NCBI GenBank assembly: GCA_046497275.1
Contig: JAWOFX010000080.1
Location: forward strand, 1 to 32,000
Direction of reading: 5' to 3'
Length of the DNA: 32,000 nt
DNA from: Promethearchaeia archaeon
GTDB lineage: Archaea; Asgardarchaeota; Lokiarchaeia; Sigyniarchaeales; SOKP01
The notes under the pieces were generated by a model. It worked only from the letters and a program-made list of their open reading frames with translations. It did no database searches and was not told where the DNA came from. The position numbers and the translations under genes were made by a program. How positions within the stretch are numbered: position 1 is the stretch's first letter; the number at the start of each line of letters is the position of its first letter. This document shows positions 1 to 32,000 of the stretch, in pieces.

Positions 1-130
1 ATCTTCATTAAGAATACTTTTAGAGAAATTCTGATGTTAAGAAATGTAAAATTAAAATTTATTATATTTGAAATTATATTTATTCATATTAACGAAGAAA
101 TTAGGATTTTAACCTTATATAGGAATTATT

Positions 131-2458
131 ATGAATAAACAATTACTAAAGGAGGCAGTTCTGAATACTCCTATACTCTCTCTAAAAGTGCCATTAAATT
201 ATACTAAGGCCATTCGCGAAGCTCCAGGAAGACCGATGATACTTAGACAAGCGCAAGGCTTTCAATACACGTTGGAAGATTTACCGATTATTATACGAGA
301 AGATGAACTAATTGTTGGAACTTTTGATGAAGATATCCCTGTTGCTATTCCTAGACCAGAATCTTCTGGTTTGAGAATTTTAAAAGAGTTAGATATGCTT
401 CCACAAAGACTAGTAAACCCAGTTAGAGTCAGAGAGAAAGATAAAAAAACATTCAAAGAGGAACTTGCACCCTATTGGGATAATTTCAGAATTGAAACAT
501 ACGCCCATGAAATAGCACCAAGTGAAGTTTTTGAAGGATTTTTTAGTGGAGGTGCTTATGTACCGACTGAGGTAGGAGGAATTGCTCATGCTGTGTTAAG
601 TTATCCAAGACTTTTATCTAAAGGATTGAAGGCATATATATCTATAGCCAAGGAAAAAATAGAATACTATAAAGATTTACTAGGTAAGCTTCCTGGTGCA
701 GATAAAAAGATATCATTTTACAAGTCAATTAAAATTGTTGGACAAGCATTAATTGATTTTGCTTTAAGATATTCAAAAAAAGCAAAAGAGATGGCTGAAG
801 CAGAAACCGATAAAATTAGAAAATTAGAATTAGAAACAATTTCAGAAGTCTGTAAAAATGTTCCGGCTAATCCCGCCAAAAATTTTTATGAAGCTATTCA
901 ATTTATCTGGTTTATACATATGGCAGTTCATATTGAGAATTTTGAACATGGAATTTCATTTGGTCGATTGGATCAATATCTTAAAAAATATTATATTAAA
1001 GATTCTCAATTAGCGATCCGCTTATTAAAAAATCTATTTTTAAAAACTAATGAGATTATAGCTCTGTATGACTCTATCGCCACACAATATTTCGGAGGAA
1101 TGGCAACTACCCAAAATGTGCTTATAGGTGGGATTGATAGTGAAGGAAATGATGCCACTAACGAATTAACCTATCTTATTTTAGACGCGTTTGAAGAAAT
1201 TGGTGTTCCAAGTCCAAATGTGGTCGTAAGATGTCATGAATCAACACCATCTGCATTATACAAAAGAATCGCGAACTTTTTGGCAAACGGAAAAAACCTA
1301 TTAGGACTTTATAATGATAAGGTCGTAATTGAAGCCTTAATGAAATATGGAATTCCTTTAGAAGAAGCTAGAAATTATGGTGTAGTAGGTTGTGTTGGAT
1401 TATCTACATCAGGTACATCTTTTGATAATACAGGAGCTATTTTTTTAAGTTTACCAAAAGCATTAGAATGTTCATTAGGAATAGATAAAACCATAATTCA
1501 TAAGATCATTGAGAATCATCACATGCCAAATAGATATAATTCAATTGATGATCTTATTACCTCATTTGAAGAATGTTTAAGATCTATCATGGAATTATCA
1601 ATTAAGGCGGGGAATGCTTTCCAACAAGCTCATCGAGAATTAAAACCTGCTCCTTTGATGTCATTATGTATTGATGGATGTTTTGAGAAGGGGAAAGACG
1701 TAAATAAGGGTCCAGCCAAATATAATTTTTCAGGGATACATACAACGGGGTTTTCTGATGTTGTTGATTCTTTAGCTGCTATTGATAAGGCGGTTTTCAA
1801 GGAAAAAAAGTTCACTATGAATGAATTAATTAAGGCTTTAAAAAAGAATTTCAGAAAGAATGAAATAATGAAACAATATTTAGAGAAAAAATGCCCTAAA
1901 TACGGTTCAGATAATGAAAATGTAGATAGAATCGCCAAAAGAGTTGCTCAAAGTATAAGAAATGCAGTGAAAGGTTTTAAATGTGATAGAGGAGATGATT
2001 ATCGGGTTGGAATACATGCAATGACAACCCATGTGGGATTTGGAGTTTTTACTAATGCCTTACCATCGGGCAGAAAAAAAGGGGAACCTCTCACTAAAGA
2101 TATTGCTCCTGGAAATTCGAGTGAAAAAGGATTGACCGCAGTTATTAAAAGTATTACTAAAATAGATCATTCTTTATTCGGTAATGGTTTAGCATGTACT
2201 CTTAATATAAATCCTGAAATAGCTAGGATTGAGGATGGGAATATTATTGAATCCCTTTTGAGGACATATTTTAAATTAGGAGGCTCCCATATACAATTTA
2301 ATGCAATTTCACCCACTAAATTAAAAAAGGCGCAAGAAAATCCAAATAAATATAAAAATCTCATGGTGAGAGTTTCGGGATATAGTGCACGATTTATAGA
2401 TTTACCCAAAGGAGTACAAGATGATATAATTTCAAGATATTGTTATGGAAATGTATAA
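131..2458 (+). CDS. Glycyl radical enzyme (PFL2/eliminase-like superfamily), substrate unknown
   Basis: 775 aa. C-terminal glycyl-radical loop LMVRVSGYS (Gly750, codon 2378). Cys loop YGVVGCVG (Cys421, codon 1391). Family motifs DELIVG, ISFGRLDQYL, QNVLIGG, GRKKGEPL and HIQFN. Cognate activase immediately downstream. Confidence 0.93.
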   Translation: MNKQLLKEAVLNTPILSLKVPLNYTKAIREAPGRPMILRQAQGFQYTLEDLPIIIREDELIVGTFDEDIPVAIPRPESSGLRILKELDMLPQRLVNPVRVREKDKKTFKEELAPYWDNFRIETYAHEIAPSEVFEGFFSGGAYVPTEVGGIAHAVLSYPRLLSKGLKAYISIAKEKIEYYKDLLGKLPGADKKISFYKSIKIVGQALIDFALRYSKKAKEMAEAETDKIRKLELETISEVCKNVPANPAKNFYEAIQFIWFIHMAVHIENFEHGISFGRLDQYLKKYYIKDSQLAIRLLKNLFLKTNEIIALYDSIATQYFGGMATTQNVLIGGIDSEGNDATNELTYLILDAFEEIGVPSPNVVVRCHESTPSALYKRIANFLANGKNLLGLYNDKVVIEALMKYGIPLEEARNYGVVGCVGLSTSGTSFDNTGAIFLSLPKALECSLGIDKTIIHKIIENHHMPNRYNSIDDLITSFEECLRSIMELSIKAGNAFQQAHRELKPAPLMSLCIDGCFEKGKDVNKGPAKYNFSGIHTTGFSDVVDSLAAIDKAVFKEKKFTMNELIKALKKNFRKNEIMKQYLEKKCPKYGSDNENVDRIAKRVAQSIRNAVKGFKCDRGDDYRVGIHAMTTHVGFGVFTNALPSGRKKGEPLTKDIAPGNSSEKGLTAVIKSITKIDHSLFGNGLACTLNINPEIARIEDGNIIESLLRTYFKLGGSHIQFNAISPTKLKKAQENPNKYKNLMVRVSGYSARFIDLPKGVQDDIISRYCYGNV

Positions 2459-3407
2459 TGAGAATAAAGAATTGAAAAATATGTCTGAAACAAAAGGATT
2501 AATATTTAATATTCAAAGATTTTCTTTACATGATGGACCGGGTATTCGAACCACTATTTTTTTGAAAGGTTGTTCTTTAAAATGTCTTTGGTGCCATAAT
2601 CCTGAGGGAATCAACCAATCAAAAGAACTTCTTTATAAATCTTTTAGTTGTATGCATTGTGAAAGATGTATTGAAATTTGTCCGAATAGCGTATTCTCTC
2701 TTACTGAAAATCAACTATTTATTAATAGAAACGATTGTGATCTATGTGGAATCTGCATTGAAAAATGCCCAACAAAATCTATTGAAATTTGTGGGCTACC
2801 TATTTCTGTTAGTGAGTTAATCAATGAAGTTATGACAGATAAAGAATTCTATTTATCATCTAAGGGAGGAATAACGATCTCTGGAGGTGAACCAATGATG
2901 CAGTTTACTTTTCTAAAGCAGTTAATTATAGAATTAAAAAAACATAATATCCATGTATGCTTAGATACCAGCGGATATGCAAAGAGAGATAAATTTAGGG
3001 AGATTTTGGATTTGATTGATATGGTATTATTTGATGTGAAAACATTAGATAATGAAAGGCATAAAAGATTAACTGGGGTATCTAATGAACTAATTTTGAA
3101 CAACATGAAAGAATGCTCGAATTCTAATATTGATATCATTATTAGAACTCCTATTATTATTGGATATAATTTTATAGATATTGAAAATGAACTACGAGAA
3201 CATCTCAAAAATTTAATGGAAATGGGTTTTAAAAATTTTGAATTAATTCCATATCATAGTTTTGGAGAACAGAAATATAAGATGTTAGGAAAACCTTATA
3301 GAATTAAAATTGATTCTAATGAATCTGATATAATTAGAGGGACTGCTGAGGATTTAAATAGAGAGTTTGAAGTAAATATAAAAGTAAGTTACCCGATTTT
3401 AACATAA
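2445..3407 (+). CDS. Glycyl-radical enzyme activating enzyme (radical SAM, with ferredoxin-like insert)
   Basis: FNIQRFSLHDGPGIRTTIFLKGC followed by CxxxCxxC (CSLKCLWCH). Two CxxCxxCxxxC motifs (CMHCERCIEIC, CDLCGICIEKC), SGGEP and DTSG. Overlaps the GRE stop codon; the true start could be 2445, 2451 or 2481. Confidence 0.93.
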   Translation: MEMYNENKELKNMSETKGLIFNIQRFSLHDGPGIRTTIFLKGCSLKCLWCHNPEGINQSKELLYKSFSCMHCERCIEICPNSVFSLTENQLFINRNDCDLCGICIEKCPTKSIEICGLPISVSELINEVMTDKEFYLSSKGGITISGGEPMMQFTFLKQLIIELKKHNIHVCLDTSGYAKRDKFREILDLIDMVLFDVKTLDNERHKRLTGVSNELILNNMKECSNSNIDIIIRTPIIIGYNFIDIENELREHLKNLMEMGFKNFELIPYHSFGEQKYKMLGKPYRIKIDSNESDIIRGTAEDLNREFEVNIKVSYPILT

Positions 3408-3454
3408 TTTGTTATTATTAATTTTTATATGGAAATATTTAACTGGTTTTAAGA

Positions 3455-4607
3455 ATGGTGAGTAACTTTATCTGAAATTGATGGATTAAAAGAAAAGGTA
3501 TCAAAAAAATTTACTCTGAATGAACTAAGCGGAGCATTCGGAGATTGGGGAACATTAATTCCTTTTATAATAGGTTATATATCAATAGTGAAATTAAATC
3601 CAGCAGGGCTTTTTCTATGTTTAGGACTTACGAATATTATATTAGGGATAAGATATAACCTCCCATTACCCGTAGAACCTCAAAAAAGTATAGGTTCTAT
3701 TGCTTTATCTCAAAAATGGTCTCCGAATAGAGTAATTTCCACAGGTTTTTCCACTGGTGTTGTTTGGTTTATACTTGGAGCCACTAAAATTCTTGAAAAA
3801 ATATCGAAAAAAGTCCCTAAACTCTCTGTACGCGGAATCCAACTCGGTCTTTCATTTATTCTGGGTTGGGCTGCTATCTTGATGTTTATAAATGATTATA
3901 TATTGGGATTAATTTCTCTAATGATTATCATTGTTTTCATTCGCTGGGAAAAATTCCCGACCGCAATTCTTTTGGTTGTATTGGGTATAGTGATGATAAT
4001 TTTTTCTGGTAAAATCAATATAGACATTTTAAAATTTAATGTTCCCATTATTACATTTCACTTTCCAACATGGGAAAATATTCTGATTGGATTTTTCATT
4101 GCTGGGATCGGTCAATTAATACTTACCTTAACAAATGTAATGATTGCTACAATAGCGCTATTAAAAGAATTATTTCCGGAAGATGAAGGAGATATTAATG
4201 CTAATAATTTAGCATCCAATATGGGAATCATTAATCTAATTAGTCCTTTTTTCGGAGGAATTCCTTTATGTCATGGGTCTGGGGGATTAGCAGCTCAATA
4301 TGCATTTGGAGCAAGAACGGGAGGTTCTATGATCTTTGAGGGGATTATAGAAGTTTTTTTAGGTTTATTTTTCTCAGATTTACTTTTTACTACTTTTCTC
4401 TTTTTTCCGGAAGGGATTTTAGCCGCTATGTTGATTTACACTTCGTTTACGTTAGGAAAAGTTGCATTAGATAAGATTAGCGATTGGAAAAAAATTGTAA
4501 TGGTTCTTGTGTCCGCTTTAGTTTGCTTATTTATAAATATTACATTTGGATTCTTGGTAGGTTTACTTTTTTATCTAATTGATAAAAAAATCCGGAGAAA
4601 TGAATAA
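3455..4607 (+). CDS. MOT1-like putative molybdate/sulfate transporter; 5' end lacks an in-frame canonical start (possible 1-nt frameshift near 3467)
   Basis: Hydrophobic ORF with PLPVEPQK, PLCHGSGGLAAQYAFGARTGGS and FPEGIL motifs. The frame stays open upstream of the track start (GTG 3588) to 3462 and encodes NELSGAFGDWGTLIP, the family N-terminal motif. ATG 3455 is one nucleotide out of frame. Confidence 0.8.
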
Positions 4608-4707
4608 TACAATTATAAAAATAAGATTTAAATGATCGATCTGCATAATGATTATTTGGGGAAGAAATAATAATAATTAAATATTGGTAATTAAAAGAGA
4701 TGATTTG

Positions 4708-5154
4708 ATGGAGGGCATAAAAGGTATATATATTATCAATCAACGAGGTACCTCAGTCTTTTCCTATGATCCTTTTAAGCAAAAGGATCAAGAATTAAAT
4801 TACTCTCTTTTAGCTAATTTATTTTCAGCTCTAAAAAACTTTAATTTAAAAACCGGTGAAAATGGTATAAATAGTCTTAGAATGAAGGAACAATGCTTTT
4901 TTTTCATTAAAGATGATTTTACGGGTAATTTCATTGTAGCAAAGTGTTCTCCACAGATTAAATCGAAAGAAATGTCAAATATCCTACTAGAAATTAAATT
5001 TGAATTTATAAAGAAATATATGAAAGAGATGTATTCTGACAATCTTATTAAGAAGAATTTGAATCTTAAATTTCGGGATACGATTCACGAGATATTAAAG
5101 GAAGAGACCAAAAGAAAAGAAATGATAAATTCAATGGGGTTGAAAAATTTTTAG
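4708..5154 (+). CDS. Stand-alone longin-like domain protein (Asgard-type)
   Basis: Pattern IYIINQRGTSVFSY ... LLANLFSALKNF ... GINSLRMKEQCFFF ... FIVAKC matches the beta-beta-alpha-beta-beta-beta-alpha-alpha longin layout as I recall it from Asgard proteins. ATG 4708 is preferred over track TTG 4684. Stop overlaps the rtcB stop by 4 nt. Confidence 0.65.
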   Translation: MEGIKGIYIINQRGTSVFSYDPFKQKDQELNYSLLANLFSALKNFNLKTGENGINSLRMKEQCFFFIKDDFTGNFIVAKCSPQIKSKEMSNILLEIKFEFIKKYMKEMYSDNLIKKNLNLKFRDTIHEILKEETKRKEMINSMGLKNF

Positions 5155-6599
5155 CCCTTTACCACTCCTATAGGAGTGAATCGAGCGATTTTTTCTACAA
5201 TTCCTAAATTATGGCTTACATCAACCACTTGATCAACATCTTTATAGGCCCCAGGTGCCTCTTCCGCTACGACTCGCATGTTTGCTGCTTTAATATGTAT
5301 CCCTCTTTTAGAAAGATCATCTAAAACACTACGAGCAGGCCATCTTTTATCAGCACTTCTTCTTGACATTACTCGACCCGCTCCATGTGCGGTTGATCCA
5401 AATGACAAATCCATTGCTTTTTCTTTTCCCACACATAAATAAGAAGATGATCCCATAGTTCCAGGTATTAATGCTGGTTGCCCTATATCTCTATAATCTT
5501 GCGGAATCTCTGGATGTCCTGGTGGAAATGCCCTAGTTGCTCCCTTACGATGGACATTTAATTTCATTTTTGTTCCATCTATATTATGCTCTTCAATCTT
5601 CAATATATTGTGGCAAACACCATAAATTAAATTCAAGTCTAAATCATCCACATTCTTGCCAAAGAATTTTTCGAATGACTCCCTAAGCCAGTGAGTAATT
5701 AATTGCCTATTACAAAAACCAAAATTAGCAGCACATGCCATCTGACTTAAATAATTTTGTGCTTCGTTGCTGTCTGCTGGAACGCATGCCAATTCTCTGT
5801 CTGGAACCTCGATTCCATATTTTTTCATGGCTTTTTCAACCATTCTCAATGAATCAGTACAAACTTGATGTCCAAAAGCTCTACTTCCCGTGTGAATCAT
5901 TACCGTTACTTGCCCTTCCTTTTTGATTCCTAATTTTTTTGCAATATTTTGGTTAAAAATCTTATCAACTTTTTGTATTTCTATGAAATGATTTCCACTT
6001 CCTAACGAGCCAACCTGGTCTATTCCTCTTTGTTTAGCTTTCTTAGATACTAAATCAGAATTAGCACCATCTAAACACCCATTTTCTTCTACGTGATCTA
6101 AGTCCATTTCTGTCGCATAACCATGTTCTAATGCCCAGTTTAGACCATTATTAGTTAAATCATCTAAATCTGAATAAGAAATATTAATTTTTCCTTCTGA
6201 GCCTAAGCCACTAGGAATGTTTTTATAGATAGTGTTTAATAAATCGGAAATGACATCTCTTACATCATTTTCGTGTAAGTTTGTTCTTAATAATCTTACA
6301 CCACAATTAATATCATATCCAACTCCCCCCGGACTAATCATACCATTATTTGCGTCTGTTCCAGCAACACCTCCAATGCAAAATCCATATCCTTGATGAG
6401 CATCAGAAAGTGCTATAGCATGTTTTTTGATACCTTTCAAAGTAGCAACATTACTGATTTGATCTAAAGTTCTATCTTGTTTTATTTTATTAAGTATATA
6501 ATCGTTAGCATATATCTTAACTGGAACCCTCATTTCAAAATTTTTAATCTTATGAGGTTTTATTTCATAGATATTTTCAGCTATTTTCTCTACATTCAT
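5151..6599 (-). CDS. rtcB: RtcB RNA-splicing/repair ligase (3'-phosphate/2',3'-cyclic phosphate to 5'-OH)
   Basis: DAHQGYGFCIGG, PGGVGYDINCGVRL, GSLGSGNHFIE, HTGSR, HRKGATR, HGAGR and EEAPGAYK. ATG 6599 is preceded by GGAG (track start is TTG 6608). No intein. Confidence 0.97.
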   Translation of the reverse strand: MNVEKIAENIYEIKPHKIKNFEMRVPVKIYANDYILNKIKQDRTLDQISNVATLKGIKKHAIALSDAHQGYGFCIGGVAGTDANNGMISPGGVGYDINCGVRLLRTNLHENDVRDVISDLLNTIYKNIPSGLGSEGKINISYSDLDDLTNNGLNWALEHGYATEMDLDHVEENGCLDGANSDLVSKKAKQRGIDQVGSLGSGNHFIEIQKVDKIFNQNIAKKLGIKKEGQVTVMIHTGSRAFGHQVCTDSLRMVEKAMKKYGIEVPDRELACVPADSNEAQNYLSQMACAANFGFCNRQLITHWLRESFEKFFGKNVDDLDLNLIYGVCHNILKIEEHNIDGTKMKLNVHRKGATRAFPPGHPEIPQDYRDIGQPALIPGTMGSSSYLCVGKEKAMDLSFGSTAHGAGRVMSRRSADKRWPARSVLDDLSKRGIHIKAANMRVVAEEAPGAYKDVDQVVDVSHNLGIVEKIARFTPIGVVKG

Positions 6600-6828
6600 A
6601 ATCTCCAAAATGATTTAAGTGTTTTAAAAATTTTTTATTAATTTTATAAGGATACATATGAAAATGTTTGTTATTTATTTATAGATCTCAAAGAATGTAA
6701 GAATTTACTAATTTACATAGATTAAATTCATCAAATTATATAACCTATAAACGGAATGTTTAAGTTCTCTATTGGGGTTTTTATTATATCTATAAGTCTG
6801 CTAAGAATTTAATCTTGAGGAATTATTT

Positions 6829-8796
6829 TTGATTGGTAATTTAAATATAAACTCTTTTAAACTACGCAAAGAATTTTTGGATAAATATAAAGGGAAACAA
6901 CCAGATTGGGGGCCTTTAGGATACTTCACTTATAAAAGAACATATGCTCGATATATTCACGATCATGAAAGAAAAGAAGAATATTGGGAAACTGTGAAAA
7001 GAGTTGTTGAAGGATGTTTTTCGATTCAAAAAGAACATTATCATGATTTAAAATTGCCTTGGGATGAGAATAAAGCTATGAGTTCCGCAGAGAAAATGTA
7101 TGAAAAGATTTGGAATTTTAAATTTACACCACCAGGGAGAGGATTTTGGATTATGGGAACTAAATTTATCGCAGAGCAAGGCTCGATGGCATTAAATAAC
7201 TGCGGATTCGTTTCAACTAAAGATATTGATATAAAAAATACCCAACCATTTGAATTTCTTATGTATTCTTTAATGGTTGGTGTTGGGGTTGGGTTTGATA
7301 CGAAAGGTGCTGGAAAAATTAAAATAAAGCAACCAAGTGAGAGACATAAAAAATTCACTATTCCAGATAGTAGAGAAGGATGGGTGAACGCTCTCAAGAA
7401 ATTACTGGAGGCATATTTTACTGGAAATGAAAAGCCGGAATTTGGTTTTTCAGAAATTCGTCCAAAAGGAGAACCACTTAAAAGCTTTGGTGGGGTAGCG
7501 TCAGGACCAGAACCACTTAAAAATATGCTAAATGATATAAATACCTTATTAAAGAGTAAAATAGGAGAACCTATAGGGGCTTTAGATATTCTAGACATCA
7601 TGAACCTCATAGGAAAGTGTGTGGTTGCTGGTGGAGTTAGAAGAAGTGCAGAAATTGCATTAGGGAAACCAGAGAATAAAAAATTTATAAAGGCAAAACA
7701 AAATAAAGAGAAACTACAAGATCACAGATGGGTGAGTAATAACAGTATAATAGCCAAAAAAGGTATGGATTATTCTTTTGTAGCGGAACAGATTTCCAAA
7801 AATGGAGAACCAGGTATTTTTTGGTTAGAAAATGCCCAAAATTATTCCCGTATGGGTGATCCTCCTGATAATAAGGATAAAAAGGCTTTAGGAATCAACC
7901 CATGCGGAGAGCAAACATTAGAATCTTTTGAACTGTGTTGTTTGGCGGAAGCCTATCCCTCTCGACATAATAGTTGGAAAGAATTTAAAGAAACTTTAAA
8001 ATATGCATATTTATATGCCAAAACGGTCACATTGGTGAATACTCATGTTAAGGTTACGAATGCGGTTATGCTTAAAAACAGAAGAATGGGTATATCTCAG
8101 ACGGGAATTACTGAAGCGTTTACTAAACATGGAAAAAATAAGATGATTGATTGGTGCAAAAAAGGGTATTCCTATTTAAAAAAATTAGATAAAAAATATT
8201 CAGATTGGCTCTGTGTACCAGAATCAATAAAAATTACGACTATTAAACCAAGCGGAACTGTTAGTCTTCTTCCCGGTGTTTCTCATGGAATACATTTTCC
8301 TCACTCTAAATATTATATAAGAAGAATCCGTATTCAAGAAACCTCTGAACTTATTGATATTGCGAAAACTGCGGGTTATAAGGTGGTTAAAGATAAATAT
8401 TCTGATAACACTATGTTAATTGAATTTCCAGTAAAAAAAGAATATTTCACAAGAGGAAAAAGGGATGTGACTATTTGGGAACAAGCAGAAAACGCAGCTA
8501 TGTATCAAAAATACTGGTCCGATAATCAAGTATCCGTGACGATAACTTTTAAGGAAGAGGAAAAAAAAGATATTAAATATATTCTTCAAAGTTATGAAGA
8601 TAAGCTAAAAGCCGTGGCATTTCTTCCCTTAAAAGAACATGGGTATGAACAAGCTCCTTATGAAGAGATTTCAGAAAAAAAATATAAAGAGCTTTCAAAA
8701 GTTCTTAAACCATTATATTTAGATAAATTAAAAGAACAAGCGAGAGGTCAGATTTTCTGCGATTCAGAGGAATGTGAGATACATTTAAACAAATAA
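6829..8796 (+). CDS. nrdJ: Adenosylcobalamin-dependent (class II) ribonucleotide reductase, monomeric RTPR type, no ATP cone
   Basis: TYKRTYAR, FTPPGRG, LNNC, GVGVGFD, GGVRRSAEI, NPCGEQ (Asn/Cys/Glu finger loop), NRRMG, TTIKPSGTVS and C-terminal redox pair CDSEEC. TTG start after GAGG. Confidence 0.93.
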   Translation: MIGNLNINSFKLRKEFLDKYKGKQPDWGPLGYFTYKRTYARYIHDHERKEEYWETVKRVVEGCFSIQKEHYHDLKLPWDENKAMSSAEKMYEKIWNFKFTPPGRGFWIMGTKFIAEQGSMALNNCGFVSTKDIDIKNTQPFEFLMYSLMVGVGVGFDTKGAGKIKIKQPSERHKKFTIPDSREGWVNALKKLLEAYFTGNEKPEFGFSEIRPKGEPLKSFGGVASGPEPLKNMLNDINTLLKSKIGEPIGALDILDIMNLIGKCVVAGGVRRSAEIALGKPENKKFIKAKQNKEKLQDHRWVSNNSIIAKKGMDYSFVAEQISKNGEPGIFWLENAQNYSRMGDPPDNKDKKALGINPCGEQTLESFELCCLAEAYPSRHNSWKEFKETLKYAYLYAKTVTLVNTHVKVTNAVMLKNRRMGISQTGITEAFTKHGKNKMIDWCKKGYSYLKKLDKKYSDWLCVPESIKITTIKPSGTVSLLPGVSHGIHFPHSKYYIRRIRIQETSELIDIAKTAGYKVVKDKYSDNTMLIEFPVKKEYFTRGKRDVTIWEQAENAAMYQKYWSDNQVSVTITFKEEEKKDIKYILQSYEDKLKAVAFLPLKEHGYEQAPYEEISEKKYKELSKVLKPLYLDKLKEQARGQIFCDSEECEIHLNK

Positions 8797-8821
8797 TTTA
8801 ATTACTTTTAAAATTGATAAT

Positions 8822-9415
8822 CTATAAAAATGTTGTGAGATCTCCTTGTTTTGAATTTTTAATTTGATCTATGGTTTTATCGGATAGAACGGAAGTTTGA
8901 TATTTTTCTGTGATGCTTATCTCTCGATTTGCTTCTGAATCGTTTTTTTTGATCAAAAGCCATTGATTATTCCTTTTTGTTTTTATTAAGGCATACTCTC
9001 CTTTCAATCTTTTTCCATTTAAAATTAATGTGATATGACCATTTTCATGAGCATCTTGTATAGATATTTCTGTTTCTTCTTTTCGTGTTTTATTATGATA
9101 TGTTCCAAAATCCCAGACTATTGCTACACCTGCCCCATATTCTCCCTCAGGGATAATTCCTTCAAAATCAGCATAATCAATAGGATGATCTTCTGTTTCT
9201 ACAGCTAATCTTCTCTGACTTGGATTTGTAGATGGTCCCTTAGGAACAGCCCAAGACTTTAAAACTCCATTCATTTCTATTCGAAAATCATAATGAAGGC
9301 TACTAGCTTGATGTTTTTGAACTACAAAAATATTTTTACCTGTATCTTTTATAGCACCCTTAGGTTCTGGACTTTTATCAAACTTTCTTTTTTCTTTATA
9401 TTCTTTTAAAGACAT
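8822..9415 (-). CDS. Stand-alone LigD-type 3'-phosphoesterase (PE) domain protein
   Basis: FVVQKHQASSLHYDFRIE, KSWAVPKGP, RLAVETEDHP, FEGIIPEGEYGAG and VWDFGTY are PE hallmarks. About 197 aa with no polymerase or ligase domain. ATG 9415 is preferred (GTGAG upstream; track start is GTG 9424). Confidence 0.92.
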   Translation of the reverse strand: MSLKEYKEKRKFDKSPEPKGAIKDTGKNIFVVQKHQASSLHYDFRIEMNGVLKSWAVPKGPSTNPSQRRLAVETEDHPIDYADFEGIIPEGEYGAGVAIVWDFGTYHNKTRKEETEISIQDAHENGHITLILNGKRLKGEYALIKTKRNNQWLLIKKNDSEANREISITEKYQTSVLSDKTIDQIKNSKQGDLTTFL

Positions 9416-9430
9416 TATACTCACTTAATT

Positions 9431-9604
9431 TTATACTATTGGTTGATCGAAATCGGGTTTATCAGGACCTAATGGTCTTCTTTTAATTTCATATCCACAA
9501 GCTGGACATTTAATCTTCTTTCCAGGCTTTTTTAGATCTGAAAACTTGAACGTATATCCACAAGCTGGACAGGTGATCATTAAATCAGACTTTTTGTTAC
9601 TCAT
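9431..9604 (-). CDS. 57-aa CPxCG double zinc-ribbon microprotein (not in ORF track)
   Basis: Hand translation: MSNKKSDLMITCPACGYTFKFSDLKKPGKKIKCPACGYEIKRRPLGPDKPDFDQPIV*. Two CPACG motifs, a TATA-like element about 26 nt upstream, and an end 15 nt before the PE ATG. Confidence 0.75.
   Translation of the reverse strand: MSNKKSDLMITCPACGYTFKFSDLKKPGKKIKCPACGYEIKRRPLGPDKPDFDQPIV
9491..9571. repeat. Exact 18-bp direct repeat (atatccacaagctggaca) at 9491-9508 and 9554-9571
   Basis: Read directly. Both copies encode CPACGY on the minus strand and are 63 nt apart. Confidence 0.9.
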
Positions 9605-9629
9605 AATTCAATTTTATTATAGATTCAGT

Positions 9630-9647
9630 CTTTATAATGTTTTTTTT
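9630..9647 (-). promoter_or_regulatory. Putative archaeal BRE/TATA promoter for the microprotein-PE operon (probably leaderless)
   Basis: Minus strand reads A-run + CATTATAAAG, with TTATAAAG at 9637-9630, about 26 nt upstream of ATG 9604. Confidence 0.4.
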
Positions 9648-9826
9648 AATAATTTAAAATTTTAATTTAAAGATTATTCCCATTTAATAGTTTTTATATA
9701 GATTTTAATTTAATTTTATCATTGATAACTCTCATTTCATTAAAATATATAATCTATTAACTTAAATATTAAAAATTAATATTAATATCTTTAAAATAGA
9801 AAGAATCCTAAAGAATTAGCAATAAA

Positions 9827-9834
9827 AGGAGGTG
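9827..9834 (+). promoter_or_regulatory. Shine-Dalgarno AGGAGGTG for the BON gene
   Basis: 8-nt match to the anti-SD consensus, 6 nt before GTG 9841. Confidence 0.7.
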
Positions 9835-9840
9835 TAAATT

Positions 9841-10509
9841 GTGAGTATATCTGAGGAAAAAATCAAAAAAGATATTGTAGATCAGCTATATTGGGATTCT
9901 CGAGTTGATGCGTCAGAAGTTGAGGTAGAAGTAGATAGAAGTAAAGTCAAACTAAAAGGAAAAGTACCCAATTACAGCGCCAAAGGAGCAGCTTCAGCTG
10001 ATGCATGGGCTATCAATGGAGTCCAAGAAGTTGATAATTTCATAGACGTTGAATATCCTCCGTCTGTAAGCGTACCTACGGATGAAGAGATTAAGGCTGA
10101 TATTGAAACTTCATATGAACTAAACTTAAGTTTAGACGCTAAGGACATTGATGTTTCTGTTACAGCTGGAATTGTGACCTTGGAAGGATCTGTTGATGCT
10201 TATTGGAAAAAGTCAAGAGCAGAAAGCATTGCCTCTGGAGTATCAGGTGTCCTTGATATAATTAATAAACTAACAATAGTACCTTCTGAAAATTTCATTG
10301 ATAAGGAAATAGCTGAAGATATAATTGGATCCATTAGTCGGAATTTTAATGTTAATGCAGAAAAGGTGGATGTAAAGGTTGAAAAAGGTAAAGTCACCCT
10401 ATCCGGTTCAGTAGCAGATTGGACTGCTTATAGAGGAGTGATGGATGCTGCAGAATTTACTGCTGGTGTAGTTGATATAGATGACAATCTAATCATTGAA
10501 AGCTTATAG
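9841..10509 (+). CDS. Triple BON-domain (OsmY-like) protein without signal peptide
   Basis: Three repeats of the pattern D..I...I ... V.V..G.V.L.G.V ... A...A..V.GV..V.N.L (about aa 3-70, 80-147 and 153-220). Acidic, with no hydrophobic N-terminus. Confidence 0.88.
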   Translation: MSISEEKIKKDIVDQLYWDSRVDASEVEVEVDRSKVKLKGKVPNYSAKGAASADAWAINGVQEVDNFIDVEYPPSVSVPTDEEIKADIETSYELNLSLDAKDIDVSVTAGIVTLEGSVDAYWKKSRAESIASGVSGVLDIINKLTIVPSENFIDKEIAEDIIGSISRNFNVNAEKVDVKVEKGKVTLSGSVADWTAYRGVMDAAEFTAGVVDIDDNLIIESL

Positions 10510-10749
10510 ATCTAAGAAAGGGTATCAATAATTATCTAATAAATAATATAATTTTCTTTTCTTTTTCAAACTTCAATTCTCAGAAATGATTATAAATATT
10601 TTAAAAACCTTTTATTTTTGGTGAGATTTCCAAAGTTTAAAATTTAGTAATAATTTTAATAAATCAACTAATTGTAAGGACAAATATACACCTCAATATG
10701 GCTCCATATCTTCTAATTTCAATTTCAATTATTAATTGGTGAAAAACAA

Positions 10750-11535
10750 ATGTTAGCTGAAAGTTTAGAAGGGATATTAATTCTCATCATAATATTAGGT
10801 TTTTTAGGAGCCTTTTTGGACGGATCATTAGGAATGGGATATGGTTTACTTTCTCCTATATTAATTGCATTAGGATTGGATCCTTTAGTTGTAGTTCCCA
10901 TGCTTCTTCTCTCCCAGATGACAACTGGTTTATCTGTTACCATTTTTCATGTATTATTTAAAAACTTCAATCTAAGTTCAAATGATAAACAAGATTTAAA
11001 ATCTACAATATTATTTGTAATAACTGGGCTTATTGGTATGACTGTTGCTATATTTATAGCCACTCATTTAAGCAAAGAATTTGTTATGTTATATATAGGA
11101 ATAATAATCATAATTGCGGGAATTTTAATGCTTCCCAAAAAACAATTTGATTTTTCCTGGAAAAGAATGTATATTCTTAGTGGAATAGGATCTTTTAATA
11201 AAGCTATTTCTGGTGGAGGTTATGGTCCTGTAATGACAATAGGACAAATAACTTCTGGTCGAGAAGCTAAAGAATCTGTTGCGGTTACAGATTTGTCTGA
11301 AGCGATTCTTTCTGGGTATGGATTCTTTTTATATATTCTTCTTGAAAATTTTAGTGAAAGAGTTCTTCTTACTATAGAATTAGGATTAATAATGATAATC
11401 TCAGGTTTAATTGCAACTCCATTGGGTGCTCTCTTTACAAAAAAACTAGATAAAAAAGTGGCTAAAAAAATCATTGGGTTGTTATCAATTTCAATTGGAA
11501 TTTTTACTATAGTAAGGTTTGGCTTAATAATATGA
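10750..11535 (+). CDS. TauE/SafE (TSUP) family permease, paralogue 1
   Basis: About 8 hydrophobic segments. GAFLDGSLGMGYG and repeat motif KAISGGGYGP; AVTDLSE. Confidence 0.85.
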   Translation: MLAESLEGILILIIILGFLGAFLDGSLGMGYGLLSPILIALGLDPLVVVPMLLLSQMTTGLSVTIFHVLFKNFNLSSNDKQDLKSTILFVITGLIGMTVAIFIATHLSKEFVMLYIGIIIIIAGILMLPKKQFDFSWKRMYILSGIGSFNKAISGGGYGPVMTIGQITSGREAKESVAVTDLSEAILSGYGFFLYILLENFSERVLLTIELGLIMIISGLIATPLGALFTKKLDKKVAKKIIGLLSISIGIFTIVRFGLII

Positions 11536-11725
11536 ATCGAACTAGTACTGGTTTTTTATTAATTCAGAGTTAGAAATTATTCATAAATTATTTAAATTTT
11601 CTGCTTAGATTTTTCAACAATAAATAATCTATAAATTGAAGATTAAAAATTTGATAACTTCTAGTAATAATTATAGAAAATCTATCTATGGCTTTTGAAT
11701 TAAAAAACTGTAATATGTGATTTTT

Positions 11726-13441
11726 ATGAGTCACGTGTCAAATAAAAAAATTGCGAAATATCTTTTTGAAGTAGCAGATCTACTAGATTTAAAAGGAGTA
11801 CAATTCAAACCTAGAGCATATAGAAGAGCGGCTCAGAATATTACAACGTTATCTAAAGATATAAAAACTTATTATGAAAATAATAATTTGCAGGATATTG
11901 AGGGGGTTGGTGAGAGTATTGCTAATAAAGTCAAGGAAATTATTGAAACTGGAGAACTGGAATATCTAAACGATTTAAGAAAGGAATTTCCAAAAGGTTT
12001 GCAAGATATGATGAAGATTGAAGGTTTAGGCCCCAAATCCTTAATAAAATTATATAAAGAGTTAGGAATAGAATCAGTTGATGAACTCGAGTCTGCTGCA
12101 AAAAATAAAGAAATTCGAGATATTGAGGGATTTGGTGAAGTTTCAGAGCAAAACTTTCTTGAAAATATCCAGAGATATAGAGAATATAAAGAACGTTTTT
12201 TACTAGGTTATATATTACCAATAGCGAAAGATATCGAAGAACAATTATCAAATCAAGATGAGGTTAAGAGAATCAATATAGCCGGCTCTATAAGAAGAAA
12301 AAAAGAAACCATTGGTGATGTAGATATTTTAGTGGTATCTTCTGATTCTAATAAAGTGATGGATTATTTTACAAATTTGCCACATGTAGAAAGGATTGTT
12401 TCTAAAGGTTCTACTAAAAGTACAATCATAGTGTCAGAGAATTTGCATATAGATTTAAGAGTAATTGAAGAGGAAAGTTTTGGCTCAGCATTACAATACT
12501 TTACGGGGTCAAAGTCCCATAATATAAAACTCAGAAAAATTGCATTAGATAATAACTGGAAACTCAGTGAATATGGTCTAATTGATAAAGAAAATAATGA
12601 AAAGATTGCAGGAGAAGATGAGGTAGAAATTTATAAAAAATTAGGCTTAGACTTCATTGAACCTGAATTACGAGAAGATAGAGGAGAAATAAAAGCGGCT
12701 CAAGAAGGAAACTTACCCAATTTGATAGAATTAGAGGATATAAAAGGGGATTTACATGTGCATACTAAATGGAGTGAAGGAAGTCACTCTATTGAGGAAA
12801 TGGCAGAGGAGGCAAAGAAATTGGGCTATGAATATTTAGCAATTTGTGATCATGCAAAAGCTTTGCAAATTGCTCAAGGAATGAGTAATGACGAAATCCG
12901 AGAACAACTGAAAGAAATTGAAAAAATCAATAAAAAATTAGAAGATATTACAATTTTATCTGGAATAGAAGCAAACATAGACTCTGAAGGTAAATTAGAC
13001 GTTAGCAATGATATATTAAAGGATTTAGATATCGTTGTTGCTAGTGTACATTCCGGATTTAAAAGTTCTGAAGAAGAAATGACCAATAGAATAATTAATG
13101 CTATGCAAAATGATTATATAAATATTATTGGACACCCTACTGGAAGGTTACTAAATAAAAGAGAATCCTATGACTTAAACCTTACAAAAATCTTCGAAGA
13201 GGCTGAAGAGAAGGGAATTTTTATTGAATTAAATGCGTTTCCAGAACGATTAGATTTAACGGATATTGGTTGTATGAAATCACGAGATTATGATTTATTG
13301 ATTTCCATAGATACGGATTCCCATAGTAAAGATCACTTAAGATATATGGAACTTGGAGTAGCAACTGCTAGAAGAGGATGGTTAGAAAAGAAAAATATGG
13401 CAAATACAATGAGTTTAGAAAGCTTAAGAGAAATTTTATAA
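11726..13441 (+). CDS. polX: DNA polymerase X with C-terminal PHP domain
   Basis: N-terminal lyase/HhH motifs (IEGVGESIA, IEGLGPK). GSIRRKKETIGDVDIL (catalytic DxD), IDLRV and YFTGSKSHN. PHP motifs DLHVHT, DHA, HPTGR and DTDSH. Confidence 0.95.
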   Translation: MSHVSNKKIAKYLFEVADLLDLKGVQFKPRAYRRAAQNITTLSKDIKTYYENNNLQDIEGVGESIANKVKEIIETGELEYLNDLRKEFPKGLQDMMKIEGLGPKSLIKLYKELGIESVDELESAAKNKEIRDIEGFGEVSEQNFLENIQRYREYKERFLLGYILPIAKDIEEQLSNQDEVKRINIAGSIRRKKETIGDVDILVVSSDSNKVMDYFTNLPHVERIVSKGSTKSTIIVSENLHIDLRVIEEESFGSALQYFTGSKSHNIKLRKIALDNNWKLSEYGLIDKENNEKIAGEDEVEIYKKLGLDFIEPELREDRGEIKAAQEGNLPNLIELEDIKGDLHVHTKWSEGSHSIEEMAEEAKKLGYEYLAICDHAKALQIAQGMSNDEIREQLKEIEKINKKLEDITILSGIEANIDSEGKLDVSNDILKDLDIVVASVHSGFKSSEEEMTNRIINAMQNDYINIIGHPTGRLLNKRESYDLNLTKIFEEAEEKGIFIELNAFPERLDLTDIGCMKSRDYDLLISIDTDSHSKDHLRYMELGVATARRGWLEKKNMANTMSLESLREIL

Positions 13442-13633
13442 TGGTTTTTTAAAATCCGTGAACATAATCTTTTAAATATTCAAATTATAATTAGTTTGCT
13501 ATTTATTGAAATTTATTCTGTATTTTTATATCTCTTAGGACTAATAAATTAAATAGATTAAGATTTTTAATCGTTAGTTTTAAAAATTCAAAAATAATAC
13601 AGCAATTAATAACAAAAGAGAAGTAATAAAAAA

Positions 13634-14491
13634 ATGTCACTTAAAAGTCCATATACTGCATTTAGAATAAGAATGGAAAAGATGCTTATTCACGGTTCCA
13701 TCGGAGATAAGGCATTATTCTTAGCAAATGATCATGGCTTAGAACACAAAGCTGATTTCACAATTCCAGAATCCTCCAATCCAGATTATGTCATGACTAT
13801 TGCTGAAAAAGCGGGTATTCCTCTAGTTTTTCATAAGGGTACCTATATAAGATATGCTCACAAACATCCTGATCTTCCAATGGTTTTAAAATTAAATGGT
13901 AAAACGGAAATGTTCTATAATAATAGGGCTCCAAAAGGAGGTCTAGATTGCTCCGTTGAAGAGGCAATAGCGATTTGCCCAAGTTTATGTGCTGTTGGAT
14001 ATAGTTTATATGTTGGAGGTCAAGAAGAAGCAGAACAAATGACCGAATTGGCGGAGATTGTAAGAAATGCTAGGAAGTTTCAAGTACCTTTAATTTTATG
14101 GTCTTATATCAGACAACATGATCCAAGAAAAAAAGAAGAAGAAGGAAAAATGGAAAATGTAAGATATGCCGCAAGGTTTGCATTTGAAATGGGAGCTGAT
14201 TTCGTTAAATTATACTATCCTGAAAATAGAGAAGGTTTGAAAAAAGTCAAGAATTATACTCCAGGAATATATTGTTTGATAGCTGGAGGAGCAAAATTAG
14301 ATACTGTTGAAATAGCATATAAAACAGCATATGAAATCGCTCAAGAACTTGAGGGTATGGCAATAGGAAGAAATATTTTCCAAGACCCAAAACCGGTTAA
14401 TAAGGCATTGGGATATAAAGCAATATTTGAAGGTAAAACTGTGGAACAGGCTTTAGAAATTTATAACCAAGAAAAAATTGAAGTTTTATAA
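13634..14491 (+). CDS. Class I (DhnA/archaeal-type) fructose-bisphosphate aldolase
   Basis: DHGLEH, LKLNGKT, WSYIR (W-x-Y-x-R as in archaeal FBP aldolases), GADFVK (Schiff-base Lys), AGG and IGRNIFQ. Confidence 0.8.
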   Translation: MSLKSPYTAFRIRMEKMLIHGSIGDKALFLANDHGLEHKADFTIPESSNPDYVMTIAEKAGIPLVFHKGTYIRYAHKHPDLPMVLKLNGKTEMFYNNRAPKGGLDCSVEEAIAICPSLCAVGYSLYVGGQEEAEQMTELAEIVRNARKFQVPLILWSYIRQHDPRKKEEEGKMENVRYAARFAFEMGADFVKLYYPENREGLKKVKNYTPGIYCLIAGGAKLDTVEIAYKTAYEIAQELEGMAIGRNIFQDPKPVNKALGYKAIFEGKTVEQALEIYNQEKIEVL

Positions 14492-14493
14492 AA

Positions 14494-14517
14494 TTTTATT
14501 TTATTTTTTTTTTATTT
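14494..14517 (+). terminator. Oligo-T archaeal-type terminator after the aldolase gene
   Basis: T-rich tract including T10 at 14504-14513, right after stop 14491, in a convergent intergenic gap. Confidence 0.5.
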
Positions 14518-14546
14518 AGAACCCTCATAATATCTTCCTATTCTTT

Positions 14547-15314
14547 TTAGGGTTCTTTTATCTTTAAACCTATAGGGCAATGATCTGAACCCTTGATATC
14601 ATCTAAAATATAACTGTCTTCCAATATATCTCTTATTTCATTACTTATAATAAAATAATCAATTCTCCATCCTATGTTTTTTTCCCTTGCATTATATCTG
14701 TATGTCCAATATGTATAATTCCCCCCCTCTTTTTCAAATTCTCGGAAAGTATCAATATATCCTTTATTTAGAAAATTTGAGAACCATTCACGCTCTTCTA
14801 TTGTAAATCCAGCATTTTGCTGATTAGATTCTGGGTTGGCTAAATCGATTTCTTTATGAGCAACATTAAAATCCCCTCCAATGATCAACGCTTTATCTTT
14901 CCGTAATTTTTCATAAAAATTCTGGAATTCTTTATTGAACCATGTTTTAAAATCAAGCCTTTTTAATCCTCTTCCAGCATTAGGAAAATATACATTTAAA
15001 ATATAGAAATTTTCAAACTCTAATGTCATTATGCGTCCCTCCTCATCAATTTGTTCGATACCTAATCCTTTCTGGATTGATAGAGGTTCCTTATTTGACA
15101 AAGTTAATATCCCACTATAACCTTTCTTTTTAGTAGAACTATACCAATAAGCTTCATAATCTTTTAATTCATCTAGTTTCGAATTAACGTTATCCTTAGA
15201 AGATTTTGTCTCTTGAAACAAATATAAATCTGCCTTTTTATTTTCGATGAATTTAAAAAGCCCTTTTTTCAAACTCGCATTAATACCATTTACATTCCAT
15301 GAAATTAATTTCAT
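14547..15314 (-). CDS. xth: Exodeoxyribonuclease III / AP endonuclease
   Basis: ISWNVNG, QETK, GYSG, EGR, NVYFPN, GDFNVAH, DTFR, GWRIDY and SDHCP. ATG 15314 (track start is TTG 15323). Confidence 0.96.
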   Translation of the reverse strand: MKLISWNVNGINASLKKGLFKFIENKKADLYLFQETKSSKDNVNSKLDELKDYEAYWYSSTKKKGYSGILTLSNKEPLSIQKGLGIEQIDEEGRIMTLEFENFYILNVYFPNAGRGLKRLDFKTWFNKEFQNFYEKLRKDKALIIGGDFNVAHKEIDLANPESNQQNAGFTIEEREWFSNFLNKGYIDTFREFEKEGGNYTYWTYRYNAREKNIGWRIDYFIISNEIRDILEDSYILDDIKGSDHCPIGLKIKEP

Positions 15315-15338
15315 AATAATCAATTTCTATATATTTAT

Positions 15339-16118
15339 TTATACGTACCAAAATAGTCTAATTAATGTAAATATTCCTAACCCAATTGAAACATACCCAA
15401 TTACTTTTTTTGCTTTTTTCTTATCTAATCTATCTGCTGTCAATGCTCCTAATGGAGTGGCTATAATAGATGAAATCATTAAAACAATCATTAAATTCAG
15501 TGTTAAATCAAGATTTTGAAATCCTTCAAATAAGAAGTATAATAAGAAACCATACCCTGAAAGGAATGATTCTGAAATCACTGATGTGGCAACTGATTCT
15601 TCATGATCTCTCCCACTAATTACTTGACCTGAAGTTGTAATGGGACCATAACCTCCGCCAGAAATAGCTTTATTAAATGAAGCTAAACCACTGATTATAT
15701 ACATTTTTTTCCAGGAAAACCGAAATCCTAATTCTTTTACCATGATGATTCCTACAACAAGAATCATCACACCAATATAAATATTTATAATCAATTCATT
15801 AAGATTAATGGCTAAAAATATTGCCGCAGTCATTCCTATTATTCCAGCTACAGTAAGAAGAACTGTAATTTTAACATCTCTTTTTTCTTCAGAATCAAGG
15901 TCTACATTACGAAATATTGCATGAAATATAGAACCACTCAAACCAGCACTCATTTGAGCAATAAGAATTACTGGTACTACTATTATCGGTCTAAATCCCA
16001 ATGCTGTTAAGATTGGAGTCAAAGTTCCAAATCCCATTCCGAAGGCATTATCGATAAAACTTGCTATTATACCCAGAATTATAATGATAACTAATATCTC
16101 GACAGATATATTCAACAA
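15339..16118 (-). CDS. TauE/SafE (TSUP) family permease, paralogue 2
   Basis: IDNAFGMGFG and SFNKAISGGGYGP; colinear with paralogue 1. Ends 15-24 nt before the xth start. Confidence 0.85.
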   Translation of the reverse strand: MLNISVEILVIIIILGIIASFIDNAFGMGFGTLTPILTALGFRPIIVVPVILIAQMSAGLSGSIFHAIFRNVDLDSEEKRDVKITVLLTVAGIIGMTAAIFLAINLNELIINIYIGVMILVVGIIMVKELGFRFSWKKMYIISGLASFNKAISGGGYGPITTSGQVISGRDHEESVATSVISESFLSGYGFLLYFLFEGFQNLDLTLNLMIVLMISSIIATPLGALTADRLDKKKAKKVIGYVSIGLGIFTLIRLFWYV

Positions 16119-16226
16119 TTTAATCCCCTTTTTTCTTTTTCTCTTAAATTATACATTTTCTATTATTATATTTGAACAAATTTTGAAAATGGATAGTTGT
16201 TATAGTTTTTATTTCAGATTTACCTC

Positions 16227-16988
16227 CTAAATAATTGAAAAAATCCTCAGTAAAAGCAAGATTCCGATTATTATAGAAGTTATCCCAATAATTATCTTAG
16301 CCTTTCTTTTGTTTAACATATCGGATGTGAGAGAGCCAAAAGGTGTAGATATCATTCCCGTTGTTATGAGAATTATCAACAAATCAACTTCTATAATTAC
16401 ATCATCAAATAATATAAAATAAAGGAGAAACCCGAATCCAGATAAAATTGCTTCCGCTATTGATGTAATTGCTCTCGTCTTCTTATAATCTCCATCTTTC
16501 ATAAATTCTTGATAAGTGGCAAGAGGACCATAACCTGCTGCAGATATTGATTGATTGAATCCACTAATCATGCTTATAAGATAAAATCTCCTTGCCGTGA
16601 ATTTAAGCTTTTTCTTCGTGAGAGTTATTACCCCTACAAAAATAATCATTATTGCCACATATAGCAAGATAAATGTTTCTAACAATAGATATACAAGAAT
16701 AATTGCAAAGATCATGCCTAACATGCCTGTAATGATATAAAAAATATTTAGTTTTGCTTCTTGTTCCTGTTTGACATAAGGAACATTTCTATATATTGAA
16801 AAATAAATTGTCTTGGTAAAACCAGCGAATAGTTGTGAGAATAAGAGAGTTGAAACCACAACTTTAGGATCAAGTCCCAGCAAAATCAAAGCGGGTGTTG
16901 CTAACCCATAACCCATTTTAAATGCACTATCAATGAAACTTGCACTCATTCCAATAATAAAAACTAAAATCCATAATAGAGTATCCAT
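16227..16988 (-). CDS. TauE/SafE (TSUP) family permease, paralogue 3 (more diverged)
   Basis: IDSAFKMGYG and GFNQSISAAGYGP; same length and hydrophobicity pattern as the other two. Confidence 0.78.
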   Translation of the reverse strand: MDTLLWILVFIIGMSASFIDSAFKMGYGLATPALILLGLDPKVVVSTLLFSQLFAGFTKTIYFSIYRNVPYVKQEQEAKLNIFYIITGMLGMIFAIILVYLLLETFILLYVAIMIIFVGVITLTKKKLKFTARRFYLISMISGFNQSISAAGYGPLATYQEFMKDGDYKKTRAITSIAEAILSGFGFLLYFILFDDVIIEVDLLIILITTGMISTPFGSLTSDMLNKRKAKIIIGITSIIIGILLLLRIFSII

Positions 16989-17292
16989 ACTTTGATTGTA
17001 CTCAATATTAAAACTTAATAAATCTTATACTTTAAAAGTATTAATGAAATAATCAAGACATAAATCCCCTTGAAATAGCAATTTTGCCTTCTTAATTTTT
17101 ATATCAGATTATTATAAAAATAGGAATTTTTTAAAATAGCATTATAATAATCAAAAAATTTAGAATTTTGTTAGAAATAATTTCTATTGATGATTATATA
17201 CTATTCCTTAAGTTTTTGGAAATGCTACTGGATTTATAACTTATTAAAAGAAATTATAAAATATTCTTTTAAATATCTTTTAATGAATAATC

Positions 17293-19572
17293 ATGAAAGA
17301 TATATTATGGTTTGATGAAATTGGCAAAGATGATATTGAGGCGGTAGGTGGAAAAGGAGCTAATTTAGGAGCAATGTCAAATCAAGATCTTCCCATACCT
17401 CCTGGATATGCTATTACTTCAAAAGTTTATTTCGATTTTATTGAAAAAGTGGGGATTAAAGAAAAAATTAAGGATATCTTAACTGATTTGGATGTAGAAG
17501 AAACTGAAAAACTTCAAGAATCTTCAAAAAAAATCAAAGAATTATTTCTAAAATCGGAAATCTCTGATTTTTTTAAGAATTTATTTTTCGAACCATTTAA
17601 TGAATTAAAAGAGGCAGAGGGAAATGAATTATATGTAGCGGTAAGAAGTTCAGCAACCGCGGAAGATTTACCTGAAGCCAGTTTTGCTGGTCAGCAAAAT
17701 ACATATTTAGGAATTGATGAAGAAAATTATATTGATTCTATTATAAAATGTTGGGCGAGTCTTTTTACTGCAAGAGCGATATATTATAGAGAGAATAATA
17801 ATTTTAGCCACATGGATGTTGGTATTTCTGTGATTGTTCAAAAATTAATAGACGCAAATGTTGCAGGGGTTATGTTTTCTAAACATCCTTCCACAGGGGA
17901 TAATCAAGTATTAATTGAAGCAGGATTAGGTTTAGGAGAAACAATTGTTTCAGGAAGTATTACTCCAGATACCTATCTTGTAGATCCTGAAGATTGGAAG
18001 ATTATAGATAAAGAAATTTCAAATCAAAGTTTTAAAATAATTCGGGAAGGAAATAACACGAAGGAAATAGAATTGTCTGAGAATGAAGGTAATAAGCAAA
18101 AGTTATCTGATGATAATATCCTTAAACTCGCAAAAATTGGAAAAAATATTGAGAAATTTTATGATAACGAAGGACAAGATATGGAATGGGCATATTCCGA
18201 CAAGCTTTATATACTTCAATCAAGACCTATCACAACTATTCCAGAAAAACAAGAGAAAACAAGAGAATCAAAATCCACAAATGCTGAAGTAATTTTAAAA
18301 GGTCTTGCTGCCAGCCCAGGTATAGGTGCTGGAACAGTTAAATTAATTGAAGATGCAAGCCAATTAGACAAAATTGCAAATAATGATATACTTGTAACTA
18401 CAATGACAACCCCAGATATGGTTCCAGCGATGAAAAAAGCGGAGGCAATTGTAACCAATGAGGGAGGAATGACCAGTCATGCTGCGATTGTTTCTAGAGA
18501 ATTGGGAATTCCCTGTACTGTAGGTACTGGCGAAGCTACAAAAAAATTAAAAGAGGAAGATGAAATTACTGTTGATGGCAAACGAGGGGTGGTATACAAG
18601 GGAATTCAAAAAGATATGCTTGAAGAACATACTAAAAAAGAATCCCACGAAAAGGTTGCCAGGTCTGCAATAATTACGGGCACAAATCTTTATGTAAATC
18701 TTTCTTCTCCAGATTCCGCTGAAACTGTAGCAAAACGAAATATTGATGGAGTGGGATTATTTAGAGCGGAATTCATCGCAGCTCAGATTGGTATACACCC
18801 ACAAAAGGCATTAAAAGAAGGAAAAGGAGAAGATTGGTCAGATCAATTAGCCGAGGGCATTGAAAAAGTAGCTGCTGCCTTTGATCCCAAACCTGTAGTA
18901 TATAGAACACTTGATTTTAAGACAAATGAATATAGAGAATTACCTGGAGGGGAGGAAGCTGAACCTGAGGAGAATAATCCGATGTTAGGCTTTAGAGGAT
19001 GCCATCGGAATGTCAAAAGCAAAGGTGTTTTTGAATTAGAGTTAAGAGCGATCAAAAAGGTAAGGGATAAATTTGATCATAAAAACCTTCATGTAATGTT
19101 GCCATTTGTTAGGACAGAGTGGGAAGTTAAAAAAGCAATTGAAATTATGGAAAAAAATGGATTAGAAAGAAATAAGGATTTTAAATTATGGATAATGGTC
19201 GAAGTACCAAGTACAGTATTTTTAATTGATAATTTCCTTAAATATGTTGATGGCGTGAGTATTGGAAGCAATGATCTTACTCAATTGACCTTAGGAGTGG
19301 ATAGAGACAATCAAAACCTAAGCGAACTATTTGATGAACGTGATCCTGCTGTTTTAAAAGCCTTGGAAATGGTAATTAAAGGTTGTAAGCGTAATGAAAA
19401 AACAGTTTCAATATGTGGACAAGCACCTTCAGTATATGAAGAAATAGTTGAGTTCTTAGTAAAACATGGCATTACAAGTATAAGTGTCAATCCAGACAGA
19501 ATTGAACCTACCAGACGACTTATTGCACGAGTCGAAAAAAGATTTTTGATGAACCAATTAAGAGAAAAATAA
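17293..19572 (+). CDS. ppsA: Phosphoenolpyruvate synthase (pyruvate, water dikinase)
   Basis: GGKGANLG, AVRSSATAEDLPEASFAGQQ, QSRPITT, phospho-His motif GGMTSHAAIVSRELGIP, NPMLGFRG, SIGSNDLTQ and ICGQAP. Confidence 0.95.
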   Translation: MKDILWFDEIGKDDIEAVGGKGANLGAMSNQDLPIPPGYAITSKVYFDFIEKVGIKEKIKDILTDLDVEETEKLQESSKKIKELFLKSEISDFFKNLFFEPFNELKEAEGNELYVAVRSSATAEDLPEASFAGQQNTYLGIDEENYIDSIIKCWASLFTARAIYYRENNNFSHMDVGISVIVQKLIDANVAGVMFSKHPSTGDNQVLIEAGLGLGETIVSGSITPDTYLVDPEDWKIIDKEISNQSFKIIREGNNTKEIELSENEGNKQKLSDDNILKLAKIGKNIEKFYDNEGQDMEWAYSDKLYILQSRPITTIPEKQEKTRESKSTNAEVILKGLAASPGIGAGTVKLIEDASQLDKIANNDILVTTMTTPDMVPAMKKAEAIVTNEGGMTSHAAIVSRELGIPCTVGTGEATKKLKEEDEITVDGKRGVVYKGIQKDMLEEHTKKESHEKVARSAIITGTNLYVNLSSPDSAETVAKRNIDGVGLFRAEFIAAQIGIHPQKALKEGKGEDWSDQLAEGIEKVAAAFDPKPVVYRTLDFKTNEYRELPGGEEAEPEENNPMLGFRGCHRNVKSKGVFELELRAIKKVRDKFDHKNLHVMLPFVRTEWEVKKAIEIMEKNGLERNKDFKLWIMVEVPSTVFLIDNFLKYVDGVSIGSNDLTQLTLGVDRDNQNLSELFDERDPAVLKALEMVIKGCKRNEKTVSICGQAPSVYEEIVEFLVKHGITSISVNPDRIEPTRRLIARVEKRFLMNQLREK

Positions 19573-19613
19573 TCCTGTTTTAACTTTATTGTAAAGGAGT
19601 TGATTATAAAATT

Positions 19614-20621
19614 ATGAGTTTAGATCTATTGACAATAGGAAGTTGTACACTTGATTGTATTATTAAAATTAAAGATATATTGAGATTTGAGTTATTGAGC
19701 AATGATGAGGTTAAGAAATATACAGCTATCGAGTATAGTAAAAAACTGAATATTGAAAATGTACGTTTTTTTCCTGGTGGATCAGCAGCAAATATCGCTT
19801 CCGATTGTGCAATGATGAATATAAAGAGTAGTTATATAGGGATGATTGGAACGGACTTCTCAGCAAAAATGTGCTTAGATGATATGAAAAGTAGAGGCGT
19901 TAATATCTCACATGTGAACCAAACAGAAAAGGATAAAACAGCCTTTTCTGTTATTTTGAAAACAAATTGGGGGAAAGATAGAAGCATTTTAGCATATAAA
20001 GGAGCTAATGATTTGATATCACCTACTGATATTAATGAAGATCTATTCAAAAAAATACAAGCTTTTGCTTGGACGTCATTAACTAAAGAGAATAGTTGTA
20101 AAGCAGTTGATAAATGTATAGATTTAACTAAAGAAAATGGAGGAAAGGTGTTTGCTGCTCCAAGTATGTCTATTATTAAAAATAATGAAAAATGGGCTGA
20201 AAAACTCATTTCAAAAAGTGATGTATTATCGTTAAATAAAGAAGAGGCGCAAGCATTTACAAATATAGAGGAAACTGTACATATCATTAAAGAGCTTATG
20301 GATAAAAGTTTAGATCTGGTTTCTATTACCAACGGCTCTAATGGATCCGTCCTCTCAGATGGTAAGAACATTATTAATAATGGTGTATATGATATTTCTA
20401 TAAAGGACATGACTGGTGCTGGAGATGCTTTTATGAGTGGAATAATTTTCTCTCATTTAAACAATTATGATTTGGAGAAAACCTCAAAATTTGCTTCAGC
20501 TATAGCTTCTTTTGAAGCTATGAAAACAGGGGTTCGTGAAGGGATACCTAAAGATTTGAATAAAATTAATAAATTTATCGAAGAAAATACCCTAGAACAA
20601 GTTATATCTGAATTAAAATAG
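19614..20621 (+). CDS. PfkB/ribokinase-family carbohydrate kinase
   Basis: PGGSAANIA (PfkB signature 1), NKEEA and DMTGAGDAFMSG (anion hole/catalytic Asp). Starts 41 nt after ppsA. Confidence 0.9.
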   Translation: MSLDLLTIGSCTLDCIIKIKDILRFELLSNDEVKKYTAIEYSKKLNIENVRFFPGGSAANIASDCAMMNIKSSYIGMIGTDFSAKMCLDDMKSRGVNISHVNQTEKDKTAFSVILKTNWGKDRSILAYKGANDLISPTDINEDLFKKIQAFAWTSLTKENSCKAVDKCIDLTKENGGKVFAAPSMSIIKNNEKWAEKLISKSDVLSLNKEEAQAFTNIEETVHIIKELMDKSLDLVSITNGSNGSVLSDGKNIINNGVYDISIKDMTGAGDAFMSGIIFSHLNNYDLEKTSKFASAIASFEAMKTGVREGIPKDLNKINKFIEENTLEQVISELK

Positions 20622-20667
20622 AGCAACATGAAATTAATTATAAATAAATTATTTTGGAGGAATAAAA

Positions 20668-20835
20668 ATGGAAAATGATAATGAAGACAAAACTAAAGGG
20701 CCTAAATATGTTTCAGGACCTGGAGGTGTATGTATTTGTCCCCTCTGTGGAAAAACTAAATCAAGGACTAAGAATATCCCATGTACTGAAGAGATATGTC
20801 CTAATTGTGGAGCAAAAATGATAATGGAATCATAG
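20668..20835 (+). CDS. 55-aa six-cysteine microprotein (not in ORF track)
   Basis: Hand translation: MENDNEDKTKGPKYVSGPGGVCICPLCGKTKSRTKNIPCTEEICPNCGAKMIMES*. GGAGG 7 nt before the ATG. The GPGG-C-x-CP-x-CG...PC...CP-x-CG-x-x-M pattern resembles small Cys-rich proteins of anaerobes. Confidence 0.8.
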   Translation: MENDNEDKTKGPKYVSGPGGVCICPLCGKTKSRTKNIPCTEEICPNCGAKMIMES

Positions 20836-20977
20836 AAATGTCCAAAACCTTTTCGATTAAATAATTAATTTCAATATCATTTTTTCTAATAACTTATAAC
20901 CCCAATCTTTAATATATTCAATTAAAACATCATATATGAAGAAATCTATAGAAAATTCAACAAAAGATGGTAAATTT

Positions 20978-21130
20978 ATGAAGTATGAAAAAAAGGAGAA
21001 AAGGAAACAGAAAAAAATAGAAAAAGAAAAAGGGATCAATGAAAAAGAATTGGAAGATAGGGAAGAAAAACCTAAAAGAGTAAAGGAGCCACGTAAGAAT
21101 TTAGCTAAAATGCATAGAGAAAAAGGTTAA
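20978..21130 (+). CDS. Small highly charged (Lys/Glu/Arg-rich) hypothetical protein
   Basis: 50 aa from ATG 20978 (track uses 20936). Upstream gatggtaaatttATG resembles the leader of the acyl-CoA ligase gene (gatgtgaaattttATG). No recognisable motif. Confidence 0.4.
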   Translation: MKYEKKEKRKQKKIEKEKGINEKELEDREEKPKRVKEPRKNLAKMHREKG

Positions 21131-21377
21131 GTTTTTGTTGGTAATAAATTGATTTCTATTATAATGATTTTTAATTATTTTTATTCTATTTGTTTTTCTT
21201 GACCTATAAATTAAAATTAACAAGAACCATTTTTCTTTTATAATTTAAATCTCAATTTCTTTTAAAAAAGGGTTATTAAACTTAAAATTTATTTATAAAA
21301 TAGAGAGAAATTTAATTAATATCATTCAATTTTTATCCAATTAATAAACTAATCTATAGATTAAATTCTTTATAAAA

Positions 21378-21908
21378 ATGCAAAATAAAATCTTAACCTG
21401 GCAAATTATTGGAGGATTTTTTATTATTCTTTTTGGATCTTTTTTACATTTTCTTTTCGAATTATCTGGAAATTTCCCTCCAGTTGGAGCCATTAGTGCT
21501 GTAAATGAAAGCGTTTGGGAACATTTGAAATTAGGATTTTGGCCTTTAGTGTTTTTTGGAATTATCGAATATAAATATATAAAAAAAGATACTCAAAATT
21601 TCTTCCTTGCTAAGTTTCTTTCTGCAATTCTAATAGTGACGATAATTATTGTTTTTTTTTACAGTTATACAGCAATACTTGGTGAAAATATCCTTTTTTT
21701 GGACATTTTTAGTTTTGTATTATCCGTATTTGTTGGTCAGACTGTAAGCTATAAATTGCTAAATACTTCAAATTTTTCAAAAAATATAAATTATTTATCA
21801 ATGCTAGGTATTTCCATTTTGGGGTTACTATTTATTATTTTTACCTACTTTCCTCCACAAATACCTTTATTTCAAGATTCTTTAACCGGTTTATATGGAA
21901 TAGCTTAA
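21378..21908 (+). CDS. DUF6512-like integral membrane protein
   Basis: Five hydrophobic segments; LHFLFE and NESVWEHLKL motifs recalled from DUF6512. Confidence 0.7.
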   Translation: MQNKILTWQIIGGFFIILFGSFLHFLFELSGNFPPVGAISAVNESVWEHLKLGFWPLVFFGIIEYKYIKKDTQNFFLAKFLSAILIVTIIIVFFYSYTAILGENILFLDIFSFVLSVFVGQTVSYKLLNTSNFSKNINYLSMLGISILGLLFIIFTYFPPQIPLFQDSLTGLYGIA

Positions 21909-22023
21909 TCAATTCTATATTTTCCAAATTTTCTTTTTTAATTCTTAATCTTTAATAATTAATAAAGATAATATAATGAATAATCAAGTGATTATTTAAT
22001 TTTTAATTAAGATGTGAAATTTT

Positions 22024-23796
22024 ATGAAAAAATGGCATGTTAATGAAGAGAAAGTATGGTTTAAAAAATGGTGGCCAGAAGAAGTAAAGAAAAATCTAAC
22101 TTTTGAGTCACTTAGTTTAGGAGAGTTTTTTGAACGACAGAGAGAGAAATATGGAGATTTGAATATGATGTGGTTCTTGGAAACATGGATGACATATGAA
22201 GAAGCTGGTGAGATGATTGATTCTTTAGCAACTGCACTTTATGATTTAGGATTAAGAGAAGGAGATTGCGTCGCTTTATTATTACCAAATAGTTTCCAAT
22301 ATGTAATTAGTTTTTATGCATGCGCAAAAATCGGTGTAATTGCTACTGGGATAAATCCCACCTATAAACCTCTGGAAGTCTTACATCATATTGAACTCAC
22401 TGAAGCGAAAGCATTAATTCTTTTAGATGCTCTTTATGACGAATTAATAAAACCAATCATCTCAAAAGTAGAAATGGAATTTATAATATCAACTAACATC
22501 GCAGATCTTGCCTCTGGGATATCTTCGGCATTGAAGTTTATTGGTAAACTGGTTGGAAAAATTCCTAAAGGAAAAGTTGATTTTAAACCTACTTATGATT
22601 TCATGGAGTTGCTAAATACTCCCGCTAAATTACCTTACGCTTCTTTTGACCCAACTGAGCATACTGGAACTTATATCATGACGGGAGGTACCACAGGCGT
22701 GCCTAAGGCAACAAATCTAACCCATTTTAATGTTGTCTCAAATGCGATTCAATGTGTGGAGTGGTTGGGAGGAGAGCAGCCTGGAATCGCAGATCTAGGA
22801 GTATTACCATTATTTCACTCCTTCGGATTGACAGCGGTAATGAACGCATGTATCGGTCTTGGAGGATGGATGATGCTCTTTCCACGACCACCAGAAACGG
22901 AAGAATTAGTTAAAACGATTGAAAAGTTACCCGCTCCTCAAGGTGTTGCATATGTAGGTGCAGAAATTCTTTTCAAAAGATTAGCAGAATTTGAAGATTT
23001 GGATAAATATGATATTATGGGAAAGATTAGGAAATGTATTTCTGGTGCAGGCCCACTTCATGCACCTGTTCAGGAATCGTTTCAAAAAAACACGGGAGGG
23101 AAAATAGTAGAAGGATATGGTCTTTCTGAAGCTAGTCCCGTTGTTAGTTCTGGCAGTTTATTCGGAGAGAGTCCTTTAGGTAATATTGGAATGCCCATTC
23201 CTGGAACAGATTGGGCTATCTTTGATTCGAATGCTGATGATTTAGGAGATGGACCAATCGCTGATGGACTTCCTGAATCGAAATATGGTGAAGAAAACAC
23301 CGGTGAAATATGTGTATGTGGTCCACAAGTAATGAAAGAGTATCTTAATAGACCCGAGGAGACCGCTGCTACTCTTCAAGAATGGGATGGCAGAATTTGG
23401 CTTCGAACAGGGGATATTGGTTTTATGAGAGATGATGGGTTAATAACTATTAGAGATAGGAAAAAACAATTGATTAAAATGTCCGGACATTCAGTATTCC
23501 CTAAAGAAGTCGAAGAATTTTTAATGAAAAATGAAGCAGTAAATGAAGCGGCTGTCGCAGGTTTACCAGATCCGGAAGGTAAAGTTGGGGAGATAATTAA
23601 AGCATGGGTAGCCTTAGAATCTGAATATGAAGGAAAAATTACGGAGCAGGAATTAATTAATTGGTGCGTTAAAAATATGACCAAGTGGAAGGTACCAACG
23701 CAGATTGAATTTATTCCAGAAGTACCTAAAAATGTCTTAGGAAAAGTACAGAGAAGAGCACTTCAAGAAGCAGATCCATTATATAAAAAAGAGTAA
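22024..23796 (+). CDS. Long-chain acyl-CoA synthetase-like AMP-binding enzyme
   Basis: P-loop MTGGTTGVPKA, VLPLFHSFG, EGYGLSEASP, TGDIG, IRDRKKQLIK and terminal LGKVQRR. Confidence 0.9.
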   Translation: MKKWHVNEEKVWFKKWWPEEVKKNLTFESLSLGEFFERQREKYGDLNMMWFLETWMTYEEAGEMIDSLATALYDLGLREGDCVALLLPNSFQYVISFYACAKIGVIATGINPTYKPLEVLHHIELTEAKALILLDALYDELIKPIISKVEMEFIISTNIADLASGISSALKFIGKLVGKIPKGKVDFKPTYDFMELLNTPAKLPYASFDPTEHTGTYIMTGGTTGVPKATNLTHFNVVSNAIQCVEWLGGEQPGIADLGVLPLFHSFGLTAVMNACIGLGGWMMLFPRPPETEELVKTIEKLPAPQGVAYVGAEILFKRLAEFEDLDKYDIMGKIRKCISGAGPLHAPVQESFQKNTGGKIVEGYGLSEASPVVSSGSLFGESPLGNIGMPIPGTDWAIFDSNADDLGDGPIADGLPESKYGEENTGEICVCGPQVMKEYLNRPEETAATLQEWDGRIWLRTGDIGFMRDDGLITIRDRKKQLIKMSGHSVFPKEVEEFLMKNEAVNEAAVAGLPDPEGKVGEIIKAWVALESEYEGKITEQELINWCVKNMTKWKVPTQIEFIPEVPKNVLGKVQRRALQEADPLYKKE

Positions 23797-23819
23797 GAAT
23801 AAATTTTATTCCTTTTTTT
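23797..23819 (+). terminator. Short inverted repeat plus T7 tract after the acyl-CoA ligase gene
   Basis: gaataaa-t-tttattc (23797-23811) followed by ttttttt (23813-23819), immediately after the stop, between convergent genes. Confidence 0.45.
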
Positions 23820-23964
23820 AAATATTTAAAATTTTTTATTTCTATTTTTACTATTTATATTTCCAAGATTTAATAATATAATGAAAATTAATTAAACGAT
23901 TTCTTAATTAATTTCTTTTAAATCCTTTTATGTTATAAGATAAATAAAAAAAAGAAATATAGAG

Positions 23965-24768
23965 TTATTCTTTCTGTTTTTTGGGTGGGAGGGGTATAAA
24001 TTGACTTGTGCGACGTTTATATTTAGCATATTCGCTATCACCTTCGAATTGTTTGTTTAATAACTTTACACCTGAAACATTGATAATCATATAAGTTATA
24101 ATAATCGGACCTATTACAGTTATGAATCCATATGGGAAATACACGTTGATCGCGATTAAAAATAATCCCCACCATTGAGTTACTTCACCAAAATAATTTG
24201 GATGTTGAGTATAACGCCATAGACCCTTATCAAATACCATTCCCTTGTTCTCAGCTTTACTCAAAAATTTATATAGTTGAAAATCACCCACCGATTCAAA
24301 ATAAAATCCAATTATCCAAACGCCAATGCCTATTAAATCAAACCACCAAAAAGGCGGATTATCAATTACATTAATAAATGTAACTGGTGAAACTACTAAA
24401 AAGAGAATAAGACCTTGGAAAAGATAAATACGCAATAAGCTATTAATCAGAACTTTATCTCCCCACCGTTCTCTCATATTTTGATACCTTTTATCTTCAC
24501 CTTTGCCCCAGTTTCTAATCATCACATATGTTGCTAATCTCAATCCCCAAATAGTTACTATAATAGTAACCATTATTTGTCTGAGTGCAAATGTTCCTTT
24601 CAATAGAAATGTAGACCATGCTACAAGTATAAAACCTCCACCATAAAATATATCCATTACAGAATTATCTTTTTTTATTGCACCGACAAGAAAAGCTAAG
24701 AACAAATATCCTAGTAAAAATAATCCAGTCCAGCCGAGAATTTGTAAAATCTCTAAAAGCATTTCCAT
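23965..24768 (-). CDS. DUF1295 (steroid 5-alpha-reductase-like) membrane protein
   Basis: DNSVMDIFYG, WGLRLA, GEDKRY, FESVGDFQL and GLWRYTQHPNYFGE. Confidence 0.88.
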   Translation of the reverse strand: MEMLLEILQILGWTGLFLLGYLFLAFLVGAIKKDNSVMDIFYGGGFILVAWSTFLLKGTFALRQIMVTIIVTIWGLRLATYVMIRNWGKGEDKRYQNMRERWGDKVLINSLLRIYLFQGLILFLVVSPVTFINVIDNPPFWWFDLIGIGVWIIGFYFESVGDFQLYKFLSKAENKGMVFDKGLWRYTQHPNYFGEVTQWWGLFLIAINVYFPYGFITVIGPIIITYMIINVSGVKLLNKQFEGDSEYAKYKRRTSQFIPLPPKKQKE

Positions 24769-24956
24769 TATTTTTTCTCCCTTGAAATGTAAATTTAATT
24801 TATCGTTAGATTTTATTGATTAATTCAGATTCGCCTAATATTTAAATTTAATATTAATAAAAAATCATATGAGTTGGAATTAAAAAATTAATAATCATAA
24901 GGGAGAAAATTATTTTGGAACTTAGATTGGGAAATTTTTTAAGAATTATATTGATT

Positions 24957-25808
24957 CTAATTCTTTTTTGGTAATTTCTCTTTATCTTTTCGTTTTACAT
25001 ACACAAGATCATATTTTTCCTTAAGTGATTCAATATCTTCAGAATCACCAATTAAATATTCAAGATTATCTTCATAAAATCGATTTTTTTTAAATTTTTT
25101 AGCGGGAACACCTAAATAAATCCATCCCGGTTCAAGTTCCTGTCCGACTGTAGTAACAGAACTGGCTGCTAGAATACAATTTTCTCCGATTTTCGTTCCC
25201 GGCATAACAATTGAGTGGCTTCCAATTATAACTTTATCTTCAATTTTAGTTTTTCTAATAATAAATAAATCTCCTGCAATTAATGCGGATTGAACAATAC
25301 TCCCCTCTCCTATAGTAACATTTTTACCCATTTCAATAAATTCTGTATCTACCCATCCTTCAAAAAGAGAATTTGAAAATTTTGTTTTTACTCCAAACAT
25401 TTTAAAGCAAAGATTATCTAAGAAAGGAAAAGGAAATTTATGTGAAAGCCATATTGGCCATTTTTTAATAGTATTACGAATACTCCAATAACGATAATCT
25501 TTATCCATCTTATCTCGTAAAAATGTTCCCACACGAGGTTTATGAATAAAATTTACACCCCATATTAATATTTTAGCAAAAATGAGGGAAATCACTACTA
25601 TTGAAATATACATTATTATTATCAAAAGTGGTAATAAGAAAATAAATAGTATTGCATCATTGATCAATAATTTATAATAGATCCAGAATTCAAATTGTAT
25701 GGTGAACACACTTATCCAGAAGAGAAATATATAAAATAATAGGTATCTCTTCTTCACAAGAACATTCGATGTAAAAGGACCGACCTTTAATGAAGCTGGT
25801 TTTGACAT
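24957..25808 (-). CDS. 2-TM + LbH hexapeptide-repeat protein, type A, copy 1
   Basis: Two hydrophobic helices, then HKPRVGTF..DYRYWSIR, hexapeptide coils (GKNVTIGEGSIV; EDKVIIGSHSIVMPGTKIGENCIL) and GWIYLGVPA. ATG 25808 (track start is GTG 25817). Confidence 0.8.
   Translation of the reverse strand: MSKPASLKVGPFTSNVLVKKRYLLFYIFLFWISVFTIQFEFWIYYKLLINDAILFIFLLPLLIIIMYISIVVISLIFAKILIWGVNFIHKPRVGTFLRDKMDKDYRYWSIRNTIKKWPIWLSHKFPFPFLDNLCFKMFGVKTKFSNSLFEGWVDTEFIEMGKNVTIGEGSIVQSALIAGDLFIIRKTKIEDKVIIGSHSIVMPGTKIGENCILAASSVTTVGQELEPGWIYLGVPAKKFKKNRFYEDNLEYLIGDSEDIESLKEKYDLVYVKRKDKEKLPKKN
25336..25442. repeat. 107-bp near-identical repeat, copy 1 (partner 28791-28897)
   Basis: Manual alignment gives 104/107 identity; the three mismatches are synonymous. 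Lies inside the type A genes. Confidence 0.9.
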
Positions 25809-25834
25809 TATAATCACTTTTAATTATTATAGAT

Positions 25835-26737
25835 TTAATTAATCTCTTCTTCTTCCTCGATATTTATTTTTTCTTCCACTAAGTATTTTGTTTCCTCATC
25901 CACATCTTTTTTATATACCATACCAGTTCTTATCTCTGAATATCTATTAGGTCTAAGCTTTGAAGCGGGAATTCCAAAATAAACCCATCCAGGCTCTAAT
26001 TCTTGATTATAATTTGTTGTGCTGAAAGCTCCTATAATCGTTTCCTTTCCAACTTTCGTTCCTGGGGCGATATTTGAAACTCCTCCAATAACAGTGTAGT
26101 TTTCAAAAATTACTTTTTTAATTATTAGATATTTCCCCACAATCATGGAACTCATAATTGTCGCTCCCTGTCCGACTGTCACCTTATGTTTAAATTCTAT
26201 AAATTCTGGATCGACCCACGCATCAAACATATGACTTGAAAAATCAACTTTTAATCCAAAATACTTAAAACCCAAAATATCAAGCCAAGGAATCGGAGAA
26301 TTATCAAACCACCAAATTACAAATTTTTTAAGTTGAATTCTAAGACACCAAAATTCATAGTCTTTATTACTCTTTTCAGCGATGAAAATTCCCTCCCTTG
26401 GTTTATGGATCAAATTAAGAATAATCAAGATTGATTTTCCCACAATTATTACAGCAATTAATATAATAAAATACGAGGCAAATATGGCCACTGGGATAAG
26501 TATTATTTGTAAGAGAGGACTAAATTCTAAAATCAAAAAATAATTTGCCCAAAAAATTGCTATCAAAAATGAACCTAACCAGAAAATTGGAAGGAGTATT
26601 AAACTATATTTATATTGCATAGATTTTATCGCACTGGTAGTAACAAAATCAATTTCTAATTCAGATAATCCATGACTTTTTGGTAATATTAATTCATCAG
26701 TCTTACCTTGCTTTTGTTTTTTCTCTATTTCAGTCAT
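25835..26737 (-). CDS. 2-TM + LbH hexapeptide-repeat protein, type B, copy 1
   Basis: Two TM helices; HKPREGIF..DYEFWCLR; SSHMFDAW; SSMIVGKYLIIK; hexapeptide coils; GWVYFGIPA. Confidence 0.8.
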   Translation of the reverse strand: MTEIEKKQKQGKTDELILPKSHGLSELEIDFVTTSAIKSMQYKYSLILLPIFWLGSFLIAIFWANYFLILEFSPLLQIILIPVAIFASYFIILIAVIIVGKSILIILNLIHKPREGIFIAEKSNKDYEFWCLRIQLKKFVIWWFDNSPIPWLDILGFKYFGLKVDFSSHMFDAWVDPEFIEFKHKVTVGQGATIMSSMIVGKYLIIKKVIFENYTVIGGVSNIAPGTKVGKETIIGAFSTTNYNQELEPGWVYFGIPASKLRPNRYSEIRTGMVYKKDVDEETKYLVEEKINIEEEEEIN

Positions 26738-27644
26738 TATAACTTTTACTTTTTTTTGTAGTTTTCAATTTCTGATTTTTCACGTGCTCTAATTCTTCTT
26801 TTGTGACTCCTAAATATTCTGCAGCCTTTCTTGAAAATGCTCTTCTTAAAGGGACTCCAAAATAATAATTGTCCCCCTTGAGAATGCTATGTTTAGTTGC
26901 ACCTGCCATTGGTAATAAATAGGAATTATCATTAATCTCTACTCCTGGAGCGATACAGTTTAGAGCAGAAGCGGTCACGTTGTCTCCTGCCCTAATTTTA
27001 AAGTATGCTACGTTACCAAAAGTCCCATCAACAGCGTGAGAACTAAATCCTGAATTCACCCCAATATATGAATTTTCTCCAATCTCGATAAATTTATCTG
27101 CCCCAAATTGTTCTTCTAATGTAGTACCTTTTCCTATCTTATTTGTTCCAACAAAATTATAAAGCCAATTAATCAACCAAGGAAAAGGACCCTTATTAAA
27201 TGCATGCTTTGGATATTTTATGAGAAAACTACGGATATGGTATAAGTTCAATGTTTTACTAGGAATATTTCTGGGAATAATCCCATTCTTGGATGGTCTT
27301 ATCTTTTCTGTAAGTTTCCACCAATATTTAGTTATCAGGGCTACAAAAAATAAATGTATCAAATAACATAGGATAATAATCAATGGTAAAAATATAGAAG
27401 CTAGAAGCGCTCTAATGTCAAGAAATATGGTAATAAAATTATTCGCTTTCAAAAAAAAGGGAATATAAAGGAACATTAAATACAACCAGAGGATAAGTCC
27501 TGGGAAAAACCAAGATATTAGATAAGATGTACCAAATCCTAAAATATACCAATGAAACTGAAGATTTATTTCCGTTTTTTCTACGTCAAGCTTTTTTTTC
27601 TTTTTCTCTTCTGAATTTGTTTTTTTAGTATCATTTTTTAACAT
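26730..27644 (-). CDS. 2-TM + LbH hexapeptide-repeat protein, type C, copy 1 (putative acyltransferase)
   Basis: Two TM helices; GIIPRNIPSKT..LYHIRSFL.KYPK; IGKGTTL, IGENSYIGVNS, SSHAVDG and YYFGVP. Stop overlaps the type B start by 8 nt. Confidence 0.8.
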   Translation of the reverse strand: MLKNDTKKTNSEEKKKKKLDVEKTEINLQFHWYILGFGTSYLISWFFPGLILWLYLMFLYIPFFLKANNFITIFLDIRALLASIFLPLIIILCYLIHLFFVALITKYWWKLTEKIRPSKNGIIPRNIPSKTLNLYHIRSFLIKYPKHAFNKGPFPWLINWLYNFVGTNKIGKGTTLEEQFGADKFIEIGENSYIGVNSGFSSHAVDGTFGNVAYFKIRAGDNVTASALNCIAPGVEINDNSYLLPMAGATKHSILKGDNYYFGVPLRRAFSRKAAEYLGVTKEELEHVKNQKLKTTKKSKSYND

Positions 27645-27707
27645 AAAATATCTCGAGGCTAATTAAGTACATTATTCATTTTTTCTTATAGTTTTTATGT
27701 TAAAGCT

Positions 27708-27720
27708 ATTTATAAGGTTT
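27708..27720 (-). promoter_or_regulatory. Putative BRE/TATA element for LbH cassette copy 1
   Basis: Minus strand AAACCTTATAAAT, about 64 nt upstream of ATG 27644. Confidence 0.3.
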
Positions 27721-27801
27721 ATTTTTATGGATCGAAAAAAGTATTATGAAGATAATTAAAATGCGAAAATAAGATTTAAAATATAAGATTGGATGAAATT
27801 T

Positions 27802-28275
27802 TCATTCAGATTGTTTAATCCACTTTAAAATATCTTCACTCTTTTTAGGAAAGATTTCTTTCAAAATTTCTATTCCAACTTTTTGTACTCTAGAATTCTC
27901 ATCTGAGAGAACAGAACTTTCCAAGATATTAAAAACTTTATCTTTATTCAAATCCAATAATTTCAGAGCTTCTAAACTTAATATTCGTATATCAGGGTCA
28001 TTATTATTCACAATAAAATATTCTAATAAATCTATAGTTTGATCTTCTGTATATTCTTTTGTTGTGAAATAATGATAAACGTCTGCTACGCTTAAGTTTT
28101 TATTCATAAATTCTAATGTATCTTGATATAAAATAGTTTCAAATTCTCCTTGAAAAAAGTAATTGCATTCATGATTTTCAGGTAATCTATGAATATGGCA
28201 ATATGTCTTACCACAATATTTGCATCGGAATGGAATTTTTTGGATTTCCTTATTGCAGTAGAAGCATTTTGTCAT
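27802..28275 (-). CDS. AN1-type zinc finger fused to a HEAT-like helical module
   Basis: C-x2-C-x9-C-x2-C-x4-C-x2-H-x5-H-x-C (CFYC...CKYC...CHIHRLPENHEC). C-terminal DPDIRILSLEAL...DENSRVQKVGIEIL HEAT-like pair. Confidence 0.82.
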   Translation of the reverse strand: MTKCFYCNKEIQKIPFRCKYCGKTYCHIHRLPENHECNYFFQGEFETILYQDTLEFMNKNLSVADVYHYFTTKEYTEDQTIDLLEYFIVNNNDPDIRILSLEALKLLDLNKDKVFNILESSVLSDENSRVQKVGIEILKEIFPKKSEDILKWIKQSE

Positions 28276-28381
28276 TTCAAATCTTGAATAACATGAATCA
28301 ATATTTCTTTTTATTGTTATAAGTTATGATTATCCTTTATTTAATACAAACGAACTTGGGAAAAAACCTAAACGATTAAAT

Positions 28382-29269
28382 CTAATCTTCTCTCTCATGA
28401 CGCGGTTTTAGTTGCTCAATATAAGAAACATGCTCCTCTTGATGTTTTCTGTAATATTTTTTGTACACTTCTTCCAATCTTTCCTCTGTTTCTGCTCTAA
28501 ATTGAATTTTATCTTCTAAACCATCTTCAAAAAAGCGATTCTTTTTAAATTTTTTTGCGGGACAACCATGATAAATCCACCCTTCTTCTAACTCTTGACC
28601 TATAGTGGTAAGGGACCAAGTACTTAAAGCAACCTTTTTTCCTATATGAGTTCCCGGCATAACAACAGAATGTGTTCCGATTCTGACATCATCCTCAATA
28701 ATAGTTTTACGAATAATCAGTAAATTCCCCATAATTACAGCCGATTGAATGTGTGATCCTTGACCTACAACAACATTCTCTCCGAATTCGATAAATTCTG
28801 TATCTACCCATCCTTCAAAAAGAGAATTTGAAAATTTTGTTTTGACTCCAAACATTTTAAAGCAAAGATTATCTAAAAAGGGAAAAGGAAATTTATGAGC
28901 TAACCACACTGGCCATCTTTTTATTGTATTTCGAATGCACCAATAACAATAATCTTTATCATTTCTATCTCGTAAAAATGTACCTTCTTTTGGTTTATGA
29001 AGAGTATTAACGATACTTAAAAGGAATCTTGCTAAAATTAATGAGATTAATACTAATTCCACATAGCAGAGAAAAGCAAATAATGGTAAATATATATAAA
29101 AATGAATAGGTCTATTATAATCCCATGTTAATTGCCAATATCCCCAGAATTGAAGCATAATTGGAATAATTGTTGCCCAAATTAAAAAAATATAAAGCAA
29201 TAGATATCTTTTCTTAGGTAATTCTGTAGGAGCAAACGGTCCTACTCTCATACTAGTTGGTACACTCAT
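28382..29269 (-). CDS. 2-TM + LbH hexapeptide-repeat protein, type A, copy 2
   Basis: Shares a 37-aa identical block (HKFPFPFLDNLCFKMFGVKTKFSNSLFEGWVDTEFIE) with type A copy 1, and the same architecture. Confidence 0.8.
   Translation of the reverse strand: MSVPTSMRVGPFAPTELPKKRYLLLYIFLIWATIIPIMLQFWGYWQLTWDYNRPIHFYIYLPLFAFLCYVELVLISLILARFLLSIVNTLHKPKEGTFLRDRNDKDYCYWCIRNTIKRWPVWLAHKFPFPFLDNLCFKMFGVKTKFSNSLFEGWVDTEFIEFGENVVVGQGSHIQSAVIMGNLLIIRKTIIEDDVRIGTHSVVMPGTHIGKKVALSTWSLTTIGQELEEGWIYHGCPAKKFKKNRFFEDGLEDKIQFRAETEERLEEVYKKYYRKHQEEHVSYIEQLKPRHERED
28791..28897. repeat. 107-bp near-identical repeat, copy 2 (partner 25336-25442)
   Basis: Manual alignment gives 104/107 identity; the first 53 nt are identical. 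Confidence 0.9.
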
Positions 29270-29285
29270 TTGATTATCACATCGG

Positions 29286-30155
29286 TTACACTAAATCTTT
29301 CTTATCTTCTTCTATATTCACTTCTTTTTTAATTTCTATTTTTTCTTCTTCATCAATTTTCTTTTTAATAATAATATCTCGTGTTTTAATCGCATGTTCA
29401 TTAGGTTTTAACTTTCGAGCAGGAATTCCAGCATAAATCCACCCTGGACTCAATATTTGATTAAATGCAGTACTACCGGCAGCGCCTATAACGGATTCTT
29501 CCCCTAAAATTGTTCCTGGAGCAACCGTTGATTGCCCCCCAACCACTGTGTGGTTATCTAAAATTACTTCCTTAATTATTAAATATTTTCCTACTACCAT
29601 GCTTGACATTACCACTGCACCTTGACCGACCATTACTCCTCTTCCAAATTTAACGAATTCAGCATCACACCAAGCATCAAAGAGATGGCTTGATGTATCT
29701 ATCTCCATCCCGAACCATTTAAAAGCTAATATATCTACCCATGGAAGTGGCCAATTATTAAAAAGCCAAAGCACAAGTTTCTTTATTTCAATTCGTAAAC
29801 ACCAAAATTCAAAATCATTATCACCCAGTTCTGCTTTAAAAATTCCCTCTTTTGGTTTATGTAGAAGATTTACTAATATTAACAATAACTTACTAAAAAT
29901 AACACAGGCGAATGTAAAGATCGTTAACATCGCTAAAATATGTGCTGGAAGAAGAAGGAAGAAGACAATAATTCCGCTCCAATGTGGTTGGTAAAACCAC
30001 CAATATATCAATGTGATCATCCCACTTAACCAAATGATAGGTAAATAGACTAATAAAAATTTTAAATTTATTCGACTAATGGCTGAGGAAGTAATAAAAT
30101 TTACTAAATATTCCTCTTCTTCATCTTGCTCTTCTTTTTTATTATTTTCCTCCAT
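29286..30155 (-). CDS. 2-TM + LbH hexapeptide-repeat protein, type B, copy 2
   Basis: HKPKEGIF..DFEFWCLR, SSHLFDAW, SSMVVGKYLIIK and GWIYAGIPA; colinear with type B copy 1. Confidence 0.8.
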   Translation of the reverse strand: MEENNKKEEQDEEEEYLVNFITSSAISRINLKFLLVYLPIIWLSGMITLIYWWFYQPHWSGIIVFFLLLPAHILAMLTIFTFACVIFSKLLLILVNLLHKPKEGIFKAELGDNDFEFWCLRIEIKKLVLWLFNNWPLPWVDILAFKWFGMEIDTSSHLFDAWCDAEFVKFGRGVMVGQGAVVMSSMVVGKYLIIKEVILDNHTVVGGQSTVAPGTILGEESVIGAAGSTAFNQILSPGWIYAGIPARKLKPNEHAIKTRDIIIKKKIDEEEKIEIKKEVNIEEDKKDLV

Positions 30156-30156
30156 C

Positions 30157-31062
30157 TTAATCGGCTTTTTCTTTTTTTTGTGTTTGTTTTTCTTCTAATT
30201 TTTCGGCTCTTTCAAGATCTTCATCAGTCAAATCTAAGAATTTTTTTAATTTACGTGAAAACAATTTTCGAATAGGCATACCAAAATAATAATATCCTCC
30301 TTTTGCTACTGTAAACTTCAGAGTCGCAGATCCAGGAAAGACATATGAATTATCTCCTAATTCTGTCCCAGGAGCTAAAGGAGATTCAGCACCAACCGTG
30401 CAATTATCCCCTAATTTAACTTTGAAATAGTAAATATTCCCAAAAATTCCCTCTACAAGATGACTTGCTAATGAAGCATTTGGACCAACATAACAGTTCT
30501 TTCCTGTTATTGCAAATCTATCTCCACATACTTCCTCTTCTACGGTAGTTCCTTTTCCATAATCAGTTGATCCTATGAAATTAAACATCCATGTAAAAAG
30601 CCAGGGAAACATACCCTTCATTATAGTGTTTTTTGGATATTTCAATAAAAATGACCGAATATGGTATAATGAAGCAGTTTTACTGGGTATATTTCGTGGA
30701 ATCACCCCATCTTTAGCTGGAGATATTTTTTGGGTAAATCCATACCAAAATTTCGTTACCGCAGCAGCAAAGAAAATATGTAAGAAAGCACATAGTATTA
30801 AAACAATTGGAAAAAATAAGAGAGAAAGCAAAGGTTCTAATTCTGTGAAGATTAAAATAAAATTAGATGTATCTAAAAAATATGGTACAAAAAATAAAAA
30901 TATGTATAAGAAAAATAAAATCCCAGGAATAACCCAAGAAATGAAATAAACAGTGACGAATCCAATAATATACCAATGCCACTTTATTGGCTGTTCTCTC
31001 TTTATTATATCCAGATCCTCATTATTATCTTCTTGCTCTTGATTATTTGAATCTTTTTTCAA
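30157..31062 (-). CDS. 2-TM + LbH hexapeptide-repeat protein, type C, copy 2 (putative acyltransferase)
   Basis: GVIPRNIPSKT..LYHIRSFLLKYPK, ASHLVEG, LGDNCTVG and YYFGMP. TTG start; ends 1 nt before the type B ATG. Confidence 0.8.
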   Translation of the reverse strand: MKKDSNNQEQEDNNEDLDIIKREQPIKWHWYIIGFVTVYFISWVIPGILFFLYIFLFFVPYFLDTSNFILIFTELEPLLSLLFFPIVLILCAFLHIFFAAAVTKFWYGFTQKISPAKDGVIPRNIPSKTASLYHIRSFLLKYPKNTIMKGMFPWLFTWMFNFIGSTDYGKGTTVEEEVCGDRFAITGKNCYVGPNASLASHLVEGIFGNIYYFKVKLGDNCTVGAESPLAPGTELGDNSYVFPGSATLKFTVAKGGYYYFGMPIRKLFSRKLKKFLDLTDEDLERAEKLEEKQTQKKEKAD

Positions 31063-31483
31063 AGAGTCCCATCTCGAAAGAATATTAATTTTTAATTTTT
31101 TTAAAGCGAGATATTATTTTATTGAGCCATATTATAACAGCTTATAGATTACGTGCTTATTTAATAGTAAATTCAATACTCTTAAAAAATTTCTCGATAT
31201 GAAAATCGTTTTTTAATCGACTAATTTCGTTTCCTTTTTTCTTTAAATGTAAATTAAAGCCATATAATTATGCAAAAATATTTTTAATTCAATTTATAGA
31301 ATTTGGAATTCAATGGCAATTGTAAGAATTCTTGAAAAAGAAGAAATATAATGAAATATTTTAATAGTAAATGGATGGACTCTATTTATTGATTAATAAT
31401 AATATATTAATTTAGATAATTCTCATATAAAATATTAAACCAAAATCTAATAATATAGAAAAAGAGTGAAATGAGGAGTTAAT

Positions 31484-32000
31484 TTGACGAATAAATCATT
31501 CTCTCTCGAAGATCTCTATCCTAAATATGTAATAAATAGTAAAGGAGAGAAAATTCCATTCGAGGAGACCAAAATTGCCACCGTTTTAAATAGAGAGACG
31601 GGTCTCGATATGCACATAGCCGAGAGTATAGCCGAGGATGTTTTAAGAAAGGTTATCGGTTTAGGGGTTGATGAAATCACTACTAATCACCTTAGAGAAC
31701 TAGTTTGTGTTGAGCTTACTCAAAGAGGTATGAATAAATATCGAAATCTATTCGCGAGAGCAATCAATTTAGAAAATATTAGTTTTAAGCTAGATGATCA
31801 ATTTATTGAGAAATATAAACATAAACAACCAGATTGGGGTCCTCTCGGACACTTCACTTATAAAAGAACATATGCGAGAATAATTGAGAAGGAAGGGAGA
31901 AAAGAAGAATTCTGGGAAACCATTAGAAGAGTAGTTGAAGGATGCTATTCTATTCAAAAAGAACATTGTATGAAGCTAAGTTTACCTTGGGATACTGAAA
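31484..32000 (+). CDS. nrdJ: Second class II ribonucleotide reductase with N-terminal ATP cone (5' part, truncated by window end; not in ORF track)
   Basis: TTG 31484 after GAGGAG; open frame to the window end. ATP-cone-like YVINSKGEKIPFEETKI..L.RETG...A..IA..V...ITT..LRELV..EL..RG, then SFKL...KQPDWGPLGHFTYKRTYAR...WET..RVVEGC..IQKEH. That stretch is 51/71 aa identical to the N-terminus of the 6829 enzyme. Confidence 0.88.
   Translation, partial: MTNKSFSLEDLYPKYVINSKGEKIPFEETKIATVLNRETGLDMHIAESIAEDVLRKVIGLGVDEITTNHLRELVCVELTQRGMNKYRNLFARAINLENISFKLDDQFIEKYKHKQPDWGPLGHFTYKRTYARIIEKEGRKEEFWETIRRVVEGCYSIQKEHCMKLSLPWDTE

Follow-up and report, generated by a model that had tools for sequence, protein, structure and literature searches.

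A conserved, mostly Asgard subfamily of glycyl radical enzymes without the Cys-loop glutamate

Introduction

Every PFL-like glycyl radical enzyme (GRE) of known function is bacterial, and a 2026 review describes the archaeal GREs as a clear gap (PMC13450708). The eliminases and isomerases (CutC, HypD, HpyG/HpzG, IslA/IseG, HpsG, HplG, YbiW, and PflD) all retain a Cys-x-Glu (CXE) motif, the Glu of which is bonded to the substrate and is essential in CutC; PFL and TdcE need an adjacent Cys-Cys pair, and phenylacetate decarboxylase (PAD) has an essential Gln484, not Glu, at Cys+2 (PMC13450708). In the X-succinate synthases (XSS) BSS and MASS, the Cys loop supplies the oxyanion hole that receives a carboxylate of fumarate (PMC12358834). 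The characterized XSS are alpha-beta-gamma(-delta) complexes, with delta present in MASS, and the C-terminal fingerprint of GREs is RVxG[FWY]x6-8[FL]x4Qx2[IV]x2R (PMC13450708).

For about two decades there has been debate over whether Archaeoglobus fulgidus PFL2 (PflD; 2F3O), the best match to the enzyme described here, is a glycerol dehydratase or an alkylsuccinate synthase (PMC13450708); no function can therefore be transferred from it. An XSS reading was proposed earlier for A. fulgidus PflD and for the PflD-like GREs of Hermodarchaeota. Single-Cys archaeal "GC-motif" GREs were annotated as Ass/Bss by Zhang et al. 2021 (PMC8163825). Here, we analyze an oxygen-sensitive GRE encoded by an Asgard archaeon of the Lokiarchaeal type, in a 32,000-nucleotide stretch of DNA, the whole of which we refer to as the window.

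An intact GRE with a Glu-free Cys loop

The GRE gene lies near the start of the window and is followed by an activase gene (Table 1). Its product scored 554 bits against the Pfam PFL-like domain and 87 bits against Gly_radical, and exceeded the cut-off of TIGR01774 (688.5 versus 678.2); no equivalog model was reached. The AF2 model (pLDDT, 89.5; pTM, 0.92) has the PFL-like ten-stranded barrel fold with its Cys loop, and the best Foldseek match was 2f3o, with a TM score of 0.93, the same as that to 1r8w. Codons 1388 to 1399 read ggt tgt gtt gga, encoding G420-C421-V422-G423. In the HMMER alignment, the catalytic Cys, C421, pairs with C433 of glycerol dehydratase, and G423 falls under the GCVE Glu of both A. 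fulgidus PFL2 and Clostridium butyricum glycerol dehydratase. The loop has a single Cys (G420-C421) rather than the Cys-Cys pair of PFL and TdcE, and C421-V-G423 replaces the CXE of the 1,2-eliminases and isomerases, with Gly or Ser at Cys+2 throughout the clade described below.

The glycyl radical fingerprint is complete, the loop R747-V-S-G750-Y being followed by L758, Q763, I766, and R769. The activase ORF shares its first 14 bases with the end of the GRE ORF, its CX3CX2C motif is C43-x3-C47-x2-C50 (positions 2571 to 2594), and it scored 327 bits against TIGR02494 (cut-off, 174); its ferredoxin-like insert is a feature shared with the activases of the eliminases and isomerases. Since the predicted GRE is intact and has an activase of its own, it can presumably be activated. 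A first-pass annotation, made from the letters of the window, had noted GCVG instead of GCxE, the RVSGY loop with an intact activase, the absence of the ERA motif (SLKVP in its place), and an LTKDIAP loop; the codons, fingerprint, model scores, and alignments bear out all of these readings.

Table 1. Features of the GRE locus and counterparts of glycerol dehydratase residues
Feature	Position	Strand	Basis
GRE, 775 aa, PFL2/glycerol-dehydratase-like superfamily	131..2458	+	Pfam, TIGR01774, AF2/Foldseek
N-terminal S17-L-K-V-P21, versus (C/S)xERA motif in Cys-x-Glu relatives	179..193	+	Alignments
N270-F-E272-H273-G274-I-S276; N270 and E272 invariant, clade specific	938..958	+	Alignments
Cys loop G420-C421-V-G423-L-S-T-S-G428, Gly at the Glu of the relatives' Cys-x-Glu	1388..1414	+	ORF reading, HMMER alignment
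H629-A630, invariant, clade specific; H629 aligned to glycerol dehydratase Y640	2015..2020	+	Alignments
D657 in ..PLxxDIAP loop, clade invariant	2099..2101	+	Clade versus outgroup comparison
C689-T690	2195..2200	+	Clade versus outgroup comparison
Glycyl radical loop R747-V-S-G750-Y, radical site G750	2369..2383	+	Sequence fingerprint
GRE-activating radical-SAM enzyme, 320 aa, ferredoxin-like insert	2445..3407	+	TIGR02494, Radical_SAM and Fer4 domains
Anion-transporter-like membrane protein (MFS_MOT1/SulP-like)	3588..4607	+	Domain search
156-aa hypothetical ORF, retained downstream of the GRE-activase pair at the two most closely related loci (L057, L142)	4684..5154	+	
Glycerol dehydratase H164, H153 here (kept)			Alignment
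Glycerol dehydratase H281, H273 here (kept)			Alignment
Glycerol dehydratase E435, G423 here			Alignment
Glycerol dehydratase D447, G435 here			Alignment
Glycerol dehydratase S282, G274 here			Alignment
Glycerol dehydratase Y339, T327 here			Alignment
Glycerol dehydratase Y640, H629 here			Alignment
Glycerol dehydratase N156, Ala here			Alignment

The Glu-free loop defines a clade

The motif GCV[G/S]LSTSG recurs in about 109 homologue clusters (at least 50% identity), 108 of which have GCVG and one GCIG. Members from many genomes, sharing 47 to 94% identity, form a single clade in the tree (support, 1.0), nested among PFL2-like Cys-x-Glu lineages, so that the motif does define a clade, a point that the annotation had left to phylogeny; Cys+2 is Gly, with Ser in one sub-branch. 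A sequencing error for GAA is excluded by the codons at the position of Gly423, which over 54 distinct homologue DNAs comprise all four Gly codons (38 GGA, 9 GGG, 4 GGC, and 3 GGT). A private mutation is excluded as well, the close homologues not being GCVE and the replacement being fixed across the clade. Nor does the protein cluster with a characterized Glu-less GRE: Cys-x-Glu enzymes are its closest relatives, and no function has been assigned to A. fulgidus PFL2, its nearest neighbor in structure. With these three explanations removed, the uncharacterized GRE class that the annotation had proposed is established.

The subfamily is monophyletic and under purifying selection, and it descends from Cys-x-Glu enzymes of the kind represented by A. 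fulgidus PFL2. Among 400 genomes sampled from the window's Asgard phylum, the subfamily was confined to the window's own GTDB family; two MAGs of thermophiles, Archaeoglobus sp. JdFR-41 and "Ca. Geothermarchaeum rappei," have members as well. The window's genome encodes six GREs, and the other five all retain Cys-x-Glu. Asgard matches at 41 to 44% identity are PFL2-like GCVE enzymes, and the true PFL2-like genes, with GCVE(L/F)APFG, are separate paralogues in Asgard genomes. Two statements of the annotation have to be corrected. A Glu-less loop is not rare among uncharacterized GREs, about 27 of the best 150 cluster representatives having one, and GRE decarboxylases are not uniformly Cys-x-Glu, as Gln484 of PAD demonstrates (PMC13450708).

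Changes around the predicted pocket

Clade-specific residues were defined by comparing 99 clade members with 120 Cys-x-Glu outgroup representatives. Loss of the Glu is accompanied by about ten invariant, co-changed positions, which include N270, E272, T327, N433, H629-A630, D657, and C689-T690. D657 is found in none of the 120 outgroup representatives, 70% of which have Gly there, and is located in a long coil of lower AF2 confidence. T690 stands for an Asn that 90% of the outgroup GREs retain, and the loop with D657 reads LTKDIAP in this protein instead of ..DG(V/I)SP. Two of the invariant residues, E272 and D657, are new acidic ones, and E435 and D447, the acidic residues by which glycerol dehydratase binds its substrate, have both become Gly. 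By alignment, then, the Cys-loop Glu was lost along with a fixed set of changes at positions matching the substrate-binding residues of glycerol dehydratase. We infer, as the annotation did, that the enzyme may have different chemistry or a larger pocket; this reading gains strength from the co-changed positions, E272 and D657 among them, and from the loss of the two acidic ligands to Gly.

The closest known enzymes differ from the clade in distinct ways. A. fulgidus PFL2 is the top match in both sequence (612 bits) and structure (39% identity); it too is archaeal, has about 775 aa and a single Cys, and shares the common fold, but its sequence reads GCVE and ENYEQAIS, and the set of E272, H629, D657, and T690 that marks the clade is missing from it. 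Next best were glycerol dehydratase (C. butyricum, 1R8W/1R9D) and 1,2-propanediol dehydratase (5I2A, 9RCO), at 476 and 425 bits with TM scores of 0.93; in addition to the two acidic ligands, S282, Y339, Y640, and N156 of glycerol dehydratase are replaced. The eliminases and isomerases as a group share the PFL2-type fold and single Cys and differ in their CXE Glu, and the best scores on their named equivalog models (HypD, CutC, HpsG/HpfG) were 424 to 470 bits against cut-offs of 1000 to 1109. When positions are counted from the residue numbers given in the review, the protein has no equivalent of the Arg/Gln/Arg with which the C-S lyases bind sulfonate. The XSS (BSS, 4PKF; MASS, 9O8U) resemble the clade in having no Glu at Cys+2.

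Gene neighborhood

About 35 of the 61 clade loci lie in housekeeping synteny (elp3/gatE-gatD-rpl2), which is uninformative on function. We rejected a functional reading of the large neighborhood conserved in two genera, since Elp3, GatE, GatD, ribosomal protein L2, PyrD/PyrK, Nop56, fibrillarin, and TFB are housekeeping proteins. Directly upstream of the GRE in the housekeeping-synteny loci is an Asgard-only 357-aa protein for which there was no Pfam match and for which the protein atlas returned Asgard hypothetical clusters only. The N terminus of this protein is ribbon-helix-helix-like.

A gene for a beta-keto-acid cleavage enzyme (BKACE) was present in the fetched flanks of 9 of the 61 clade loci, versus 0 of 98 outgroup loci, in four distinct gene orders (L155-type, L128, L084, and L161, the last with a gap of 8 bp); 3HCDH-family dehydrogenases stand beside it in three of the four. 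The BKACE-GRE association is suggestive only, because the genomes concerned encode about four BKACE paralogues each and most of the outgroup control is from bacteria. There is no BKACE near the GRE in the window or in its two closest relatives; the orthologous BKACE/3HCDH module of the window's genome is on another contig. We considered joining the start of the window's contig to contig C104, which ends in 3HCDH-BKACE, and rejected this, as bases 1 to 130 of the window match the upstream region of a metagenome locus, 94% identical, in which BKACE is absent. An attempt to read a substrate from the GRE-linked BKACE failed: it scored 265 bits on the Kce model (cut-off, 382) and lower on the others and, reaching no equivalog model, it names no substrate.

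Other neighbors are enzymes and transporters. The GRE start of Archaeoglobus sp. JdFR-41 overlaps a gene for a LarA-type 2-hydroxyacid racemase, and the gene for an aldehyde:ferredoxin oxidoreductase (AOR) is divergently oriented there; in L128, a Zn-ADH gene is directly downstream; and MFS_2, MFS_1, or AEC-type transporters adjoin the GRE in several gene orders. The transporter gene of the window also occurs in L057, a locus from the same genus, but not in the 94%-identical locus L142. Its absence from the closest relative makes it a weak substrate clue, and its link to the GRE is uncertain. A search for same-strand ORFs of 40 to 120 aa with at least four Cys within 1.5 kb of the GRE found none at 62 loci.

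A possible reaction and its alternatives

As a tentative, low-confidence reading (roughly 40%), we propose that the GRE works as a thiyl-radical lyase, that its substrate is a hydroxy or keto acid bearing a carboxylate, and that the acid/base function has shifted off the Cys loop. The activase would place a radical on G750, from which a thiyl radical on C421 would be formed, and C421 would then abstract hydrogen from a small substrate with a carboxylate group, a compound of the hydroxy- or keto-acid type. The anionic group of this substrate may be docked on the Glu-free, Ser/Thr/Gly-rich loop GCVGLSTSG in a manner akin to the XSS oxyanion hole. Proton transfers that are carried out by the Glu in eliminases and isomerases would be relocated, with E272/H273, H629, and D657 as candidates. 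The product or substrate might be tied to a route through a 3-hydroxyacid dehydrogenase and BKACE, in which beta-hydroxy acids would be shortened to acyl-CoA plus acetoacetate.

A set of 3HCDH, BKACE, and alpha/beta hydrolase genes is known from the conversion of carnitine to glycine betaine. The clade context shares 3HCDH and BKACE with this set, AOR or ADH genes, suited to handling an aldehyde or ketone product, adjoin two members, the closest characterized relatives are all eliminases or isomerases, and two invariant acidic residues are new. The enzyme could thus be a conventional 1,2-eliminase or isomerase of a neutral or cationic substrate (an amino alcohol or a quaternary amine such as carnitine), its base moved to E272/D657 and its acidic residues binding the cation; we regard this as unlikely. 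The 3HCDH neighbors scored only 63 to 89 bits on carnitine dehydrogenase models with cut-offs of 414 and 592, neither a CutC-like aromatic box in the protein nor a methylamine-handling gene in the flanks was found, and the substrate contacts of E272 and D657 are putative. Quite unlikely is a carboxylic acid decarboxylase, working on the carboxylate by the thiyl in a Kolbe-type reaction, as in HPAD, or by hydrogen atom transfer, as proposed for PAD with its Gln at Cys+2. PAD is a characterized decarboxylase without a Cys+2 Glu (PMC13450708), the Glu-free loop is compatible with a carboxylate near C421, and organic-acid enzymes and transporters occur in the gene context. However, similarity is low (185 bits to HPAD and 235 bits to AAD), the indoleacetate decarboxylase and HPAD large-subunit models gave 321 and 259 bits against cut-offs of 1100 and 1150, an HPAD-type small subunit is absent from the 62 loci, and the flanks contained no genes of aromatic-acid pathways.

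Addition of a hydrocarbon to fumarate by an alkyl- or benzylsuccinate synthase would need no acid/base Glu; the XSS lack Cys-x-Glu too and hold the carboxylate in the Cys-loop oxyanion hole (PMC12358834), the archaeal "GC-motif" GREs carry the Ass/Bss annotation (PMC8163825), and 3-hydroxyacyl dehydrogenase genes are close to some clade members. We nevertheless find an XSS improbable. The fumarate-binding Arg at Cys+15 (R508 in BSS, R492 in MASS) corresponds by spacing to A436, and in all clade members shown the stretch from residue 422 to 442 contains neither Arg nor Lys. None of the 62 loci has a small Cys-rich ORF beside the GRE that could be the small Fe-S subunit. Of the PFL-like structures, the XSS are furthest from the enzyme (Foldseek ranks 46 to 48; 24 to 26% identity), with MasD at 266 and TutD at 202 bits versus 476 for glycerol dehydratase, and the putative pocket changes (E272, N270, N433, H629, D657, and T690) are polar or charged rather than those of a hydrophobic hydrocarbon pocket. 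Moreover, the neighboring BKACE works on free beta-keto acids and not on the CoA esters of beta-oxidation. A catalytically dead or purely structural paralogue might be suspected from the loss of the counterpart of the essential E491 of CutC and from the six GRE paralogues in the genome; it is very improbable given the intact Gly loop, Cys, fingerprint, and translationally coupled activase, together with strong conservation and fixed new residues in the putative pocket. Least credible is a pyruvate or 2-oxoacid formate-lyase, which the source record names ("formate C-acetyltransferase") and the Pfam PFL-like domain would suggest. This public label misfits because the paired cysteines of PFL are absent, TIGR01255 gave 110 bits against a cut-off of 994, and E. 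coli PFL aligns over the C-terminal 190 residues only (79 bits), so that the predicted protein already contradicts a formate-lyase.

Implications

The clade is a conserved, mostly Asgard subfamily without the Glu that every characterized eliminase and isomerase keeps, and its pocket appears to have been rebuilt. These two features together make it a defined target for new radical chemistry. Rather doubtfully, we suggest that it might be a further GRE reaction class, beyond the formate-lyases, decarboxylases, hydroalkylases, eliminases, and isomerases. Such a class, native to Asgard archaea, would either supply a BKACE-based route of beta-keto-acid cleavage or be supplied by it, and the enzyme would be the first archaeal PFL-like GRE with a distinct function. 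The finding bears on the metabolic reconstruction of the archaea nearest to eukaryotes. Genes of the clade are currently labeled as pyruvate formate-lyases, and the related PflD-like Asgard GREs as alkyl- or benzylsuccinate synthases. Since the sequence features tested match neither label, inferences of formate production or hydrocarbon degradation that draw on these genes call for caution.

Conservation of the Cys-loop glycine

The gene for P0001, the glycyl radical enzyme (GRE) of the window, lies near the contig start, where the window itself begins (G000:C100:1-32000). Its Cys loop reads G420-C421-V-G423 (codons 1388-1399, ggt tgt gtt gga), as the first-pass annotation had stated, and the intact glycyl loop and activase described there were also recovered, with the fingerprint RVSGY...L...Q..I..R complete. 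P0001 narrowly passes TIGR01774, the broad NCBIfam subfamily model "formate C-acetyltransferase/glycerol dehydratase family" (688.5 bits; cutoff, 678.2), and falls below every equivalog model (HypD, CutC, HpsG/HpfG, IAD, HPAD, and PFL, 110 to 470 bits versus cutoffs of ~1000 to 1150). A confident AlphaFold2 model (pLDDT 89.5, pTM 0.92), computed from an alignment of 20 clade sequences, superposed best on Archaeoglobus fulgidus PFL2 (2f3o; TM 0.93, 39% identity), followed by glycerol dehydratase, propanediol dehydratase, PflD, CutC, and HypD.

In HMMER alignments to 2f3o and to glycerol dehydratase, the residue paired with G423 is in each case the Glu of GCVE. Among 5.8 billion proteins searched, 109 cluster representatives were at least 50% identical to P0001; the loop is GCVG in 108 and GCIG in one, almost always as GCVGLSTSG, and the next matches (≤37% identity) have GCVE or GCLE. 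In a library of 50%-identity representatives, the closest cluster after that of P0001 is P0122 (47% identity), with GCVSLSTSG; past it, scores fall to Cys-x-Glu proteins (≤40% identity). Four Gly codons occur in 54 distinct homologue DNAs (GGA, 38; GGG, 9; GGC, 4; GGT, 3); Gly is therefore selected at the protein level, and neither a sequencing error nor a private mutation accounts for it. All five other GRE paralogues of the 3.85-Mb genome have Cys-x-Glu; ~1000-aa open frames suggest that two of them carry N-terminal extensions. The window GRE is a real, conserved variant within a known enzyme kind.

Phylogeny and co-changed residues

In a FastTree phylogeny of 30 clade sequences (thinned to one in four) and 145 other representatives, with fragments of <700 aa omitted, GCV[G/S] proteins, P0122 included, formed a single clade (support, 1.0) nested among Cys-x-Glu lineages; the sister, library representative P0132, has CVE (support, 0.98). 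GCV[G/S] thus defines a clade, a check that the earlier annotation had called for with GCVG. At the N terminus, SLKVP stands in place of the ERA motif, whose absence had also been noted. When 99 full-length clade proteins were set against 120 Cys-x-Glu representatives, N270, E272, T327, G423, N433, H629-A630, D657, and C689-T690 proved clade specific (≥97% fixed among members, present in ≤10% of the outgroup); E272 adjoins H273-G274.

Counted along the HMMER alignment, glycerol dehydratase N156, H164, H281, S282, Y339, D447, and Y640, which we take to be substrate-binding residues, correspond to A142, H153, H273, G274, T327, G435, and H629 of P0001, respectively. C433 and E435, which bind substrate in that enzyme (PMC13450708), correspond to C421 and G423. 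Both acidic ligands, E435 and D447, are therefore Gly in P0001, and E272 and D657, acidic residues that are invariant in the clade and new to it, stand elsewhere in its sequence.

Glu-less Cys loops also occur beyond the clade, in ~27 of the 150 best representatives. A large bacterial family with GCVVPHxR (Sporomusa, Mogibacterium, Anaerovoracaceae, Oscillibacter, and gut Clostridiales; loci L090-L135) has Glu at the glycerol dehydratase H164 position (VGEIT or IGEIS), which may be another relocated acid/base; an activase adjoins the GRE at nearly all of its loci.

Gene context

ORFs were called and clustered in 62 clade loci. About 35 share the order PyrD/PyrK, Elp3, an Asgard-only 357-aa protein (one or two copies), GRE, GatE, GatD, and L2, usually without an adjacent activase; the Elp3/GatE/GatD/L2 synteny is housekeeping and uninformative. 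The Asgard-only protein (357 to 374 aa), encoded between elp3 and the GRE either once or as a tandem pair, has a ribbon-helix-helix-like N terminus (QQTISISPALKEWIERY) and may be a regulator; it had no Pfam match, and a protein atlas linked it only to Asgard hypothetical clusters and, weakly, to the AF_0136_C family. The order GRE-activase-(transporter)-156-aa ORF, with RtcB encoded on the other strand, recurs in the window, in a relative from its genus, and in a metagenome contig of 94% identity. In relatives, the window's RtcB, ribonucleotide reductase, PEP synthase, and PfkB kinase genes show no link to the GRE.

Four other gene orders are informative. At seven, the order is alpha/beta hydrolase, 3-hydroxyacyl dehydrogenase (3HCDH)-family dehydrogenase, AEC-type transporter, beta-keto-acid cleavage enzyme (BKACE), DUF4332, Zn-ribbon protein, GRE, and MFS_2 (GPH) transporter. 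At L128, one strand carries 3HCDH, GRE, and Zn-ADH, in that order, and the opposite strand has 3HCDH, BKACE, Fer4-protein, and NMO-like genes. In Archaeoglobus sp. JdFR-41 (L084), a LarA-type racemase gene overlaps the GRE start, and activase, 3HCDH, BKACE, and amino-acid permease genes follow; the racemase homologue is below the LarA equivalog model (141 versus 740 bits). At L161, 8 bp separate the BKACE end from the GRE. By HMM counts in fetched flanks of 61 clade and 98 Cys-x-Glu, mostly bacterial, loci, BKACE occurs in 9 versus 0, MFS_2 in 8 versus 0, and an adjacent activase in 12 versus 51. These counts carry caveats: the GRE-linked BKACE fell below every equivalog model, and the window's genome alone carries four BKACE paralogues. 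Its orthologous BKACE/3HCDH pair is on another contig (C104), without a join to the window's; this BKACE and the GRE-linked one of L128 share 70% identity.

Coordinates of the features discussed
Feature	Location	Strand	Remarks
GRE P0001, 775 aa	window 131-2458	+	ORF; Pfam PFL-like 554 bits, Gly_radical 87 bits
GRE activase	window 2445-3407		overlaps GRE stop; TIGR02494 327 bits (cutoff 174); C43-x3-C47-x2-C50; ferredoxin-like insert
RtcB RNA ligase	window 5151-6608	-	
Adenosylcobalamin-dependent ribonucleoside-triphosphate reductase	window 6829-8796	+	TIGR02505, 407 bits
PEP synthase	window 17293-19572	+	
PfkB-family sugar or ribose-1-phosphate kinase	window 19614-20621	+	
Asgard-only protein	L043 10992-12065	-	directly upstream of GRE; equivalents in ~20 loci
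LarA-type (nickel-pincer) hydroxyacid racemase homologue	L084 7961-9370		
Aldehyde:ferredoxin oxidoreductase (AOR)	L084 5763-7760		divergent to GRE
3HCDH, 328-aa ORF, 3HCDH, BKACE	C104 (L221 7165-11211)		extreme end of 11.5-kb contig
GCVVPH-family GRE, Sporomusa acidovorans	L095 10001-12328		
GCVVPH-family GRE, Mogibacterium	L104		
Five further GRE paralogues of G000	C172:82014-83966; C65:12815-14773; C172:8759-10741; C117:3792-5744; C111:19471-20976		

Distribution

Among 400 genomes of the phylum, matches of at least 59% identity were confined to the window's own GTDB family (30 of 134 genomes); matches of 37 to 44% in other families are PFL2-like, with GCVE(L/F)APFG in the four checked. Non-Asgard members are Archaeoglobus sp. 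JdFR-41 and "Ca. Geothermarchaeum rappei" JdFR-14 (53 to 54% identity). Submitter names of the hosts vary (Promethearchaeota, "Hodarchaeota," Thor-, Hermod-, and Heimdallarchaeota). Contigs named Hodarchaeota, Thorarchaeota, or Hermodarchaeota (e.g., L060, L066, L067, and L071) appear to come from genomes that GTDB places in the window's family; if so, the submitter phylum names of these MAGs are unreliable.

Possible chemistry

Our literature search found no paper on the GCV[G/S] clade, and archaeal GREs are listed as unassigned in a 2026 review (PMC13450708). That review gives CXE for every C-O, C-N, and C-S eliminase and for the three isomerases; its Glu bonds to substrate and, in CutC, was shown to be essential. 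The Glu is missing from PFL/TdcE (Cys-Cys), the X-succinate synthases, and phenylacetate decarboxylase, in which Gln484 is essential. PFL identity fails, as the P0001 loop has a single Cys. An X-succinate synthase reading has been proposed for Hermodarchaeota PflD-like genes (Zhang et al. 2021, PMC8163825). In BSS and MASS, one fumarate carboxylate sits in the Cys-loop oxyanion hole and the other is bound by an Arg at Cys+15 (PMC12358834). That position is A436 in P0001, small subunits are present at 0 of 62 clade loci, the clade's new residues are polar, and succinate synthases are distant in sequence and structure searches (ranks 46 to 48 among structural matches of the model), so this identity fails as well. 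P0001 may instead be a decarboxylase, or else an eliminase whose substrate is cationic; a catalytically dead paralogue is unlikely, since conservation across the clade speaks against it.

We favor a carboxylated substrate on the Cys loop, because Gly, Ser, and Thr abound in the Glu-free loop (GCVGLSTSGTS) and the recurring neighbors are free hydroxy- and keto-acid enzymes and organic-solute transporters. With the motifs intact and the activase coupled, a radical would be installed on G750 and a C421 thiyl would form next, as in the established GRE mechanism (PMC13450708). The carboxylated substrate would then dock on the Cys loop, proton transfer could be taken over by relocated residues, with E272/H273, H629, and D657 as candidates, and the product or substrate may connect to a 3-hydroxyacid dehydrogenase/BKACE route. 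We give this explanation as a whole, from subfamily to BKACE route, a probability of about 0.4; its mechanistic part is doubtful, and that P0001 belongs to a distinct GRE subfamily is nearly certain.

Follow-up and report, generated by a model that had tools for sequence, protein, structure and literature searches.

The window analysed here is a 32,000-nucleotide stretch of a Lokiarchaeal genome, and its minus strand carries six paralogous genes arranged as two C-B-A cassettes. Cassette 1 begins with C1 (26730-27644, 304 amino acids (aa)), followed by B1 (25835-26737, 300 aa) and A1 (24957-25817, 286 aa). Cassette 2 begins with C2 (30157-31062, 301 aa), followed by B2 (29286-30155, 289 aa) and A2 (28382-29269, 295 aa). 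For A1, the true start is likely the ATG at 25808 (283 aa), which agrees with database copy P0001 and with homologues, whose N-termini read MSVP.... B1 starts within the end of C1 and shares its stop region (8-nt overlap); C2 and B2 are separated by 1 nt, with the B2 start in a different frame. The spacing is 16 nt between B2 and A2, and 17 nt between B1 and A1, or 26 nt if A1 starts at 25808. Each product combines two transmembrane (TM) helices, a linker and a left-handed beta-helix (LbH).

An earlier note on this DNA had described six such paralogues in C-B-A order twice, with overlapping or near-touching genes, and the open reading frames, their order and the measured spacings bear this out. 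Its statement that the system is kept in two versions was too low: at least three further cassettes lie on other contigs of the same genome, bringing the total to at least five loci. The gene between the two cassettes (27802-28275, minus strand) is not homologous to them and encodes an AN1 zinc-finger protein (Pfam zf-AN1, 2.4e-9) with a weak HEAT-like match under the Pfam cut-off. None of 20 related loci has a homologue of this gene beside its cassette, and it is outside the conserved system.

Relations among the six proteins

BLASTP identities are 61% for A1/A2, 48-49% for B1/B2 and 47-49% for C1/C2, compared with 36-41% between A and B and 19-29% between A or B and C. Each type is thus far nearer its counterpart in the other cassette than its neighbours, as had been noted from the sequence. 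A probable gene-conversion tract links A1 (25332-25421) and A2 (28787-28876, both minus strand), where 88 of 90 nt are identical against 65% overall.

Two hydrophobic helices are present in each of the six proteins; in the AF2 model of A1 (pLDDT 82, pTM 0.74) they span residues 23-51 and 55-91. The left-handed beta-helix is present in the AF2 model, and all six proteins have Hexapep matches in Pfam. Only A1 and A2 exceed the gathering score (27 bits), with C2 slightly below it. The linker and terminal motifs singled out earlier (HKP.EG.F, W..R, GIIPRN and Y.G.P) are kept in the family alignments. A and B carry a conserved His of their own in the HKP motif, which in A2 follows TM2 (H91, codon 28997-28999, minus strand).

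Kinship with the Pls/PosA terminal domain

TIGR02353 was the top NCBIfam match for A1 (E = 9.7e-13, 47.3 bits, residues 49-239, TM region covered), A2 (1.1e-12, 47.2 bits), B2 (5.6e-10, 38.2 bits) and B1 (1.3e-7, 30.4 bits, residues 42-264 including the TM hairpin). C2 scored 17.9 bits and C1 gave no match to this model. With hhalign, types A, B and C aligned to Pls units at 92-99% probability over up to 215 columns. In Foldseek, the top hits of the fused model were to the last ~700 aa of Pls-like NRPSs (E 1e-24 to 1e-26), and the monomer matched single Pls units (TMq 0.52-0.61). PDB matches of the units cover the LbH part only, and we know of no solved structure of a 2-TM + LbH unit. Superposition of the whole domain on AFDB Pls models was poor (TM 0.24-0.26), indicating that the ring arrangement may differ from that of Pls. 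Within each unit, the AF2 models show two TM helices, a strand, two helices and the LbH, the order published for the PosA model (PMC10522769, section 13). Taken together with its TM hairpin and linker, each unit has its closest known relative in the terminal domain of Pls/PosA. The three [2 TM + linker + LbH] units that make up one pseudo-threefold domain there are found here in split form.

Membership of TIGR02353 itself was rejected. The curated cut-off is 423.1 bits; a natural fusion of the three units, P0123, reached 54.3 bits, the highest score obtained, whereas the true member P0260 reached 471 bits. Pfam found no AMP-binding and no PP-binding match in any of the six proteins, and PF00550 had no match in the whole 98.9%-complete genome, while 11 of 14 control genomes were positive. 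The similarity to the Pls repeats and the lack of fused A and T domains had both been anticipated in the earlier note. The stand-alone carrier proteins for which it had proposed a search did not appear, the PP-binding domain being absent.

A single histidine in type C

In the profile alignment, the putative catalytic His203 of C1 (codon 27036-27038, minus strand) falls on His115, the catalytic His of LacA (1kqa); the equivalent residue in C2 is H201 (codon 30460-30462, minus strand). This LbH His occurs in 36 of 36 C units, 0 of 28 A units and 0 of 33 B units. In Pls it is found in the third unit (u3) of 95 of 95 proteins and in u1 and u2 of none, and 13 of 14 single-unit relatives have it. 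The restriction of the His to type C makes one active site per trimer the most likely arrangement, as judged from sequence. PDB matches in Foldseek include AntD, MAT and LacA, as well as the gamma-carbonic-anhydrase (gamma-CA) subunits of complex I.

Separate triplications in Asgard and Pls

In a tree of individual units, a branch with 98/91 support splits Asgard A, B and C from all units of Pls and of bacterial triple-unit proteins. A clade of all His-bearing units was rejected (AU p 3e-78), ruling out one-to-one orthology of the His-bearing Asgard and Pls units. Together, these results indicate a triplication independent of that in Pls; on this phylogeny, the Asgard triplet is a parallel invention and not a split Pls. 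The earlier idea that the three genes encode the same pseudo-trimer as Pls in separate chains therefore does not stand. What survives of the proposed Pls-like machine is a conserved heteromeric triplet built of Pls-like units, and what falls is its identity with a split Pls.

The bacterial triple-unit proteins are stand-alone and uncharacterised: P0271 (Elusimicrobiota MBK8576353.1), P0192, P0204, P0270 and P0218, the last fused to an SDR. Their neighbour genes encode GT1, SDR, GMC oxidoreductase and dTDP-sugar functions, and an AMP-binding gene adjoins one of them.

Neighbouring genes and the donor

Directly downstream of A1 lies a gene for a DUF1295 membrane protein of the steroid-reductase/ICMT-like clan (23965-24768, minus strand; Pfam DUF1295, 8e-72). 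Its homologues recur beside A1-type C-B-A cassettes (loci L014, L015, L018, L019 and L027). A FadD-like acyl-CoA ligase (22024-23796, plus strand; NCBIfam long-chain-fatty-acid--CoA ligase, 6e-105, and Pfam AMP-binding) is the only AMP-binding gene nearby; it is a separate gene on the opposite strand and might, tentatively, supply an acyl-CoA donor. Next to it, at 21378-21908 on the plus strand, is a gene for a small DUF6512 protein, with homologues 49-64% identical near related cassettes (L013, L015, L017, L018, L019, L031 and L032; Pfam recognizes DUF6512 in the L013 homologue). At other Lokiarchaeal loci a GH3/PaaK-like adenylate-forming gene, recognized by language-model features only, follows DUF6512; this genome has no GH3-like gene near a cassette.

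The donor is probably a CoA thioester, given the chemistry of the family and the lack of carrier proteins in the genome, although part of the basis for this idea is a nearby ligase whose position is not conserved among relatives. A carrier-bound, thiotemplate donor is unlikely because the genome has no PP-binding domain. These findings bear on whether the cassettes might nonetheless encode a true Pls-type polymerase in pieces, making a secreted polyamide from an amino acid or bifunctional acid with the help of a free-standing activating enzyme. Such a polymerase would account for the kinship of the units to the Pls/PosA polymerisation domain, for a one-His asymmetry like that of Pls and for the adenylate-forming genes nearby (22024-23796, the GH3/PaaK-like genes of other Lokiarchaeal loci and the gene beside one bacterial triple). 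However, the ligase in the window is of the fatty acid-CoA type and not an amino-acid adenylation domain, the genome offers no carrier domain, and the TIGR02353 scores (no higher than 47 bits for any of the six and 54 for the fused chain) lie far below the cut-off. The independent triplication means that function need not be shared, and the GT1, SDR and sugar-nucleotide genes around the bacterial triples resemble glycolipid or glycan chemistry more than the making of a polyamide. We regard a dismembered Pls polymerase as distinctly improbable.

A conserved triplet and a predicted heterotrimer

We surveyed synteny at 20 loci in 18 related Lokiarchaeal genomes. A, B and C occur together in the cyclic order C-B-A at all 20, as three genes, as [C-B]+A or as [A-C]+B; a B+[A-C] arrangement was found as well. 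In most related genomes the B2 orthologue is fused to C in a single [C-B] protein of ~605-633 aa, and P0123, 797 aa long and with six TM helices, is a natural A-C-B fusion. Matches were found in 25 of 25 genomes of the source genome's family and 2 of 2 of its sister family, and the system is present in cultured strains; other Asgard families have dispersed single-unit genes only. Five orphan [C-B] fusions, C-C-B-A arrays and one lone C-like gene also occur and indicate that the stoichiometry may depart from 1:1:1 or that the choice of partners may be less strict.

Complex prediction for C1+B1+A1 gave an ipSAE of 0.84 against 0.36 for the best control, a score that may owe something to LbH homotrimers learned by the predictor and that paralogues could also reach. 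The mark used was reached by 58 of 80 solved complexes and 2 of 110 mismatched pairs. Partner pLDDT was at least 80, and contacts agreed between runs to at least 76%. The AF2 model of the natural A-C-B fusion reached a pLDDT of 84 and a pTM of 0.85. Synteny, natural fusions, the complex prediction and the confidently modelled fused chain together make it very probable that the three types form one heteromeric complex, in line with the conserved triplet and three-chain assembly that had been postulated. We infer the stoichiometry of the heterotrimer.

This evidence leaves little room for three independent homotrimeric membrane acetyltransferases with different substrates, clustered by tandem duplication only. 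LbH enzymes are homotrimers as a rule, single-unit relatives exist in other archaea, and the lone C-like gene and orphan [C-B] fusions would suit such independence. Against this, a LacA-type base would be missing from A3 and B3 assemblies, the invariable cyclic order and repeated independent fusions, A-C-B among them, are hard to explain if the chains do not co-assemble, and the fused chain is modelled as one pseudo-trimer; we consider separate homotrimers highly improbable. Least probable is a non-enzymatic membrane scaffold, channel or sensor with the LbH trimer as a cytoplasmic cap, comparable to the gamma-CA-like subunits on complex I of plants. The catalytic degeneracy of two of the three subunits, the strong conservation of the six long TM helices and the gamma-CA subunits of complex I among the PDB matches speak for it, but the LacA-aligned His is invariant in C and in Pls u3, which argues for retained catalysis, and the closest characterised relative, Pls, has enzymatic activity (PMC10522769).

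Proposed mechanism

We favour, with reasonable though not strong confidence, the reading that each cassette encodes a heterotrimeric membrane LbH acyltransferase that arose by its own triplication, in parallel to Pls. The enzyme would consist of a single copy each of C, B and A. Every subunit would supply two long TM helices that form a hairpin, then a short strand, a pair of helices and a left-handed beta-helix of five turns. On the cytoplasmic side the beta-helices would pack with pseudo-threefold symmetry over a membrane bundle of six helices, as in the model of the terminal domain of Pls/PosA. Subunit C alone retains the putative general-base His of LacA/maltose-type hexapeptide acyltransferases; A and B, having lost it, would serve as non-catalytic walls both for the one active site and for the membrane bundle. 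We infer both catalysis and the cytoplasmic orientation. A CoA thioester donor, which has in pantetheine the chemical equivalent of the Pls carrier arm, could come from a free-standing acid-CoA ligase, and the acceptor may be a membrane-associated or exported molecule. The ancestors would be single-unit archaeal proteins, presumably homotrimeric.

In an extension of this model, which we rate as unlikely, the triplet would act as a membrane polymerase or translocating acyltransferase independent of any carrier protein, receiving an activated acid from a free-standing ligase and building or decorating a cell-surface polymer or isoprenoid lipid through the six-helix bundle; polymerase activity in particular is pure speculation.

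Implications

We know of neither a solved structure nor an established mechanism for the membrane domain with which Pls/PosA enzymes polymerise lysine or ornithine. The one-His pattern indicates where the single active site lies and offers a mutational target in both the Pls and the Asgard systems, and with the three units on separate genes each can be expressed, mutated or swapped alone. The tree indicates that on more than one occasion a homotrimeric membrane LbH enzyme turned into an asymmetric machine of three parts, which is a clean example of parallel subfunctionalisation. If the polymerase or translocase reading were true, the design of one catalytic and two degenerate units would have arisen at least twice from homotrimeric ancestors, once in Lokiarchaeia and once in the lineage of Pls and the bacterial triples, and the triplet would be a dissectable three-gene model for the Pls polymerisation mechanism. 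For Asgard biology, the system is predicted to be a membrane enzyme that Lokiarchaeia keep universally and in multiple copies, and it may act on envelope or lipid chemistry. Our literature search found no publication on a split Pls-like acyltransferase of Asgard genomes.

Comparison with known systems

The gamma-CA (CA/CAL) trimer of mitochondrial complex I is likewise a paralogous LbH heterotrimer on a membrane complex with some degenerate subunits. It differs in having no sequence-specific relation beyond the LbH fold, no conserved TM hairpins of its own as anchor, and a zinc site in place of the acyl-transfer His.

LacA, maltose O-acetyltransferase and AntD share with the Asgard proteins the LbH fold, Hexapep repeats, the terminal G.P motif, the His at the LacA His115 position (in type C) and, probably, a thioester (CoA) donor. 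They are soluble, and each is a homotrimer whose three active sites are equivalent, whereas the Asgard subunits each have a fused TM hairpin and linker, and the three differ, with one His among them.

The bacterial triples are also carrier-less, lack A and T domains and have three 2-TM + LbH units. By contrast with the Asgard system, they are single chains of 650-683 aa whose units group with Pls units in the tree; the His is at u2 in five of five, and one protein each also has it at u1 or u3.

With Pls/PosA, the Asgard system shares the build of the unit (a pair of TM helices, a linker strand with P..G, two further helices and an LbH of five turns), the three units per assembly and the retention of the LbH His in one of the three. 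The Asgard units are spread over three (or two) genes, whereas those of Pls lie in one chain. The His unit comes first in the Asgard gene order (in the middle of the A-C-B fusion) and last in Pls. Unlike Pls, the Asgard system has no A or T domain and resides in a genome with no carrier domain, and its triplication is phylogenetically independent.

Two cassettes of paired paralogues

The six open reading frames proposed in the earlier note were confirmed on the minus strand, with unchanged coordinates, and the motifs that it named correspond to conserved columns in the family alignments. In transcription order, one cassette consists of C2 (30157–31062), B2 (29286–30155) and A2 (28382–29269), and the other of C1 (26730–27644), B1 (25835–26737) and A1 (24957–25817). 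An AN1 zinc-finger/HEAT gene unrelated to the cassettes lies between them (27802–28275). Within the cassettes, C1 runs 8 nt into B1, 1 nt separates C2 from B2 and 16 nt separate B2 from A2; B1 and A1 lie 17 nt apart, or 26 nt if A1 begins at the ATG at 25808. This is the more likely true start, giving the 283-aa form present in the database.

Each protein contains two long hydrophobic helices and a Pfam Hexapep match, which exceeds the gathering score only in A1 and A2. Existing database annotation describes these archaeal proteins as hypothetical or ‘DapH/DapD/GlmU-related’. BLASTP identity is 61% for A1/A2, about 49% for B1/B2 and about 48% for C1/C2, compared with 36–41% for A versus B and 19–29% for A or B versus C. 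A 90-nt tract of A1 (25332–25421) matches A2 (28787–28876) at 88 of 90 positions, against 65% identity over the whole genes, with third-codon-position identity of 0.90–0.95 versus about 0.3–0.5 outside the tract. Recent gene conversion between the type-A genes is the probable cause; neither B1/B2 nor C1/C2 has a comparable tract.

The C2 stop and B2 start (30153–30159) are 1 nt apart in different frames, and most related genomes have a single C–B protein. The split may represent the fission state of a polymorphism between fused and separate genes; alternatively, a small indel may have created the fusion in the relatives.

Conservation and predicted assembly of the triplet

In 20 loci drawn from 18 related genomes, each open reading frame was classified by type. 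A, B and C occurred together in all 20 loci in the cyclic order C–B–A, encoded as three genes, as a C–B fusion (about 605–633 aa) followed by A, or as an A–C fusion followed by B; database proteins supply the further arrangement of B followed by A–C. The exceptions were five orphan C–B fusions, each 1–2 kb from a full cassette, and two C–C–B–A arrays. This synteny, together with the fusions, bears out the proposal of a conserved triplet. One natural fusion, P0123, joins all three units in the order A–C–B in a 797-aa chain with six transmembrane (TM) helices. Another, the A–C fusion P0121, was considered as a bridge between the two cassettes and dismissed, its context being plain B followed by A–C. 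That different types have repeatedly become joined in a single chain is a classical sign that they co-assemble.

AlphaFold2 predicted P0123 with a pLDDT of 84.3 and a pTM of 0.85, using an alignment of A–C and C–B fusions that covered all three units. For the separate chains C1, B1 and A1, each partner reached a pLDDT of 80 or more, and 76% or more of the contacts recurred between runs. The complex scored an ipSAE of 0.84 (best control, 0.36); among solved complexes, 58 of 80 attained that mark, as did 2 of 110 mismatched pairs. The score supports rather than demonstrates mutual binding of the three chains, because solved structures are rich in left-handed beta-helix (LbH) homotrimers and paralogues may also pass; homotrimers may form as well.

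A single histidine-bearing type

With every unit aligned to a common unit model, we read a single beta-helix column. Histidine occupies this column in all 36 Asgard C units, in none of 28 A or 33 B units, and in 13 of 14 single-unit relatives. Among 95 Pls-type proteins it is found in every third unit (95/95) and in no first or second unit (0/95 each); in bacterial triple-unit proteins, it is in the second unit (5/5). In C1 it is H203 (codon 27036–27038) and in C2 H201 (30460–30462). Profile alignment matches the column to His115 of galactoside acetyltransferase (1kqa), the residue that acts as catalytic base in LacA and maltose acetyltransferase. Where TM2 ends, 26 of 28 A and 31 of 33 B units carry a different histidine, part of the HKP.EG.F motif. 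On the simplest reading of these alignments, C would be the one catalytic subunit and A and B its degenerate partners.

Other loci and their distribution

Elsewhere in its 188 contigs (3.85 Mb), the genome encodes an A–C fusion with B on contig C102 and another on contig C94, where the contig end cuts the fusion. It also contains a gene pair (C17:10453–12037), in which only the upstream protein has the LbH histidine, and a lone C-like gene that retains it (C9:7860–8654). These last two are candidates for simpler forms of the system, either two-type or homomeric. Among 151 GTDB genomes sampled from the phylum, all 25 of the window's family and both of its sister family had high-scoring matches, usually about ten per genome. 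Other families gave weak matches only or none, those in four families being dispersed single-unit genes rather than triplets. Helarchaeota and Nanoarchaeota MAGs also supply single-unit relatives, and the cultured Lokiarchaeum ossiferum has a homologue (NEF87_002202).

Genomic neighbourhood and candidate donor

A search of the whole genome (98.9% complete) for the carrier domain PF00550 returned none. This result and the family chemistry (thioester donor, histidine base) point to a CoA thioester as the putative donor. A FadD-like acyl-CoA ligase gene (22024–23796) lies 1.2 kb from A1. At the equivalent position in other Loki genomes, DUF6512 is followed by a gene whose product resembles, by language-model features only, GH3/PaaK/AMP-binding enzymes, and an AMP-binding gene adjoins one bacterial triple-unit gene. 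The GH3/PaaK-like homologue in the genome studied here (C118:23058–24704) lies away from any cassette, and we therefore keep a linked activating enzyme as a weak lead. One such protein (L013:11022–12662), a conserved Promethearchaeota protein of ~546 aa with adenylate-forming likeness by language-model features alone, has no Pfam match; its gene follows the DUF6512 gene beside C–B plus A cassettes in several genomes.

Next to the A1-type cassette, five or more other genomes also encode a membrane protein of the DUF1295 family (steroid-reductase/ICMT clan), a recurrence that hints at a tie to lipid chemistry. Neighbours of the bacterial triple-unit genes include GT1, SDR, GMC-oxidoreductase and dTDP-sugar genes. 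As a pathway clue, the Zn-ADH, DUF6512, C–N hydrolase, UvdE and LRR genes form nothing coherent, and the remaining genes of the window are housekeeping.

The AN1 zinc-finger gene was rejected as part of the system, as it is not conserved next to cassettes across the 20 related loci. Two zf-AN1 genes (L036:1–2140) also lie about 3 kb from the P0123 gene in another Promethearchaeota MAG, one with a faint Peptidase_M50 match below the Pfam cut-off; given the 20 loci, proximity in both places is probably coincidence. The window further contains two ribonucleotide-reductase-like genes (6829–8796 and 31484–31999). The second continues past the window end, and its 744–748-aa homologues (81–83% identical) flank cassettes in two other genomes (L014 and L027). 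At 131–3407, the gene for a 775-aa glycyl-radical enzyme (PFL-like plus Gly_radical) shares 14 nt with that for its radical-SAM activase.

Homology to the units of Pls-type enzymes

TIGR02353, the three-unit terminal domain of the poly-lysine and poly-ornithine synthetases Pls and PosA, is the best NCBIfam match for A1, A2, B1 and B2 (E = 1e-7 to 1e-12), and its alignment covers the TM hairpin in A1 and B1. The C2 match is weak, C1 has none, and every score is far under the 423-bit cut-off. A search of 1.84 billion representatives with an A+B-type profile recovered P0260, a genuine Pls-type NRPS that scores 471 bits against TIGR02353. It also recovered one SDR-fused triple-unit protein and, for example in Elusimicrobiota, bacterial proteins of 650–683 aa in which the three units stand alone, with neither an A (adenylation) nor a T (carrier) domain. 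We retrieved 95 Pls/PosA proteins and cut them into units; hhalign matched the A, B and C profiles to these with 92–99% probability (E = 5e-7 to 4e-17) over up to 215 columns, running into the TM helices.

Foldseek of the fused model against AFDB clusters gave as top matches the C-terminal ~700 residues of Pls-like proteins (E = 1e-24 to 1e-26), named ‘carrier domain-containing’ or ‘AMP-binding’. Global superposition was poor despite these very good E-values (TM 0.24–0.26), which may reflect either differing ring handedness or loosely packed AFDB models. The monomer model of A1 aligned with individual Pls units, including the TM hairpin (TMq 0.52–0.61). Against the PDB, Foldseek matched the beta-helix portion alone; there, A1 and C-type profile sequence searches and Foldseek for a solved Pls-type membrane domain returned only soluble LbH enzymes and gamma-CAs, and a literature search found no experimental structure of this domain. 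In the predicted models, each unit begins with a pair of long helices, followed by a strand, a further two helices and the beta-helix, the order described for the PosA AlphaFold model (PMC10522769, section 13). Profile, fold and secondary-structure order agree, and on these grounds the Asgard unit is homologous to the Pls unit. We class the system as a putative LbH acyltransferase with Pls-type membrane units.

Many AFDB matches bearing Pls-like triple-unit domains (for example, A0A812QBF7, A0A7S2KSI3, X0GZE5 and A0A815JLW2) are presumably eukaryotic, from protist transcriptomes and rotifers and including a Fusarium protein, judging by their accession series. A Promethearchaeum-type protein may likewise figure among the AFDB matches. 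With a Bodo saltans protein among P0260 and its relatives, the module looks widespread outside bacteria.

Parallel triplication and comparison with Pls

The earlier note had read the cassettes as the Pls pseudo-trimer divided into three chains. An initial hint of such orthology came from TIGR02353, which aligned A1 to the third repeat and B1 to the second. Two maximum-likelihood unit trees were built, one of 76 rows and one of 94 that took in 12 bacterial or archaeal Pls proteins; the branches are long and no root is inferred. In each, a branch (support 98/91 in the 94-row tree) separates all Pls and bacterial-triple units from the Asgard A, B and C types, which fall together with the archaeal single-unit proteins, and A is sister to B. 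Forcing all histidine-bearing units into one clade cost 289 log-likelihood units (AU p = 3e-78). The trees and AU test reject the one-to-one orthology that would pair A with C3, B with C2 and C with C1 of Pls, and tell against the divided pseudo-trimer. Profile similarity is also far higher within each system than across systems. We therefore infer that the Asgard triplet is a parallel triplication, not Pls fallen apart.

Our literature search found no paper on these archaeal proteins, and the triplet offers a genetically separable model for a Pls-type enzyme domain so far without solution. The proposed likeness to Pls holds at the level of the unit, TM helices included. Pls/PosA has an A domain, a T domain and a score above the cut-off, whereas the six Asgard proteins lack all three. 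Both systems show the same asymmetry, with one histidine-bearing unit of three.
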